Shown piece by piece: positions 1-64,000 of a DNA stretch of 64,000 nt. The notes under the pieces were generated by a model. That model made no database searches. It was not told where the DNA came from and saw only the letters and a list, made by a program, of their open reading frames with translations. The DNA is from an uncultured Ignavibacteriales bacterium (lineage in GTDB: Bacteria > Zixibacteria > MSB-5A5 > GN15 > FEB-12): the NCBI GenBank assembly GCA_964557855.1, contig CAZLBP010000014.1, positions 13,653 to 77,652 on the forward strand, read 5' to 3'. The position numbers were made by a program, and so were the translations under genes. Positions within the stretch are counted from its first letter, which is position 1; each line of letters starts with the position of its first letter.

Positions 1-228
1 ACATCGGTTCAGAACGTCGAAATCTATGTAATTATCACCGTGCCGAAGAAGATAGAAGATATGTCTCTCAATCTCCAGGGGCCAATCCTGATCAACGCGA
101 AGAACCGATTGGCCAAACAGCTCGTCTTGGTGAACTCGGACTACCGCATCCGGCAGCCGCTGCTCGAACTCATAGATGCCTCGCGAACCGGGGAGCCGGA
201 GCCTGCGGCACAACTGGTCTCCGTGTAA
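1..228 (+). CDS. fliW: Flagellar assembly factor FliW, C-terminal part (5' end outside window)
   Basis: Frame 1 is open from the window edge to TAA at 226-228. LNLQGPILINAKNRLAKQLVLVNSDYRIRQPL matches the conserved FliW C-terminal signature. Confidence 0.8.
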   Translation, partial: TSVQNVEIYVIITVPKKIEDMSLNLQGPILINAKNRLAKQLVLVNSDYRIRQPLLELIDASRTGEPEPAAQLVSV

Positions 229-291
229 TACGGCGAGTGACACGGAGTGAACCATGAACGGCGGTTAACCGACGCGCGCGCGAAACATCGA

Positions 292-306
292 GGAAATGGA
301 ATTTCC
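292..306 (+). promoter_or_regulatory. 6-bp hairpin with a GGA loop overlapping the ribosome-binding region of the first glycosyltransferase (possible CsrA-type site)
   Basis: GGAAAT-GGA-ATTTCC lies 3 nt upstream of ATG 309. This is the architecture of a CsrA site (GGA in a hairpin loop). fliW is adjacent. Confidence 0.3.
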
Positions 307-308
307 AC

Positions 309-1916
309 ATGACCTTTATGCCCAAATCGTCGAATTCAAACTCATCAGCCGTAGTCATTCGCTCAAGCGAGGACGTGCTCCGCGTGGCCAACCAGTTTCT
401 GGAACAAAACAACATCGATGCGGCGTATCCGCTGGTGAATTCGCTGGCCGAGTCGTGTGACAATCGTTCCGACTACTCCATCACTGCCGGTCTGCTGGCC
501 GTCTCGCTGGAGCTCCCGGATCAGGCCAAGCGACACTTCCGGCGCGCTATATCCATCACGCCCGACGACTTCGACGCCAACTACAATCTGGCTTTGGTGG
601 AACTGCAAACCGGTAATATCATCGAGGCGGAGTCGATCCTGACTTCGCTCGTGGCGCGCTACCCTCACAACGGCAAACTGTACAATGACCTCGGTGTGAT
701 GTGCATGTCACAGGAGCATTATCATCGGGCGCACGAGTATTTACGGACTTCGTTGGAGCTGGACCCGGATAACAGCCAGACTCGGAAAAACCTGGCGGAA
801 ACGGAGCGGAAACTGCGGTCGCAGGTGTGCCCGTCGTTACGACCGACCGACGACCCTGACGGAGGGGAGCAGTCGTCGCGAATAACCGACAAAAGGATCG
901 TTTTCTTTGCCAACCACCCGTCGTTTCTCACCGATCTCACCGGCTACCTGGCCATTGACAATGAAGTACGTCTTTACGAACGACCGAGCCTGAACCGGAT
1001 GAAAGAGATGATGGCCTGGGCGGATATCGCCTGGTTCGAGTGGTGCGACAATCTCATCATCGCCGCCTCGCACTTGCCCGGGAATTGTCGGATCGTGTGC
1101 CGCCTGCACAGCTACGAAGTCTTCACCGATATGCCGCAGCAGGTGAACTGGTCCGCAGTGGATTATCTACTCTTCGTAAATCAGTCGGTTCGGGAGCTGT
1201 TCGAACGCCAGGTGGACTGTCGGGTCCCGCGCCGCGTTATCCACAACGGCGTCAATACGAATCAATTCACGATACCGCTCAACAAGACCTACGGGCGGAA
1301 AATCGCCTCCGTAGGGTACATCAATTACAAGAAGAACCCGACGCTTCTCTTGTATTGCTTCAAGAAAATCCACTCGTATAATCCGGACTACTCCCTGCAC
1401 CTGGCCGGCACGTTCCAGGACGACCGCATCGAGCTGTACTTCGATCACTTTCTGAAAGAGAACCCGCTGCCGGTCTATTTTGATGGCTGGGTCGATGATA
1501 TGTCGGCCTGGTATGCCGACAAGGATTTCATCATCTCGACTTCGCTGTTCGAATCCTTTCACTATTCCATTGCGGAAGGAATGGCGGCCGGGGTGATGCC
1601 GTTGATCCATAACTGGTGGGGCGTCAAGCAACTGTATCCGGAGGAATACTTGTTCAGTGATCCGGATGAGTGCTTGCGGCTGGTACAGGCCATCGAGCGA
1701 GCGGACAAAAGAGCGCTGGCGGAGGAGAACCGCCAGTATATCTGCGAACGATACCACGTCAACGAACGCTGCAGTGAAATTGCTCATTTGCTCGGGACGA
1801 TTGTCGACCACGTACCGCCGGAAACGCCAAACGAGAAAGAGGTCTCCCATGGGACGAACGACCAAGACGAAGTCAGGAAGGAAAAACCGTCCTGTCAAGG
1901 AGCGGACCCGAACTAA
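309..1916 (+). CDS. TPR-repeat protein fused to a GT-B (GT1/GT4-like) glycosyltransferase
   Basis: 535-aa ORF with N-terminal TPR-like repeats. The C-terminal motif ESFHYSIAEGMAAGVMPLIHNW is typical of GT1/GT4 enzymes. It sits between fliW and fliC. Confidence 0.7.
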   Translation: MTFMPKSSNSNSSAVVIRSSEDVLRVANQFLEQNNIDAAYPLVNSLAESCDNRSDYSITAGLLAVSLELPDQAKRHFRRAISITPDDFDANYNLALVELQTGNIIEAESILTSLVARYPHNGKLYNDLGVMCMSQEHYHRAHEYLRTSLELDPDNSQTRKNLAETERKLRSQVCPSLRPTDDPDGGEQSSRITDKRIVFFANHPSFLTDLTGYLAIDNEVRLYERPSLNRMKEMMAWADIAWFEWCDNLIIAASHLPGNCRIVCRLHSYEVFTDMPQQVNWSAVDYLLFVNQSVRELFERQVDCRVPRRVIHNGVNTNQFTIPLNKTYGRKIASVGYINYKKNPTLLLYCFKKIHSYNPDYSLHLAGTFQDDRIELYFDHFLKENPLPVYFDGWVDDMSAWYADKDFIISTSLFESFHYSIAEGMAAGVMPLIHNWWGVKQLYPEEYLFSDPDECLRLVQAIERADKRALAEENRQYICERYHVNERCSEIAHLLGTIVDHVPPETPNEKEVSHGTNDQDEVRKEKPSCQGADPN

Positions 1917-4539
1917 CACCTCTCTCCGGAAGCTACGGGCCGAAGTCGAGAAACACCCGGACCGGATTGAGCCGCGACTGCGACTGGCCGAGTGCTTTCT
2001 GACACATGCCAATGAACGAAGTATCTTGTCCGTTCTGGAGGCGCCGGAGGCCACCTCCTGGACTGAGAACACCACACATGAACGGCGCTACCGAGTCCTG
2101 AAAGCGTATGGGTTGGTCCATGAGAACCGATTTGTCGAGGCCGAAGAAACGGCCCGGGGATTGATACGAGACTATCCCGATGCGGTGGACGCTTACTTCG
2201 TCCTGACCTACGTGCATTTGTCTCTCCGGGAACTGGAGTCCGCCCAAGAGGCATGCGAGAAGTACTTCGAACAGGTTTCTCAGCTGCATTCGCGGGATAG
2301 CGGTCAGCACTACGCAATTACACATGCCCATACATCCCAGGCATACAATTTCCGCGGGACTATCGCTCAGGACCTGGGGGATACAGACAATGCGATCCGT
2401 CATTTCGAAAACGCGATCGAAGCGCATCACGGCAATCACCTGCCGTATCTGAACCTGGCTCGGTTGTTGGAGCGGCGGGAAGAGTTTGATCGAGCCAGAA
2501 CGATCGTTGCCGACGGAATCAAGGCCTGCAGTCAGGTCCAGGAGCTGCGCCTGTTGCAGGAACGCCTGGAGCGGAATACAACCGTTGCCGCCTGTATGAT
2601 AGTCAAAGACGAGGAAGAACTTCTGCCGGGATGTCTCGATTCGATCCGGGACTGGGTGGATGAGATTATCGTGGTCGATACCGGGTCATCAGACAAGACG
2701 GTCGATATTGCCCGGTCTTACGGGGCGAAGATGTTCTTTCAGAAATGGGAGGGCGACTTCTCCAAACACAGAAATTACTCACTGGACCAGGCTGCCTCGG
2801 ACTGGATCCTCATAATAGACGCAGACGAACGAGTGAATCAGGAAGACGTGGTCAAGATTCGGCGGCAAATAAGTGAGGAGACGTACCGCGCCTTAGCCGT
2901 CAACGTCTTCAACTATAGCGGTAAGTTCAACGAAAAGGTAACATCGCTGGCGTCAGTTCGTCTCTTCAAACGCGAACTGGGGTTGCGATATAAGGGAATC
3001 GTGCACAACCAACTTGTAATCGATCCGGCCGAGCCGGTTCTGCGCACCGACGTGCGGATCGATCACTTCGGATACGGTTTGTCCGAAGACAGGATGGCTG
3101 AAAAGGCGGCTCGGACTACCGACCTTCTGAAAATGCAGATAGACGAAAATCCCGCCGACGCTTTTGCCTGGTTCAACTATGCTCAGGTGTTGCTCGGTAT
3201 GGATTTCGCCAGGCACCCCGACAACCCCGCGGAGATCATCAAAGCCGCCTCACGGGCAGTGGAGTTGACCAGCCCGGACAGCCAGGATCGCAGCGAACGA
3301 GATATCCATCTCATGTCTCTGCAGCAACTGGCCCTCACTTCCTTTATAATCCAGGACTTAAGCGGGGCCGAAGAGTATGCCCGACGCGCCCTGAAGCACA
3401 AACCGGACTATCTCGATACCATACTGCTTATGGGAAACATCAGCTTGCGTCTCAATGAACCGGACGCAGCCGAATCGTATTTCAACTCATATTTGCGGAC
3501 GCAGAAGAAGTACGAGTACACGACGGGAGTTGATGAAATACTGTTGCTGCATCCGAAGAGCTTTCATCATGCTTACTACGGTTTGGGCATAGTAGCTGAA
3601 AGTCGGCAAAAGTGGGACAAGGCCCGACAGTACTACCTCGACGTTCTGGACTACAGTCCCGAGTTTCTGGACACCAACGCCCGGCTGGGACATATCTACC
3701 TGCGACTTCAGGAGCATGATTCTGCCATTACGTACTTCAAAAAACAGCTGGAACTCGAGCCTTCATCCCACTTGGCGGCTATCGGTCTGGCAGGGGTGTA
3801 TTACATCCGAGGCGAGAGCGAAGAAGCAGCCGGTTACCTCGAGCGGAGCCTGGAAGCTGTACCGGCTCAGCATCCGGCATTATTCGAATACGTCCGATTC
3901 CTCATGAGCATTGGCAGAGACACGGAGGCCGGGAGATTTCTGAAGAAAGCCGCCGAGCACCCTGATCCGGACCGGACACTGTTGCTTCGACTGGCCGAGA
4001 GCCATTTTGAACTCGGCGAATATAAACCGGCAGTACAGTTCTACTCCAAATTGGTTGAAACCGATCCCTCCAATTCGGACTGGCTTAACGATTTGGGAGG
4101 TTGCTTTTTCAGATTGGGCGAACTTGAAAAGGCCGAGCACTACTATGAGCGGGCAGCTACGGCTGCCGATTATTCTTGCATTTCGTTAAGAAACCTGGGT
4201 ATGACCCGAATCAAGGCGGGCAAATTGAGGGAGGCAGTCGAACCTCTTAGAAAGTACTTGCAGGAAAAGCCCTCGGATCTCGAAGTAAAAGTACTGGTTG
4301 CCGATCTTCTGACTGAAATTGAGGAATATGGTTCCGCCATCGTAGAATACGAGGGTCTGCTGCGTTCGCGGTCCACCGACACCGCCCTCTTGTTTAAACT
4401 CGCCGAGTGCTATCTTCATCTGGGGCATAGAGATTCGGCGCAACTGGGCTACCGAAGGATTCTGCAGGTTGATCCCGGACACAGGGCAGCCCGAAACCGC
4501 CTGTCAGAGCATGTCGCGGTGTCTGAAATAGTGCAGTGA
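1849..4539 (+). CDS. TPR - GT-A (GT2 family) glycosyltransferase - TPR protein
   Basis: GT2 core AACMIVKDEEELLPGCLDSIRDWVDEIIVVDTGSSDKT...ILIIDADE is flanked by many TPR repeats. I moved the start from the track position 1657 to ATG 1849, which is preceded by AAGAGG (1836-1841). It overlaps the upstream gene by 68 nt. Confidence 0.75.
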   Translation: MGRTTKTKSGRKNRPVKERTRTNTSLRKLRAEVEKHPDRIEPRLRLAECFLTHANERSILSVLEAPEATSWTENTTHERRYRVLKAYGLVHENRFVEAEETARGLIRDYPDAVDAYFVLTYVHLSLRELESAQEACEKYFEQVSQLHSRDSGQHYAITHAHTSQAYNFRGTIAQDLGDTDNAIRHFENAIEAHHGNHLPYLNLARLLERREEFDRARTIVADGIKACSQVQELRLLQERLERNTTVAACMIVKDEEELLPGCLDSIRDWVDEIIVVDTGSSDKTVDIARSYGAKMFFQKWEGDFSKHRNYSLDQAASDWILIIDADERVNQEDVVKIRRQISEETYRALAVNVFNYSGKFNEKVTSLASVRLFKRELGLRYKGIVHNQLVIDPAEPVLRTDVRIDHFGYGLSEDRMAEKAARTTDLLKMQIDENPADAFAWFNYAQVLLGMDFARHPDNPAEIIKAASRAVELTSPDSQDRSERDIHLMSLQQLALTSFIIQDLSGAEEYARRALKHKPDYLDTILLMGNISLRLNEPDAAESYFNSYLRTQKKYEYTTGVDEILLLHPKSFHHAYYGLGIVAESRQKWDKARQYYLDVLDYSPEFLDTNARLGHIYLRLQEHDSAITYFKKQLELEPSSHLAAIGLAGVYYIRGESEEAAGYLERSLEAVPAQHPALFEYVRFLMSIGRDTEAGRFLKKAAEHPDPDRTLLLRLAESHFELGEYKPAVQFYSKLVETDPSNSDWLNDLGGCFFRLGELEKAEHYYERAATAADYSCISLRNLGMTRIKAGKLREAVEPLRKYLQEKPSDLEVKVLVADLLTEIEEYGSAIVEYEGLLRSRSTDTALLFKLAECYLHLGHRDSAQLGYRRILQVDPGHRAARNRLSEHVAVSEIVQ

Positions 4540-4588
4540 AAGCCGCTGCAATGAGAATAAATTTCCCGCGTAAGATATTACATATCAA

Positions 4589-4615
4589 TAAAGATGCTGG
4601 TTATTCTGCCGATTT
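4589..4615 (+). promoter_or_regulatory. Sigma28 (FliA)-type promoter for flagellin
   Basis: TAAA (4589-4592), a 15-nt spacer, then GCCGATTT (4608-4615). The consensus is TAAA-N15-GCCGATAA. It leaves a leader of about 190 nt. Confidence 0.6.
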
Positions 4616-4776
4616 AATGTCAAAGAATAGAGTGACTGTTGATCTGAGTCAAACGCGAAATATGGAGGGTAGGAGTCGGACGAAATAAACAGAACATCTT
4701 GAATAATAGCCCTGGACGGCGACTTTTTGACATGGGAAGTGACCGATACTGAGCATTGACTAACTAACATAACAGT

Positions 4777-4794
4777 CGGGGTAAGGAAACCCTG
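4777..4794 (+). promoter_or_regulatory. Leader hairpin presenting AAGGAA in its loop (CsrA-type site); a second GGA lies in the SD AAGGAGGA at 4803-4810
   Basis: Stem CGGGG/CCCTG with loop TAAGGAAA. More GGA motifs occur at 4664-4680. This fits the known FliW-CsrA-flagellin mRNA circuit. Confidence 0.4.
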
Positions 4795-4815
4795 CCGTAT
4801 TCAAGGAGGATGCAC

Positions 4816-6981
4816 ATGTCACTTCGCATCAACCACAACTTAGCATCGTTGAATGCTCACCGAAACCTGGTGAACACAACGAATTCGCTCAACAAATCCA
4901 TGCAAAAGCTGTCGTCCGGTTTTCGCATCAACCAGGGCGCCGATGATCCGGCGGGTTTGGTGATATCGGAACAGTTTCGGGCGCAGATTGCCGGTCTGAA
5001 TCGTGCGATTCAGAACTCGGAAGGATCGATCAGCATGATCCAGACCGCTGAAGGCGCTCTCAATGAAATCAGCAACCTGCTGATCTCGATGAGAGAATTG
5101 GCTATTCACGCCGCCAACGAAGGATTCAACGACGCCGACCAGCTCGCTGCCGACCAGGCCGAAATTGAAAACGCCATCGCGACAATCGATCGTATTGCGG
5201 CCAACACCCAGTTCGGCACCAAGCGCCTGCTCGATGGTTCCAATGACAACATCGCCACCATCACCAGCGCCAACAACTCCGGACTGACCGTTGTGAAATC
5301 CGGCCTGACAAGCGGTACACACTCGGTGACCGCGACCAAGACCGCCGATTCGACGGCTTCACTGAACACGACTTCTTTGGGCTTCAGTCTGGCCAACACC
5401 GACGGTGACCCGGTCAACTTGACGGAAGGCATTCACAATATCGATGTCATCCAGGCTTCGGATGTAGCCAAGAAGACTTCCGACACGGTCACGATGGCCG
5501 ACGCGTTCGGCAATGATCTGACGCTGGCCGCTACTGCGACCGTGGCCACGATCAGCACCGGTGCAGTGGGCACGGCCGTTGCCGCCAACGTGGGTACCTA
5601 CTCCTTCTCACTCCAGTACTGGGATGTCGACGAAGGAACTACCGCGTCCTTCAACATCAGTATTAATGTTGAGGTAGGCGATACCTCCGTTACGACAGCT
5701 CAGAAGATACACAACACCATCAACCAGATATCCGAACTGGCGGGTAAGGTCACGGCGACTGCGACCGCGGCGGGTCCCATCAATATTCACACGGTGAATG
5801 AGGGCGCCCAGTACGCGATCAAGACGTCCAATTTCCAGACCGTCGGACCGACTACGGATCTCTTCACCGTGGCGGCTACCGACGCCCGTGGTGTTTCAGA
5901 CAACCAATTCGATATTACGACTACGACAGTCCGTGCTACCGATGACAACAACGTGGTTACGCTCACGGCCGGGGCCTATACCAATCTGAACGACCTGGTG
6001 ACGGAAATCAATACTCAGTTGGCGGCCATCGGTGACGTGGCCGGTGAGGCCGGTACGGCTGATATCTTTGCCGAGGTCTTTGATTCCAACAAGATCCAGT
6101 TCAAGATTCGCGATGAAGGCTCGGACTATAGTTTCAAGCTTAACACGCTCGGCTCCGAATCCGGCTACCTTGAACACTATCTTGGATTTTCGGCTGACAC
6201 TATTACGAACACCGGTACGGACGCCCAGATTCGCTTCGATGATTACGTCAATACGATCTCGAGTATTCAATACGGCACCGCTACGTCGTTCACTCTGGGT
6301 GACAAAGCGGCTGGCCAAACGAATCGCGGAACGGTAGACTTGACGATCGCCGGTGCTCAGGCCGGTATCAACGTCGGCAACACTCTGCTCGATGTTACGG
6401 CGGCCAAGTTTGACGTCCGGTTGGATGGCGGACCGGCCACGGTGGTTTCCGGCGGTGTGGATGCGGTCGTCTGGAACGCGGATCGTACTGAATCGGTCAA
6501 GGTGCGTTATGCGCTCGATTCCATCGGCGGTACCGAAACGATCAACAACGTCGATCGCTCCCTGGTCTTTCAGATCGGCGCCAACGTGGGTCAAACGTCG
6601 CGTATTTCGCTGCGCAGCATGACCTCGATCTCTCTCGGCAAAAATCTGGCGGGTAATTTGTTCACGTCGCTCTCCGCGGTTGACGTGACCACGGTCCAGG
6701 GCGCCCAGGATGCTCAGGCGGTCATTGATGCCGCTATTAATGAGGTGTCTACTTCGCGCGGTACGCTGGGTAGCTTCCAGAAGAATACGCTGGATTCCAA
6801 CCTGCGTAACCTGCGAATCGCTTCACAGAACCTGACGGCCTCGGAGTCGATGATCCGTGATACGGACATGGCATCTGAAATGTCAGAGTTCACCAAGAAC
6901 CAGATCCTGGTGCAGGCCGGTACGGCCATGCTGGCTCAGGCCAACCAGGTGCCTCAGATCGTTCTCTCGCTTTTCGGCTAG
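4816..6981 (+). CDS. fliC: Flagellin, 721 aa, with a large central variable region
   Basis: N-terminus MSLRINHNLASLNAHRNL...GFRINQGADDPAGL and C-terminus QILVQAGTAMLAQANQVPQIVLSLFG match flagellin. AGGAGG (4804-4809) lies 6 nt before ATG 4816, whereas the track start 4810 overlaps the SD. Confidence 0.9.
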   Translation: MSLRINHNLASLNAHRNLVNTTNSLNKSMQKLSSGFRINQGADDPAGLVISEQFRAQIAGLNRAIQNSEGSISMIQTAEGALNEISNLLISMRELAIHAANEGFNDADQLAADQAEIENAIATIDRIAANTQFGTKRLLDGSNDNIATITSANNSGLTVVKSGLTSGTHSVTATKTADSTASLNTTSLGFSLANTDGDPVNLTEGIHNIDVIQASDVAKKTSDTVTMADAFGNDLTLAATATVATISTGAVGTAVAANVGTYSFSLQYWDVDEGTTASFNISINVEVGDTSVTTAQKIHNTINQISELAGKVTATATAAGPINIHTVNEGAQYAIKTSNFQTVGPTTDLFTVAATDARGVSDNQFDITTTTVRATDDNNVVTLTAGAYTNLNDLVTEINTQLAAIGDVAGEAGTADIFAEVFDSNKIQFKIRDEGSDYSFKLNTLGSESGYLEHYLGFSADTITNTGTDAQIRFDDYVNTISSIQYGTATSFTLGDKAAGQTNRGTVDLTIAGAQAGINVGNTLLDVTAAKFDVRLDGGPATVVSGGVDAVVWNADRTESVKVRYALDSIGGTETINNVDRSLVFQIGANVGQTSRISLRSMTSISLGKNLAGNLFTSLSAVDVTTVQGAQDAQAVIDAAINEVSTSRGTLGSFQKNTLDSNLRNLRIASQNLTASESMIRDTDMASEMSEFTKNQILVQAGTAMLAQANQVPQIVLSLFG

Positions 6982-7004
6982 ACCGAGAGCTGGACTGAGA
7001 TAGA

Positions 7005-7033
7005 GTTCCGGGGGAGTTCGCCTCCCCCGGAAC
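7005..7033 (+). terminator. Strong hairpin after fliC (12-bp stem, no clear T-tract)
   Basis: GTTCCGGGGGAG-TTCGC-CTCCCCCGGAAC starts 24 nt after the fliC stop. Confidence 0.45.
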
Positions 7034-7091
7034 GTATATACAATATGATATGACATGATGACAGTGACGTCTGCGAATACAGGAGTATCCG

Positions 7092-9437
7092 ATGCCCGGC
7101 TTTAATTCCATCGACGGTCTGAGTTCCGGACTCAACACTACCGAAATCATCAATACCATTATCCAGGCGGAACGTCGCAACGCCGTACTTCTCGAACAGC
7201 AGCAGGAAGAGAAGACCGGTATTATTACCGCCTACAAAGCGCTGCAGGCAAAACTACTGGCCCTGAATGCAGAACTGTTCTCGCTTACCAGAACCACTAC
7301 GTTCGATGCCGGAAAGTTGACCGTTTCCGACGAAACGTATCTGTCGGGCAGTGTTGACGGCCGGGTCAGCCGCGGCTCGTACGACGTCCAGGTACTCTCG
7401 TTGGCCCGCAACCACCAGATAGCCAGTCAAGGGTTTTCGGATGAATCGATGGCGCTTCTTGGAACCGGGACGATCAGTCTGCAGGTCGGTAACGGCTCGG
7501 AAGTTACGATCGATATCGACGAAACCAACAATTCCCTGATCGGCATCAAGCAAGCCATCAATGGTGCTCGCTCCGGGGTGACTGCGTCTATCATAAATGA
7601 CGGCACGTCATCGAATCCGTATCGTCTCCTGCTGAGCGCGGATCGGACCGGTATCCAGAACAAGCTCGAAATATCATCGAATCTGTCCGGCGGAATCAAC
7701 TTGAACTACGATTCGGCCTCTTTCGATGAGCCGGAAGTAATCTCATTCGACTCCGGTTCCAATGCCCAGGTCTCGCTCGGAGCCTCGGCCGATTACACCG
7801 GGACAACAAACAAGGAGTACAGCTTCACCGTCCTTGGAACGGGAACCCAAACGATCGGCAGCGGCGACGTCGAAATCGGTTGGACGGACGGAACCAACTC
7901 CGGTACGATAACGGTGTCCGTAGCCGATACCGAAGTGGCTCTTACGGGCGACGGTTCGGAGGGGCTGACGTTGAGTCTATCGTCCGGGCAATTGACGGCC
8001 GGGGACACGTTTCAAGTCGGCACATTCGCACCGCTCGTTCAGGAAGCGACCGATGCGAAAATCTCCTTCGGCGGCACGGGCGGTTCACCGATCATCGTGA
8101 CCTCGGACTCCAATACCTTCGAGGATGCGATCGGGGGAGTAACGCTCAACGTAGCTCAGCTGACACCACCGGGGACGTCGGTTTCGGTCCTGACTGACCT
8201 TGACACAAACGGAATCAAAGACAAAGTCCAGAAGTTCATTGAGCGATATAACGACGTTGTCGATTTTATTGAAGAACAGAACACGTACAATCAGGAGACG
8301 ACCGAGTCAGGCATCTTGTTCGGTGACAGCACCCTGTGGACGACCCGATATGCCATGAGCGGCGCCGTCGGCGACTTGGTCCAGGGTATCGAGTCGGAGT
8401 TCTCTCATCTATACGCGATCGGCATCAGGACCAAGAGCGACGGTCACCTGGCCGTGACCAACTCGGCGCGCCTGGACGAAGCCCTGCGGAACAACATCGA
8501 CGATGTTGCCAAGCTGTTCACGTCGGCCGGGTTTTCATCGCACGCGGCGATACAGTTTATCTCGTCCACGGCCGCGACGAATATCGGCCAGGATTACGAA
8601 ATTAATATTACGACGGCCGCTTCTCAGGGAAGGCTCGAAGGAACATCGATCGAAAACCCCGCGGTAACGCCGTTGACGCTGACAGCAGAGAATAACACGC
8701 TGCGGTTGAAGATCGACGGCCTGGAATCGGAAGACATCCGACTAACGGCAAAGACCTATTCGTCCGTCACCGAACTCGTCAATGAACTCCAGCAAAAGAT
8801 AGACACTGATAGCAAGATTGGCTCGCGTGGCCTGACGGTCGAATGGGTTGACAGCGGCGCCGCCGGATATCTGACGCTGACGGCAGCCTCTTACGGCGAT
8901 AATTCCGAAGTTGACTGGATAACGGGGATCGAGAATTCCGCCGGCTCCGTTCTGGGGTTGGCCGCCGGTACGAGCCACCAGGGAACCAACGTGGCCGGTA
9001 CGATCAACGGTGAGGAGGCCGAAGGCGCCGGCCAACTGCTGAAGGGCAAAGACGGGAACGAAACGACCGAAGGCCTGGTGCTGAAGATAACCCTTGACGA
9101 GACACAGCTGATCGACGGAGCGGAGGGGACAATTACCATCACCAAGGGAGTCGCCGCACGACTTCGAGACGTAGTCGAGAGCATCACTCGCTCGGGTGAC
9201 GGATCGCTGGATCGTCGCATCAAGGCCGTGCAGTCTCAAGTGGAGACGCTTCAGGATCGCATTGCCGAGATCGACGAACGTCTGGCCGTGCGCCGAGAAT
9301 CGCTCTTCCGACAGTTCTACCAGATGGAAACGGCACTGAGTCAGTTCAGCGCCACCAGCCAGTATCTGGCCAACCAATTGGCCGGCATCAACCAGAACTG
9401 GGGATTGGGCCGCAGCAATTCAACCAACTTCTCCTAA
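7092..9437 (+). CDS. fliD: Flagellar filament cap protein FliD (hook-associated protein 2)
   Basis: N-terminus MPGFNSIDGLSSGLNTTEIINTIIQAERR and a C-terminal coiled coil ending ...SQYLANQL. It directly follows fliC. Confidence 0.9.
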   Translation: MPGFNSIDGLSSGLNTTEIINTIIQAERRNAVLLEQQQEEKTGIITAYKALQAKLLALNAELFSLTRTTTFDAGKLTVSDETYLSGSVDGRVSRGSYDVQVLSLARNHQIASQGFSDESMALLGTGTISLQVGNGSEVTIDIDETNNSLIGIKQAINGARSGVTASIINDGTSSNPYRLLLSADRTGIQNKLEISSNLSGGINLNYDSASFDEPEVISFDSGSNAQVSLGASADYTGTTNKEYSFTVLGTGTQTIGSGDVEIGWTDGTNSGTITVSVADTEVALTGDGSEGLTLSLSSGQLTAGDTFQVGTFAPLVQEATDAKISFGGTGGSPIIVTSDSNTFEDAIGGVTLNVAQLTPPGTSVSVLTDLDTNGIKDKVQKFIERYNDVVDFIEEQNTYNQETTESGILFGDSTLWTTRYAMSGAVGDLVQGIESEFSHLYAIGIRTKSDGHLAVTNSARLDEALRNNIDDVAKLFTSAGFSSHAAIQFISSTAATNIGQDYEINITTAASQGRLEGTSIENPAVTPLTLTAENNTLRLKIDGLESEDIRLTAKTYSSVTELVNELQQKIDTDSKIGSRGLTVEWVDSGAAGYLTLTAASYGDNSEVDWITGIENSAGSVLGLAAGTSHQGTNVAGTINGEEAEGAGQLLKGKDGNETTEGLVLKITLDETQLIDGAEGTITITKGVAARLRDVVESITRSGDGSLDRRIKAVQSQVETLQDRIAEIDERLAVRRESLFRQFYQMETALSQFSATSQYLANQLAGINQNWGLGRSNSTNFS

Positions 9438-9454
9438 AACAAGAAGGGAATTCC

Positions 9455-9892
9455 ATGGACGGCAGATTGGGAACATATCGGACAATGGAAACCACGACCA
9501 AATCGCAGATCGAGTTGATCCTGCAGGTTTACGATGGCGCCATAACGTCGCTCAAAAACGCCTCGCAGGCACTATCCGACAACCGAAGACAGTCGGCCGA
9601 CGAAGAACTGGAACGCGCCAAACGTTTTCTGACACATCTCTACACCACGCTCGACTTCGACAAAGGCGGAGAAATCGCCTTACAGCTGGGACAGCTTTAC
9701 GCTTTTCTGATTAATCAAACCAACGTAGTGATGGCGACCAAAGATTTATCGCTTCTTGACGATAACGTGAATATACTGAGCAATATCCGCCAGGGTTGGC
9801 AGGGTATTAAGGACCGGGAAACGAAGCAACCACCCGTTAGCCAACGGACCCTGTCCCCGGCTGGAACCGCACAAGTGAACGAGTCAGCCTAG
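9455..9892 (+). CDS. fliS: Flagellin-specific chaperone FliS
   Basis: ELILQVYDGAITSLKNA...DFDKGGEIALQLGQLYAFL is the FliS four-helix signature. It follows fliD. Confidence 0.85.
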   Translation: MDGRLGTYRTMETTTKSQIELILQVYDGAITSLKNASQALSDNRRQSADEELERAKRFLTHLYTTLDFDKGGEIALQLGQLYAFLINQTNVVMATKDLSLLDDNVNILSNIRQGWQGIKDRETKQPPVSQRTLSPAGTAQVNESA

Positions 9893-9894
9893 CG

Positions 9895-10356
9895 ATGTGT
9901 GCCAAAGATTATCAGTTCTTGAAGCAGTTGGAACGCGAGCTCATTGCCGTCCTCAAGCAAGAATACTCTTTCTATCAGGAGTTGTATATAGCCCTCGATA
10001 AGCAGCGAGACTTGCTCCAATTTGACCGGGACACCCAGTTGCTGGACTTGTTCTCAGAGATAGAGCGATATCGGTCCCGGATCAAATCCTCCGAAGATCA
10101 GATTGCCTTGTTGCGCCAGAAGCACCCTGAAACCTTCAAGGCGGCGGCCGTACTCCCCGAGGTCAAGAAGATCGCCAACCGGATTGCTTCACTGGTAAGA
10201 AAGAACATGAACGTCGTGAAAGAATGTGAGGAATACCTCGAAGGCCGGTATGCCCGGATAAAGGAAGAACTGGGCGAATTGAGAAACAGTCGGAAGATAC
10301 TGCAGTACATCACGGATTCCGACCCCTCTCCCCAGTTCGTGGACGGGAAGAAATAG
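9895..10356 (+). CDS. Helical protein, possibly a FlgN/FliT-like flagellar chaperone
   Basis: 153 aa, all-helical, with a 2-nt gap after fliS and followed by flgM. The call rests on context and composition only. Confidence 0.35.
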   Translation: MCAKDYQFLKQLERELIAVLKQEYSFYQELYIALDKQRDLLQFDRDTQLLDLFSEIERYRSRIKSSEDQIALLRQKHPETFKAAAVLPEVKKIANRIASLVRKNMNVVKECEEYLEGRYARIKEELGELRNSRKILQYITDSDPSPQFVDGKK

Positions 10357-10437
10357 GAACGCAATTCTCCGGGAGTCGGCGCGACTTGAGTCGGCGCCGA
10401 TGATCAGCGGAGACAACCACTGGAAGGTGGTGAATGC

Positions 10438-10779
10438 ATGGAAATAGGACCCCTGCACAATAGTAGCAGAGCAGTTGATGAATCAGCGACAACGAACAGT
10501 CGGCCCAAGGACCGGACGTTGGAGAAGCCGCCGGCCAGAGATGACACCGTCGAGATTGTCTCGGAATCCAGGCGAAGAATCGCCCATCTGGCTGATTCGC
10601 TTCGAGCCAGGTATGGGATTACCGATGCCGTCGGTGTCAGAAAGGAGATTGACGGCGAGGCCTCGTCGGAAAGCAGTAGAATCAGAATGATTCAGGCTCG
10701 TGTCCGCTCCGGATATTACGATCAGGCGGACGTCCTGAGAATCGTAGCCGATAAAATGGCGGAAGATTTCAACTCTTAA
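10438..10779 (+). CDS. flgM: Anti-sigma-28 factor FlgM
   Basis: DTVEIVSES and the C-terminal RIRMIQARVRSGYYDQADVLRIVADKMAEDF resemble the FlgM sigma28-binding helices. Confidence 0.6.
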   Translation: MEIGPLHNSSRAVDESATTNSRPKDRTLEKPPARDDTVEIVSESRRRIAHLADSLRARYGITDAVGVRKEIDGEASSESSRIRMIQARVRSGYYDQADVLRIVADKMAEDFNS

Positions 10780-10800
10780 CTATCGAAGAAGAACAACACA

Positions 10801-11685
10801 ATGGGAACGGTAACGATTGACAACAAGGTCAGGCAAGTGCTGTCCAACGTACAGAATCTGCCCACCCCGCCAGTAGTGTTTCATCAAATTCAAAAAGTGG
10901 TCAATAACCCCAACTGTTCCGCAGCTCAAGTCGCTTCGGTGTTGTCTGAGGATCCGGCCATGTCGGTCAAAGTCCTGAAACTGACGAATTCGGCTTTCTA
11001 TGGATTATCAAGAGAAGTCGATTCCGTGAAGCAGGCGGTGGTTATAGTGGGGATGGAGGCAGTCAAGAACCTGGTACTATCGGCCAGTGTTCTGGACATG
11101 TTCAAGGGAGAAGGCATCGATCTGGACTTACAGGAGAGATACTGGCGTCATTCCTTAGCGACGGCAGCCTGTTGTCGAATTCTCACCCGAAAAGTCAAAT
11201 CCCGGTGGTTCATTGATCCGGATTCGGCTTTTTCGGCGGGACTGCTGCACGACATCGGCAAAATCGTCCTGGCCTCATTTCTCAAAGTCGAAGCTTCCCT
11301 GGTCAGGGCCGCTCGCGCCAAATCGAATACCGAGACGGACTGGACCGTTGAGGAACGAGTACTGGGCTATAACCACACTCAAATTGGCGCGTTTATGGCC
11401 GTCCACTGGAAACTGCCCGAGAAACTTTGTGATGCCATTATGTACCATCACGCGTTGCCGATCGGCCAACCGATCGACCCGCTGATTCCGGTTGTTCACC
11501 TGGCCAATCTCATTGCCAAGAAGACGTTCTATGACAAAAGCGAGGCGTACTTAGTGGGTCAACCCGATCCTTCCGTCTCTGCCTATCTGAATCTGACGAA
11601 TGACGATATGGTAGATACTGCGGAGCTTCTGAAAAACGACTTCCAGAAAGCGGAGACGTTTATGCAATTGGCGGGGTTGAATTAG
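10801..11685 (+). CDS. HDOD domain signalling protein
   Basis: LPTPPVVFHQIQKVVNNPNCSAAQVASVLSEDPAMSVKVLKLTNSAFYGL plus HD-like LLHDIGK and the YHH motif. Confidence 0.8.
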   Translation: MGTVTIDNKVRQVLSNVQNLPTPPVVFHQIQKVVNNPNCSAAQVASVLSEDPAMSVKVLKLTNSAFYGLSREVDSVKQAVVIVGMEAVKNLVLSASVLDMFKGEGIDLDLQERYWRHSLATAACCRILTRKVKSRWFIDPDSAFSAGLLHDIGKIVLASFLKVEASLVRAARAKSNTETDWTVEERVLGYNHTQIGAFMAVHWKLPEKLCDAIMYHHALPIGQPIDPLIPVVHLANLIAKKTFYDKSEAYLVGQPDPSVSAYLNLTNDDMVDTAELLKNDFQKAETFMQLAGLN

Positions 11686-11838
11686 ACCGGCAGGGCAATA
11701 CCAAACCTTGCAGCTGCGAACGAGCTCTCAGTATCCGGCAGTAGACAGCGTCTCAAACCACCTGCAAAATCACTGATCGGTGACCGATTCGCTTCAACCA
11801 CAGCTGTCGTTTTTTGCGCGACGCCGTCGAATTTCGTC

Positions 11839-11867
11839 TTGACAGTTAAACTGCGTAATGCTATGTT
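11839..11867 (+). promoter_or_regulatory. Sigma70-type promoter upstream of tRNA-Val
   Basis: TTGACA (11839-11844), a 17-nt spacer, then TATGTT (11862-11867), about 48 nt before the tRNA. Confidence 0.5.
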
Positions 11868-11915
11868 GTTAAGCTGTATCAGCAGCTGTAGAAGGCTGTG
11901 TTTAAAAAGACGGTT

Positions 11916-11992
11916 GGGCGATTAGCTCAGATGGTTAGAGTACTTGCTTGACATGCAAGGGGTCACTGGTTCAATTCCAGTATCGCCCACCA
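11916..11992 (+). tRNA. tRNA-Val (anticodon GAC), CCA encoded
   Basis: I folded the cloverleaf by hand. Acceptor stem GGGCGAT/ATCGCCC, anticodon stem CTTGC/GCAAG with loop TTGACAT, T arm ACTGG-TTCAATT-CCAGT, and a 3' ACCA. Confidence 0.9.
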
Positions 11993-12062
11993 TTAGAGTC
12001 AAAGCGGGTTCAGGTGAGCCGACTCACTGGATAATCCGCTTTATGTTACATGGATTGGAAAC

Positions 12063-13988
12063 ATGTCGGAGTTGCAGTTAACCCTGCCGGACGGGTCCGT
12101 TAAGGAATTCGAAAACGGCACGTCCGGTTTCGAAGTAGCCAAATCGATCTCACCTCGGCTGGCCAAAGAGGCCATTGCCGTCAAGGTCAATGGCGTGGTG
12201 CGCGACCTGAACGCCCCCATCCCTTCCAATGCTCATGTCCAGATATTGACGTTTGCCGATCCTGAAGGACGCGAGGTGTTCTGGCACTCCAGCTCTCATA
12301 TTATGGCGCAAGCTGTTCAGGAATTGTTCCCCGGAGTGAAGTTGGCTATAGGTCCTCCCATAGAAGAGGGCTGGTATTATGATTTCGAAGTCGACAAGCC
12401 GTTTTCACCGGAAGACCTGGAGAAGATCGAACGTCGGATGCAGGAAATCATCGATGAGGACGCCGAGTTCTCGTGCGAAGTGAAGCCCAAGTCCGAGGCG
12501 ATCCGGTACTACAAGGAAAAAGGGGAGAGATACAAAGTCGAATTGCTGGAAGAGTTCGAAGATGAGGAAGTCTCCCTCTACCAACACTCCCGGTTCGTGG
12601 ACCTGTGTCGTGGGCCGCACATACCCCGTACCGGCATCATCAAAGCGTTCAAGTTAACGGCCTCATCCGGCGCCTACTGGCGTGGCGACGAAAACCGGCA
12701 GATGCTGCAGCGTATTTACGGCGTATCGTACTCGAAGAAGTCGATGCTGGATGATTATCTCCACCGCATGGAGGAGGCCAAAAGACGAGACCACCGCGTG
12801 ATTGGTAAGCAGCTGGACCTGTATTCCATTTCCGAAGAGGTCGGCGCCGGACTCATTCTGTGGCACCCCAAAGGGGCCCGCATCAGGCATGAAATCGAGA
12901 ACTTCTGGCGGGAAGAACACCTCAAGGCGGGTTACGATCTCGTATATTCGCCGCATATCGCCAATCGCTCCCTCTGGGACCAGAGCGGCCATACCGAGTT
13001 TTTCACGGAGTCGATGTTCGGACCCATGGACGTCGAAGGCAGGTTGTACCAACTTAAGCCGATGAACTGTCCGTTTCATATACAAATGTACAAGACCCGG
13101 CTGTGGTCCTATCGTGATCTGCCTCTTCGCTGGGCCGAATTGGGTACGGTGTACCGATTCGAGCGGGCCGGGACGCTCCACGGTCTGATGCGCGTGCGCG
13201 GTTTGACACAGGACGATGCTCACCATTTCGTCACTCAGGAAAACATGGAAGAAGAAGTGCTGTGGGTCCTGAATTTTTGCGTGCACATTCTGAAGTCATT
13301 CGGCTTTTCGAAATACGATATCTTTTTGTCCACTCGTCCCGAAAAGGCCATCGGCAGACCGGAAGATTGGGTCCGGGCAGAAAAAAGCCTGCAGTCGGCT
13401 TTGGAAAAGGCCGGCCTGTCCTACCGGATCGATGAGGGGGAAGGCGCCTTCTACGGCCCCAAGATCGACTTGCAGATCAAGGACGCTCTCAATCGAGGTT
13501 GGCAGTGTTCGACCATACAGTTCGATTTTTCGTTACCGGAACGTTTCGATTTGACCTATATCGACCGTGACGGTCAGCAGAAACGACCGTACATGATCCA
13601 TCGCGCCCTGCTCGGAGCCGTGGAACGATTCTTCGGCGTCCTCGTTGAACATTATGCCGGTGACTTCCCGCTCTGGCTGGCTCCCGTGCAGGTGAAGGTT
13701 TTGCCGATCACTGACGATTTCAACGAATACGGGTCTGAAGTCGTCCGACAGTTGAAACAACAGGGCATCCGGGCTGAACTTGACGACCGCTCGGAGAAAG
13801 TCGGTGCAAAAATACGAGATGCAGAAATGGAGAAGGTCCCGTATATGTTGATTACCGGCGCCAAAGAGATTGAGAACAATACAGTGTCTCTCCGCAAACA
13901 TGGAGCCGGTGACCTGGGATCCAGGTCGGTGGCTGATGTGACCACGTTGATGCTGGAGGAGATAGAAAAGAAAGGGATAACCCAGTAA
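12063..13988 (+). CDS. thrS: Threonyl-tRNA synthetase
   Basis: 641 aa with an N-terminal TGS domain, an editing domain, class II motifs (FRGEDA-like RFERAGTLHGLMRVRGLTQDDAH) and an anticodon-binding C-terminus. Confidence 0.95.
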   Translation: MSELQLTLPDGSVKEFENGTSGFEVAKSISPRLAKEAIAVKVNGVVRDLNAPIPSNAHVQILTFADPEGREVFWHSSSHIMAQAVQELFPGVKLAIGPPIEEGWYYDFEVDKPFSPEDLEKIERRMQEIIDEDAEFSCEVKPKSEAIRYYKEKGERYKVELLEEFEDEEVSLYQHSRFVDLCRGPHIPRTGIIKAFKLTASSGAYWRGDENRQMLQRIYGVSYSKKSMLDDYLHRMEEAKRRDHRVIGKQLDLYSISEEVGAGLILWHPKGARIRHEIENFWREEHLKAGYDLVYSPHIANRSLWDQSGHTEFFTESMFGPMDVEGRLYQLKPMNCPFHIQMYKTRLWSYRDLPLRWAELGTVYRFERAGTLHGLMRVRGLTQDDAHHFVTQENMEEEVLWVLNFCVHILKSFGFSKYDIFLSTRPEKAIGRPEDWVRAEKSLQSALEKAGLSYRIDEGEGAFYGPKIDLQIKDALNRGWQCSTIQFDFSLPERFDLTYIDRDGQQKRPYMIHRALLGAVERFFGVLVEHYAGDFPLWLAPVQVKVLPITDDFNEYGSEVVRQLKQQGIRAELDDRSEKVGAKIRDAEMEKVPYMLITGAKEIENNTVSLRKHGAGDLGSRSVADVTTLMLEEIEKKGITQ

Positions 13989-14009
13989 CGGTGTACTTAG
14001 GAGGATTTT

Positions 14010-14621
14010 ATAAGTAGTAAAGACTTACGCATAAATCACCGAATCAAGATCTCACCGATTCGGTTGATAGGTCCTGACGGCGAACAAATTGGGATTTTGC
14101 CAACTTCCGAGGCGCTGCAAAAGGCGAAGGACTATGGTTTGGACCTGGTCGAAGTGGCTCCCAACAGTCGGCCGCCCGTCTGTCGGATTCTGGACTACGG
14201 CAAATATAAATACGAACTGTCAAAGAAAGACCGGCAGGCCAAGAAGAGGCAACACTCGGTTCAACTCAAGGAGATGCGCTACCGCCCGAAAATCGATGAG
14301 CATGATTTTCAGTTCAAGACGAAGCATGTGCGGAATTTCATTGAAAGCGGGAGTAAGGTAAAGGCGTTCGTTCTCTTCAAAGGCCGAGAGATGGCGCATA
14401 CGGAGTTAGGCCGAATAATACTGGATCGGGTTGCCGAAGAGCTCAATGACATAGCCACGGTTGATATTCCGCCCAAGCAGGATGGCCGCAACATGAGCAT
14501 GGTGCTGGTGCCCCGACCCGAGGTGCTGAAACAACTCAAGCAGGATAACGACCGCAAAAAGACGGAAGAAAAACAGAAAGAAGAATTGCAGACTGAAGAT
14601 AAAGTGAATTCCGAAAAGTAA
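14010..14621 (+). CDS. infC: Translation initiation factor IF-3 with a non-canonical ATA start
   Basis: The conserved N-domain [24 protein letters not shown] lies upstream of the first TTG (14064). An in-frame TAG sits at 13998-14000 and no ATG or GTG lies between. ATA 14010 is 5 nt after AGGAGG (13999-14004). Confidence 0.85.
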
Positions 14622-14646
14622 CCAGCAATCGAGCGAAGGTCAGACT

Positions 14647-14844
14647 ATGCCGAAAATGAAAACGCAACGCGGCGCCGCCAAACGGTTCAAGAAGACGGCG
14701 TCCGGTAAGATAAAGAGACATCGCGCTTACAAAACGCACATTCTTACCAAGAAAAGCCCCAAACGTCTCAGGAAACTGCGCAAACCGGCGCTGATTTCAA
14801 AGGCCGACCTGCAGCGGGTCCGGATAATGATCCCCTCGATGTAG
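14647..14844 (+). CDS. rpmI: Ribosomal protein L35
   Basis: [24 protein letters not shown]; conserved infC-rpmI-rplT order. Confidence 0.9.
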
Positions 14845-14893
14845 TCGATGGGAAACAGGTTGTCGGAAGATTCAACAAAGGAGTTAGTGCAAT

Positions 14894-15244
14894 ATGCCTC
14901 GTGCGAAGAATAATGTAGCCGCTCACAAACGCCACCGCGAAGTCCTTAAGAAGGCGCGGGGTAACTACGGCGCCCGGAGTCGGCTCTATCGTACCGCTCT
15001 GGAAACGGTCAACAAAGGGCTGAAATACGCCTACCGGGACCGCCGCAACAAGAAACGGGATTTTCGGCGGTTGTGGATTACCCGCATTTCCGCCGCAGCC
15101 CAAATGTGCGGGACGAATTACTCTACATTCATTGCCGGCCTGAAGAAGTCCGGAGTTAACCTCGATCGCAAAATGCTGGCCGATATTGCGGCGCGCGATA
15201 TGGCCACGTTCCAATCCCTGGCCAGAATGGCCGCCGGCGAATAA
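14894..15244 (+). CDS. rplT: Ribosomal protein L20
   Basis: MPRAKNNVAAHKRHREVLKKARGNYGARSRLYR. Confidence 0.95.
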   Translation: MPRAKNNVAAHKRHREVLKKARGNYGARSRLYRTALETVNKGLKYAYRDRRNKKRDFRRLWITRISAAAQMCGTNYSTFIAGLKKSGVNLDRKMLADIAARDMATFQSLARMAAGE

Positions 15245-15262
15245 CGCGGATTACTCTGTCAC

Positions 15263-16276
15263 ATGGCCACCCGGGATGAAATAACCGCCCTGGAACAGGA
15301 AGCAACGAAGCGGATCAGGCAGGCCGATTCGGAAGATGCGCTCAATGATCTCCGAGTCGAATACCTGGGTCGAAAGGGTAGAGTTAAAGCGATTCTCGGC
15401 AGTCTCGGCAAGCTGCCCGCCGACGAGCGAAAAGAAATCGGGGCGGCCGCCAACAAGTGCCGGGCGAGTATTGAAGGGGCGCTGGAAGCAGTACGGAAAG
15501 AGCTGGCTTCAGGCAAAGAGAAAGCGGGACTCGATCCTACGTTGCCGGGCACGGCTCAGTACGTCGGAGTGACTCACATTATTAATCAAGTCATGCAGGA
15601 TATCTGTGAGATTTTTCACGGCATGGGCTTCGAAATCGCGCGCGGGCCGGACATTGAGACAGATTACTACAATTTCGAAGGGCTCAACTTTCCACCCGAT
15701 CACCCCGCCCGAGACATGCAGGATACGATGTTCGTTGAGGGCGGACGCCTGTTGCGCACTCACACCACTCCCGTCCAGGCGCGAGAACTGGAAAAGCGTC
15801 AGCCCCCCATCAAGGCGATCACACCCGGACTTTGTGCTCGCAACGAAGCTATTTCGACTCGCTCCCATGTCGCCTTCTATCAGGTGGACGGCTTTCTCGT
15901 CGATGAGGGGATAACCTTGGCCGATTTGAAAGGGGCGCTGGTCGCCTTCTGCAAAGCTTTTTTTGGCGAACAGGTCAGGCTCAATTTCCGGCCCTCCTAT
16001 TTCCCCTTCACGGAACCCTCGGCCGAAGTGGACATCTCTTGCTTCCTGTGCAATGGTGAAGGCTGCCAGGTGTGCAAGTACGCCGGCTGGCTGGAAATCC
16101 TCGGTTGCGGCATGATCGATCCGGCTGTTCTGGAGAACGCCGGCATCGACAGCGAGAAGTACACCGGCTATGCTTTCGGAATGGGCGTCGAACGTCCGGC
16201 CATGTTGAAGTACAGAATCAACGATATTAGACTCTTTTTTAACAACGACATACGATTTCTCAGACAGTTTCGGTAA
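15263..16276 (+). CDS. pheS: Phenylalanyl-tRNA synthetase alpha subunit
   Basis: HPARDMQDTMF, FRPSYFPFTEPS and GMGVERPAML motifs. Confidence 0.95.
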   Translation: MATRDEITALEQEATKRIRQADSEDALNDLRVEYLGRKGRVKAILGSLGKLPADERKEIGAAANKCRASIEGALEAVRKELASGKEKAGLDPTLPGTAQYVGVTHIINQVMQDICEIFHGMGFEIARGPDIETDYYNFEGLNFPPDHPARDMQDTMFVEGGRLLRTHTTPVQARELEKRQPPIKAITPGLCARNEAISTRSHVAFYQVDGFLVDEGITLADLKGALVAFCKAFFGEQVRLNFRPSYFPFTEPSAEVDISCFLCNGEGCQVCKYAGWLEILGCGMIDPAVLENAGIDSEKYTGYAFGMGVERPAMLKYRINDIRLFFNNDIRFLRQFR

Positions 16277-16279
16277 ACG

Positions 16280-18667
16280 ATGAAGACCTCCTATAAATGG
16301 CTCCGGGAACTGACCGGCCTGGAATGGTCCGTGGAAGAAATGGCGCAACGCCTGACCAACTGCGGCACGGCCTGCGAGGGAATTACGGCGACGGATCGGT
16401 ATATGAAGAACGTGGTCGTGGGACAGGTGCGCGACCTGCGCCCAATCGAAGGAGCGGACAAGCTCCGGTTGGCCGGCGTCGAACTTGGTTCCGAGACAAA
16501 AGACTTGGTCTGCGGTGCACCGAACGTGGCCGTCGGTCAGTATGTGCCGGTGGCGCTGGCAGGCGCCCGATTGAGCGGCGATATCGTCATTGGACCCGCC
16601 CGGATCAGGGGCGTGGAATCGCACGGAATGATATGTTCCGAAAGAGAACTGGGCATTTCCGATGATCATTCCGGTATCATGGTGCTCAATGGCGACATAA
16701 GGCTCGGTATGCCTCTGGTTGACTACCTGGAATATGATGACTATCAGCTTACATTTGAGTTGACACCGAACCGGCCTGACTCCCTGAGCGCCATCGGCAT
16801 CGCTCGCGATGCCGCCGCGCTGGCTTCCGTACCGGTTAGAAAGCCACAGTTCAGTATAACTGAATCAGATAAGCCGGCCTCCCAGTATGTGGCTGTCAGC
16901 ATTGAAGATCCGGGAGCCTGTCCGAGATACGCGGCCAGGGTCATCGAAAACGTTACTATCGGTGAATCACCCTGGTGGCTGAAGCGAAAACTGCTGATCT
17001 GCGGCGTTCGTCCTATAAACAATGTGGTCGATGTTACCAACTACGTTTTGCTGGAGTGCGGGCACCCGCTGCATGCGTTTGACCTCGATCGATTCGGATC
17101 GAAGGAAGTGGTCGTCCGACGGGCCAGGGATAAAGAACGATTCACCACTTTGGACGGCAGAGAACACGAACTAATACCCGACGTGCTCCTGATTACGAAC
17201 GGCAAAGAAGGAGTGGCGGCCGCCGGGGTTATGGGCGGGATGAATTCCGAAGTCGAGGAAGCCACAACCAACATCCTGCTGGAATCCGCTTATTTCAATC
17301 CCTCAGTAATCAGACAGAGCCGCAAGCATCTGGGTCTCGTTACGGAATCATCCAGCCGCTTCGAAAAAGGAGCCGATCCGAACAACGGCGTCGAATATGC
17401 GATAAACCGCGCCGCCTGTCTGATGGCGGAGCTCTGCGGCGGCGAGGTCTTGAATGGTATCGTCGACTGTTATCCGAATCGAATCGAGCCCAAAACGGTC
17501 AACATGCGTCCCGAACGATGTAATGCCATACTCGGGACAGACCTGTCGACGGATCGGATGCTGGAGATATTCCGAAACCTGGAGTTTGCAGTCGAAGAAA
17601 AGGCGCCGATAAGGGTCACAGTGCCTACCTTCCGACCCGATATAGAAAGGGAAATCGACCTCATAGAAGAAGTGGTCCGGATCGAGGGTTTTGTTAGCGT
17701 GCCGGATTCGATTTCGAATGTCGGACCATTGTATACTCCGGTGGATTATCGCGAACGATTCAAGCACGAACTTCGCCACTTGCTCACCGCGGCCGGGTTT
17801 GACGAAATACTCAGCCACGGCTTAGCAGACAGTCGACTGGCTAAGCGGGTATATCCTGAATTGCCGCTGGTTAAGATCTCGAATCCCGTCTCAGCCGATC
17901 TCGACGTCATGCGCAACAGCCTGGTATCATCGGTACTGACGGCTATCAGTCACAACATCTCGCACAGAAATCTGGATTTGAGACTTTTCGAAATGGGAAG
18001 AGCCTATTTCCCTCCCGATGAAAAGCAAACCTGGGTGGAAGAAGAGCTTCTGGCCATGGCGGTCACCGGGAAGTCCCCGAATACCTGGCGAGACATTCCC
18101 CGACTATATGATTTCTACGATGTTGTAGGCGCTTTGAACATTGTGGCAGATCATTTTCGGTGGGGGCAATTCGACATAGTGCCGGCAGACGTACCATTTC
18201 TAGAACCGGGATTGTCTTACGAGCTGAAATTGGACGGTCGACAGTGTGGCGCGGTCGGTCAACTGGCTGAAAGTCTCGTAGACTATCTCGATATCAAGCA
18301 ACCGCTCTATATTGCTGAAATGAGTGTTCAATCGTTCATGCAACGGGAAACACGGAGGATCGAGTTCGAACCTTTGCCGCTCTACCCGGCAGCGTACCGC
18401 GATCTGGCCCTCGTTGTTGCCAACGCTGTTCCCGCCGGGGAGTTAATTGATACCGTGAAGAGTACGGCCGGAGAATTGGCGGAATCGGTGAAGATATTCG
18501 ACCTCTATACTGGGAAGCAGATAGAAAAAGGTAAGAAGTCCATTGCTATGGCTATTAACTTCCGTTCTCGTGAGGGGAGTTTATCAAGCAAGGAAGTCGA
18601 TGAAATTCAAGAGAATATAGTTGCTGCACTAAAGAAGCGGTTTAACGCAGAGATCAGGGATTACTGA
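16280..18667 (+). CDS. pheT: Phenylalanyl-tRNA synthetase beta subunit
   Basis: 795 aa with N-terminus MKTSYKWLRELTG, a tRNA-binding domain, and B3/4, B5 and FDX-ACB domains in order. Confidence 0.95.
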   Translation: MKTSYKWLRELTGLEWSVEEMAQRLTNCGTACEGITATDRYMKNVVVGQVRDLRPIEGADKLRLAGVELGSETKDLVCGAPNVAVGQYVPVALAGARLSGDIVIGPARIRGVESHGMICSERELGISDDHSGIMVLNGDIRLGMPLVDYLEYDDYQLTFELTPNRPDSLSAIGIARDAAALASVPVRKPQFSITESDKPASQYVAVSIEDPGACPRYAARVIENVTIGESPWWLKRKLLICGVRPINNVVDVTNYVLLECGHPLHAFDLDRFGSKEVVVRRARDKERFTTLDGREHELIPDVLLITNGKEGVAAAGVMGGMNSEVEEATTNILLESAYFNPSVIRQSRKHLGLVTESSSRFEKGADPNNGVEYAINRAACLMAELCGGEVLNGIVDCYPNRIEPKTVNMRPERCNAILGTDLSTDRMLEIFRNLEFAVEEKAPIRVTVPTFRPDIEREIDLIEEVVRIEGFVSVPDSISNVGPLYTPVDYRERFKHELRHLLTAAGFDEILSHGLADSRLAKRVYPELPLVKISNPVSADLDVMRNSLVSSVLTAISHNISHRNLDLRLFEMGRAYFPPDEKQTWVEEELLAMAVTGKSPNTWRDIPRLYDFYDVVGALNIVADHFRWGQFDIVPADVPFLEPGLSYELKLDGRQCGAVGQLAESLVDYLDIKQPLYIAEMSVQSFMQRETRRIEFEPLPLYPAAYRDLALVVANAVPAGELIDTVKSTAGELAESVKIFDLYTGKQIEKGKKSIAMAINFRSREGSLSSKEVDEIQENIVAALKKRFNAEIRDY

Positions 18668-18669
18668 GT

Positions 18670-18912
18670 ATGAGAGAGAAAATCGATAAGTTGGCTGAGA
18701 GAATCAACCTCTTGCTGGACCTGGTTGCCAGTCATGAGAAGATGAACCAGGCCCTCAAAGACGAGAATAGTCGATTGCAGGACGAAGTGAAGCGACTCAC
18801 GAGAGAAGGGCAACTTCTTCGGACTACTCAGATTGACAATTCTCAGTTGGTGAAATCCAGACTAGTGGGTGTTCTGGATCGGCTTGAAGAGCTCGAAGAA
18901 ATCAGCCGCTAG
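18670..18912 (+). CDS. Small coiled-coil protein, ZapB-like
   Basis: 80 aa, a single heptad-rich helix, with a 2-nt gap after pheT and directly upstream of zapA. The call is context-based. Confidence 0.35.
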   Translation: MREKIDKLAERINLLLDLVASHEKMNQALKDENSRLQDEVKRLTREGQLLRTTQIDNSQLVKSRLVGVLDRLEELEEISR

Positions 18913-18919
18913 ATTTTAC

Positions 18920-18948
18920 TTGACATTTGCAATCTTGTATAATATAAG
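18920..18948 (+). promoter_or_regulatory. Sigma70-type promoter upstream of zapA
   Basis: TTGACA (18920-18925), a 17-nt spacer, then TATAAG (18943-18948). An overlapping TGTATAAT could act as an extended -10 alternative. Confidence 0.45.
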
Positions 18949-19018
18949 CTATTGTGACAAAGTAGGATAAGAGAATATCGGCTTGGTGATACACTGTTAG
19001 AATTGAATTGCTGACAAA

Positions 19019-19333
19019 ATGGCAGAACACAGAGTTGTAGTTCATATTCTTGGCGAAGAATACCCCATATCCGGGGTTACTGACCCAGCGCATATAACAA
19101 AGGCGGCTGATGTCGTTGATTCCAGAATGAGAGAAGCAGAGCAGAAGAGTCCGGTTCGCGGAAGAGACAAACTGGCTATATTAGCGGCCATGTCTCTGGC
19201 GTCCGAGCTGCTCGATAAGGCTTCAGAGTCCGAACAACTTGAAGCCGAATTGGGCCGGAAGCTGGACGAAATGCTGGATCAACTCGATCACGCCTGGCCC
19301 GCTCTGAGCAACAAGCAGATGTCGGGCTCATAG
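19019..19333 (+). CDS. zapA: Cell division protein ZapA
   Basis: VVVHILGEEYPISGVTDPAHITKAADVVDSRMREAEQ...LAILAAMSLASELL matches the ZapA pattern. Confidence 0.75.
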   Translation: MAEHRVVVHILGEEYPISGVTDPAHITKAADVVDSRMREAEQKSPVRGRDKLAILAAMSLASELLDKASESEQLEAELGRKLDEMLDQLDHAWPALSNKQMSGS

Positions 19334-19410
19334 TCACCTTTCTGTATTTTCTTCATCCTGTATACTTAACATAGATTCTGCATCCGGTATGTTCTACCGG
19401 GTGGGAGGCA

Positions 19411-20979
19411 ATGATGAACAACACGATCATCCTGATTGCACTGGGTGTTCTGGTTGGCTTGGTCTCGTTCTTCGTGTCTTGGTTCCTGGCGCGCCGCGCT
19501 GCTGGCACGAGAGTCATCGAGGCCACCAATGAAGCCAAAAGGTTGGTTTCTGAGGCTAACAAAGAGGCTGAAATCAAGTTGAAGGAAGCCCGTCTCGAGG
19601 CTCGTGAAGAGCTTATGAAGCTCAAGAATGAGTTCGAGACTGAAGCCGATGCCAGACGCCGGGAACTGGAGTCGACTGAAAAACGGATTGAAGAACAACA
19701 GTCAACGTTAACCAAAAAGCTTGAAGTCCTGACCAACCGAGAAACCGATCTCGATAAGAGAGAGAAGAATCTGCTGACACGCGAAAAAGGAATATCTCTG
19801 CGCGAATCGGAACTCGAGGAGATAATAAACAATCAAAACGAGAAGCTCCAGAAGATTGCCCAAATGACGCCCGAAGAGGCAAAGAAGCAGCTAATGGACA
19901 ACATGTTGAGCGCCGCTCGAATCGAGGCGGCCCAATATGTGAAGGAAATTAAGGAAAAAGCCGAGGCGGATGCCGACAAAGAGGCCAAAGAGATAATCCT
20001 CTCTTCCATTTACCGATGCGCCGCCGATCACACGGTCGAAACGACAGTTTCGGTGGTCATTCTCCCTTCGGACGAAATGAAAGGGCGTATAATAGGCCGT
20101 GAGGGACGTAATATCCGTTCGTTCGAGACGGCTACCGGCATCGACGTGATAGTGGACGATACGCCGGAGGCGGTCATCCTTTCGGGCTATGATCCGGTCA
20201 GACGCGAGATCGCCCGCATGGCGCTTGAGAAACTGATTGTCGACGGGCGAATTCACCCGACTCGGATCGAAGACGTCGTAGAAAAATCAAAAAAGGAAAT
20301 GGAAGTGATCGTCCGTGAAGCTGGAGAACAGGCTTGTTTCGAACTCGGCGTCCACGGCCTGCATCCGGACGTGGTCAGGATGCTCGGCAAGCTCCATTTT
20401 CGTACATCTTACGGCCAAAATGTCCTGGCGCATTCCAAAGAAGTGGCTATGCTGTGTGGTTTAATGGCGGCGGAACTCGAACTGGACAGCACGCTGGCTA
20501 AGCGCTGCGGACTGTTACACGACGTCGGCAAGTCTATCGATCGAGAGACCGAAGGTACGCATACGCAGATCGGGGCGGACTTCATACGGCGCTACAAGGA
20601 ACCCGACGAGGTTGTCAACGCCATCGAATCGCATCACGGGGATGTACCGATGGTGGGACCGTTCCCGGTTCTGGTCCAGGCGGCCGACGCCATTTCCGGT
20701 TCCCGACCGGGTGCGCGCCGAGAGCCTCTGGAAGCGTATATCAAGCGCCTGCAGCAATTGGAGGAATTGGCTGACAGCTTCCGAGGAGTCTCCAAAGCGT
20801 ATGCCATTCAGGCCGGCCGTGAGGTCCGGGTAATCGTCGAGCATGAAACGCTGGACGATCTGGCAACGTCCATTTTGGCGGGAGACATCGCCGAGAAAAT
20901 CGAGCGTGAAATGCAATATCCCGGCCAGATCAAAGTGACCGTCGTCCGTGAAACCCGGGCGACTGAATTCGCGAAGTGA
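19411..20979 (+). CDS. rny: Ribonuclease Y
   Basis: N-terminal transmembrane helix, long coiled coil, KH domain ([15 protein letters not shown]) and HD domain (LLHDVGK...ESHHGD). Confidence 0.9.
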
Positions 20980-21021
20980 GACCGCTCTTGCGGCATGCGC
21001 GCTGAACCAGTCTCATTGGGC

Positions 21022-21074
21022 TGTTGCGGCAGGTCCTGCGAATCCACGGCAGGGGATGCGTATGTCCTGCCGCT
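21022..21074 (-). repeat. 53-nt imperfect-hairpin repeat, copy 1 (reverse orientation relative to copy 2 at 39401-39453)
   Basis: The reverse complement AGCGGCAGGACATACGCATCCCCTGCCGTGGATTCGCAGGACCTGCCGCAACA matches 39401-39453 at 46 of 53 positions by hand alignment. The arms GCGGCAGG/CCTGCCGC pair. Confidence 0.6.
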
Positions 21075-21305
21075 GTTATCTCGTAACGAATTACCTGCCA
21101 GGTCATCCGCCGCAGGCCAATTGACATTTGATCAGAACCTGACACCACAGGAACCGGGGTTTTGCAACATGCCCCGGCACTCCGAATTAGTCGTTGATTT
21201 TCAGACCGTATGGAGTTACACTGAAAGCAACATGTTTTTCACTTACAAGATGTCTTTTGGTACTGCCCACACGGATGTGTGGTCGGCTGGCGAGGGGATA
21301 CTCCG

Positions 21306-22157
21306 ATGTCGAATATGAAGATTCTGTTTGTGGCTGATGTATGCGGCAAGGTGGGACGGCAAGCCGCCGCACATATGGTGAAGCCGCTGCGCACCAAGTA
21401 CGAGGCTGACTACGTCATCGCCAACGTTGAAAACGCCGCCGGCGGTTTCGGCATAACTCCGGAAATGTCGCGCAAAATGTTCTCTTATGGCATGGACCTG
21501 CAGACGTCGGGTAACCACATCTGGGACCGATACGAGATCATTTCCTATTTCAATACCTCTCCCAAGCTTCTGCGGCCCGCCAATTTCCCGCCGGGCGTTC
21601 CCGGGGAAGGAATGCTCGTAGACACCGTGGCAGACAAGAAGATCGGTGTCATCAACCTTATGGGGCGAACCTACATGAAAGATATCGACTGTCCCTTTTC
21701 GGTCGGCCGGGAACTGGTTACCAGAATACGGACCCAGACCAAAGTCATATTCATAGACTTTCACGCCGAGGCAACTTCCGAAAAGCAAGCTCTGCATTAC
21801 TACCTCGACGGTCAGGTCTCCGCTGTTGTGGGGACCCACACGCATGTACAGACGGCTGATGAATACGTGAGTTCTTTGGGGACAGCTTACATCACCGATG
21901 CCGGCATGACCGGTCCGCACGACTCCATTATAGGCATGGAGAAAGAACCCTCTCTGCAGCGTTTTCTGACAGGGATGCCCCGTCGGTTTTCGACCGCATC
22001 GGAAGATGTGAGATTATCGGGAGTCTTTCTGGAGGTAGAGAGTGAGACGGGTCGGGCCGTCCGATTCGAGCGGTTCATTCACAAGTTCGATAGCGACAGC
22101 TTCAAGCCTGAAGACATCACCGGTATACCAAAAGAGCAAGTGACGCGAGAAACGTAA
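21306..22157 (+). CDS. ymdB: YmdB-like metallophosphoesterase (2',3'-cyclic-nucleotide phosphodiesterase family)
   Basis: MKILFVADVCGKVGR...ANVENAAGGFGIT...GNHIWD...DFHAEATSEK...GTHTHVQTADE; conserved rny-ymdB pairing. Start ATG 21306 follows GAGGGGA. Confidence 0.8.
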   Translation: MSNMKILFVADVCGKVGRQAAAHMVKPLRTKYEADYVIANVENAAGGFGITPEMSRKMFSYGMDLQTSGNHIWDRYEIISYFNTSPKLLRPANFPPGVPGEGMLVDTVADKKIGVINLMGRTYMKDIDCPFSVGRELVTRIRTQTKVIFIDFHAEATSEKQALHYYLDGQVSAVVGTHTHVQTADEYVSSLGTAYITDAGMTGPHDSIIGMEKEPSLQRFLTGMPRRFSTASEDVRLSGVFLEVESETGRAVRFERFIHKFDSDSFKPEDITGIPKEQVTRET

Positions 22158-22177
22158 AGGTAAAGGATTAGGTTAAT

Positions 22178-23086
22178 ATGTCGGCGCAACTTATTGATGG
22201 TAAAATAGTAGCAGCCAGCATTCTTGATAGTCTGCAGTCTCGAATCGACGGCTTGAAAACACAGGGCGTAACGCCCGGTTTGGCGGCCGTTTTGGTAGGC
22301 GAGGATCCGGCCTCTAAGACGTATGTCAACGCCAAGATAAAAGCCTGTAAGAAACTGGGTCTGTATTCCGAGGTTATCATGGAGTCCGCCGATCTGGATC
22401 AAAGCGAGTTGATTCGTATTGTGGAAGGTCTGAATACCAATGAACAAGTCCATGGCATTCTCGTCCAGTCTCCCTTGCCTGCCCAAATCGATGAGTTGTC
22501 CGTCACTCTGGCCATTGATCCGACCAAGGACGTGGATGGCTTTCATCCCCACAACGTGGGTATGATGCTGATTGGAAGGCCAGGTCTGCTGCCCTGTACT
22601 CCACACGGTATCATCAAGCTGCTGGCATATTACAACATCAATCCGGCCGGCAAAGAAGTGGTTGTTGTCGGACGCTCGAATATCGTTGGAAAGCCGATTA
22701 CGGCGATGTTGCTGCAAAAGGCCGACATGGCCAATGCGACGGTGACCATAGCACATTCGCGCACCAAGAATCTGGAGGCGGTTGTGGCACGGGCCGATAT
22801 TGTCATCGCTGCCATTGGCCGCCCCAAAACGATTACGACCAATATGATTAAAGAGGGAGCAACTGTAATTGATGTCGGTGTGAACCGGGTCGAGGATAGT
22901 TCCGCCAAGCGCGGCTATCGTCTGGTGGGTGACGTGGATTTTGAGGCTTGTCAGGAAAAGGCTTCGTTTGTTACACCGGTGCCGGGTGGGGTCGGTCCGA
23001 TGACTATTGCAATGCTGATGTCTAATACGGTTCTAGCAGCGGAACACTCTTTTTCAAAGAAAACCCAGCAGTCGGTCAATCTGTAA
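22178..23086 (+). CDS. folD: Bifunctional methylenetetrahydrofolate dehydrogenase/cyclohydrolase
   Basis: LIDGKIVAASI...PGLAAVLVGEDPASKTYV...GILVQSPLP...VVVVGRSNIVGKP...TPVPGGVGPMT. Confidence 0.95.
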   Translation: MSAQLIDGKIVAASILDSLQSRIDGLKTQGVTPGLAAVLVGEDPASKTYVNAKIKACKKLGLYSEVIMESADLDQSELIRIVEGLNTNEQVHGILVQSPLPAQIDELSVTLAIDPTKDVDGFHPHNVGMMLIGRPGLLPCTPHGIIKLLAYYNINPAGKEVVVVGRSNIVGKPITAMLLQKADMANATVTIAHSRTKNLEAVVARADIVIAAIGRPKTITTNMIKEGATVIDVGVNRVEDSSAKRGYRLVGDVDFEACQEKASFVTPVPGGVGPMTIAMLMSNTVLAAEHSFSKKTQQSVNL

Positions 23087-23343
23087 AACTATTACAATTT
23101 GCTGCATTGCGTTGCATATTCCATCGTTGTGTCGTCTGGTTTGCGCTGCAGCCTCAAGTGTGAACGTAGCTCTTCAGTCGAGACCTGATGGTTTCGAATA
23201 GCACCTTGTTCGTATGATTCGCTTTGTGTCAGTTTGGCACGAATGTGATAAATGGAATTAAGACGCGCAGAACCGTCTGTGAGGCATAAGGTTTGCTGCA
23301 ATATCGTGTTGTTGGTGAGACTTCAGGAAGATAAGCCGGTTCC

Positions 23344-26300
23344 ATGAAAATATACACACTGATTCTCTGCGTTCTTGTCTCGATTTCTGGTCAGGGAGCG
23401 CTGTCCGACGAACGGAATTTGCTTCACCAGGTAGAATCGCTCATGACAGAAATCGGGAGTGCAGGTACATTTAGCTCTTCTCAGCAGTTCGGCCAGTTAA
23501 CCGATTTCGAGGTCTCGCCGTCAAATGCAGTTGCAGGCGCGACGTCCGACTACCGGTTCACATTCGGTTTGTTACCGGAGTATGTCATTGCGCTTGATAG
23601 CGGGAGTGTGCTTCTCTCCATTCAGGGTGAATTCGGCTTGGCGAATGTCTCAGCCGGCTCGTTCTCAGCCAATACAGCTATCGTAGATTATGAGATAGGA
23701 CTGGTTGAATACACCGGCAACTACGTTGTGGTGATCCTGGATCAAATTGCAAAGAACATCCCGGACAGCCTTGGAACCGAACCCATCGACATCACCATAG
23801 AGCTGACTGATATCGTCAACCCGACAGCGGCAGGCGAATACCGCGTCACCGGATTTGTGTTCAATTCGAGTCCGACTCTCCTGGCAGGACCGACCGAGTC
23901 TGCAGCCTTTTCGATTGTTGCCGGTGCGGTTGAGAGTCTTCTAATTCAGCCGGTCGGCGATCTGAACATAAGAGCGGGAGAGAGTCTGGAATTCGAAGCC
24001 GAAGGCTTCGACATGTACGGCAATATGATTTCGCCTTTAATAGCGGAATGGCGACTTCAAGCGGGATCGGACTCGATAGGCACAGTCTCGGGGGGAAGAT
24101 TAGAGGTGTCACGAGTGGGTCAGGGGCGGGTGGAAGTCACAAGCGGCGGCGTCGTGACACGATCAGGAATTATCACAGTCCTGCCCGGTACGCTGGCTTC
24201 CATGGTCCTGGAAATCTACCCGGAGCAAATCGTGGGGCAGCCTTTTATTCCCGATGCCTCGATAACGCTTCGCGACGGCTACGAAAACCTGAAAACGGAT
24301 TATGATATTGAAGCCAAACCCATCGCTTTGATAATCAACGACGGTAGACTTCTGCCCGATACACTTTCAAATGCAGATCTGTTGACCGATGGGCAGATCG
24401 ACCTGTCCGCACTGCCTCTGCGCTACGAAGGTCCCACGACCGTTACGCATCTCTACGCCACCACCAACGGTTACGTTAACACTGCGCCCGTAACGCTCTC
24501 TTTGAACGGATATGATATACTTGATATTCTGGACGCCAGGGGTCAAACACTCCAATCGATTTACAGCGGCGTAGAAACTCTCGTCGACGTGATTCTCACG
24601 AACGGAGGGCGGTTGATGCCGGAGGTGTCGCCGGAATTGACGTTCTCTTTGAATCCGGTGATTCCGCTGGCCAGTTCATCGACACCGGGACTGGCGGACG
24701 GCCGGGTAGATACGATAAGTCTGTTCCTCCCGCCCATCGATTCCGACACAACCGATACGACCTTGACGGCCGTTGCTGAAGCTCTCTTTCTGACAAACGA
24801 CTCCCTTCGTACATATGTTGACACGCTGAAAGTACCGGTGGCGGTGCTCGCGCCGAGACGGGTGCGAGCGGTACCGCATTCGCTGACTCCCGATACCATC
24901 TACCCGGGACAGCCGTTTGATCTTTCCGTCAAACTAGCCGCCGCCGACGTAACCTATGCCCCGACCGCTCCCAAACTGCGCATCAATCTGATGCTGCCGG
25001 GGGGGAACATGGGGCCATCCCTGGTTAATGAGTTCGTCGAACCGCTTTCGATTTTCGAGGATACAATCGCCTATTCCGGAATTGAGGGCAGGTTGGCGGC
25101 GACCGGCGGGGCGTCAAGCGGTCGGTTGAGCCTGTATATGAATTACTTACATGAAACGAGCGAAGCGATCTATGTGCTCAGCGACCAATTGGCCGACTCG
25201 ATTTACGTGCTGCCGGAAATACAGGTGAGGTATATCGACAATTCGTTCGGTCCTCTGTCGGTCTACGCTGGGAATGAGGCCTCGTTCGGCTTCAACATCG
25301 AACTGGACGGTGAATACTCGGTGCCGGTGATCCTGGAGGATGCGGTTGTCCGAGTGCTGGGGGCCAATTACTCGCTCGCGACCAACTTGCGCTTCGTGGA
25401 TCCGCGTCTCAATCCGGGCGTCAACCTGGTCGAAACGGAGAAGCTGTTCATTCCGGAAGACCAATTGGGTGAGTCACTGGCGCTCTCGGCGCAGCTGTCA
25501 TACGCGATTCCCGGCACCAGGAATGTCCTGACGTTCACGACCGACTTCGATAACACGCCGGTGCAGGTAACGGAACAGCCGGTGGCCCAGATCACCGGTC
25601 TTGAGATACTCGCTCCCAACGTACCCAACGTCAACACGTCGCAGTCGTTTCAAGCACGGTGCCTGCTGGCCAATCTGTCGGGGTCGCCTTTGGGGCCGCT
25701 GTTCCTGCAGCTCAGCAGCGACGGCAACTCCAGTTTCGATTCTTTGACCACCGTCCCCAGCGTTCCACCCTTTGATACTATCGAGGTGATCTTCGACATC
25801 ACGGCCGATACATTTCCGATTAACCAAGAGGTATTCAAAGTCGATATCGCCTCGCCCCATATTGTGGATAAACCGCCCGTTGATAACGTGGCGGTCGTAA
25901 GGATCGAGCGACCCGCGGAATTAGAGCTGTCGTTCGATCTGTTCGGCGCGGACGACGGTATCGTCGATCATAATGGAGCGTTTTCAGCGGCCGTAGCCTT
26001 ACACAACGTGGGTCAGGCCGACGCTTCGGAGGTACCCTACCGATTGACGACCGGGGGAGTGGACTTCGGTCTCGATGACACCGTATCCGGTGTCATTCAC
26101 GTGAATGATCCCATTCCCTTCTTCTTTGTGGCCCCGGAGTTTGATACGTCGGTCGTATTTAAATTCGAGTTACTGGAGCACCCCATCGACCTGAATAGCG
26201 GCGAACCGGCCGTATTGAATGATTCGACTATCTCATTTTCTATTGAGGTGGAATTGCTGGCGACAGAATTGGAGGTGGCGGTATCCACAACGGGATCCAA

Positions 26301-27051
26301 TCTCGTCGTGCCGGGACGTCAGAAGGAGCTCTTTGAGATATCATTCACGAATCAGGGCGCGGCATCGGTCAGCACCGTGTATTTGAATCGACTGGAGCTG
26401 TCGTTTCTACGAGATGACAACACACCCCTGGATGTCGGCGGCCTGCTGGACCTGGAGCAAACATCATTCGTGGAAGGCGGTCAGGCCGTATCGACCACCT
26501 GGCGCGGGGGAGATATATTGATCGCTTATTTCCAAGACTTCGTAATTCCGCCGCAGGAGACGCGGACAATTCAATTTCTGACTGCGCTTCTCGGCGATTC
26601 GTTCACACCGGTGACAGTGCATATGGAAACCGATGACATTGAAGCTCGCTTTCTTGAGGGACCTTACGTCGGAGACACGGTCACCGTTATGAGTCAGTCC
26701 GGCAGCCGTCTGCTGTTGTCACAGATGTACGTGACCAAGGGGCAGAGCCTCAAGGAGTCCTTCTTGATCAGGAACAACCCGTTCGATCCGCATTCCGCTC
26801 CGGCCGAGTTTACGTACGAACTACAGGAACCGTCGGCGGTCGAATTTCGGGTGTTCACATTGACGGGAGAAAAAGTTCACGCCCGCTTTCTGGAGGTTGG
26901 TCAGCCGGGCACGTCCGTTGGTGAGCAGACGTTGACCTGGGACGGCCGCAACGACGAGGGACACATAGTACATAACGGCATTTTTGTCGTCATCTTGAAC
27001 GTCATCAAGACGGGTGCTGAAGCGCGACTAAAGGTGGCCGTGGTCAAGTAA
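23344..27051 (+). CDS. Large secreted/surface protein with Ig-like (Big_2-type) domains and a FlgD-Ig/T9SS-like C-terminal domain
   Basis: Signal peptide MKIYTLILCVLVSISG. A Big_2-like segment lies around residues 195-280. The C-terminus NNPFDP...LTWDGRNDEGHIVHNGIFVVILNV...LKVAVVK is typical of the sorting-type beta-sandwich. Confidence 0.65.
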   Translation: MKIYTLILCVLVSISGQGALSDERNLLHQVESLMTEIGSAGTFSSSQQFGQLTDFEVSPSNAVAGATSDYRFTFGLLPEYVIALDSGSVLLSIQGEFGLANVSAGSFSANTAIVDYEIGLVEYTGNYVVVILDQIAKNIPDSLGTEPIDITIELTDIVNPTAAGEYRVTGFVFNSSPTLLAGPTESAAFSIVAGAVESLLIQPVGDLNIRAGESLEFEAEGFDMYGNMISPLIAEWRLQAGSDSIGTVSGGRLEVSRVGQGRVEVTSGGVVTRSGIITVLPGTLASMVLEIYPEQIVGQPFIPDASITLRDGYENLKTDYDIEAKPIALIINDGRLLPDTLSNADLLTDGQIDLSALPLRYEGPTTVTHLYATTNGYVNTAPVTLSLNGYDILDILDARGQTLQSIYSGVETLVDVILTNGGRLMPEVSPELTFSLNPVIPLASSSTPGLADGRVDTISLFLPPIDSDTTDTTLTAVAEALFLTNDSLRTYVDTLKVPVAVLAPRRVRAVPHSLTPDTIYPGQPFDLSVKLAAADVTYAPTAPKLRINLMLPGGNMGPSLVNEFVEPLSIFEDTIAYSGIEGRLAATGGASSGRLSLYMNYLHETSEAIYVLSDQLADSIYVLPEIQVRYIDNSFGPLSVYAGNEASFGFNIELDGEYSVPVILEDAVVRVLGANYSLATNLRFVDPRLNPGVNLVETEKLFIPEDQLGESLALSAQLSYAIPGTRNVLTFTTDFDNTPVQVTEQPVAQITGLEILAPNVPNVNTSQSFQARCLLANLSGSPLGPLFLQLSSDGNSSFDSLTTVPSVPPFDTIEVIFDITADTFPINQEVFKVDIASPHIVDKPPVDNVAVVRIERPAELELSFDLFGADDGIVDHNGAFSAAVALHNVGQADASEVPYRLTTGGVDFGLDDTVSGVIHVNDPIPFFFVAPEFDTSVVFKFELLEHPIDLNSGEPAVLNDSTISFSIEVELLATELEVAVSTTGSNLVVPGRQKELFEISFTNQGAASVSTVYLNRLELSFLRDDNTPLDVGGLLDLEQTSFVEGGQAVSTTWRGGDILIAYFQDFVIPPQETRTIQFLTALLGDSFTPVTVHMETDDIEARFLEGPYVGDTVTVMSQSGSRLLLSQMYVTKGQSLKESFLIRNNPFDPHSAPAEFTYELQEPSAVEFRVFTLTGEKVHARFLEVGQPGTSVGEQTLTWDGRNDEGHIVHNGIFVVILNVIKTGAEARLKVAVVK

Positions 27052-28910
27052 TGAACACCGTTCGCACGATATTCGTCTGTTTTTTCGGCGTTGCCTGCGG
27101 GTTCGGCCCGGCAGCTGCCGGTGATGCCGGAATTGAGTCGCCGTTTGCAGCCGGCGCGGGCGCGCGGGCGCTCGGGTTGGGGGGTGCCTTCACGTCACTG
27201 GCCAACGACGCCTCGGCCGTGTTTTACAATCCCTCCGGTTTGTCCCGCCTGCCTCACCAGGAGATTACCGGCATGCACATGACGCTGTTTGAAGGGACGA
27301 TTTACGACTACCTGGGCTGGGTCTATCCCACTCCTACTATGGGTGGCTTCGGTATCGCTTACCTGCGGATTGGGACGCAGGACATCGTACGTCGCGAAGA
27401 ATATCGCGAACTCGGTTCGTTCGACTATTCGTACTCGCAGTTCCTTCTGTCTTATGGCCGACAACTGAAAGGAGGGTTGTCGGCCGGAGCCAGTCTGAAA
27501 ATCGTGAATCAGTCACTCGATCCATATTCGGATTATGGCCTCGGACTGGATTTCGGCATGATGGCTAGATTGACGCGGCACGTTCAGGCGGGGCTGATGG
27601 CGCGCGATATCATTCCGGCCACACTTGAATTGCGTTCGCAGGAAGACACGGTGCGAATCGCCGACATAGGTGAAACCTTGCCCGTCACACTGGCAGGGGG
27701 AGTCGCGCTCACAAGCATTGCTCTCAGGCGGGACATGAGTCTCACTGCCGCATTTGAGCTGGAGAAAACGGAAAACCGGTCGGCCAAACTGCATGCCGGA
27801 GCGGAGTTGCTCCTCAAAGAGGCGTATGGCATTCGGGCCGGTTACGATCGCGACAATTTCTCTTTTGGAGTCGGGCTGCGGTACGATCGCCTGCATTTCG
27901 ATTACGCGTACAAGTTGATGGATTATATCGCCGACAGTCATCGCTTCTCGGTTTCATACCGGATCGGGGCTTCGATTCCGGAGCAGATCCGGCGGCGTGA
28001 GCTCGAAGAAGAGCGGAAGGGCAATGAGTTGTTGGAAGACGAACGCCGCCGCCAATACCTCTTCTATAAGGACAAGGCCAATCAATTCTATCGTCAGTAT
28101 CAGCTCGATTCTGCCCTGACGTACTATCAGCGGGCTCTGGCTTTCAACGAAACCGATGAGGAAGTAATCAAGACAATTGATGCTATCAAAGGGGCTCAGG
28201 AAGTACTGCGAGCCCGGAACCGCGACATGCAGGAGTCGGAGCGAGAGAATCTGAGCACGATCGAGGCCTACTATAATCAGGCCCAGAGCTTTTTCGCCAG
28301 GGAGTATTACCCGCCCGCCCTGGATATGCTGGGTCTTATACTCGATATCGATCCCGAGCACTCGGAAGCGCTGGCCCTGAAGACCACCGTGGAGCAAGTG
28401 GTCGACAATGAAATAGCGGCGGGTCTCCGCGCGGCCCGTCGGGCCCAGCAGGAAGGGGACTATATCGGCGCCATCGAAGACTACACGCGGCTGCTGTATC
28501 TGGAGCCGGACAACGAACAGGTGCGGCGGGAAAAACAGGAAGTGGTGGAGAAGATCGATCTGTCCCGGTATCTTAATCTCGGTATCGATCTGTTTCGCGC
28601 CGGTCACTATGCCGAGGCGCGTGAGAAATTCATGCTGGTTCTGTCCGCCAAGCCGAACGAATCGGTAGCCAAAGACTACGTGGACCGGATCGACGTCGCC
28701 CTGGCCCATCCACCGACGTTGACCACGATTCAAAGCGACCGACGGGTCTGGCAGCAGTACCTCAACGGTCTTCGCCATATGCGCAGCAAAGAGTATCAAC
28801 TGGCCATCGAGTCGTGGGAGAAAGTGCTGGAGGCCTACCCCAACAATAAGAGCACGCTCGACAACCTGGAACAGGCCCGGCTGCGGCTCAAGCTCGAGCG
28901 GGGGGAATAG
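27051..28910 (+). CDS. PorV/FadL-like outer-membrane beta-barrel fused to a coiled-coil and TPR C-terminal half
   Basis: Signal peptide, then GAGARALGLGGAFTSLANDASAVFYNPSGLSRL and alternating beta-strand patterns ending HRFSVSYRIG. This is followed by about 300 aa of TPR-like repeats. The start shares 1 nt with the upstream stop (TAATG). Confidence 0.55.
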   Translation: MNTVRTIFVCFFGVACGFGPAAAGDAGIESPFAAGAGARALGLGGAFTSLANDASAVFYNPSGLSRLPHQEITGMHMTLFEGTIYDYLGWVYPTPTMGGFGIAYLRIGTQDIVRREEYRELGSFDYSYSQFLLSYGRQLKGGLSAGASLKIVNQSLDPYSDYGLGLDFGMMARLTRHVQAGLMARDIIPATLELRSQEDTVRIADIGETLPVTLAGGVALTSIALRRDMSLTAAFELEKTENRSAKLHAGAELLLKEAYGIRAGYDRDNFSFGVGLRYDRLHFDYAYKLMDYIADSHRFSVSYRIGASIPEQIRRRELEEERKGNELLEDERRRQYLFYKDKANQFYRQYQLDSALTYYQRALAFNETDEEVIKTIDAIKGAQEVLRARNRDMQESERENLSTIEAYYNQAQSFFAREYYPPALDMLGLILDIDPEHSEALALKTTVEQVVDNEIAAGLRAARRAQQEGDYIGAIEDYTRLLYLEPDNEQVRREKQEVVEKIDLSRYLNLGIDLFRAGHYAEAREKFMLVLSAKPNESVAKDYVDRIDVALAHPPTLTTIQSDRRVWQQYLNGLRHMRSKEYQLAIESWEKVLEAYPNNKSTLDNLEQARLRLKLERGE

Positions 28911-28968
28911 CACGGCCGGGTCGGTTAGGATCGGCTTCCGGGAGAAACTCGGCTCGCCTACGTAGTCC

Positions 28969-30939
28969 ATGTTCAGAATTCCGATCAAAGAAATCAATGC
29001 CGAGTATCCGGCCGAGACGAAGTTCCTGAAGAGCATTCAGCGCACCGTCCGGGAGAGCTGCCTGGCGGCCGGGCTGCCGGACCGCGAGACGGCGGCTGTG
29101 CTCCTGGCTATAGAAGAGGGCGCCAGCAATATCATCAGGCACGCGTACCTGTACGAAAAAGGAGTGATCCGACTACGAATCGTGATCTACAAAAAGCAGA
29201 TCGTGTTTTCTCTGATAGATTTCGGTCGTCCCTTTCAACCGAGCGGCAACGGCCGGATCGATTTGAAGCAACTGGTGGAGTCGAAACGCAAGGGCGGTCT
29301 GGGTTTCTACATGATCCGCAAGATCATGGATTCCGTCGAAGTCATCATGTCCGGCGGCTACAACGAACTAAGGATGATCAAGCGCATCCGTCCGGCTGCG
29401 GCCGGGACTATCCCATTTCTTTCGCGTATGTTCTCTCTCCGGGTCCGCTTTTCGGTATGGACTTTTCTCATCGTGTTCATCATTGTGGGCGGCTCCTACT
29501 ACTACATCGATCGCCAGACATCGCAACAACTCTACGCTCACCTCCACGATACCGTTACGTCTTTGACAAATACGATAGCCGAGCAAGCGTCCGGCTATAT
29601 CCTGAATCGGCGTTCGGATGCCGAATTCGACGAACTGGTTGTCAGCTACGTCCGATCCAACGAGGAGTTCCTGCGGCAAGTTGTGCTGACCGACCGCGAG
29701 GGGAGCATACTGGCACACTCCGATGATATACGAAATATCCGACGTCAGTATCGTCCGCCGCCGACTGTCAACGATTCGGCCTTCGGCGCGGCCCAGAGCT
29801 ACCGTCTGGAGGGGAGGAAACTGTTCTACCTGGTCGTCCCCATACGAACGGGTAGTGATCGCGTCGGTAGAGTGCACGTTTCCTACAGCGCCGGTAACAT
29901 CCAGGGTGATCTGGCGGGCGCCCGACAGAAAACGGCTCTGCTGACGGCGATATTACTGCTGTTCGGAATCGCCGGCGTGTTTCTGCTCTCGAGCTATTTC
30001 GTGGGACCGATCGTGAAGATAACGCAGCGCGTCCGCAAGTTCGCTTCAGGCGATCTCGCTTCGGAACTTCCGCTGGAGGGGGCCGAGGAGTTCTTTGAGA
30101 TTTCCCGCGCCTTCAACCAACTGACAACGCGCGTCAATCAGGATCAGGAACACGTGGCGGAGCGGGAACGTATGCTCAAGGAGATTGAGGTGGCTTCGCA
30201 TATTCAGAAGACGTTGCTGCCACGGCAGTTTCCGAAGGTTCCCGGGCTGGAGATCGAGGCCTTCTACCGCGCCGCCTCGACCGTCAGCGGTGATCTGTAT
30301 GACATCTTCCAGGTCGATCCGACCCACTACTGTCTGACCGTGGCCGACGTTTCGGGAAAAGGGGTACCGGCGTCATTAGTCATGTCCATGTTGCGCACGG
30401 TCATACAGATTCAAGCGCCTCGAGCTTCCTCGGCGCGAGACATCCTGATCAGCGTCTACGATTATCTCAAAGGCAATATACCGGGCGGCATGTTCATTAC
30501 CGTTATGCTGGCCCTGTATGAAACCACCGAACAGCGGTTGAACTTTGTCTCTGCCGGGCACAATCCCATGGTCTATTACAGCTTCGAAAGAGATACTCTG
30601 GAGAAGCTGAATCCCACCGGGATGCCGATGGGACTGCCGACCGCGGTCGATACGACGTTCGAACAACGGTTGCAGGAGAAGTCGATCATGCTCGGGGACG
30701 GCGACCTCTTCCTGATGTTCACCGACGGTATCACCGAGGCCGGCAATCGGGAAGGGGAGCACTATGGAATGGATCGGTTTATCCGCTTTGTCCAAAGCCA
30801 GGTCACCGACGGAATCGGAGTATCGTCGGCTGCGATTTCTGAACGACTGGTCAACGATCTGGACGGTTTTGCCGGTCAAACCGGCATTGCCGATGACATC
30901 ACGTTTATCGTGGCGCGGGTCAGGAAACCGACGAATTAG
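28969..30939 (+). CDS. Membrane fusion protein: RsbW/SpoIIAB-like HATPase domain, 2 TM helices around a sensor loop, HAMP, then a PP2C (SpoIIE-type) phosphatase
   Basis: N box AIEEGASNIIRHAY, G boxes LIDFGRPF and GGLGFYMI. Two hydrophobic helices flank about 140 aa. HAMP segment PIVKITQRVRKFASGDLASEL. PP2C motifs SGDLYDIF, DVSGKGVPAS, FTDGITEA and DDITFIV. Confidence 0.75.
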   Translation: MFRIPIKEINAEYPAETKFLKSIQRTVRESCLAAGLPDRETAAVLLAIEEGASNIIRHAYLYEKGVIRLRIVIYKKQIVFSLIDFGRPFQPSGNGRIDLKQLVESKRKGGLGFYMIRKIMDSVEVIMSGGYNELRMIKRIRPAAAGTIPFLSRMFSLRVRFSVWTFLIVFIIVGGSYYYIDRQTSQQLYAHLHDTVTSLTNTIAEQASGYILNRRSDAEFDELVVSYVRSNEEFLRQVVLTDREGSILAHSDDIRNIRRQYRPPPTVNDSAFGAAQSYRLEGRKLFYLVVPIRTGSDRVGRVHVSYSAGNIQGDLAGARQKTALLTAILLLFGIAGVFLLSSYFVGPIVKITQRVRKFASGDLASELPLEGAEEFFEISRAFNQLTTRVNQDQEHVAERERMLKEIEVASHIQKTLLPRQFPKVPGLEIEAFYRAASTVSGDLYDIFQVDPTHYCLTVADVSGKGVPASLVMSMLRTVIQIQAPRASSARDILISVYDYLKGNIPGGMFITVMLALYETTEQRLNFVSAGHNPMVYYSFERDTLEKLNPTGMPMGLPTAVDTTFEQRLQEKSIMLGDGDLFLMFTDGITEAGNREGEHYGMDRFIRFVQSQVTDGIGVSSAAISERLVNDLDGFAGQTGIADDITFIVARVRKPTN

Positions 30940-31033
30940 CTTCCTCGTTCTACGGGCATTATTTAGTTGATTCAATGTTAACAGTCAGCTATTGTAGCCA
31001 CAGGACGGAACCGGGAAAGGAAGGAGCTTTGAG

Positions 31034-31318
31034 ATGGCACTGTACATTATGGCGATGACCATCAACCCGAATGCAAAAAAGGAGCACGAGGACGTATCTC
31101 ACCAAATCGATGAATCTCTGAAAGTGTTTTCGACCAGAAAGGTGAAGGTGCACAACGTATTTGCGACATTGGGAAGATACGATCTGCTGGCGGTATTCGA
31201 TGCCAATGATCAGTCCGTGGCGTTTGCAATCGCATCCGAGATAAACAATTTGGGGGTGCTCGATACCGAAACGTGGCCGGTAATCCCCTACGAGGACTTC
31301 TCCCGGCTTATGAAATAA
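31034..31318 (+). CDS. GYD-domain protein
   Basis: 94 aa; ATLGRYDLLAVFDANDQSVAFAIASEINNLGVLDTETWPV fits the GYD family pattern. Confidence 0.6.
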   Translation: MALYIMAMTINPNAKKEHEDVSHQIDESLKVFSTRKVKVHNVFATLGRYDLLAVFDANDQSVAFAIASEINNLGVLDTETWPVIPYEDFSRLMK

Positions 31319-31368
31319 CGGATCAAGTGAGTCCTGTGACCGGTTATCTTAAGATCCGATTACCGTGC

Positions 31369-33048
31369 TCATTGCTCTGAGTCCAGCCACCACTCCGGGG
31401 ACAGGCGTTGCGTTAACTCGACAATCTCTCGGTCCTGTTCATTCAGTGCTCCTCGTTCAATAAGACCGTCCAACGAGCCATGCAGCAGCGCCATCCTGTC
31501 CCGAATCAGGGCAATCGTAGGGTAGTATTCGTTATTGAAGAAAATCCGGTACCGCAGGCGGGACAGCCCGTCTTCAAGCATCTTACCGATAGCCTGCTCC
31601 AGGTCTTTACCTTGCCGGTCCTGCAATTGCTCTTTGGGTGACTTGAGCTTGTCGACGGACTTCTCCAGGCCGTCTATGCACTCAAAGTTGAAGTGCCAGC
31701 ACTCGGTCAGCCCCAGAGAATTGATGACGAGCGTGCTGACGGTAATGGTGCCTTTGTCCGAGTCGGAGCGGACGCCCTTCATAAACGGCAGATAAATGTT
31801 GTCCGTAATTCCGCCAAAGGCACTGACCCCACCGGCGTACGGATCATTGATGATATCATGGATAGTGAAATACGGTTTCTGTTGGAAGCGGGCGTCTTGA
31901 ATCATCATCAGCTCTTCTTCGGTGTAGTGAAAACGGTTGTTCCAGAGCTCTTCGGGAGACAGGTCCTTTTTCGTCAGGGAAGAATGCGAAGTCAGCATCC
32001 CAATAGCCTGCCCGCCCCGCCAGACCAGGGGCAGGACGCCGACCGCCCACTCGGCGGAGCCGCCTATCTCACCGATCATGGAATTAAGAGCGCGCCCATT
32101 AGGGAAGTTGACTCCCTCGAGCCCGAGAATCAGCGCCGGGAACAGGTCACCGTCGGCGTCATAAGGAACGCTCACCCCCACTTGGTTGAGTATATCCATG
32201 GCCGGGTAGTGTCTTTTGCGGTCGATGAAAAAGGCGGAGAGCTGTTCGAAATTCGAATGACCATAGGAGTCGGCAATGATCTTGGCCGCGTCGGCCAGCG
32301 ACAGCTCCCGGGGGTTAAACTCGTCAAAGTGGGCGCCACTCATCCAGCGCTGGACATAGATATCCGGCAAATGGCGTTTGATCTGGGCTTCGATAAGAAA
32401 CATAGCCGTCAAGCTGGAATGCAGGCCCTTGACGGACTTGGTCGTACCCTCGATGACGTCATTTCCCATGGTGAGCAACGAGACATTGCGGGGCATATCG
32501 GATCCGTACTGCACCCGATGCTCCTTTTTGCCGAACAGGGCGCCGACGGCGATAGTGGGATTACCTCCAACCTCTTTGCCCGGTTTGGCGCGGACACCTT
32601 CGGTCAGAGTCGATTCGATCAGCACCTCCTCGCCGACAGGGAAGGACTTTGTTGTCAGCTGCAGCACTTCGCCCATGACCTGGGCCGCGGTGCGGTCATT
32701 GGCCCGCTTGAGCTCGTTGATGAACGGTTTAGTGGCTTTTTCTTTCGGGACGCCCTGCAGACTACCCCGCCCGTGAATACCGACTGCGACCGCCGAGAGC
32801 GCCGCCGACAGAACGGCTGACTCACGGAGCTTGCGGTTGCGCATGGCGCCGAGATTTGATTTAGGGTTGGTCTTGTCGCTGAGAACATCGATCGATCCAT
32901 CCTTCAGAAGAATGCCGTACATGTCGAACACGGCGGCGTGTCGAAGATTAAACTCGATCACCCGGTCCTTGTCGAACTCGATAATATCTCTCTGGCCGGT
33001 ATAGTTAATGCGCTGGTCCGCTACATCGAATCGTAATGAACTATTCAT
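31369..33048 (-). CDS. Expanded GlpX-like (class II FBPase superfamily) phosphatase, 559 aa
   Basis: Collinear with E. coli GlpX motifs: GRGS, DVIEGTT (cf. DPIEGT), RKRHYP...DADGDL (cf. KPRHD...PDGDV), IGGSAEW (cf. IGGAPEG) and FGGIT (cf. ATGIT). It carries extra N-terminal, internal and C-terminal segments. I moved the start to ATG 33048, which is preceded by GAGGA. Confidence 0.55.
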   Translation of the reverse strand: MNSSLRFDVADQRINYTGQRDIIEFDKDRVIEFNLRHAAVFDMYGILLKDGSIDVLSDKTNPKSNLGAMRNRKLRESAVLSAALSAVAVGIHGRGSLQGVPKEKATKPFINELKRANDRTAAQVMGEVLQLTTKSFPVGEEVLIESTLTEGVRAKPGKEVGGNPTIAVGALFGKKEHRVQYGSDMPRNVSLLTMGNDVIEGTTKSVKGLHSSLTAMFLIEAQIKRHLPDIYVQRWMSGAHFDEFNPRELSLADAAKIIADSYGHSNFEQLSAFFIDRKRHYPAMDILNQVGVSVPYDADGDLFPALILGLEGVNFPNGRALNSMIGEIGGSAEWAVGVLPLVWRGGQAIGMLTSHSSLTKKDLSPEELWNNRFHYTEEELMMIQDARFQQKPYFTIHDIINDPYAGGVSAFGGITDNIYLPFMKGVRSDSDKGTITVSTLVINSLGLTECWHFNFECIDGLEKSVDKLKSPKEQLQDRQGKDLEQAIGKMLEDGLSRLRYRIFFNNEYYPTIALIRDRMALLHGSLDGLIERGALNEQDREIVELTQRLSPEWWLDSEQ

Positions 33049-33070
33049 GCTATGTTCCTCACCTGTTTGA

Positions 33071-33089
33071 ATTTCATTGCTAATGAAAT
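33071..33089. promoter_or_regulatory. 8-3-8 perfect inverted repeat in the 5' region of the GlpX-like gene
   Basis: ATTTCATT-GCT-AATGAAAT lies about 23 nt upstream of the ATG on the minus strand. Confidence 0.3.
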
Positions 33090-33311
33090 ACGGGAAGCGG
33101 AGGAGAATAGCAAGGGAAATAAAACACAAGCAGGGGCCGTCTTCGCCGGACGGTACAATCATTCGACTGCTCTCGGAGAGAAGATCTCGCCAATTATGGA
33201 AGGCAACGGTAGTTCTGAAGCATATGTCATTGTCACGACAGACTATCTACATTTGCTGTTCGCAGTTAACGCCCAAAAACCCCTTGCGGCATACCTGCGT
33301 ATTCGTTATTA

Positions 33312-33327
33312 TGTGAAAAATTTCACC
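33312..33327. promoter_or_regulatory. CRP/FNR-family-like box upstream of the ior operon
   Basis: TGTGA-AAAATT-TCACC compared with the consensus TGTGA-N6-TCACA; about 85 nt upstream of iorA. Confidence 0.3.
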
Positions 33328-33404
33328 AGAGACTCTGGTTCGGGAGAGTCCAACTGAAGTGACACAGGACCGGAAATGCTAATTCTAAATACAATGGTGT
33401 TGAC

Positions 33405-35195
33405 ATGAGAGAGTTGATGTCCGGTAACGAGGCGATCGCGCGCGGTGCGTACGAGGCCGGAGTGAAACTGGCCGCCGCCTATCCGGGGACACCGTCGACC
33501 GAGATTCTGGAGACACTGGCAGCGCGATACCGCACGATATATTCGCAGTGGTCACCGAATGAAAAAGTGGCCTATGAAGTCGGTATCGGAGCCTCGATCG
33601 GGGGCGCCCGTGCGCTGGTAGCGATGAAGCACGTCGGCGTCAATGTCGCCGCCGATCCGTTCATGACCCACGCGTACACGGGTGTGAACGGCGGGTTTGT
33701 GCTGGTTTCGGCCGATGATCCCGAGATGCATTCGTCCCAGAACGAGCAGGACAACAGATACTACGCCAAATTTGCCCAGGTGCCGATGCTGGAACCGTCC
33801 GATTCGCAGGAAGCCAAGGACATGACGGTTACGGCCTTCGAGGTTTCCGAAATCTTCGACACGCCGGTGCTTTTGCGGGTGACGACGCGTATTTCGCATT
33901 CCAAAGGTGTGGTCGAGCTAGGCGAACCAACGGAAGGACCGGACGGCAAGTTCGTAAAGGACCCCGGCAAGTATGTCATGGTACCGTCCAACGCCCGCGG
34001 TCGACATGTAGTCGTGACGGAGCGGCTGGAGAAGTTGAGGAAATTCACCGAGGAGACGCCGCTTAATTACGTTGAGGATAACGGCTCGAATATCGGCATC
34101 ATCTGCGGTGGGATATCGTACCAGTATGCTAAAGAAATCCTGCCTGATCTGGATTATCTCAAGCTGGGATTCAGCTACCCGCTGCCGATGAAGAAGATCG
34201 CCGAATTCGTGAAGAGTCATGACATGGTATTGGTAGTCGAGGAGCTCGAGCCCTTCTATGAAGAGCAAATCAGAGCGGCCGGTATTGAAGTCGAAGGGAA
34301 GAAATACTTCGGCGTTCGTGGTGAGCTGTCTCCGGGGCGGGTGGCGGCCGGTTTCAAAGAGGCGGGTCTGCTCGACGAAGTCCATGCGGCAATGATCCCG
34401 CCCGAGGTCGACATGTTCCCGCGCCCGCCCGTGTTGTGTCCCGGCTGTCCGCATCGGGGCGCTTTCATGGCCCTGAAGAAACTCGGCGTGGCGGTGACCG
34501 GGGATATCGGTTGCTATACACTGGGCGTGATGAAGCCGCTCAATGCACTGGATACTTGCATCTGCATGGGAGCCTCGATCGGTAATGCGATCGGAATGGA
34601 GAAGGTCAAAGGTTCGAAAAAGGGGACGGTGGCCGTGATTGGGGATTCGACGTTTCTCCATTCGGGAGTGACGGGCCTGATGGACGCCGTATACAACAAC
34701 AGCAACGTGACCATAATCATCCTCGATAACCGCGCGACGGCGATGACGGGCGGACAGCAGCATCCCGCGACGGGCAAGACGCTGATGGGTGACGACGCCG
34801 GGGAGGTCGACATTCCGACCCTGTGTAAGGCGATGGGCGTGAAGAACTTTCGTTCCGTAGACCCCTACGATTACGACCAGGTACTCGATGTGATCAAAGA
34901 GGAACTCGATAAACCGGGACCGTCCGTCATTCATACTAACCGTCCCTGCGTGTTGATGCCGAAGCGGATCATGAACGAACCGTACACGGTTGACCTGGAG
35001 CTCTGCAACGCCTGTTCGGCCTGTTTCCGCATTTCCTGTCCGGCCATTGGGGCGGCCAAAGAGACAAACAAACACGGCTACCCTAAGGCGGTCATAGATC
35101 CTACCCTCTGTACCGGCTGTACGTTGTGTGCTCAGATTTGTCCGGTGGAGGCCATTGTCCTGAAAAGCCAGTTCGTAGGAGAGGGGGTGAAATGA
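33405..35195 (+). CDS. iorA: Indolepyruvate:ferredoxin oxidoreductase alpha subunit
   Basis: 596 aa with N-terminus SGNEAIARGAYEAGVKLAAAYPGTPSTEI, the TPP site GDSTFLHSG and C-terminal 4Fe-4S motifs CNACSACF...CTGCTLCAQICP. Confidence 0.9.
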   Translation: MRELMSGNEAIARGAYEAGVKLAAAYPGTPSTEILETLAARYRTIYSQWSPNEKVAYEVGIGASIGGARALVAMKHVGVNVAADPFMTHAYTGVNGGFVLVSADDPEMHSSQNEQDNRYYAKFAQVPMLEPSDSQEAKDMTVTAFEVSEIFDTPVLLRVTTRISHSKGVVELGEPTEGPDGKFVKDPGKYVMVPSNARGRHVVVTERLEKLRKFTEETPLNYVEDNGSNIGIICGGISYQYAKEILPDLDYLKLGFSYPLPMKKIAEFVKSHDMVLVVEELEPFYEEQIRAAGIEVEGKKYFGVRGELSPGRVAAGFKEAGLLDEVHAAMIPPEVDMFPRPPVLCPGCPHRGAFMALKKLGVAVTGDIGCYTLGVMKPLNALDTCICMGASIGNAIGMEKVKGSKKGTVAVIGDSTFLHSGVTGLMDAVYNNSNVTIIILDNRATAMTGGQQHPATGKTLMGDDAGEVDIPTLCKAMGVKNFRSVDPYDYDQVLDVIKEELDKPGPSVIHTNRPCVLMPKRIMNEPYTVDLELCNACSACFRISCPAIGAAKETNKHGYPKAVIDPTLCTGCTLCAQICPVEAIVLKSQFVGEGVK

Positions 35196-35797
35196 TGGAT
35201 CCGAAGAAGCATGACATTTTGATAGTGGGTGTCGGAGGCCAGGGAGTCCTGCTGGCATCGGAATTGATATCCGAAGTTGCCATGGGGGCCGGACTCGATG
35301 TGAAGAAAGCGGAAGTACACGGTATGTCCCAGCGCGGCGGCGTGGTTACCTCCCATGTCAAGATCGCGCCCAAAGTTTACTCACCGACCATCGAGTATGG
35401 CCAGGCAGACGTCCTGATGGCGTTCGAACAAGCAGAAGGCCTGCGGGCGCTGGATTGGATGCGCCAGGATGGGGTGGCTATTGTCTCGACGACCGCGCTG
35501 ATACCGGCCATAGTGACTTCGTCGAAACAATTCGATTATCCCAAGGATCCGGTGAGTCGTATGAAAAAGAAGGCGAGCAACGTGATAGCCGTCGACGCCG
35601 ACAAAATAGCCGGCGAGATCGGTAATCCCCGTGTCGTGAATACGATTCTGCTGGGCGTTTTGTCGAACCACGTACCTTTCGGCGTCGAGTTGTGGCTCGA
35701 TGCTATCAAACGCCGGGTCAAAGAGCGTTTCGTCGACATCAATCTCAAGGCCTTTGATTACGGTCGGCAGATCAGCTTATCGGAAGTCAAAGCATAA
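35192..35797 (+). CDS. iorB: Indolepyruvate:ferredoxin oxidoreductase beta subunit
   Basis: DILIVGVGGQGVLLASE...HGMSQRGGVV; ATGA overlap with iorA. Confidence 0.85.
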   Translation: MMDPKKHDILIVGVGGQGVLLASELISEVAMGAGLDVKKAEVHGMSQRGGVVTSHVKIAPKVYSPTIEYGQADVLMAFEQAEGLRALDWMRQDGVAIVSTTALIPAIVTSSKQFDYPKDPVSRMKKKASNVIAVDADKIAGEIGNPRVVNTILLGVLSNHVPFGVELWLDAIKRRVKERFVDINLKAFDYGRQISLSEVKA

Positions 35798-35806
35798 GGG
35801 GGAGCC

Positions 35807-36874
35807 GTGGCTGAGAAGATGCTGATCATCAACCCGGGCTCAACCTCGACCAAGGTGGCCCTGTTTGACGGCAAGAGCAAAGTCTCGGAGGAAGTTGTTC
35901 GTCACGACCCGGTCGAACTGAGTCACTTCGATAACGTCGCCGATCAGTTCGATTTCCGTATGGTGGCTATAGACCAATGGATCGACTCTCTCGGTCTCCG
36001 GAACGGCGAGCTGAGCGCGGTGGTCGGAAGGGGCGCGCCGTTGAAACCGCTGGAGGGCGGCTCGTACGCCATCAACGATGACTTACTCAAAGCCGTCCGG
36101 ACCATGCAATACTCCAACCATGCGTCCAATCTGGGGCCGATCATTGCGCACCATCTCAGCGAGCGGTTCGAGGTGCCGTCATTGATTGCCGACCCGATTA
36201 CGGTGGACAACTTCACTGACGTGGCGCGCGTGAGCGGGGTACCGGAAATCGAGCGCAAATGCCGGGCGCACGCGCTCAATATCAAAGAAGTCAGCCGCCG
36301 GGAGGCGATCAAGCTGGGTAAAACTCTCGATACCGCCAATTTCGTTACGGCCCACATGGGCGGCGGCATATCCGTCGCCGCGCTGAAAAGGGGGAGGATT
36401 GTCGATGTCAACGACGGATTGCTGGGTATGGGACCGTATTCGCCGGATCGCGCCGGGGCATTACCGATTGGAGGACTGGTGAAGCTCTGTTTCTCCGGCG
36501 AGTTCACCGAAAAGGAACTGATTGACAAGCTGTCCCGGAAATCAGGTCTGATGGGGTATCTCGGAGAAGCGGATTTGCGGAACGTGGACGATATGATCAA
36601 TGGTGGGGATGAGAAAGCGAAGCTGTATTTCGACGCTATGGCCTACCAGATTGCCAAGGAAATCGGTGCGGCGGCAGCCGTGCTGTGCGGCGAAATTGAT
36701 GCCATCATACTCACCGGCGGCATGGCCTACTCCCGGCGATTAGCAGACGAAATCACCAGGCATGTATCGTTTATCTCCGAGCTCCGCGTGGTGCCCGGTG
36801 AATTCGAGATGGAAGCTCTCGCTGCTGCCGGCAGGCGGTACCTGAACGGGGAAGAGGAGCTGAAAGAGTACTAG
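35807..36874 (+). CDS. buk: Butyrate (branched/short-chain acyl) kinase
   Basis: LIINPGSTSTKVALFDG...HASNLG...AHMGGGISV...LTGGMAYS. GTG start after AAGGGGGAG. Confidence 0.9.
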   Translation: MAEKMLIINPGSTSTKVALFDGKSKVSEEVVRHDPVELSHFDNVADQFDFRMVAIDQWIDSLGLRNGELSAVVGRGAPLKPLEGGSYAINDDLLKAVRTMQYSNHASNLGPIIAHHLSERFEVPSLIADPITVDNFTDVARVSGVPEIERKCRAHALNIKEVSRREAIKLGKTLDTANFVTAHMGGGISVAALKRGRIVDVNDGLLGMGPYSPDRAGALPIGGLVKLCFSGEFTEKELIDKLSRKSGLMGYLGEADLRNVDDMINGGDEKAKLYFDAMAYQIAKEIGAAAAVLCGEIDAIILTGGMAYSRRLADEITRHVSFISELRVVPGEFEMEALAAAGRRYLNGEEELKEY

Positions 36875-36877
36875 GAC

Positions 36878-37828
36878 ATGGTAACAACTCCCATACACTC
36901 TTCGGATCAACTCATCGAGCGGGCCGTTGCCATTGCCCGAGAGGGCCGGAAGAAGACCGTAGCGGTAGCGGTGGCTCAGGATGTGGACGTCATCGGCGCC
37001 GTTTCACAGGCACAGGACGACGGCTACGTTAACGGGATACTGGTTGGCGACAAGGCCAAAATCAAGGAACTGGCTGCCGATAATGGTATTTCTATAAAGG
37101 CCCTGGAAGTGGTCGATGAGCCCGATGTGAGTCAGGCGGCTCACCGGGCGGCTCAGCTGGCCTCGGAGAAAGAAGCTGATCTCATAATGAAAGGCTTCTT
37201 ACCGACATCGGCTTTGTTGCGGACGGTACTCGGCAAGCAGTATGGTCTGCGAGGCACGAATACGCTTTCGCACTGTGCCGTACTGGATGTCCCGGGTTAT
37301 CACAAGCTGTTGAATTTTACGGATGGCGGTATGGTAGTGAAACCCGACCGGGAGCAGAAACTCCAAATTCTGGAAAACGCGGTCCTGGTGGCGCGGGCGT
37401 TGCATTTGTCACCGGTCAAAGTTGCCGTTTCGGCGGCGGTGGACAAAATATCCGACAAGATGCCCCATACCCTGACCGACCACGACTTCGTGATCCCCCG
37501 GGCCATGAAGAAGCTGGAGGATATTGTCATACAAGGTCCCTTGACGCTGGATCTGGCCATGTCCGGGGAGGCTGCGGAATACTACGATGCCCGAGGGCTG
37601 GTGATCGGCGACGCCGATATCTTTCTTGTGGATTCAATAGAGGAATGCAATATCATCGTCAAGTCGCTCATTCAGTTCGCGGAGGCAGTGTTTGCCGGCG
37701 TGATTGTCGGCGCCAAGGTCCCGGTTTCGCTCGTGTCTCGGACAGATACGGTTAAGAATAAGAAGGCCTCACTGGCCATCGCCTGCCTGCTGGCGGATTA
37801 CTACTTGCAGAACGAGTTCTGGGACTAG
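36878..37828 (+). CDS. ptb: Phosphate butyryl/acyl-transferase (PTA_PTB family)
   Basis: 316 aa with PTA_PTB-family layout (KKTVAVAVAQD...GILVGD...DLIMKG...SRTD). Confidence 0.8.
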   Translation: MVTTPIHSSDQLIERAVAIAREGRKKTVAVAVAQDVDVIGAVSQAQDDGYVNGILVGDKAKIKELAADNGISIKALEVVDEPDVSQAAHRAAQLASEKEADLIMKGFLPTSALLRTVLGKQYGLRGTNTLSHCAVLDVPGYHKLLNFTDGGMVVKPDREQKLQILENAVLVARALHLSPVKVAVSAAVDKISDKMPHTLTDHDFVIPRAMKKLEDIVIQGPLTLDLAMSGEAAEYYDARGLVIGDADIFLVDSIEECNIIVKSLIQFAEAVFAGVIVGAKVPVSLVSRTDTVKNKKASLAIACLLADYYLQNEFWD

Positions 37829-37839
37829 GGGAGAGCGCA

Positions 37840-38784
37840 ATGGCAGCCTTTTCAAGATCTGATGCTTCGGAGATAAAATCATACGACGAGATTGTCGAGC
37901 GCGCCAGGGCGCATACCGAGACAAAGAAACCTCGCGCGGCGATAATCGAACCAGCGCATGGACACTACTTTCGGGCTTTCTCGCGCGCTGTGGAAAACGG
38001 TCTCATAGAGCCGGTTGTGATTGTCGGCGATCGGGAGAAGACAGAGAAGTCGGCCAAGGCGACCGGATTTGATTTACAGGCTGTGACGCTGGTTGAAAGC
38101 AGCGCCGGGGATGCATCCGTGCGGACGGCGTTAAAGATGGTCGGCTCGGACGAAATTGATCTCATCGTGCGCGGTTCGGTGCCGACCGACCTGTTCATGC
38201 ACGCACTGTTCGAAGCGGAAGGCGGTTTCGTGAGGAAGGGCCGCCTGGTTTCGCACGTGGCAACCATCAAGCCGGAACGGTACGGCAAGGTGATCCTTTT
38301 GACGGATGCGCTTGTCAACGTGGCTCCGAGTCTCAAGACCAAACTCGGGCTGGTTCAAAACCTCACGGCGGTGGGTCAAGCCATCGGTCTTGAGACGGCG
38401 CGGATTGCGGTACTGGCGGCGGTCGAAGTAGTCTACCCACAGATGCCGGTGACTGTCGACGGAGCGGTGCTGGCCAAGATGTCTGACCGGCATCAGTTCA
38501 AGGGCTGCTTTGTCGATGGTCCGCTCTCCTTTGATTGCGCCGTCGATCCGGTCGCTGCGGAGTCGAAAGGGATCACGAATTCGGAAGTGGCCGGTCGGGC
38601 CAATGCCATGCTGGCGCCGAATATTGAGACGGCCCACGGTATTTACAAGGCGATGGCCTTATACGGCAAGGCACAGATGGGCGGTGTTATTCATGGCGGA
38701 GTGGTCCCCGTTGCGATTGCGGCGCGGTCGGATTCGGAAGAGACGATTTTTAATTCGATAGCATTAGCGGTGTTGATGAGATAG
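37840..38784 (+). CDS. Second PTA_PTB-family phosphate acyltransferase paralogue
   Basis: 314 aa, collinear with the preceding gene (PRAAIIEPAH...VIVGD...DLIVRG...ARSD). Confidence 0.75.
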   Translation: MAAFSRSDASEIKSYDEIVERARAHTETKKPRAAIIEPAHGHYFRAFSRAVENGLIEPVVIVGDREKTEKSAKATGFDLQAVTLVESSAGDASVRTALKMVGSDEIDLIVRGSVPTDLFMHALFEAEGGFVRKGRLVSHVATIKPERYGKVILLTDALVNVAPSLKTKLGLVQNLTAVGQAIGLETARIAVLAAVEVVYPQMPVTVDGAVLAKMSDRHQFKGCFVDGPLSFDCAVDPVAAESKGITNSEVAGRANAMLAPNIETAHGIYKAMALYGKAQMGGVIHGGVVPVAIAARSDSEETIFNSIALAVLMR

Positions 38785-38790
38785 ATTTAC

Positions 38791-38853
38791 AGGGCACGGC
38801 CGGAATAGACCTGTTTCTCTGATGGCAGGTCTGAAGCAGATCTGCCCTACAAG
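38791..38853 (+). repeat. 63-nt direct repeat, copy 1 (its first hairpin is degenerate)
   Basis: Matches 39224-39286 at 50 of 63 positions by hand alignment. The core GATGGCAGGYCTGAAGCAGATCTGCCCTACAA matches at 31 of 32. It contains the hairpin GGCAGGTCTG-AAG-CAGATCTGCC. Confidence 0.6.
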
Positions 38854-38872
38854 ACTTTCTGTTCAAGTGAAC

Positions 38873-38965
38873 AATGGGTTCGTTTGGAAATAGTGTTTTT
38901 TCGAGGCGGGTCTTTTCCTGAAATGGGTTCGTTTCGTAATAGCGTTTTGTTTTTGCATTTCGAGG
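38873..38965 (+). repeat. Two-unit tandem repeat with a 49-nt period
   Basis: AATGGGTTCGTTTGGAAATAGTGTTTT..TTCGAGG (38873-38906) and AATGGGTTCGTTTCGTAATAGCGTTTTGTTTTTGCATTTCGAGG (38922-38965). Confidence 0.5.
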
Positions 38966-39081
38966 TTGTGATTGTGCCGCGGAGCAGGTTGGTTGAGTCA
39001 GTTGTTTTCGGGTGATGTTTTTCGTCATGGCTTTGTTCCTTTCTTCTATTAATGGGGGGAAGTGTCGGATTCACCATCGAG

Positions 39082-39252
39082 TTTGTAGGGATTGTGCGCG
39101 GAATTGACGCAGGTGTGTCGATCTGGAGATCGACGCAGCACCACGCTAAGCGAGGTTGGGCCTCCAAGTTGGTTAGTGCCGGACAGCTCGCGAGCTGTCC
39201 CTACAAAGATGGATGTCGACAGTAGGGCAGGTCCGCTTCGGACCTGCTTTTT
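39082..39252 (+). ncRNA. Candidate structured RNA (unclassified) ending at an intrinsic terminator
   Basis: TTTGTAGGG (39082-39090) can pair with CCCTACAAA (39199-39207). That stem encloses hairpin 39114-39137 (loop TGGA) and the perfect palindrome GGACAGCTCGCGAGCTGTCC (39181-39200). A terminator follows at 39227-39252. I found no convincing promoter. Confidence 0.25.
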
Positions 39253-39286
39253 CGATGGCAGGCCTGAAGCAGATCTGCCCTACAAA
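39224..39286 (+). repeat. 63-nt direct repeat, copy 2 (includes the terminator hairpin and a second hairpin)
   Basis: See copy 1. The outer arms GTAGGGCAG (39222-39230) and CTGCCCTAC (39275-39283) are also complementary. Confidence 0.6.
39227..39252 (+). terminator. Rho-independent terminator
   Basis: GCAGGTCCG-CTT-CGGACCTGC followed by TTTTT (39248-39252). Confidence 0.65.
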
Positions 39287-39336
39287 GCTGACTGGACCGC
39301 CGCGTTCGGGCGTGTTGAAAAACCCCAGGTGCAGTT

Positions 39337-39380
39337 GTGTCGGGTCTTGAGCCCGCGACAGCGGGATTGTGACCCGACAC
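39337..39380. other. Nested hairpin: 10-bp outer stem, symmetric 5x5 internal loop, 5-bp inner stem
   Basis: GTGTCGGGTC-TTGAG-CCCGC-GACA-GCGGG-ATTGT-GACCCGACAC. Confidence 0.5.
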
Positions 39381-39400
39381 GTAACTCAATCGCAGGCAGA

Positions 39401-39453
39401 AGCGGCAGGTCACACGGATCCAGTGACGTGGATTCGCAAGACCTGCCGCAACA
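39401..39453 (+). repeat. 53-nt imperfect-hairpin repeat, copy 2
   Basis: AGCGGCAGGTCACACGGATCCAGTGACGTGGATTCGCAAGACCTGCCGCAACA. Arms GCGGCAGGTC/GACCTGCCGC and CGGATCCA/TGGATTCG pair. Copy 1 is at 21022-21074. Confidence 0.6.
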
Positions 39454-39487
39454 CACAAATTGTACTTTTTTAGCACACCCGTTCTTG

Positions 39488-39520
39488 GGGGCGACAAGAA
39501 CGAAGTAGGGGCGACAAGAA
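39488..39520 (+). repeat. 13-nt direct repeat GGGGCGACAAGAA, two copies with a 20-nt period
   Basis: Copies at 39488-39500 and 39508-39520. The first copy sits in the hairpin GTTCTT...AAGAAC. Confidence 0.4.
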
Positions 39521-39583
39521 TGACGCAGATGTGACGAGACAGCAAGAAAGCCCGAAAAACCCCGATATTCACCCAAACTTTAG

Positions 39584-39612
39584 TTGACTCCATTTTCTAA
39601 GTCCCATATCAT
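39584..39612 (+). promoter_or_regulatory. Sigma70-type promoter for the manC operon
   Basis: TTGACT (39584-39589), a 17-nt spacer, then TATCAT (39607-39612), about 32 nt before the TTG start at 39645. Confidence 0.5.
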
Positions 39613-39644
39613 CAATGCATTATAACGACCGGAAGGATTGAACT

Positions 39645-40724
39645 TTGATTTACGGTATAATACTGGCCGGCGGAAGAGGTGAACGGTTCTGGCCGCTGTC
39701 CCGAATCGCGCGGCCAAAGCAGTTCCTCAAATTGACCTCCGAGCGCACAATGCTCGACGAAACCATTGATCGTGTGCTCCCGCTCATTCCGATGGAGCAG
39801 ATTCGGATAGTGACCGGCGAAGCCATGAAAGAGCTCATCGTCACGGCGGTCGAGAACATCGAAGGCATTAATGTACTAAGTGAACCGGTCGGGCGTAACA
39901 CATCGACCGCCATTGGTTTAGCTGCGGCGCATCTAGCTAAAGAAGATCCCGATGCCGTCATGGTCGTGCTATCGGCGGATCACCTGATTCGCCCTCCGGA
40001 GAAACTCCTTCGCATTCTGAAGACGGCCGCCAATATAGCATCGGAAGAGCCGAGTCTCATAACGATCGGTATTGTACCTACCCGACCGGACACGGGCTAC
40101 GGCTACATCAAGTTGGGAGACCTGTACCGTCAGGAGAACAGTTTCTACATACATCATGTCGAGGCCTTCAAGGAAAAGCCGACAGCGCCTACCGCACACG
40201 AGTACTATTACTCCGGCAACTATCTCTGGAACAGCGGCATGTTCGTCTGGTCGGTTGCGGCTATTCTGGAGGCGTTCAAGGGGTGTCATTCTTCCTTATA
40301 TGAGCTTCTGATGGAGTACCAGGAACACATCGGCACGCCCTCGGAGACTGAGGCCAAGCAGAAACTGTACGAAAAGGCGGAAGCCATTTCGATCGATTTT
40401 GCGGTGATGGAGAAGGCGGAGAACGTCTTAACAATCAAAGCCGACATTGTCTGGGACGATGTCGGCGACTGGCGGGCGCTTGAGCGGTATAAGGAAATGG
40501 ACTCCGACAATAACGTCATTGTCGGCGAAGCCGTGACGTTGGAATCGTATGAGACCACGATCTGCAACGAGGAACCGGGCATTGTGGCGTGTCTCGGTGT
40601 TTCGGATCTGGTGGTGGTGCGCGCCGGGGAGATAACATTGGTCGCACATCGAACCAAAGTCCAGGACATCAAGAAGCTACTGGCGAAATTGAGTGATGAT
40701 GAGAAGACCTCGAAGTACTTATAG
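39645..40724 (+). CDS. manC: Mannose-1-phosphate guanylyltransferase (nucleotidyltransferase domain only)
   Basis: IILAGGRGERFWPLSRIARPKQFL...VLSADHLI...GYGYIK; TTG start. Confidence 0.8.
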   Translation: MIYGIILAGGRGERFWPLSRIARPKQFLKLTSERTMLDETIDRVLPLIPMEQIRIVTGEAMKELIVTAVENIEGINVLSEPVGRNTSTAIGLAAAHLAKEDPDAVMVVLSADHLIRPPEKLLRILKTAANIASEEPSLITIGIVPTRPDTGYGYIKLGDLYRQENSFYIHHVEAFKEKPTAPTAHEYYYSGNYLWNSGMFVWSVAAILEAFKGCHSSLYELLMEYQEHIGTPSETEAKQKLYEKAEAISIDFAVMEKAENVLTIKADIVWDDVGDWRALERYKEMDSDNNVIVGEAVTLESYETTICNEEPGIVACLGVSDLVVVRAGEITLVAHRTKVQDIKKLLAKLSDDEKTSKYL

Positions 40725-41328
40725 TCTGCTAATATCGTTCGCTGCGGTGATCACATTGCTCTTCGGCTGTTCGCTGCCGGGTCCGGTGACACAGGAAGAG
40801 CCGCAACCGTCCGAGGAGACCGACAACGAGTTGGCGCGTTTTGATCCGCTGGAGTTGCCGGGCGACCGCGAGATCATCCCCAAGAAGTACCCGATGGCCG
40901 CAGAACTGCAATTGGGGAACCCGGCTGCAGCGGAAATGGAACCGGACCGCGAACGTTTTCCCGATGTGTCGGATGTGCCGGCCGAAATCGACAGTTTGAG
41001 CAGTCAGGCGTTTTGCATCCAGCTTTTCACCAGCAAGTTGTTTGGAGAGGCCCGACATGAGCGGCAGATCGCCGAGGAGATTTTTGACCGGCCGGTGCAG
41101 GTCGACTACGAAGTGCCGTACTACAAAGTTCGAGTGGGCCGCTTTGCCGACCGGGACGGAGCGGAGGAGTACCTGCAGCGGGCGCGCACGGCCGGGTACA
41201 CCGAAGCCTGGATTGTGGTTACAAATGTCGATATACGTCAGGCGCCGCCGTTGTATCACGAGGAACCAATACCGGCCATAGACACCACCGGACACACGAC
41301 GGATTATGAACCTACTACTGATGGCTGA
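40693..41328 (+). CDS. SPOR-domain lipoprotein
   Basis: Lipobox LLFGC after a signal sequence. The C-terminus FCIQLFTSKLFGEARHE...YYKVRVGRFADRDGAEEYLQRARTAGYTEAWIV is SPOR-like. The start is GTG 40693 or ATG 40696/40699, overlapping the manC 3' end. Confidence 0.65.
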   Translation: MMMRRPRSTYSLLISFAAVITLLFGCSLPGPVTQEEPQPSEETDNELARFDPLELPGDREIIPKKYPMAAELQLGNPAAAEMEPDRERFPDVSDVPAEIDSLSSQAFCIQLFTSKLFGEARHERQIAEEIFDRPVQVDYEVPYYKVRVGRFADRDGAEEYLQRARTAGYTEAWIVVTNVDIRQAPPLYHEEPIPAIDTTGHTTDYEPTTDG

Positions 41329-41962
41329 CAGCCGCATACAGGCGATCGATCCCGATTCGCCGGAACCGGCTCATATAAAACGAGCGGTTAACATCCTCAT
41401 GGACGGCGGCGTTATAGTCGCACCGACAGAGACGAGGTACGGGCTGGTCGCGAGAGCCGATCGGGTAGATGCGGTTGACCGCATCTACGAAGTGAAGAAC
41501 CGACCGGAGAAAATGCCCATGGCAGTGTTTCTGGAGACAGTTGAATCGATTGCTGAATACGCCAATGTGAATGAATCCGCCCGACGACTGGCGAGTAAAT
41601 TTCTACCGGGACCCTTGACACTGGTACTGCCGGCAGCAGAAGGGTGGAAGAGTAGGGTGGTTTTCCAGGGTACGGTGGGAATTCGAGTGTCTTTATCGCC
41701 GGTCATTGGAGCCTTGCTGGCCGCCGTGTCCCGACCGCTCACGGCTACATCGGCGAATCTCTCCGGAGCCGTCGAACTGGCCACGGTGACACAAGTTGCG
41801 GCAGTCTTTCGCAACCGGGTAGACTTATATCTTGATGGCGGCTCCCTGACCGGACTGCCCTCGACGGTAGTCGACTGTACCGGTACAGAAGTGAAGATAC
41901 TTCGTGAAGGCGCCATCATGACGGACCGCATTCAGCAAGCTTTGGAGGGGAGGACCTCATGA
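41306..41962 (+). CDS. tsaC: L-threonylcarbamoyladenylate synthase (YrdC/Sua5 family)
   Basis: GGVIVAPTETRYGLVARAD...ATSANLSG...PSTVVDCTG. Confidence 0.85.
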   Translation: MNLLLMADSRIQAIDPDSPEPAHIKRAVNILMDGGVIVAPTETRYGLVARADRVDAVDRIYEVKNRPEKMPMAVFLETVESIAEYANVNESARRLASKFLPGPLTLVLPAAEGWKSRVVFQGTVGIRVSLSPVIGALLAAVSRPLTATSANLSGAVELATVTQVAAVFRNRVDLYLDGGSLTGLPSTVVDCTGTEVKILREGAIMTDRIQQALEGRTS

Positions 41963-42453
41963 GCGAGAGCTTCGTCATTCTCTTCGTGTGCACCGGAAAC
42001 ACCTGTCGATCACCGATGGCGGAAGGAGCTTTGCGAATGTTGCTGGAGAAGTGCGGCGTCCAGGATTTCGAAGTTATCTCGGCCGGCACGTCAGCCGCCA
42101 GCGGGTATCCGGCCACCATGTATGCTATCGAAGCGGCCAAGATATGGGATGTCGATATTTCGCGCCACCAGTCGCAGCCGCTAACCGAAGATCTGATCGA
42201 CAAAGCTGATTTGATATTGGGTATGACGTCGAATCACGTTAACGAAGTGATCAGGCTCAATCGCGACGCGAGGGAGAAGACGTTTCTCTTTAAGAATTTC
42301 CCGGACCCGAATCCGGAAGGTGAGCGGGTGGACGACCCGATCGGCCAGTCTCTTGACAAGTACAACGAGACATTTCTGGAGATTGGCGAATATCTGGGCA
42401 AGTACCTCGATGAAATAACCAAGCGAGTAAGCGAGAAAAGTAATGCGGCGTAG
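41959..42453 (+). CDS. Low-molecular-weight protein tyrosine/arginine phosphatase
   Basis: P-loop ILFVCTGNTCRSPMAEG (C-X5-R-S) and a DP motif. Adjacent to tsaC, as with ywlC-ywlE in Bacillus. Confidence 0.85.
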   Translation: MSESFVILFVCTGNTCRSPMAEGALRMLLEKCGVQDFEVISAGTSAASGYPATMYAIEAAKIWDVDISRHQSQPLTEDLIDKADLILGMTSNHVNEVIRLNRDAREKTFLFKNFPDPNPEGERVDDPIGQSLDKYNETFLEIGEYLGKYLDEITKRVSEKSNAA

Positions 42454-43282
42454 ACCCAAAATACCGGTCATCCTGTTTTCACTGTTGTTGGTACTGGGCA
42501 TATTCCCGATCGTGTATTTCGCCACGGTAGAGATGGGTATTGCCCAGGCGTCGGGCAAACCGCCCAAGCAAGTCGAGAAGAGCAATGCCCTGGATAGACA
42601 AATAGACAACGTCGCATTCGGCCTTCATGAGAAACTGTACTTCGACGTCAACTACGGTTTTATCAACGCCGGCACGGCCACCATGGAAGTGTCCCGGCTG
42701 ATCGAGTATCGGGGGCGTCCGTGTTATCAGGTGGTTACGACCGCCCAGTCCAATCGGTTCTTTTCCACGTTTTATGAAGTCAAAGATAGAGTGGAGTCGA
42801 TTGTCGATGCGGTCGGCATTTTCAGCTGGCGGTTCGAAAAGGATCTTCATGAAGGCAGCTATCGGGCCAATCGTATCAGTGAATTCGATCAGATGAACCA
42901 ACTGGCGTACCACGCAGAGGACACCGTAGAAGTACCTTTCTATGTACAGGATGCTCTGTCGGTGCTGTATTACGTGCGGACCCGGAAGCTGGAAGTGGGG
43001 CAGTCCCTGTTTGTCGACAACTTTACGGACGGCAAGCTGTATCCGCTGGAGGTAAAGGTCCTGGAGCGCGAGACGATTTCGGTCAAGGCCGGAACGTTCG
43101 ACTGTATCGTGGTTGAACCACTCTTGAAATCAGTCGGCATTTTCAAGCACGAGGGACAGCTGAAAGTGTGGTTGACCGATGACCGTCTGAAAATGCCGGT
43201 CCTGATGAAATCCAAAGTACTGGTGGGATCGATAAGCGCCGAGTTGACGGACTACGAGTTGGGCGATATCGACGTGTTCTAG
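42443..43282 (+). CDS. DUF3108-family protein
   Basis: Signal/TM helix, then EKLYFDVNYGFINAGTATMEV and a beta-rich remainder typical of DUF3108. Confidence 0.6.
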   Translation: MRRRPKIPVILFSLLLVLGIFPIVYFATVEMGIAQASGKPPKQVEKSNALDRQIDNVAFGLHEKLYFDVNYGFINAGTATMEVSRLIEYRGRPCYQVVTTAQSNRFFSTFYEVKDRVESIVDAVGIFSWRFEKDLHEGSYRANRISEFDQMNQLAYHAEDTVEVPFYVQDALSVLYYVRTRKLEVGQSLFVDNFTDGKLYPLEVKVLERETISVKAGTFDCIVVEPLLKSVGIFKHEGQLKVWLTDDRLKMPVLMKSKVLVGSISAELTDYELGDIDVF

Positions 43283-43283
43283 T

Positions 43284-44246
43284 ATGTCCTCCGAGAAAGA
43301 TAGACTTCGCCCCATGGACCTGAGTCAGGTCACCCGCTATGCATATCAGAAGAGGGCCAACAAAACGAAAATCCCGGCATTCGGCCGACCGATGGCGGCC
43401 ATAGACGAAAACGATTTCTTCGAATCGTTGCCGGATTTCCTCAAAGCTTCCGAACTGAAACAGTTTGCCGACCATGTCGCCCGGGCGCGCCAAAGCAAGA
43501 AACCCTTCCATCTCATGCTGGGTGCTCACACGATCAAGGTCGGTTTGTCGCCGATCATTATTGACCTTATTCAGCGTGAAATAGTGACCGGTTTGTCTTT
43601 TAATAGCGCCGGTATTATCCATGACCTGGAGTTGGCATTCTGGGGAGGAACGTCGGAAGACGTTCTCAGCGGGTTGCAGGACGGTTCTTTCGGCATGGTG
43701 GAGGAAACCGGAAAGCTTTTTGCCGATGTTTGCAGATTGGCGATGGCCGAACATATCGGTTTGGGGGAAGCTACCGGGCTTGTTATCAACCGAGACAAGG
43801 CGGAGCATCGGGCGCTGTCAGTTTTCGGCGTGGCTCAGGCCCTGGGTCTGCCCGTTACGGTGCACGTGGGTGTCGGCACCGACATTGTCGCACAGCACCC
43901 CGATTACGATGCCGCCGCAGCCGGGTCGGCGTCACACGTCGATTTCCGCCTCTTGTGCAGCGTTTGTGCTGAGCTCGATAGCGGCGGCGTAGTTGCTAAT
44001 ATCGGATCAGCGGTTATATTACCCGAAGTCTTTTTGAAGGCGTTGACTGTAGCGCGCAACATACATGGTGTGTCCGAGAATCTGGTGACGGCGAACTTCG
44101 ACATGATCATGCATTACCGACCGACGGAGAACGTCGTCAATCGCCCCACCCACAAGTCTGGTCGAGGTTATTCCTTTGTCGGTCATCATGAGATAATGGT
44201 GCCGCTGCTGGCCTGGATTCTCAGGCAAGTGTGTAAAACAGGCTAA
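43284..44246 (+). CDS. Deoxyhypusine-synthase-like (DHS fold) protein of unknown function
   Basis: Collinear weak similarity to DHS segments: LGAHTIKVGLSPIIIDLIQREIVTGLSFNSAGIIHDLE (cf. [34 protein letters not shown]) and GGVVANIGSAVILPE (cf. ILGGGVVKHH). Confidence 0.4.
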   Translation: MSSEKDRLRPMDLSQVTRYAYQKRANKTKIPAFGRPMAAIDENDFFESLPDFLKASELKQFADHVARARQSKKPFHLMLGAHTIKVGLSPIIIDLIQREIVTGLSFNSAGIIHDLELAFWGGTSEDVLSGLQDGSFGMVEETGKLFADVCRLAMAEHIGLGEATGLVINRDKAEHRALSVFGVAQALGLPVTVHVGVGTDIVAQHPDYDAAAAGSASHVDFRLLCSVCAELDSGGVVANIGSAVILPEVFLKALTVARNIHGVSENLVTANFDMIMHYRPTENVVNRPTHKSGRGYSFVGHHEIMVPLLAWILRQVCKTG

Positions 44247-44263
44247 CACAAACGGAGAAGCAT

Positions 44264-45790
44264 ATGCCGAAATTGGTTGAATGTGTACCGAATTTCTCAG
44301 AAGGGCGCCGTCCGGAGGTGATCGATGCGATCTGCGACGCCATTACGTCAATTGATGGGGTCACATTGCTGGATAAGGAGATGGATCATGATCACAATCG
44401 GGCCGTGGTGACATTTGCCTGCCATCCCAGTCTGGCGGTCGACGCCGCTTTCGAAGGCTACAAGAAGGCTGCCGAATTGATCGATATGACCACGCACAAG
44501 GGGGAACATCCCCGAATGGGCGCCTGCGACGTGTGCCCGTTTATTCCTGTCCAGGATATGGAGATTGATGAGGCCATCGAACTGGCCAATCGTCTGGGCA
44601 AGCGCGTCGGCGAAGAGCTGCAGATTCCGGTCTACCTTTATGAAGATGCGGCCACCAGTCCCAAGAGAAGAAATCTGGCCAAAGTGCGCAAAGGCGAGTA
44701 CGAAGGGATGCGTGATCTGATCGGCAAGGACAAATCGCGCAATCCGGATTATGGACCGGCCCGGATGAACCTGAAGTCGGGCGCGACGGCGATCGGTGTC
44801 CGCTTCCCGCTGGTGGCATTTAACGTGTATCTAGGTACCAATGATAAGACCGTGGCGGACAAGATCGCCGATGCGGTGCGCTCTCTGCGGGGCGGCTACC
44901 GGTACGTGAAAGCACTGGGTTTTGACATCAAAGAACGCAATCAGGTTCAGATCTCAATGAACCTCGTCAACTATCCCAAAACCCCCATTTTTCGTGTCTT
45001 CGAAACGATTAAGTCCGAAGCGGCTCGGTACGGGGTCGCCGTTACTTCGTCAGAAATCGTAGGACTGGTTCCCAATGATGCAATGCTGGCAGTCTCTGAT
45101 TTCTATTTGCGGCTCGAGAACTTCTCGAAGGAACAAATCCTGGAAGAGAAGCTGATGTCGGCCGGCGCCGGGGCCGACACAGTCAAGGAAACGTTTTATG
45201 ACGAGGTGGCTTCCTCTTCGCCCGCGCCCGGTGGCGGGTCAGTGGCCGCGTCAGCCGGAGCGCTGGCGGCGGCATTGGCGTCTATGGTCAGTCGACTGAC
45301 CGTGAGCAAAAAACAGTACCAGGACGTCAAAAACGAAATGGAAACCATCCGGGACAAAGGAGACGAACTCCGTGCGGAGCTGACTACGCTGGTGGATACG
45401 GACAAGGATGCCTTCAATAAAGTCATGGAGACTTTCAAATTGCCGCAAGGCACCGACGAGGAGTCGGCGGCCCGCGACAAAGCGGTAGAAGGGGCCAACA
45501 AAGAGGCGGCTATGGTACCTCTGACGGTCATGAAGCGCTCACTCGAAGTGTTGCAGCTGGCTCAGGCGGTAGCTGAGCGCGGCAATGAGAATTCTATTAC
45601 CGACGCCGGCGTGGCCGGTTTAATGGGCATGGCGGCGGTTGACGGCGCCGGGTACAATGCGCGCATCAACCTGACTTCCGTGCACGACACCGATTTCGTG
45701 GTCAGACTTAAGAAGGAAGCCGAGGACATCAGCCAGGAGGCGCGTCGAGTTTCAGATGCAATCCGTCATCGGGTCGAAAGCAAGCTATAG
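44264..45790 (+). CDS. ftcD: Bifunctional glutamate formiminotransferase / formiminotetrahydrofolate cyclodeaminase
   Basis: N-terminus MPKLVECVPNFSEGRR. The C-terminal cyclodeaminase motif is SSPAPGGGSVAASAGALAAALASMV. Confidence 0.85.
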   Translation: MPKLVECVPNFSEGRRPEVIDAICDAITSIDGVTLLDKEMDHDHNRAVVTFACHPSLAVDAAFEGYKKAAELIDMTTHKGEHPRMGACDVCPFIPVQDMEIDEAIELANRLGKRVGEELQIPVYLYEDAATSPKRRNLAKVRKGEYEGMRDLIGKDKSRNPDYGPARMNLKSGATAIGVRFPLVAFNVYLGTNDKTVADKIADAVRSLRGGYRYVKALGFDIKERNQVQISMNLVNYPKTPIFRVFETIKSEAARYGVAVTSSEIVGLVPNDAMLAVSDFYLRLENFSKEQILEEKLMSAGAGADTVKETFYDEVASSSPAPGGGSVAASAGALAAALASMVSRLTVSKKQYQDVKNEMETIRDKGDELRAELTTLVDTDKDAFNKVMETFKLPQGTDEESAARDKAVEGANKEAAMVPLTVMKRSLEVLQLAQAVAERGNENSITDAGVAGLMGMAAVDGAGYNARINLTSVHDTDFVVRLKKEAEDISQEARRVSDAIRHRVESKL

Positions 45791-46627
45791 ATGCGGCAAT
45801 ATGTCGATCTGCATATGCATACCGATCATTCGGACGGTGTCACCACAACGGCGGACTTGCTGGCTTTGGTGCGCGAGAGAGATCTGGTGGCATTCTCTAT
45901 CACGGATCACGACACCATCAGCGGTTTTACCGAAGCTCGGACGTTACTGCGGGAGAATGATCCGGAACTCATACCGGGGCTGGAACTTTCGGTGTCCTTT
46001 GAAGAAGCCGATTTGCACCTGCTGACCTACGGATTCGATCCCGAATATGCTCCTTTGAACGAAGCCCTGGCGGAGTTTCGGGCCAGGCGGAACATCCGGG
46101 CCGTTAAAATGGTACAACTGCTAAACGATATGGGAGTCAACGTAACACTGGAAGCTATCCGCGAAATCACCGGACAGGCCGCAATCGGCCGGCCCCATAT
46201 TGCACAGGCGATCAACAATGTCGGCGCCGTACCAACCTATGAAGCGGCCTTCGAGAAATACATCGGCGACGGCAAACCGGCTTATGTGCCGAAGCTGAAT
46301 TTCACGCCGGCGGATTCGATTTCCGTTGTCCATCTAGCTGGTGGTGCAGCCATCCTGGCCCACCCCGGAATAGGCGAAACCTATCAGCATCTGGAGATGT
46401 TAGTGGAACTGGGCCTGGACGGTATTGAAGTTTACCATCCCGCCCATAAACAGAAGCAAATCGATCAGTTTAAGCATCTGGCCGAACGCTACCGACTCGT
46501 CATCACAGGCGGCTCGGATTATCATGGACGGATGGGTTGTTACGGTGATATCGGTTCACAGCGAGTACCGATCGATTGTCTGACCCGGCTCAAAGAACGT
46601 ATGCAACTTCGAAAGGGCGTATCGTGA
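45791..46627 (+). CDS. PHP-domain phosphoesterase (TrpH/YciV-like)
   Basis: VDLHMHTDHSDGV...FSITDHDT...LAHP...GGSDYHG. Confidence 0.8.
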   Translation: MRQYVDLHMHTDHSDGVTTTADLLALVRERDLVAFSITDHDTISGFTEARTLLRENDPELIPGLELSVSFEEADLHLLTYGFDPEYAPLNEALAEFRARRNIRAVKMVQLLNDMGVNVTLEAIREITGQAAIGRPHIAQAINNVGAVPTYEAAFEKYIGDGKPAYVPKLNFTPADSISVVHLAGGAAILAHPGIGETYQHLEMLVELGLDGIEVYHPAHKQKQIDQFKHLAERYRLVITGGSDYHGRMGCYGDIGSQRVPIDCLTRLKERMQLRKGVS

Positions 46628-48912
46628 AACGTCAACTCTTCCGGAAACCGATCTTCATCTCCCTGGGTCTCGTTGCGCTGATTCTGACCGAATCTTCCCG
46701 GGCCGAAACGTCGCTCCAGACCCAGCAACACATAATCGAAAACTACATGTACGTCACGGGCCAGCGGCAGCGGCTGCCCGGTCACCTGCTGGCGGTACAG
46801 GATTCTCTGGGGGAACTGCCCCCAATCAAGTGCGGCATGTCGGCTATCGCCGATTTCGTGCTGAACTACGACGAACTTGATCGAGGGCTCATGAAGGCCC
46901 TCGGCGTCACGCAAATCGAGCGTCCGACCGTCGTCAACGAGGAGACCTATGACAGCCCCGGAGGCTTCTTCAAGATCCACTTCGCCAGAACGGGCGAAGA
47001 CGCTGTTTACCAGGCCGATGTCGACAACAACGGCAACGGGATTCCGGATTACATCGATACCACGGCCTCGGTATTCGATTCCGTATACAACCATATCGTA
47101 AACGTCCTCGGTTATCCCAGCCCACCCTCGGACGGACCGTACAACGGCGGTGGTGACGGCAAATATGATATCTATATCAGGGACCTTCCGGGCGGTATAT
47201 ACGGTCAGGCCTGGATTGAGAACTACACAACTACGGATACGTTTTACCACGCCACCTCATTCATAGACCTGGACCGTAACTACGAGCACCTGACGCCCTA
47301 TGTGAATCGGCCTCTTGATGCAATTCGGGTAACGGCCGCGCACGAGTTTTTTCACGCCGTCCAGTTCGGCATAGATTTCACGGAGACGCCCATTTACGAA
47401 GACCAGTCGGGCAACCAGTTTGTCGCGCGCTACTGGATGGAAATGTCAGCCGTGTGGATGGAAGAGGAGATGTATGATGACATAAACGACTACTATCTCT
47501 ACCTGCCCTACTTCTTCCTCGATACGTTGCCGTATAACGCCTACCCGTATCAATCCATCCAGCAGTTCAAATCGTTCATTGACGTGCACCCGTACGCCTG
47601 CGGCATCTTTCCCATATTTCTTTCAGAGACGTTCGGACGGGACATTATTCGCGATATCTGGTTTGCATGCGAAGAACTCGGGCCAGAAGATCAATTCCTG
47701 GTCGCCGCCAATCAAGTTATTGATTCCATAAGTGACGGCGCCTGGAACTGGGCCACGGCCTTTCGCGAGTTCGTCCTGTGGAACTACTTCACCGGCCCCC
47801 GGGCGGATCTGGCGCCTGAGGGCGTGGGGTACCCGGAAAGACGGAACTTTCCCGGCTTCCGAGAAGTGCAGTCGGTAATACCCAGGTATTATGACTATCC
47901 GGTCTTTCAGTTCGGCAACAATAATCCGCTTAGTCCCCGCCATAATTCGGCGGCGTACGTGAGGTTCGTCGATCCGGATTTGATTTCCGGTGTTGACACC
48001 ACCTATCTGAGGTGCAGTGCCTTCAGGTGTGATGATTCTACCAGGGTGAATCGCAATGAGATACCCGGTGGCTTGCTTCGGCCGCCGTATTTCCGATTTG
48101 TTGACACGAGTACCTGTGATACGACGTTCTGGCGCTGTGACTCTTACGATGAGACGGAGTGTGTTGATAGTGTCAGGGTAGAAGATCCGCTGGATGGTTA
48201 TCAGTTCGTGCGCATCGACTCGGTGTTCGATGTCTGGGCCGCACTGGGAGACGGTATCTGCCGCGGGCTCATGACGCTTCCGCAACCGTGGGGGCTGAGT
48301 ATCATTTTCCAGATGAAAGATAATCAGGACGAATATGCCGTCGAGCGCTTGTTCCTGCCGGATGATGCCACGTCTCATCTGGAACTGCTTGATGTGGAGC
48401 AGTACAAGTCTATTACGCTGGCATTTTCTCCTGCATCGCCCGAACGCGCCCTGTACCGGCCCCACCCGTTTTACTATGCCATGGACCTGGGTTACTTTGC
48501 TGAGGATCAACTGGAAGTTGATTCTTCCGCCATAAGTCGCCCCAGTGCCGTGCTCACTCCCTATCCCAACCCGGCCGTGGTGTCGGAAATGTCGGGCCGG
48601 GTGGTCCGTTTTCGGTTTCAGATTGCTACGGATTCGAACGGTGTCCCGTTCTATCCCGACTCTATTGATGGTGACAGACCACATATCGTTGTTGATATCT
48701 ATAATGTGGCAGGAGAACGTGTTAGGACTGTGAGTGGCTACTCAGACTTCGTGATAAGCTCTGGGATTTGGGAGCTGAACTGGGACATGAAAAATGAGGC
48801 GCGGGATGACGTGGCGGCCGGAGTCTATATCTGCTATGCTCGCCTGTATTCGGCTGAGAAGAAAGGAGAGCTCTTGGCCGAGGATCACGCCAAGGTGGCT
48901 ATTATTCGATGA
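46624..48912 (+). CDS. Secreted putative zinc metalloprotease (HEFFH motif) with a FlgD-Ig/T9SS-like C-terminal domain
   Basis: GTG 46624 overlaps the PHP stop (GTGA). Signal sequence FISLGLVALILTESSRA. Motif AAHEFFHAVQFG. C-terminus PYPNP...VVDIYNVAGERV...WDMKNEARDDVAAGVYICYARL. Confidence 0.55.
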   Translation: MKRQLFRKPIFISLGLVALILTESSRAETSLQTQQHIIENYMYVTGQRQRLPGHLLAVQDSLGELPPIKCGMSAIADFVLNYDELDRGLMKALGVTQIERPTVVNEETYDSPGGFFKIHFARTGEDAVYQADVDNNGNGIPDYIDTTASVFDSVYNHIVNVLGYPSPPSDGPYNGGGDGKYDIYIRDLPGGIYGQAWIENYTTTDTFYHATSFIDLDRNYEHLTPYVNRPLDAIRVTAAHEFFHAVQFGIDFTETPIYEDQSGNQFVARYWMEMSAVWMEEEMYDDINDYYLYLPYFFLDTLPYNAYPYQSIQQFKSFIDVHPYACGIFPIFLSETFGRDIIRDIWFACEELGPEDQFLVAANQVIDSISDGAWNWATAFREFVLWNYFTGPRADLAPEGVGYPERRNFPGFREVQSVIPRYYDYPVFQFGNNNPLSPRHNSAAYVRFVDPDLISGVDTTYLRCSAFRCDDSTRVNRNEIPGGLLRPPYFRFVDTSTCDTTFWRCDSYDETECVDSVRVEDPLDGYQFVRIDSVFDVWAALGDGICRGLMTLPQPWGLSIIFQMKDNQDEYAVERLFLPDDATSHLELLDVEQYKSITLAFSPASPERALYRPHPFYYAMDLGYFAEDQLEVDSSAISRPSAVLTPYPNPAVVSEMSGRVVRFRFQIATDSNGVPFYPDSIDGDRPHIVVDIYNVAGERVRTVSGYSDFVISSGIWELNWDMKNEARDDVAAGVYICYARLYSAEKKGELLAEDHAKVAIIR

Positions 48913-49436
48913 TCCGGCGACCGTTTCTGCTGGCTCGAATTGCATTGTTTGCGGCTCTCGTTTATGTTCTGTCATGGGGTACATCGTATCTCCCCAACGT
49001 CAATTTCATTTTCATAATTGTCTTCTCCGCCGGGTTCCTGTGGGGCCTGATTCCGGGAATGGCTGTGGGTGCAATCGGCATGGGCCTGTGGACCCTGTTC
49101 AACCCCTATGGTCCGGCGCCGCTGCCGATTATGCTGGCTCAAACCATCGGTGCCTCCGGAAGCGGAATTGTGGGGGCGCTCTTCCGTCGAGTCGGGTGGG
49201 CCGGATTCGGCAAGAGCCAACTGATAATCGCGCTTGTCATAGCGGCCTGTCTGTCTACTCTGCTCTTCTACGTGCCGGTAAACGTGATTGACGCCTGGCT
49301 CTTCGGGCCTTTCACCGAGCGCTTCGTCGGCGGTATGTTATGGGCCGGGATATCTCTGGGATTCAACATCATCATTTTCCCGTTGCTATTCGGTGCTGCT
49401 CGATACTTATATGAACGCGAAGGCAAGATGGCGTAA
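48909..49436 (+). CDS. Small polytopic membrane protein (about 5 TM helices; ECF-transporter S-component-like)
   Basis: 175 aa, glycine-rich hydrophobic helices, ATGA overlap upstream and TAATG overlap downstream. The family call is tentative. Confidence 0.4.
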   Translation: MIRRPFLLARIALFAALVYVLSWGTSYLPNVNFIFIIVFSAGFLWGLIPGMAVGAIGMGLWTLFNPYGPAPLPIMLAQTIGASGSGIVGALFRRVGWAGFGKSQLIIALVIAACLSTLLFYVPVNVIDAWLFGPFTERFVGGMLWAGISLGFNIIIFPLLFGAARYLYEREGKMA

Positions 49437-51451
49437 TGCGATACGGATTTATACCGGTCATAAGTTTCGCTCTGGCATCTTTCTGTGCGGCACAGGAGAA
49501 GGAGCCCGATACCGTGATGATACCGGAAGTGACCGATACGGCGGCAGCGCCGGATACAGCGGTAACTTCGGATACAACGGAAGTTTCGGAAGAACCCGCC
49601 GACAGTTTGACGGACGGTGAAAGGGCCAGGCAATTGTTTGAAGAACGGGTCAAGCAGCACCAGGAAAAGCAACAGCGACTGCCGGGCTTTTCGTACTTCG
49701 ATTCACTCGTTGCCTACTTCACCAGCGATCGCCTCAATCGCCGGAGTGATATCGCTATGTCCTGGTACCACGATGCCGGCGATTATTTCCGGTTCAATCC
49801 GTCTTACACGATTCTGGAGCACCAGGTGACACCGATGCGGAAGACGGTGCAGCCGTTCGGTCTGTCCGGGAACCGTCTGAACCTGCTGGTGGACGGCGTT
49901 CAATTCCGTCCGTTCGAGCACATACCGGAGCCGGATGGTCTGGCGGATATGAGCGATATTCCGACCGCCCTGAACCACGACGTTTACCTCCTTCCCGGTG
50001 CTGTGGGACAGGTGTTCGGCGGCGAGAGTTCCGTCGCCACGTTGTTGACCCGGCCGGAGACACCGCGGTCCTTTGCCTCGCAAAGCGCGCTTCTGGCCGA
50101 CCGCGGTTCGTTCGAATATAACTATATCCAAGGGCGTTATTCTAAACGCTTCTTTCGCGGTCGGCGGATTGATATGTCTATCGGGTATCGCAACGGCGAC
50201 GGTCCTTTCCTCAATCGCCAGTCCGATCAATATCACTATTATGGGGACATGTACTTTCCTCTCGGAGAAAAGTACGGACTACACACGTGGGGTCACCTGA
50301 ACGATCGGGATGGTCCGCTCGTGGTCAGGCCCGAAGCAGGCGGCATCGCTGTGTCCCGGAACAAATTCGACCGCGCCCTGCGCGTGTCTCTGACACGCGA
50401 TAATAAGGAGCGGACATCACACTGGGAAACCGGCTATCAACACCTGCGCCAGGGATCTTATCTCACGGGGTTGTTAAAGGGGCGCTTCAATAAAACCGGT
50501 CACGGTCTTTTCGCCGTCCGCCAATGGATGCGCGGATCGACAATCGTGTCCTCCCGGTTCGAAGCCGACTATCTGGAGTACGATGACGGTTTCGACAAAC
50601 GACAACGTCACAGCGGCGCAATGTTGTTCCAAATCGCCAGGTTGAATGAGGGCTGGCGCTGGTCGGCCAGCGCCGGTGGTGACTGGATCGAGGAGTTCGG
50701 ATTTCTGCCGAGCGCCGCATTCTTACTCTTTCGAGAGGGGGATTTGTCGTTGTTGATGCTGTCTGCCGGCTACAGTGAGCGCGCCCCGACATTGCACGAA
50801 TTGTATTTGCCGTATCAGTCCTCGCCGGTGTATGGAAACCCGCCCCCGGTGTATATCGAAGAGGGCAACCAGGGCCTCGAAGCGGAAAAACAACTGGTAG
50901 GGAACGTGCTGCTCCAATTTGGATCCAACACTACGAATATACAGGCGTCTGTAACCGCCGGCAAGATTACCGACGGGATCGACTGGCGACACCGGGACTC
51001 GGCCGATCAGGTGGTACGGTTCGCCCCGATCAACGGCGATATTGACTTCACGAATGTTATGATTCAGCCGCGCATGAAACTGTATGACTTCCTCACCTGC
51101 CTGGGCGGCGTCTCTTTTCGCAACATTGAGTACGGAGCTTTCGAGAACAAAGCCTACAGCCCGGACTTGCAGGCGTTTTCCGCCCTGGAATTGCATGTGT
51201 TCTGGCCCAAAACACTGATGGATTTGTTTGCCTATGGCGAGCTGACGTACGTCGGCGCCTATCAAGGATACAGCGGTCAGGATTTGGGCGAAGAGCTGGT
51301 CGCGAACGTCAAGCTGTCCTTCGCCGTAAAGGACTACCGGATGCACTTCGTATGGAAAAACGTGCTGAGCAATATCTACCGATCGCGAGAATTCCTGAGC
51401 ATGACCGGCAGGTACTACTACTACGGATTGATCTGGGAATTTCTGAATTAG
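49436..51451 (+). CDS. TonB-dependent-receptor-like outer-membrane protein
   Basis: Signal peptide and an acidic low-complexity linker. The plug-like segment is NRLNLLVDGVQFRP...DVYLLPGAVGQVFGGESSVATLLTRPE, followed by a long beta-rich C-terminus. Confidence 0.45.
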   Translation: MRYGFIPVISFALASFCAAQEKEPDTVMIPEVTDTAAAPDTAVTSDTTEVSEEPADSLTDGERARQLFEERVKQHQEKQQRLPGFSYFDSLVAYFTSDRLNRRSDIAMSWYHDAGDYFRFNPSYTILEHQVTPMRKTVQPFGLSGNRLNLLVDGVQFRPFEHIPEPDGLADMSDIPTALNHDVYLLPGAVGQVFGGESSVATLLTRPETPRSFASQSALLADRGSFEYNYIQGRYSKRFFRGRRIDMSIGYRNGDGPFLNRQSDQYHYYGDMYFPLGEKYGLHTWGHLNDRDGPLVVRPEAGGIAVSRNKFDRALRVSLTRDNKERTSHWETGYQHLRQGSYLTGLLKGRFNKTGHGLFAVRQWMRGSTIVSSRFEADYLEYDDGFDKRQRHSGAMLFQIARLNEGWRWSASAGGDWIEEFGFLPSAAFLLFREGDLSLLMLSAGYSERAPTLHELYLPYQSSPVYGNPPPVYIEEGNQGLEAEKQLVGNVLLQFGSNTTNIQASVTAGKITDGIDWRHRDSADQVVRFAPINGDIDFTNVMIQPRMKLYDFLTCLGGVSFRNIEYGAFENKAYSPDLQAFSALELHVFWPKTLMDLFAYGELTYVGAYQGYSGQDLGEELVANVKLSFAVKDYRMHFVWKNVLSNIYRSREFLSMTGRYYYYGLIWEFLN

Positions 51452-51470
51452 GGTGCTCGTGTCAGGAAGA

Positions 51471-51494
51471 AAGGCCGGTCGCCCGACCGGCCTT
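51471..51494. terminator. Bidirectional terminator hairpin between convergent genes
   Basis: AAGGCCGGTCG-CC-CGACCGGCCTT, with CGTCGTTTT downstream on the plus strand. Confidence 0.5.
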
Positions 51495-51528
51495 CGTCGT
51501 TTTGTGCAGGCGCCGATCCCTGTGCCCG

Positions 51529-54285
51529 TTAGACACACGCCGGCGGTGGAGGGCCGCCTTTAAACAAATAGTCAACGAGGTAGGTCAGATCGGCCACGTC
51601 GATCGGCCCACCCCCGCCGATGAGATTATCGACATTGCCCTCTTCTTCACACGGCGGGGGCGCGCCGCCCTTGAACAAAAAATCAACCAGGTACGCGAGG
51701 TCCCCAACATCAACCGGTCCGGAAGGGCCGATCATGCCGTTGACGTTGCCGCGGTTTTCGCAGCAACTGCAGCCGACGGCGAAGGCGCCCATCAGGGTGC
51801 CGCATGAGTTGTTGGGCGGCGCGCATGGGGAAGTCTGGTCGAGTCGGAAATTGCCCGCGGCCGTGTCGCAGAAGAGCGGATCAAGAGAGATGTTTCCGGA
51901 TGTGTCACCGTGATACAGGGTTTCATCGGGGTGGTAATCGTAGTTTGTGTTGCCATACGCATTGTTGCAGTGGACGGTAATATTGTTGTACTCAAGTGAA
52001 GTGAATAGTTCCAGTCCCGCATCCGTATTGAACGCAAAGATGTTGTAACTCACGTTACTGGCAGTATCTGATTGCAGATTTGCGACTGGCGGGTCCTTTT
52101 CGCTGAGCGGGAAATCCTCCCATCCCATGAGCCCCGACGAATTGCCAACAAACGTATTGTTCCGGACAACTATGTTTCTCCATGCCAACGACTGCACAAT
52201 TGTCACCCCGGAATTGCCGTTACCGCGGAAGAGGGAGTTCCGCACTTCCGTCGTGGTTGCTGCGGTCGTGTATATATTGGCACCGTCCCATCCATTGAAG
52301 GAGATTTCAGAATTGTAGATGCAGGGCGATGTGCCATATTCTGTTGACAGTCCGTATCGGGTATTGTTGGTGATCCTGCAGTTCTCAATCATCATTCGAC
52401 TTATGTACTTCCCGCCGTAAATGCCATTGCACGTATTATCTCTAATATAGCAGTTCCTGATAGTGGGCGATGCGGGGGTGCAGTATATCGCAGCCTTATT
52501 ATAGCCCGAAGTGTCGTATGCATTCATGACCGTGAAGCCGTCGATAACGCTCGTCGAATCCTGGTCTGCCGTGATACTGATTCCAATGTGAGGCTCCGAG
52601 CCGCTTCCGCCGCAATCTATGATGGTTACATCCGGTCCGTTTACTGATTTCAGGACGAGGTTTATGTCGCCGAAATCGAGATCACGGTTGCCGTCGCCCG
52701 AATAAGTGCCATCAGCCACCAGCACCGTATCGAATTCCTGCGCCGAGTCAATACCCGCCTGAATGGTAGGTTGATCGGCCGGGACGTGGATAACGACCGG
52801 ACCGCGAGTGATAAATGACTCGGCAATTGACCAATCTGAAAACTCGTAACCGTCATGAGAGCGGCACCGCCACCAATACTCGGTATTGTTCAGGAGTCCG
52901 TCGAATACGCCCGAACGGGTTTGATCTGCCTGTTGGGAGACGCCATAGGCGGTATCGACTAACGTGCTAAGCCCGGCGTCACTATACACCTCAAAGTCGT
53001 ATGTCAGGTAGTCGCCGATCGAATGGAATGAATTGTCCACCACCAGATGAACATTGTATATACTAACGTCTCCCTGACTGATCGGAAAGGCGGGATTCGG
53101 TGCGGTGGGTGGCTCGTTCATCCTGAAGACTGATTCACTCCAATCACTCCAGGTCGTGCCGTTTCTTGCTCTTAGTCGATAGTAATAGGTGACGCCATCC
53201 ACAAGCGCCGAGCAGCCGTAAGCGGCAGTTGTATCAAATGAAGGTACATGCCCTGAGGCCCACATCTCGGCAGTCGTCCAATCATTGTCCGTACCTACCT
53301 GGATTTCATAAAAGCTCTGCGGTCCGGAGGTGGAATAAAGGGACCAGAAGAAGGAGGGCGTGTGATTCAATACGCGCCCGACACTTGCTGAGCCAAGGTT
53401 CAGATTCGAAACGTTGGGAGATGTTTGATCGAAGAATGATGCGCCCATATCATCCCTGGTACCGTCCGGATCGTTGTATTGAGCATCGGGATTCCCGGCG
53501 TCGATGCAGCCCGAAGTTTCATTGAGTGAGTACAGATTACGGGATGTATCAAAAAACTCGGGATCTACGGATATATTGGTTGGATCGGAAAAGGTTCCGG
53601 CGTAATTGTTGCCATTGCCATACGAGTTGTTATAGTCCACTGAGATTGTGAAGTACCCCTGGCAACCCGTTTGTGTACAGTTAGTTATGACATTGTTCCT
53701 GACCGAGCAGTCACTTGAATTGACGTACAGTCCGGTATTCCCGCCGACAATCGTGTTGTTGATAAATTGGCCGGTGTCGGTTCCGAATAGTCTGGCGACT
53801 ATTCTAATGTCCGGGTTATCATAGAAAAGGTTACCCTCTACATAGGCGCCGCTGCCCGATTGGAGATGAAGAGCGTTGTAGTTGTCATATGCCCCAAGAT
53901 GATTGGTGAAATGATTGCCGCGGATCACAGGAGAGGCGTTTTGAATATATACACCGTTTTCCAGGGCCGGGGAGTAACTGATCGTGAAGCCCTCGATGAC
54001 CGAAGCGCGAGTTTCGCCGCCATGGAGCCAGATTATCCGATCATCCAATGATGCCGGGCGGAGCTCTGTCACCAGGGGACCGGCTTCGCTGGTCAGGACC
54101 AGGTTTTTTCCTCCAAAATCAAGATTCTCGTAGTATATACCGGGCGCCACCAGTACCGTATCATAAGCCGCTGCAGCCTCGATTCCGGCTTGAATAGACG
54201 TGTAATCGCTGGGTACATGAATAACAGTCGCTTGGGCAGTAGTCCCGAATATCAGAAGAAGCAGCATCATCTTGAAACGCATCAC
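51529..54285 (-). CDS. Secreted right-handed beta-helix / FN3-containing protein with two C-terminal dockerin-like modules
   Basis: Signal peptide MMRFKMMLLLLIFGTTAQA. Two blocks of parallel beta-helix repeats (NNxI..N motifs) flank FN3-like segments. The C-terminus reads GNVNGMIGPSGPVDVGDLAYLVDFLFKGGAPPPC and GNVDNLIGGGGPIDVADLTYLVDYLFKGGPPPPAC. Confidence 0.65.
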   Translation of the reverse strand: MMRFKMMLLLLIFGTTAQATVIHVPSDYTSIQAGIEAAAAYDTVLVAPGIYYENLDFGGKNLVLTSEAGPLVTELRPASLDDRIIWLHGGETRASVIEGFTISYSPALENGVYIQNASPVIRGNHFTNHLGAYDNYNALHLQSGSGAYVEGNLFYDNPDIRIVARLFGTDTGQFINNTIVGGNTGLYVNSSDCSVRNNVITNCTQTGCQGYFTISVDYNNSYGNGNNYAGTFSDPTNISVDPEFFDTSRNLYSLNETSGCIDAGNPDAQYNDPDGTRDDMGASFFDQTSPNVSNLNLGSASVGRVLNHTPSFFWSLYSTSGPQSFYEIQVGTDNDWTTAEMWASGHVPSFDTTAAYGCSALVDGVTYYYRLRARNGTTWSDWSESVFRMNEPPTAPNPAFPISQGDVSIYNVHLVVDNSFHSIGDYLTYDFEVYSDAGLSTLVDTAYGVSQQADQTRSGVFDGLLNNTEYWWRCRSHDGYEFSDWSIAESFITRGPVVIHVPADQPTIQAGIDSAQEFDTVLVADGTYSGDGNRDLDFGDINLVLKSVNGPDVTIIDCGGSGSEPHIGISITADQDSTSVIDGFTVMNAYDTSGYNKAAIYCTPASPTIRNCYIRDNTCNGIYGGKYISRMMIENCRITNNTRYGLSTEYGTSPCIYNSEISFNGWDGANIYTTAATTTEVRNSLFRGNGNSGVTIVQSLAWRNIVVRNNTFVGNSSGLMGWEDFPLSEKDPPVANLQSDTASNVSYNIFAFNTDAGLELFTSLEYNNITVHCNNAYGNTNYDYHPDETLYHGDTSGNISLDPLFCDTAAGNFRLDQTSPCAPPNNSCGTLMGAFAVGCSCCENRGNVNGMIGPSGPVDVGDLAYLVDFLFKGGAPPPCEEEGNVDNLIGGGGPIDVADLTYLVDYLFKGGPPPPACV

Positions 54286-54428
54286 GGTCTCTCCATAGAA
54301 GGGTTGACAAGTGCTCTAGCAAAGATAATATCTCGTATCCATGTTGTCAACTGTTTTTGTGTTTAGGTCGGTTTTTCGCATGGCTTCATTGTCTCAAAAA
54401 CGACGAGAGATCCCGACAAAATCTTCGC

Positions 54429-54458
54429 TTGACAAATACTTGGCTGAAATGGCATAAT
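54429..54458 (+). promoter_or_regulatory. Sigma70-type promoter
   Basis: TTGACA (54429-54434), an 18-nt spacer, then CATAAT (54453-54458), about 95 nt upstream of ATG 54555. Confidence 0.4.
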
Positions 54459-54554
54459 CAGACTCGGGAGTGTACAGGTTACAGTCCGGCCGCGGCGGCC
54501 GGTTGCAGGAGTTCGAAGTTCTGATCCTGAAGTCTGGTATTATGGTGTTTTGAT

Positions 54555-54857
54555 ATGCCGGTCAAGGACGAAAAAAAGCCCTTTACGGAATTGATGTTGG
54601 AGGCTATTCCGCAACGAAAGGGGGTCTACGTTCTCTGGGATAGACGGCAGATTGTCTATGTGGGAGTTGGGGCGGACGCCGGTGGTCTCTACTCTGCACT
54701 GACCGAACACCTCAGGGGAGAACGGGTCCCGGAAGCACGGCGCATTCGTGATTTCCAAATAGAGGTGTGCAGTCATCCGGTCTCTCGGCAGACGGAACTG
54801 ATAGAGGAGCATCGCGCCGCTCACGGCTCGTTACCGGCCTTCAATGAACCTACATGA
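54555..54857 (+). CDS. Small GIY-YIG-like protein
   Basis: GVYVLWDRRQIVYVG gives GIY-YIG spacing (10 residues between the tyrosines), followed by R/H (TEHLRG) and E (ELIEEH). There is no clear SD. The 3' end overlaps the convergent gene by 8 nt. Confidence 0.4.
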   Translation: MPVKDEKKPFTELMLEAIPQRKGVYVLWDRRQIVYVGVGADAGGLYSALTEHLRGERVPEARRIRDFQIEVCSHPVSRQTELIEEHRAAHGSLPAFNEPT

Positions 54858-57471
54858 TGATCACTAGTTTTCCGATTTGCACATGACCGGATTCATCCTC
54901 CACCGTCCAGTAATACAATCCGGAGGCCACAAGTTGCGTGTTACGGGTGATCAGGTCCCAGGAATCGTGCGTCGAATTGGGATCCGCCGGATTCATATCA
55001 TGGCTGATTTCCTTGATGAGATCACCGTCAAGCGATAAGATCTTAATCGTGCAGCGAGGAGGCAGGTTGGCGAAGTGGACCCGGCGCACTCGATTGTCGG
55101 GACGATCTTCTTGACTACGACCCTCGTATCCCAGCTGCCGATAGTGCGCATCGATACGGTACGGATTCGGATACACTTTTATTTTCCCTCCGGTGGGATC
55201 GTTGTTAGCGGCCGGGATCAGCGGAAAGGCGTACTGAGTGCCGACCGACACCGATGATTCCAAAGGAGACAACCCGGACCCGGGCGAACCGAAATCGAAC
55301 GCCGTGACATTGATCCAATACGGCACCGTGGCCAGTAGATCGGTAACGGTATATTCATATTCGAAATACTTGAGTGCACCCGCTTCCGTAAGCTCGTCCG
55401 GACGGGCCGAGTCAGGGTTGAGGTGACCGGGATACGGCTGATCAGGGTATACCTTCTCAATACCGGTGGGAAGCCCCAGGGCGGAGACGTTATACCCGTG
55501 GGCTACGAAATAGAACTGGGAATCGGGGTAGTCCGGGAGAACGTACCTCGCCGACCGACCGTAGTCGAGCGGATCAAACCGGAAGTCCCGGCAGGAATCA
55601 CCATAAAGACACCGCAGTTGTTCCAGGGTGAAGGGTGGATCGAGCAGCACCCACTTCTGCCGGCTTTCCAGCCAGGTGTATTTGTCGAAATTGTTCAGGT
55701 CATACGAAGCTATCAGACTAAAGCTGGTCGGCCGGTCATCTCGGCCGATGTAGACCCGGTATCCCTCGAAGTCGACTTCGTGCAGGAATATATCTTTGGT
55801 GGTTTCGGAACGTGTTCCGTTGAAACGAACCGTTATGGAATTGATGCCGGGGTCGAGCCGGAATTCCGGGGCGGGAGGCGGCGCGGCGCCTCTGAAATCA
55901 GGTACGCCGTCTCCTTCGTAGAAGATTGTGTCGCAAATTGTGTATCGCCAGTTGGTATCGTATTCCGGGGGCTCGGTGCTGAGGGTATCAATCGATACAA
56001 TGGAGGATTCCGAACAGCAGATGCGCCACTTTCCGAAATACCCGTCACCATCCGTATCGACTCCGGGATTGTCATAGACCCAGGAAGCCCACGTGGCGTT
56101 GAGCGCCAAATCGGAAAAGTCCAAGTTGTCGAGGTAGAGCCGGGGCTTGTCGGGAAGATTATCCACATTGCCGGGCAGCTGGTGAACGTCTTCACCGGCG
56201 ATATAGGCGAAAGATATCGGCAGGGTCTCTCCGGGATCGATATCGAATGGACCGAATGACAGGAGGTAACGCGTGTCATAGCCGTCAGCAAAGTTAGCGG
56301 CCAAATCCTGGTTGGGATACAGCCAGAGTGAGTCTCCGGGCTGTATGGAAGCCGTGAAGATCTGATCATAGTCGAATTCTTCGTTTCGAAGGATATAGTA
56401 CTTATTGACGTCCCCCTCGGGCGTCCCCAGGCCGCCGGTCCGAAAGTCCCGGAACGGTTCCGGCGACCGTCCCGCCCCGGACCTCTCGCGGGGTCCGAAA
56501 TCCAGCGACGGATCTCCGTTGCCGATCCACCAATTGAAGCTGACATCCAGCGTTTGAGCCGGGGTGCGAACAATACGGGTCGCCACAACGTGGGGACAAG
56601 GATGGTGGCGGCCGTCCCCAAACACGATATCCCGGTCGCCGTCGTTGTCGGCCTGCCAGGCCATGAAGACGGTATCGATATAGCCACAGGCGCCATATGT
56701 GCTCGGATACGTATGAAGGAAACCGCTCAGGTCATCCTGGAAACCCTGGTTGCTGCCGAAGCAATCGTAGCATATCATAGCATCGACATAAATACCCATA
56801 TAGACTTGTTCCAGGGGGCGTTCTCCGACATTGGAAATCTGATAGTCGAACAAGACAAAGTCTTCGGCATAGGCATAGGACCAGGCATACGAAGATTGCT
56901 TGACCGCGATATTCAAGGGAACGTGCTGCCGCCCGAAGAAATCGTTGTCGACACCGTCGGTAAAGGTGTCGGTATAGACGGCGACGTAGTCTTCCTCGGA
57001 GACCGCATCCTCGAAATGGCGCTGCTCGGGATCGAGCGTGGTGCGATAGACCATGTCGCCGAACGGGGCCTCGTCCGGATACATTTCGTACAGCAGTTGC
57101 CAGCCGTCGGCGCCGACCGAAACGAGCGTATCCCGCCCAACCACGGCCCCAATCCAAAAGGCGCCCCCGAAGAGGTAAGAGATGTTCGACCCCTTGGGAT
57201 ACTGGCAGGACTGCGTAATGCTCTCGCCGGTGAAGCAGTCGGACTCTTCACCGGGATGATACTCTTTGCCGAAGGTACCGTTGTTGGCCACCGCCAATTC
57301 GATTTTGCCCACGCGATGGGCCGCCATGCAATGGGCGGGAGCGAAAGTCGTAAAAGATGGAAGCCTGTTCTTGAGGTTCTGAGGATCGGCTAGAGTCCTG
57401 GCGTTCAGATTCCTCGTGAACAAACTGGCGAACACCAGGATTACCACTACGACAATCCGCACCAACATCAT
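54850..57471 (-). CDS. Large secreted protein with a FlgD-Ig/T9SS-like C-terminal domain (paralogue of the gene at 63135)
   Basis: Signal sequence MMLVRIVVVVILVFASLFT. C-terminus KVYPNPYRI...ASGLYYWTVEDESGHVQIGKLVIIM. Internal FGGAFWIGAVVGRDTLVSVGADGW matches YGGSIWVGGIVGDDTLVSTGMDGW in the 63135 ORF. Confidence 0.6.
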   Translation of the reverse strand: MMLVRIVVVVILVFASLFTRNLNARTLADPQNLKNRLPSFTTFAPAHCMAAHRVGKIELAVANNGTFGKEYHPGEESDCFTGESITQSCQYPKGSNISYLFGGAFWIGAVVGRDTLVSVGADGWQLLYEMYPDEAPFGDMVYRTTLDPEQRHFEDAVSEEDYVAVYTDTFTDGVDNDFFGRQHVPLNIAVKQSSYAWSYAYAEDFVLFDYQISNVGERPLEQVYMGIYVDAMICYDCFGSNQGFQDDLSGFLHTYPSTYGACGYIDTVFMAWQADNDGDRDIVFGDGRHHPCPHVVATRIVRTPAQTLDVSFNWWIGNGDPSLDFGPRERSGAGRSPEPFRDFRTGGLGTPEGDVNKYYILRNEEFDYDQIFTASIQPGDSLWLYPNQDLAANFADGYDTRYLLSFGPFDIDPGETLPISFAYIAGEDVHQLPGNVDNLPDKPRLYLDNLDFSDLALNATWASWVYDNPGVDTDGDGYFGKWRICCSESSIVSIDTLSTEPPEYDTNWRYTICDTIFYEGDGVPDFRGAAPPPAPEFRLDPGINSITVRFNGTRSETTKDIFLHEVDFEGYRVYIGRDDRPTSFSLIASYDLNNFDKYTWLESRQKWVLLDPPFTLEQLRCLYGDSCRDFRFDPLDYGRSARYVLPDYPDSQFYFVAHGYNVSALGLPTGIEKVYPDQPYPGHLNPDSARPDELTEAGALKYFEYEYTVTDLLATVPYWINVTAFDFGSPGSGLSPLESSVSVGTQYAFPLIPAANNDPTGGKIKVYPNPYRIDAHYRQLGYEGRSQEDRPDNRVRRVHFANLPPRCTIKILSLDGDLIKEISHDMNPADPNSTHDSWDLITRNTQLVASGLYYWTVEDESGHVQIGKLVIIM

Positions 57472-57686
57472 ATTCTCTACTCCTCCACATTAGACGACGT
57501 TCTACGGTCGGAACTGTGTATTGAATTCTCCACATAGATAGGAAAAATCCGACAACGGCGCAATCTCTCATTGTCAAGCGAGGGATATATCGTCCGCAAC
57601 CGGTCCGGAATTTATGTCTTGTCAGAAACGGCGAATCACCGTTCTTTCTGATAGTACGTTTGAAGAATCAACCGATAGGTGAAGCG

Positions 57687-59765
57687 ATGCCGACTGCCTC
57701 CGACAACTCCAGATCAAAGCCGGGTGCTCCTACGAAGCGAGGCACTCTGCTCGTTTATTTCGTTGCCGTGCTGGTATACAGTTTGGCCGGATTCTTCCCC
57801 GAGATGAGGTTGTGGGGTATCAACTGGTGGGCATATTACCCCACGGCTGTGAGACTGGTTATGCCGGCGATCGCTCTGCTGGGCGGAATTCTCGTCTGGC
57901 GCTTTTCCGGCGCCCGGAGTTCGGAAGGTGACCCCGCTGTCGCTAAGGAGATGGGGACCGGTCAATATACTGTGATCACAGCTGCGACTGTGATGATTAT
58001 GGGCTTGACATTCGTGGCGTTTCGCACGCAGACGCACTTCCTGGGTGACGGTTACCAACTGCTGTCAAGTCTGGCCGACAACGTTACTTCGGTGAAAGCC
58101 TGGGACTTCGGCGTCTCTCGTATCAACCTGGCCGTCTATTCAGTCCTGGGAGAAGGAGGACAAAATGACGCCTTGCTGGCGTACCGCATCATATCGATAG
58201 GCTCCGGTGTGCTGTTGCTGGGTGCCGTCGCGTTTCTGTCGTCCTACCTCTTCGCGGAACGGCTGCTCAGAATTCTGTTTTTGCTGGGTATCGCCTGCAG
58301 CGGGTTGATGTTGCAGTATTTCGGATACGTCGAGAACTACTCGTTGCTCATGACGATACTGGCGATCTTCGCTCTACTGGGAATGCTCAGCGCCAGAGGC
58401 AGATTCTCATCATGGTGGCTGTTGGCGCCGTTGCTGGCGGCTGTCTTCCTGCACGGGTTCGCCCTGGTCGCTGTGCCGCCGTTTCTCTACCTGGTGATCA
58501 GGCGGTGCAGCCTGTGGAGCCGGTTGAGTGCGGTGTACGAAAAGAGCCGAGTCTGGTGGATAGTCGGCGGACTTATCGTTGCCGGTGGCGTCTATGTATT
58601 TCTCAGGGCCAAATACTATTTCTTCACGTTCGCGTTATTGCCGGTGTTCCCCGACAGGTTTACGGTGGAAAGCGATTGGCTCTTTTCGTGGAAACACCAG
58701 GTCGACATCGCGAACTTGATGTTGCTTCTCCTGCCGGGTCTTCCTGTAGTCTCATATCTGCTTCTTAAGAGAGGGACAGTGCAGGTGTTCGGTAACGTCG
58801 AACAGAGATTTCTGGGAATGTTCTTTTGGTCCGCTTTTGTCGCGGTCTACGTCTTCAACCCCGGTATAGGCATGCCCCGCAACTGGGATCTTTTCTCAGT
58901 AGCCGGGGTTCCTTTGGTTATATTCAGCTTAACTTTCTTATTGCAGAGTCATTACTCTGTTTACCGAAGCACGGTCCCGGCGGTTCTCGTAATACTATTG
59001 GGAGCCTTTATGCTGATCCCGCGAGTCGGGTCACAGACGATTCCGAAAATGAGCATCGCTCACTTCGACAACTACCTGGAGTTCGATAAAATCCGAAATC
59101 GGAATGCGCATCGGTTACTGATCGACTACTATTATGAGCTGGGTGACACGGCTTCGGCACTGGCGGCTCAGTCCGCCGCCGAGGCAGGATTTCCGGAAAT
59201 GGAACTGACCAATGAGGGTCGGCGGTTGATGCAACAGGGCCGGATAACCGCAGCGATGAGGTTATTCCGGCAGGCGATAGACAGTAATCCGATCTACTAC
59301 GATGCTTATGCCAATTTAGGCGGTTGCTATCTGGAGCAGGGCAATTACGACAGTGCCGTGTTTCTGCTGGAGATAGCGGACGCCATCAATCCGTATAACC
59401 CGGCCACGGCCTCCAATTTGGGAACAGCACATCTTCGTCAAGGAAACTACGATCGAGCACGAACCTACTTTCAGAAAGCCATCCGCATCGACAGCACGTG
59501 GCAGAACGCGTTGGTCGGTTTGGCCTCCGTGCACTTGTTGACGGATGAGCCGGCACGGTCGTTCGAGTTTCTCAGAAAGGCTCACAGGAATTGCGAGTTG
59601 CCGCACGAGTACTTCCGCCAGGCCGGCGACGTCTTTCTGGAAAAAGAGTTGTTTGAGTATGCATATGAGGCTTATGCTTTTGCCATGGAACGAGGATTGC
59701 CTGAATCGTATGTGCAGCGGCAGATGAACAAGCATCCCCGATTGCGGAGAATCGAAAGAGATTAG
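57687..59765 (+). CDS. Polytopic membrane protein (more than 10 TM helices) with a C-terminal TPR domain
   Basis: ATG 57687 is preceded by AGGTGA; the track start TTG 57660 is also possible. The hydrophobic N-terminal region is about 450 aa, followed by TPR repeats (AYANLGGCYLEQGNYDSAV...). Confidence 0.55.
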   Translation: MPTASDNSRSKPGAPTKRGTLLVYFVAVLVYSLAGFFPEMRLWGINWWAYYPTAVRLVMPAIALLGGILVWRFSGARSSEGDPAVAKEMGTGQYTVITAATVMIMGLTFVAFRTQTHFLGDGYQLLSSLADNVTSVKAWDFGVSRINLAVYSVLGEGGQNDALLAYRIISIGSGVLLLGAVAFLSSYLFAERLLRILFLLGIACSGLMLQYFGYVENYSLLMTILAIFALLGMLSARGRFSSWWLLAPLLAAVFLHGFALVAVPPFLYLVIRRCSLWSRLSAVYEKSRVWWIVGGLIVAGGVYVFLRAKYYFFTFALLPVFPDRFTVESDWLFSWKHQVDIANLMLLLLPGLPVVSYLLLKRGTVQVFGNVEQRFLGMFFWSAFVAVYVFNPGIGMPRNWDLFSVAGVPLVIFSLTFLLQSHYSVYRSTVPAVLVILLGAFMLIPRVGSQTIPKMSIAHFDNYLEFDKIRNRNAHRLLIDYYYELGDTASALAAQSAAEAGFPEMELTNEGRRLMQQGRITAAMRLFRQAIDSNPIYYDAYANLGGCYLEQGNYDSAVFLLEIADAINPYNPATASNLGTAHLRQGNYDRARTYFQKAIRIDSTWQNALVGLASVHLLTDEPARSFEFLRKAHRNCELPHEYFRQAGDVFLEKELFEYAYEAYAFAMERGLPESYVQRQMNKHPRLRRIERD

Positions 59766-59768
59766 CCT

Positions 59769-60335
59769 ATGGCGCAACGGGAGAACCGGATAACTTTGCT
59801 GTTGGGAAAGCTGACCGAGGGCAACCGTGGGATTGTCGATGCCTTGCTGCCTTTGGTTTATGATGAATTGCGCAAACTGGCGCAGTGGCAGCTCCGAGGT
59901 GAACGACCGGATCATACCCTGAGCGCGACGGCTCTGGTTCATGAGGCGTATCTGAAGCTGGTTGACCAGGATCAGGTGACGTGGCAGAATCGGGCCCACT
60001 TCTTCGCCATCGCTGCTCAAGCCATGCGCCGTATCCTCATCAACTATGCCCAGAGCCGCATGGCGCAAAAGCGCGGCGGAGGGGAACCGGTCGTGACGTT
60101 TAACGAAGAATTGATGCAGGCCGAAGCCAAGGCCGAGGATTTGCTGGCTCTTGATGAAGCCCTGAACAAACTGGAATCTCTCAGTCCCAGGCAAAGCCAA
60201 ATCGTCGAATACAGGTTCTTCGGGGGATTGAATCATCAGGAAATTGCCGAGGTGTTGAAGATGTCCGAACCTACCGTTCGCCGCGAATGGCGTCTGGCGC
60301 GGGCCTGGCTGAGCCGGGAGCTGAAAGACGGCTGA
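59769..60335 (+). CDS. ECF-type sigma factor of the kinase-associated (TIGR02999-like) class
   Basis: LLPLVYDELRKLAQWQLRGERPDHTLSATALVHEAYLKL...RAHFFAIAAQAMRRILINYA...KRGGG, plus a region-4 helix-turn-helix. Confidence 0.85.
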   Translation: MAQRENRITLLLGKLTEGNRGIVDALLPLVYDELRKLAQWQLRGERPDHTLSATALVHEAYLKLVDQDQVTWQNRAHFFAIAAQAMRRILINYAQSRMAQKRGGGEPVVTFNEELMQAEAKAEDLLALDEALNKLESLSPRQSQIVEYRFFGGLNHQEIAEVLKMSEPTVRREWRLARAWLSRELKDG

Positions 60336-60429
60336 GTCACCACACGACTTCTCGAAATCAACGCAGTCTTTCGTCGGAACTCCAATCAGCTATTCGGTAT
60401 TTCAATAGTTAATCATATGAGTATTCATC

Positions 60430-62997
60430 ATGAATTCTGATCGCTGGAACCAGGTCCAGGCTCTTTTTGAAGCAGCTCTGGAAGTAGACAAAGCCGGCAG
60501 GGAAGCATTTCTCAAGAAGGCAACCGATATGGACGACGAGCTGTTGCGGGAAGTCATGTCATTGTTGGAAGCTGACGAAACCGGTCATAGTCTCCTTGAT
60601 GCAGTCGGCATCGAAGCCATCACGCCGATTGAAATTGCATCTCCGGAAGGCCAACGAATCGGCAACTACCGGATCATTCGTCAGATCGGCTCAGGCGGCA
60701 TGGGCGCCGTCTATCTGGCCGAGCGGGCTGATGGTGAATTCGACCAGCAAGTCGCTCTCAAGTTGATCAAGCGTGGCATGGACTCCGAGGAAATTCTGGG
60801 GCGTTTCCACAGCGAGCGACAGATCCTGGCTCGTCTCCAACATCCGAATATCGCCCAGCTCTTCGACGGCGGTATCAGCGATGACGGCCTCTCCTATTTT
60901 ACCCTGGAGTATGTCGACGGAATCCCGATAGACGTCTATTGTAACTCTCACAGACTCACCATCGAGGACAGGCTGCGGTTGTTCCGGTCGGTGTGCGAGG
61001 CGGTCCAGTATGCGCAGGAAAACCTGGTCGTGCATCGTGATCTAAAACCAAGCAATATACTCGTAACCTCTGACGGTTCCGTTAAGCTGCTGGATTTCGG
61101 TATCGCCAAAGTGCTCGTTGGCAGTTCGCGAGAAGTCGAGGCGCGCTTGCTGACTCAAACCGGGCTGCGCGTGATGACGCCACAGTACGCCTCGCCTGAA
61201 CAGATTCGCAGCGAGCCGGTAACGACTGCAACCGATGTTTACTCGCTCGGGGTGATCTTATATGAATTGCTGACCGGACACCGGCCGTACCGTTTGGCCG
61301 GCTACGCCATTCAGGATATCGAGGCGGCCGTCTGTTCTATTGAACCGGAGAAGCCCAGTTCGGTTGTCCTTAAACCTGTTCCCAGGGGCAAAGGTGTTAC
61401 CCAGACACTGGAGCCTCCCGATGAAGTCAGCGAAGCACGCAGCACTCAGCCAAAGAAACTGAGGCGGCGTCTCTCCGGAGACCTGGATACCATTTGTCTC
61501 AAGGCATTGAAGAAGGAACCGCACCGCCGGTACTCTTCGGCCGGTGATCTCCTCGGGGATGTCAACCGTTACCTCGCCGGTCAGCCGATTAAAGCGCGTC
61601 CGGACACGCTGCGCTACCGCACTCGGAAATTCGTCGCCCGTCACCGGGCAAGCGTGGCTTTTTCGGCACTGATCGTGGCAGTGATTGTCTCATTGGTAGC
61701 TTTCTACACCACAAAACTCACGCAGGAACGAGATCGGGCACGAACTGAAGCCGCCAAGGCAGCGCAGGTGGCGTCGTTTCTTACCGGGATTTTCGAGTTG
61801 GTCGATCCGGCACAAACGGAGGGAGAGAAAGTGACAGCTCGAGAGCTGTTGGATCGTGGTGCGGCTCGTCTGGACAATGAACTGGCCGAACAGCCGGAAA
61901 TTCAAGCTACCGTCATGAACGTGGTCGGAAATGTGTACATGTCACTCGGTTTATTCGAGTCGGCGCGACCGCTATTCGAACGATCACTGCACATTCGCGA
62001 ATCGCTCACCGGTGATAATAGTCGTGAAATCGCCGAGGGCCACCGTAATATGGCCATCTTTTTCTATGAAAACGGGGACTATGCCACTGCCGAGGGATAT
62101 TATAGCGAGGCCCTGGACCGAGGCCGGGCCATCTTCGGAGAAAAAGACCCGTTCGTAGCGAGTATTCTTAACGATCTGGCATCTTCTCTAAGGCACCAGG
62201 GTAAGTATGATTCGGCCGAGGTCGTCTATCATGAGGCCCTCGTGTTGAGAAAGGAGTCGTTGGGCGAAGAACACACGGATGTGGCCCACAGTCTCAATCA
62301 TCTGGGTCGATTGTACCACAACATGGGTCGCATCGATGAGGCCGAACCGCTCCTGCGGCAAGCTCTGGTCATGAGACGAAAGCTGCTGCACAAAAGCCAT
62401 CCGGAAGTGATGGCCAGTGTCGGCGCGCTGGCGGCCCTGTTGCGCGAAAAGGGTCAGTACTCGGAGGCGAAAAAGCTGTACGACGAAGCCTTCGCCGCAT
62501 TCGAACACACGTATGGACTGCAGCATCCGTATACAGCAGGGATTGTCAACAACCTGGCTCTCACGTATTGCTCTCTCGGAGATTACGAAAAGTCCGAGGA
62601 ATTGCATCGACAGGCGCTGGAGCTCCACAAGCAGGTGTACCCGCCGGGGCATCACAAGATTTCCTATCCTTACATTGGTCTCGGCGCTGTGTACAGTGCG
62701 CAAGGAGAATATGTCGAAGCAGAATCAATGTACCGCCAGGCGCTGGAACTGACTGAGCCGAATTTCGCGGCGGACCATCCGAGAATCGCCGAAATCAAAA
62801 GCCTGTTGGGTGGCTGCTTGTGCGAGTTGGGCCGCTTTGAGGAGGCCGAACGAGTCCTGCTGGAAAGCTATACCTCACAGAAGGAGACTTACAGCAATAA
62901 GGACAAACGGACTCGCGATACTCTTCAAAGATTAGTCGAGCTGTACACAGATTGGGACAAGCCCGATGAGGCCGCCACTTATCAATCATTGCTTTAG
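60430..62997 (+). CDS. Ser/Thr protein kinase with one TM helix and a C-terminal TPR array
   Basis: GSGGMGAVYLAER...VALKLIK...HRDLKPSNILV...DFGIAK...SPEQ. TM helix AFSALIVAVIVSLVAFY. Many TPR repeats follow. Confidence 0.9.
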   Translation: MNSDRWNQVQALFEAALEVDKAGREAFLKKATDMDDELLREVMSLLEADETGHSLLDAVGIEAITPIEIASPEGQRIGNYRIIRQIGSGGMGAVYLAERADGEFDQQVALKLIKRGMDSEEILGRFHSERQILARLQHPNIAQLFDGGISDDGLSYFTLEYVDGIPIDVYCNSHRLTIEDRLRLFRSVCEAVQYAQENLVVHRDLKPSNILVTSDGSVKLLDFGIAKVLVGSSREVEARLLTQTGLRVMTPQYASPEQIRSEPVTTATDVYSLGVILYELLTGHRPYRLAGYAIQDIEAAVCSIEPEKPSSVVLKPVPRGKGVTQTLEPPDEVSEARSTQPKKLRRRLSGDLDTICLKALKKEPHRRYSSAGDLLGDVNRYLAGQPIKARPDTLRYRTRKFVARHRASVAFSALIVAVIVSLVAFYTTKLTQERDRARTEAAKAAQVASFLTGIFELVDPAQTEGEKVTARELLDRGAARLDNELAEQPEIQATVMNVVGNVYMSLGLFESARPLFERSLHIRESLTGDNSREIAEGHRNMAIFFYENGDYATAEGYYSEALDRGRAIFGEKDPFVASILNDLASSLRHQGKYDSAEVVYHEALVLRKESLGEEHTDVAHSLNHLGRLYHNMGRIDEAEPLLRQALVMRRKLLHKSHPEVMASVGALAALLREKGQYSEAKKLYDEAFAAFEHTYGLQHPYTAGIVNNLALTYCSLGDYEKSEELHRQALELHKQVYPPGHHKISYPYIGLGAVYSAQGEYVEAESMYRQALELTEPNFAADHPRIAEIKSLLGGCLCELGRFEEAERVLLESYTSQKETYSNKDKRTRDTLQRLVELYTDWDKPDEAATYQSLL

Positions 62998-63058
62998 CGG
63001 CCTTATTGTAATTCAACAAAACCGCTCAAAATGCAGTCTATGATTTAGACGCCGGGTG

Positions 63059-63079
63059 ATGCAATCAAATTGATTGCAT
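63059..63079. promoter_or_regulatory. Perfect 10-1-10 palindrome upstream of the 63135 gene
   Basis: ATGCAATCAA-A-TTGATTGCAT lies about 55 nt upstream of the start codon. Confidence 0.35.
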
Positions 63080-63134
63080 GAACCGGATGGCTATATATCT
63101 TTGAGTAGTGAGTGGAAATTGGAGGAGGAAGGTT

Positions 63135-64000
63135 ATGTGTAAGCGATATCTGACGTTATTCGTTCTCGCGGCGGTACTGCTTTGTGTAATGGGCGCCGAC
63201 GCACGATCCAAACACGATAGTAGAGAAGAGGCTCAGACAAGTTCCAATGCCCTGGAAGCGTCGCCGGCGAAAGCGGATACGATAGTGGATCCGCCGATCC
63301 CCTGGCCGCTCTATTTCGGGGTGCAGCAAACGGGGATAATTAATACCAGCTTTGACTGCTTTGGCAATATCGGCCTGTATTACTTCCCGTACGTGCAACA
63401 CGGTTTCCCGAGGGTTAGTTATGGCTGGTCGCTGAGTTCGTTTGAAGTCCCCCCCGGGAGCGATGTTGAGTACCTCTATGGCGGTTCGATTTGGGTCGGC
63501 GGCATTGTGGGAGATGACACCCTTGTTTCTACCGGAATGGACGGTTGGATTGGGATCCGTGAAATGTATCCCACCGGCAATCAACCGACTGTGACCAAGT
63601 TTTCCTACGCCACAGACTATTCTCTTAGAGCCGAATTCAATGATACCTCAGTTGTACTCGGTGGAGTTGATTATGTAGACGATGACCGGTCCCATATACC
63701 GCTAGGAATTCGAATTTCCAATCGCAGCCATGTGTGGCGTACTGAGCCGGAACAAAACACGGTCATCTATGACATGGTAATTCAGAATATCGGGAGTGAG
63801 ATGATAGAGGATGCCTATATCGGCTATCATTTTGACGGCGACGTATGTTTCAAGTGCTACTCCGAGACCGGGTCCTTCCATGACGATGTAAGCGGTGCGA
63901 TCAGATCACACGGTATCGGGTATATCATTGATGACGATGGTGAGCTCAATGATCCCATGGGACGCCACGTACCGAGAGCGTTCGGTTTCAAGATTCTGGC
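63135..64000 (+). CDS. Secreted protein, 5' part (runs off the window); paralogue of 54850..57471
   Basis: This ORF is not in the supplied track because no stop is reached. I translated it by hand: ATG 63135 follows GGAGGAGGAAGG, the signal sequence is MCKRYLTLFVLAAVLLCVMGA, and the frame is open to position 64000. It shares blocks with the 873-aa protein (PLGIRISNRSHVW vs PLNIAVKQSSYAW; HDDVSG vs QDDLSG). Confidence 0.65.
   Translation, partial: MCKRYLTLFVLAAVLLCVMGADARSKHDSREEAQTSSNALEASPAKADTIVDPPIPWPLYFGVQQTGIINTSFDCFGNIGLYYFPYVQHGFPRVSYGWSLSSFEVPPGSDVEYLYGGSIWVGGIVGDDTLVSTGMDGWIGIREMYPTGNQPTVTKFSYATDYSLRAEFNDTSVVLGGVDYVDDDRSHIPLGIRISNRSHVWRTEPEQNTVIYDMVIQNIGSEMIEDAYIGYHFDGDVCFKCYSETGSFHDDVSGAIRSHGIGYIIDDDGELNDPMGRHVPRAFGFKIL

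Follow-up and report, generated by a model that had tools for sequence, protein, structure and literature searches.

We analysed a window of 64,000 nucleotides (the whole stretch of DNA considered here), in which a ptb-paralogue and a manC-like gene are separated by 860 nt. With genes called by codon usage, no other real gap of the 64-kb window is as large, and the median intergenic gap is 21 nt. Two gaps that seemed larger or similar proved to be gene-calling artefacts, one being filled by the ORF 309-1916, which scores as coding, and the other by a gene that starts at 63136 and runs off the window end. The gap, hereafter the island, is non-coding DNA at the boundary of the ior-buk-ptb-ptb operon and the manC-SPOR-Sua5 operon. 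Treated as RNA, the whole island folds at -346 kcal/mol versus -287 +/- 5.7 kcal/mol in shuffles (z -10.5), and the same-sequence Logan assembly contig, from sample SRR7048221, breaks within it, at about 39345. An initial annotation had described a hairpin- and repeat-dense non-coding gap of this size, and its extent, its unusual folding and all the repeats and hairpins listed for it were recovered in place. The features of the locus are the following.

38784, stop codon of the ptb-paralogue (PF01515), left neighbour of the island
38789 to 38814, plus strand, R1', decayed REP unit (ACAGGGCACGGCCGGAATAGACCTGT), left partner of dimer 1
38824 to 38850, minus strand, R2, intact REP unit GTAGGGCAGATCTGCTTCAGACCTGCC, exact REP pattern match, nhmmer E 1.4e-8
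38854 to 39081, no strand assigned, T/G-rich spacer of the island, no similarity to 66 other loci
39082 to 39207, no strand assigned, possible wide head-to-head REP pair, inverted repeat of 19 nt, 79% complementary
about 39085 to 39100, R3', decayed REP unit, within the left arm 39082-39100 of the wide pair
39181 to 39204, minus strand, R4, intact REP unit with variant stem GTAGGGACAGCTCGCGAGCTGTCC, same GTAGGG tag, compensated stem
39222 to 39252, plus strand, R5, intact REP unit (GTAGGGCAGGTCCGCTTCGGACCTGC) followed by TTTTT, exact pattern match, nhmmer E 3.5e-8
39257 to 39283, minus strand, R6, intact REP unit GTAGGGCAGATCTGCTTCAGGCCTGCC, nhmmer E 3.4e-7
39337 to 39380, no strand assigned, strong nested hairpin, inverted repeat, -30.5 kcal/mol, z -6.6, no GTAG tag
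39399 to 39453, minus strand, GTTG long hairpin (GTTGCGGCAGGTCTTG, inner palindrome, TGTGACCTGCCGC), -33.9 kcal/mol, z -8.2 (39401-39453)
39488 to 39527, plus strand, two tandem 20-nt units (GGGGCGACAAGAAYGAMG), direct repeat, 85% identity
39584 to 39612, plus strand, manC promoter (TTGACT 39584-39589, 17-nt spacer, TATCAT 39607-39612), from promoter scan, 10 of 12 matches
39631 to 39637, plus strand, manC RBS GGAAGGA
39645, plus strand, TTG start of the manC-like gene (PF00483/PF22640), right neighbour of the island

The open reading frames of the island had been claimed to be spurious, and our data agree. Their codon-usage scores range from -0.08 to -0.15, compared with 0.21 +/- 0.07 for real genes and -0.09 +/- 0.16 for spurious ORFs; none of six island ORFs has a match in Pfam, and for a 106-aa ORF over the left half of the island, a search of 1.84 billion representatives returned no homolog at E<=0.001. 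Hence, neither codon usage nor a homolog or domain match marks a protein-coding gene in the island. Translated REPs make up most of the 138-aa plus-strand ORF; the minus-strand ORF 38750-39028 starts with ATG and is preceded, 7 nt upstream, by an AGGA motif.

The motif GGCAGGTC/GACCTGCC, which had been noticed to recur in several stems of the island, is the stem of a GTAG-tagged REP element. A unit comprises the tag GTAGGG and a palindrome of 9-10 bp, the tag reading CCCTAC on the opposite strand. Four of the five GGCAGGTC sites and all four CCCTACAA sites of the window lie inside the island, and GTAGGGCAG-type REP units within the 64 kb are confined to it. We count four intact units, all carrying GTAGGG, and two decayed ones, in the order +,-,(+),-,+,-, with stems of 8-10 bp and loops of 3-4 nt in R2, R4, R5 and R6. 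An nhmmer profile derived from 74 units of other genomes gave exactly three significant matches in the window, all of them in the island, the next best match having an E of 1.6; the decayed unit R1' was missed by this profile. A generic search for any GTAG with an adjoining stem of 7 bp or more was rejected as not discriminating (14 sites versus 14.2 in shuffles); five of these sites have 8 or more paired bases, of which the island holds three, and the others lack the GTAGGG tag.

Four of these units are arranged as two inverted pairs. Dimer 1 (38789-38850) begins 5 nt past the ptb stop codon and joins R1' and R2 head-to-head (-24.4 kcal/mol); R1' has ACAG in place of the GTAG tag and an eroded stem, while it stays in register with the intact unit 39222-39247 inside a 71-nt direct repeat. 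Dimer 2 (39222-39283) joins R5 and R6 head-to-head in a REPIN-like manner as an inverted repeat of 85% complementarity, folds into a single 62-nt hairpin (-44.8 kcal/mol, z -9.75) and matches a dimer of the Deferrimicrobium locus L031 with 81% identity over 75 nt. The 63-nt direct repeat first reported at 38791-38853 and 39224-39286 is indeed there and amounts to these two inverted, REPIN-like dimers; taken as 71 nt (38791-38861 and 39224-39294, 77% identity), it brackets 362 nt. Likewise, the perfect 20-nt palindrome found earlier at 39181-39200 belongs to R4 (-13 kcal/mol, z -3.8). The segment 39082-39207 is possibly a third REP pair, of wide spacing: its left arm TTTGTAGGGATTGTGCGCG (39082-39100) pairs with the right arm CGCGAGCTGTCCCTACAAA (39189-39207), the hairpin 39114-39137 and one further hairpin lie between the arms, and the 126 nt, closed by GTAGGGA/TCCCTAC arms, fold at -57 kcal/mol (z -3.75).

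Two direct repeats of 63-71 nt around a 362-nt interior, in a region where an assembly contig breaks, could also be taken for a conventional MITE or composite element of IS origin, one that has terminal inverted repeats and a target-site duplication and no relation to RAYT. We regard such an origin as extremely improbable, since the bracketing repeats are GTAG REP dimers that occur as isolated units in many genomes, no transposase remnant is present in the island, distant blastn against 72,556 plasmids gave no match, and the interior is not repeated anywhere else in the window or the compared loci.

The same REP family is found in other genomes. A degenerate 26-nt pattern matched 33 genome loci, with about one chance match estimated for the collection, and 24 metagenome loci; about 27 matches are spread over more than 20 contigs of one Deferrimicrobium MAG, and further ones are in an unclassified MAG, GN15, Zixibacteria and Ignavibacteria. 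Stop-free stretches of 200 codons or more enclose 6 of 63 matches (10%) but 71% of random positions, and the units often start a few bases from a stop codon. An inverted partner hairpin ending in CCCTAC accompanies 16 of the 63 matches, usually with a different, internally compensated stem, and stem variants keep their pairing, e.g. GGCAGGAG/CTCCTGCC and GGCAGAAC/GTTCTGCC. The family thus combines a short stem-loop palindrome, a GTAG foot, extragenic sites, and inverted dimers or alternating clusters, as expected of REPs. Many dispersed copies are seen in the Deferrimicrobium MAG, and the 64 kb of the source genome hold their copies in one island.

Furthermore, seven loci have a RAYT/Y1 transposase gene flanked by this REP family, namely the three Zixibacteria loci L064, L065 and L066, the Ignavibacteriaceae locus L069 (of the same MAG as the REP locus L022), and L040, L041 and L059. 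REPs stand on both sides of the RAYT gene in L040, L041, L064, L065, L066 and L069, i.e. the family has a cognate RAYT flanked by its own REPs in other genomes. tblastn with E. coli RayT identified the REP-adjacent ORFs in L040 (E 7e-28), L041 (6e-29) and L059 (2e-15), and Pfam Y1_Tnp is recognised, at about 1e-12, in the two full-length ORFs, those of L040 and L041. In the RAYT alignment no sequence departs from the HUH histidines or the catalytic Tyr (E. coli Y115); the REP-associated RAYTs are 34-39% identical to E. coli RayT, and members of the clade are only about 50% identical to one another. A RAYT gene flanked by REPs is termed a REPtron; cleavage and strand-transfer assays of single-stranded REP are available for the E. 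coli, S. maltophilia and Marinomonas systems, and TnpA-REP activity requires the GTAG tag and the hairpin (PMC8266576).

Within the 64-kb window no RAYT gene or remnant was found, and E. coli RayT, used as a tblastn query on the window and on the loci collected first, yielded noise only. Weak RayT matches in L007 and L023 and a weak RAYT-like match at 63336-63446 of the window all lie inside unrelated genes, and an inverted REP pair in L031 considered as a RAYT bracket encloses other repeats instead. When the ORFs of the 33 REP-bearing genome loci were compared all-against-all, no common neighbour gene emerged, which is expected because RAYT is single-copy.

With RAYT genes being normally bracketed by REPs, the spacing of the two island dimers (433 nt apart start to start, about 370 nt between) raises the question whether the island might be a real small protein gene or a gene wreck, such as a decayed RAYT, i.e. 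a REPtron remnant, or the GNAT whose (pseudo)gene occupies the same spacer in the relatives L036 and L037; the start codon and AGGA motif of ORF 38750-39028 could be read in the same way. However, the inter-dimer space is too short for a 166-aa RAYT, and tblastn of five RAYTs and the GNAT against the island gave scattered, non-colinear noise. Together with the spurious-like codon usage of all island ORFs, their empty Pfam search and the homolog-less left-half ORF, this makes a gene or its remnant highly improbable.

In its anatomy the island resembles the REP/BIME and RAYT (RayT/YafM, TnpA-REP; "REPtron") system of E. coli. Common to both are a GTAG tag beside an imperfect palindrome, extragenic sites often just 3' of genes, alternating orientation in clusters and, in other genomes of the family, a cognate Y1/HUH transposase gene flanked by the same REPs. 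BIMEs are known to bind IHF, gyrase or Pol I. Unlike E. coli REPs, the present ones have the stem GGCAGGTC...GACCTGCC, near-perfect over 9-10 bp with a loop of 3-4 nt, and their hosts are Zixibacteria and other uncultivated lineages; unlike in BIMEs, non-REP DNA of hundreds of bases separates parts of the island cluster. As in the REPINs of Pseudomonas fluorescens SBW25 (Bertels and Rainey 2011, PMC3116915), inverted REPs with a short spacer are foldable as one hairpin and singletons resemble decayed dimers, cf. dimer 1, whereas most dimers of our family in other genomes are heterodimers whose second hairpin has a different stem. The main text of Di Nocera et al. 2013 (PMC3733652) describes GTAG REPs as having stems of 5-13 bp, predominantly head-to-head dimers, clusters that include flanking DNA and an association with transposase genes, and the island family fits this GTAG REP super-family, including the SMAG elements of S. 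maltophilia, as outlined there; a GTAGGG-containing consensus was not found in that main text.

Altogether, we consider the island to be, with a probability of roughly 0.85, a BIME-like cluster of GTAG-type REP elements that accumulated in non-coding DNA at an operon boundary. It is a selfish hairpin repeat of a known kind and as such an ordinary feature, here in the little-studied phylum Zixibacteria. The initial proposal of a nest of REP/MITE-like elements holds for the parts that bear the recurring motif; canonical REP units cover about 170-250 of the 860 nt, and the other ~70% of the island is not canonical REP.

This non-REP part contains several further repeats. The T/G-rich spacer has no significant fold (z -0.65). 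A two-unit repeat reported at 38873-38965 could be confirmed as two 27-nt cores (38873-38899 and 38922-38948; 89% identity, period 49); it is weak, and Tandem Repeats Finder did not report it at 38873-38948. The hairpin 39114-39137 and the nested hairpin 39337-39380, both found where they had been described, the latter with the stability given above, have the 5' motif GCAGKTGTGTCG in common; they carry no tag and have no further copy in the window or the compared loci. Of another kind is the GTTG long hairpin, which has the REP outer stem with GTTG replacing GTAG. The earlier observation of a 53-nt hairpin at 39401-39453 with a distant second copy was correct: the copy lies inverted at 21022-21074 on the plus strand, downstream of the RNase Y gene, and is 87% identical. 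Locus L008 of GN15 (at 4372) and locus L047 of a metagenome (at 1934) have the same architecture with another inner palindrome, and one base pair of the outer stem is compensatory. Scanning metagenomes for the 53-nt hairpin core together with a piece of the inner palindrome gave 0 matches, because the inner palindrome varies and the pattern is too specific. The GTTG long hairpin belongs to a second, REP-related long-hairpin family; in the S. maltophilia system, a GTTG tag variant abolished cleavage (PMC8266576). Finally, the tandem 20-nt units, 57-96 nt upstream of the manC -35 box, account for the reported 13-nt direct repeat at 39488-39520 (GGGGCGACAAGAA at 39488 and 39508); they are possibly a regulator site, and are not conserved in the relatives examined.

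The stability of the nested and the GTTG hairpins (z -6.6 and -8.2) could point to a different role of the island, or of its non-REP part (38854-39180 and 39290-39580), namely as the source of structured small RNA (a single species or several, lineage-specific) or of a processed 3'UTR RNA of the ior-buk-ptb transcript, with the REPs as passengers. Such a role would agree with the conserved outer and changed inner stem of the 53-nt hairpin, which recurs 3' of the RNase Y gene and in two further genomes, and with the long ptb-manC spacers (413 and 731 nt) that each of the three relatives compared has at this position. A presence at several unrelated extragenic sites is, however, typical of a mobile repeat and not of a single-copy RNA gene. 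Moreover, Rfam 15 at gathering level returned only a tRNA at 11916 for the whole window, and at E<=5 the best island matches were a eukaryotic miRNA (21 bits versus a threshold of 57) and a fly lncRNA, i.e. nothing relevant, so that the island matches no curated RNA family. A promoter scan detected no sigma-70-like promoter inside the island on either strand. When the ptb-manC spacers of the syntenic L035, L036 and L037 are compared, the manC promoter/RBS/start block is the only conserved one, and the rest of the island shares nothing with them: the L035 spacer holds a single REP, the L036 and L037 spacers a split GNAT gene. In the spacer of the relative with 58% ptb-protein identity there is one REP of the same family (GTAGGGCAGGATC...GATCCTGCC). 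The structured or 3'UTR-derived RNA that had been put forward for the island thus gained no positive support, and we consider it unlikely.

The island is also not the leader of manC, as had been stated before, since manC has its own promoter at 39584-39612, which is found by the scan and conserved in relatives. At its other side, the REP cluster may well supply the end of the upstream transcript. The hairpin 39222-39247 (-19 kcal/mol, z -4.4) followed by TTTTT resembles rho-independent terminators, being a GC-rich hairpin of 9-12 bp directly followed by five U. Unlike dedicated terminators it is a mobile-repeat copy with a short U-tract, and a simple consensus terminator scan made no call at 39222-39252. 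Of the terminator previously placed at 39227-39252, hairpin and U5 are present, as part of a REP unit, whereas the scan did not flag it; R5 with UUUUU may well be the most likely terminator of the ior-buk-ptb-ptb transcript.

Several observations stand against the REP-cluster explanation, namely the low REP coverage, the restriction of the family to the island within the 64 kb and the window's want of a RAYT, and in addition the tag-less single-copy hairpins, the cleavage-abolishing tag variant of the GTTG hairpin and the unflagged R5.

If they work as in E. coli, Stenotrophomonas and Pseudomonas, the REP units of the island would be non-autonomous. A single-copy RAYT (TnpA-REP, an HUH/Y1 endonuclease) would recognise the folded hairpin and the GTAG tag on single-stranded DNA, cut, and rejoin nearby, so that REP copies would spread into extragenic spaces and persist there, especially just 3' of genes; mobility in the source genome would presumably depend on such a RAYT. 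The hairpins would form 3' structures in the upstream operon transcript, where they may act in termination or stabilise the mRNA, and manC would be transcribed from its own conserved promoter. The other ~70% would be lineage-specific filler as in large REP clusters, made up of the T-rich spacer, the two strong tag-less hairpins, the REP-related GTTG long hairpin and the 20-nt tandem repeat.

For annotation, recognising the REP cluster accounts for an odd, assembly-breaking, hairpin-dense gap, and keeps the region from being mistaken for a new RNA and five spurious ORFs from being called genes. No new mechanism is implied by the cluster. It adds Zixibacteria and uncultivated lineages near them to the range of the REP/RAYT system, and for these it provides a usable consensus, GTAGGG[CA]AGG...CCTKCC, plus a RAYT clade. 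A literature search for the motif returned thrombin-aptamer and primer papers only. In the library searched, no paper linking REPs to Zixibacteria was found.

One 27-nt REP hairpin, GTAGGGCAGGTCTGCTTCAGACCTGCC, is nearly base-for-base common to MAGs of at least four distant lineages (Deferrimicrobium, Ignavibacteria, Zixibacteria/GN15 and an unclassified bacterium), where it accompanies the RAYT clade of about 50% mutual identity. REPIN-RAYT systems are generally viewed as vertically inherited and lineage-specific. We tentatively entertain, as a rather speculative idea, that a REPtron moved between phyla in sediment communities or that RAYT recognition freezes the REP foot for very long periods, with the GTTG hairpin perhaps being a new REP-derived class or RNA element. 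If true, either inter-phylum transfer of a REPtron or a frozen REP foot would sit uneasily with the vertical, lineage-specific view, and the sharing of one REP sequence across phyla could inform how REPs and RAYTs co-evolve or move between lineages.

At 860 nt, the gap between a PTA_PTB gene and a ManC-type nucleotidyltransferase gene is the largest in the 64-kb window, where the median gap, for a gene set selected by codon usage, is 21 nt and the real gaps closest to it in size are 377, 299 and 270 nt; two seemingly larger or similar gaps are gene-calling artefacts. The upstream operon encodes a TPP/ferredoxin oxidoreductase, a POR subunit, an acetate/butyrate-kinase-family protein and two PTA_PTB proteins, and a SPOR-domain gene follows manC. 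The initial annotation described the gap as a hairpin- and repeat-dense island, and this observation is confirmed: the sequence is as it stated, all repeats and hairpins lie where it placed them, every listed hairpin folds far better than its own shuffles, and the island folded whole reaches a z of -10.5 relative to shuffled sequences. Least convincing is its 'tandem repeat' at 38873-38965, which amounts to two 27-nt cores at a 49-nt period, with neither a significant fold nor a Tandem Repeats Finder call.

The motif GGCAGGTC/GACCTGCC, which had been noted in several stems, is the stem of a unit with an invariant foot GTAGGG on its 5' side (CCCTAC on the opposite strand), and all four CCCTACAA sites of the window fall within the island. 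Such GTAG-tagged palindromes (REPs) and the remaining features are arranged as follows.

Features of the ptb-manC gap and its flanking genes
37840-38784, PTA_PTB gene, upstream of the island and last gene of its operon
38789-38814, + strand, decayed REP unit
38824-38850, - strand, intact REP unit R2
38854-39081, T/G-rich stretch, non-REP
39085-39100, + strand, decayed REP unit
39114-39137 and 39337-39380, tag-less, non-REP hairpins with common lead-in GCAGKTGTGTCG
39181-39204, - strand, intact REP unit R4, whose variant stem is the 'perfect 20-nt palindrome' of the initial annotation
39222-39247, + strand, intact REP unit R5
39257-39283, - strand, intact REP unit R6
39399-39453, copy of a 53-nt hairpin
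39488-39527, non-REP tandem repeat GGGGCGACAAGAA(C/T)GA, two 20-nt units, 57-96 nt upstream of the manC -35 box
39645-40724, ManC-type nucleotidyltransferase gene, TTG start, downstream of the island

R5 lies inverted to R6 with 85% complementarity, and the pair folds into one 62-nt hairpin of -44.8 kcal/mol. The '63-nt direct repeat' is two head-to-head REP dimers, the left one half-eroded, and what had been read as a canonical terminator consists of R5 and the T-rich spacer of the dimer. In its GTAG-foot palindromes, inverted dimers and alternating cluster, the island matches the features by which GTAG-type REPs, REPINs and BIMEs are defined (PMC3733652, PMC3116915, PMC2817692). A profile derived solely from units in other genomes has three significant matches across the 64 kb, and all three fall in the island. 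The island's five or six ORFs are spurious: they lack Pfam matches, score -0.08 to -0.15 on codon usage as against 0.21 +/- 0.07 for real genes, and in a translated comparison with 426 kb of related loci resemble only REP translations. For the ORF over the non-repeat left half, a search of 1.84 billion representatives gave no homolog, and a search of the island for remnants of a GNAT gene or of RAYT, the Y1/HUH transposase of REPs, found none.

A 26-nt degenerate pattern, GTAGGGCAGRTCYGNNNNRGRCCTGC, derived from three canonical units, matched 33 stretches of a genome collection lacking the source genome, with about one chance match expected by our own estimate. One Candidatus Deferrimicrobium MAG holds about 27 matches over more than 20 contigs, an unclassified MAG five, a GN15 MAG two, a Zixibacteria MAG one, Ignavibacteria MAGs two and a Lacipirellulaceae MAG one, the last probably by chance. 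Flanks are unrelated from copy to copy, many copies begin a few bases past a stop codon, and only 10% lie inside long stop-free stretches, versus 71% of random positions. One copy in four clearly forms a head-to-head dimer; its second hairpin terminates in CCCTAC on a stem that differs in sequence and is internally compensated. Another intergenic nest of about 600 nt with REP dimers (L031 350-950, Deferrimicrobium MAG, DATMWY010000204.1) also carries two copies of a different repeat of about 70 nt (cgagtgtggcatctcca...ccccca[ag]agt[cg]aatttgggggtggcaccc), a motif with further copies 3' of REPs in L009, L020 and L026.

The pattern also matched 24 metagenome contigs, and in three of them a tblastn search with E. 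coli RayT (MG1655 record) located a RAYT adjoining the REPs (E 7e-28, 6e-29 and 2e-15). Pfam assigns the two full-length ORFs (L040, L041) to Y1_Tnp at about 1e-12, and each has a REP 15-20 nt 5' of its start and a REP dimer right after its stop. A homolog search with a REP-adjacent RAYT returned 845 proteins, several labelled Zixibacteria or FCB-group transposases, and five of their loci were inspected. In three, all Zixibacteria and one of them on a 3.84-Mb contig (L064, L065, L066), GTAGGG[CA]AG-type REPs flank the gene, with stems differing by compensated changes (GGTC/GACC, GAACC/GGTTC, GGTTTG/CAAACC). An Ignavibacteriaceae MAG (L069) has head-to-head dimers on both sides of its RAYT and a stand-alone dimer elsewhere (L022), and at L067 the REP flanking the RAYT is another one, GTAGGTCGAAAC. 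The alignment shows invariant HUH histidines and an invariant tyrosine matching E. coli Y115, the residue changed in a catalytic mutant (PMC8266576). Since REPs flank RAYT genes in other genomes and these residues are preserved, the island's family is a genuine REP-RAYT ('REPtron') system. At L064 3121-3172 (Zixiibacteriota MAG), 3' of the RAYT, a second REP type with another stem (GTAGGGGCAAACCCGAGTGTTTGCCC...GGGTTGACACACAGGTCAACCCCTAC) lies beside the main type, which suggests several REP classes per REPtron.

The alternative of a REP/MITE-like nest, offered initially beside a structured ncRNA, holds for the motif-bearing parts; canonical REPs cover only about 170-250 of the 860 nt. The 53-nt hairpin represents a second repeat family, GTTG[CT]GGCAGGTCTTG-[inner palindrome]-TGTGACCTGCC[GA]C, with an inverted copy at 21022-21074, between the RNase Y (19411-20979) and YmdB (21279-22157) genes, and copies at two loci that also hold GTAG REPs (L008 4372-4425, GN15 MAG; L047 1934-1987, metagenome contig). 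It shares the outer stem of the REP, with one compensatory pair and no GTAG tag, and its inner palindrome is swapped wholesale; we infer a variant that arose from the REP and bears a structured loop. Cleavage in S. maltophilia is abolished by a GTTG tag (PMC8266576). Separately, a perfect 21-nt palindrome, ATGCAATCAAATTGATTGCAT (63059-63079), which may be an operator, occupies a 138-nt gap before a gene that starts at 63136 with a signal-peptide-like sequence and runs past the window end.

For the non-REP remainder, a structured ncRNA is a possible but unsupported reading. In the nearest relatives the ptb protein is only 58-62% identical, gene order is kept, and so is a long spacer, of 413 nt (L035) or 731 nt (L036, L037). 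The former is AT-rich and holds two small hairpins and a single REP of the island's family (GTAGGGCAGGATCCTCCTTGTGATCCTGCC); the latter contains a GNAT acetyltransferase gene broken by an in-frame TAG. On both contigs (L036 2099-2572 and L037) this TAG stands just ahead of the motif DILIDPDYQRRGIG (...SSICYL*DILIDP...), so that the gene is a pseudogene or the stop is recoded. When aligned, the spacers share only the manC -35/-10 boxes and RBS. The site is thus an insertion-tolerant operon boundary rather than the seat of a conserved RNA. The tandem 20-nt units, not conserved in these relatives, could be a regulator-binding site. An independent assembly (L001, Logan contig SRR7048221_70495; window ~33640-39345) is 100% identical over the aligned island region and terminates inside hairpin 39337-39380, which suggests that the island breaks short-read assemblies.

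By analogy with the characterised systems, RAYT would bind the folded single-stranded REP via its hairpin and GTAG foot and cut nearby, and such cutting would generate and maintain REP copies in extragenic DNA. Any effect on the host would likely lie at the RNA level: REP hairpins would form the 3' end of the ior-buk-ptb-ptb transcript, with R5 plus U5 as the best terminator candidate (-19 kcal/mol), and manC transcription would then begin at its own promoter. A mildly surprising by-product of our study is that essentially one REP hairpin, GTAGGGCAGGTCTGCTTCAGACCTGCC, occurs near-identically in Deferrimicrobium, Ignavibacteria, Zixibacteria, GN15 and unclassified-bacterium MAGs (L002-L034, L040-L063), a sharing across several phyla that may reflect either transfer between them or deep conservation.
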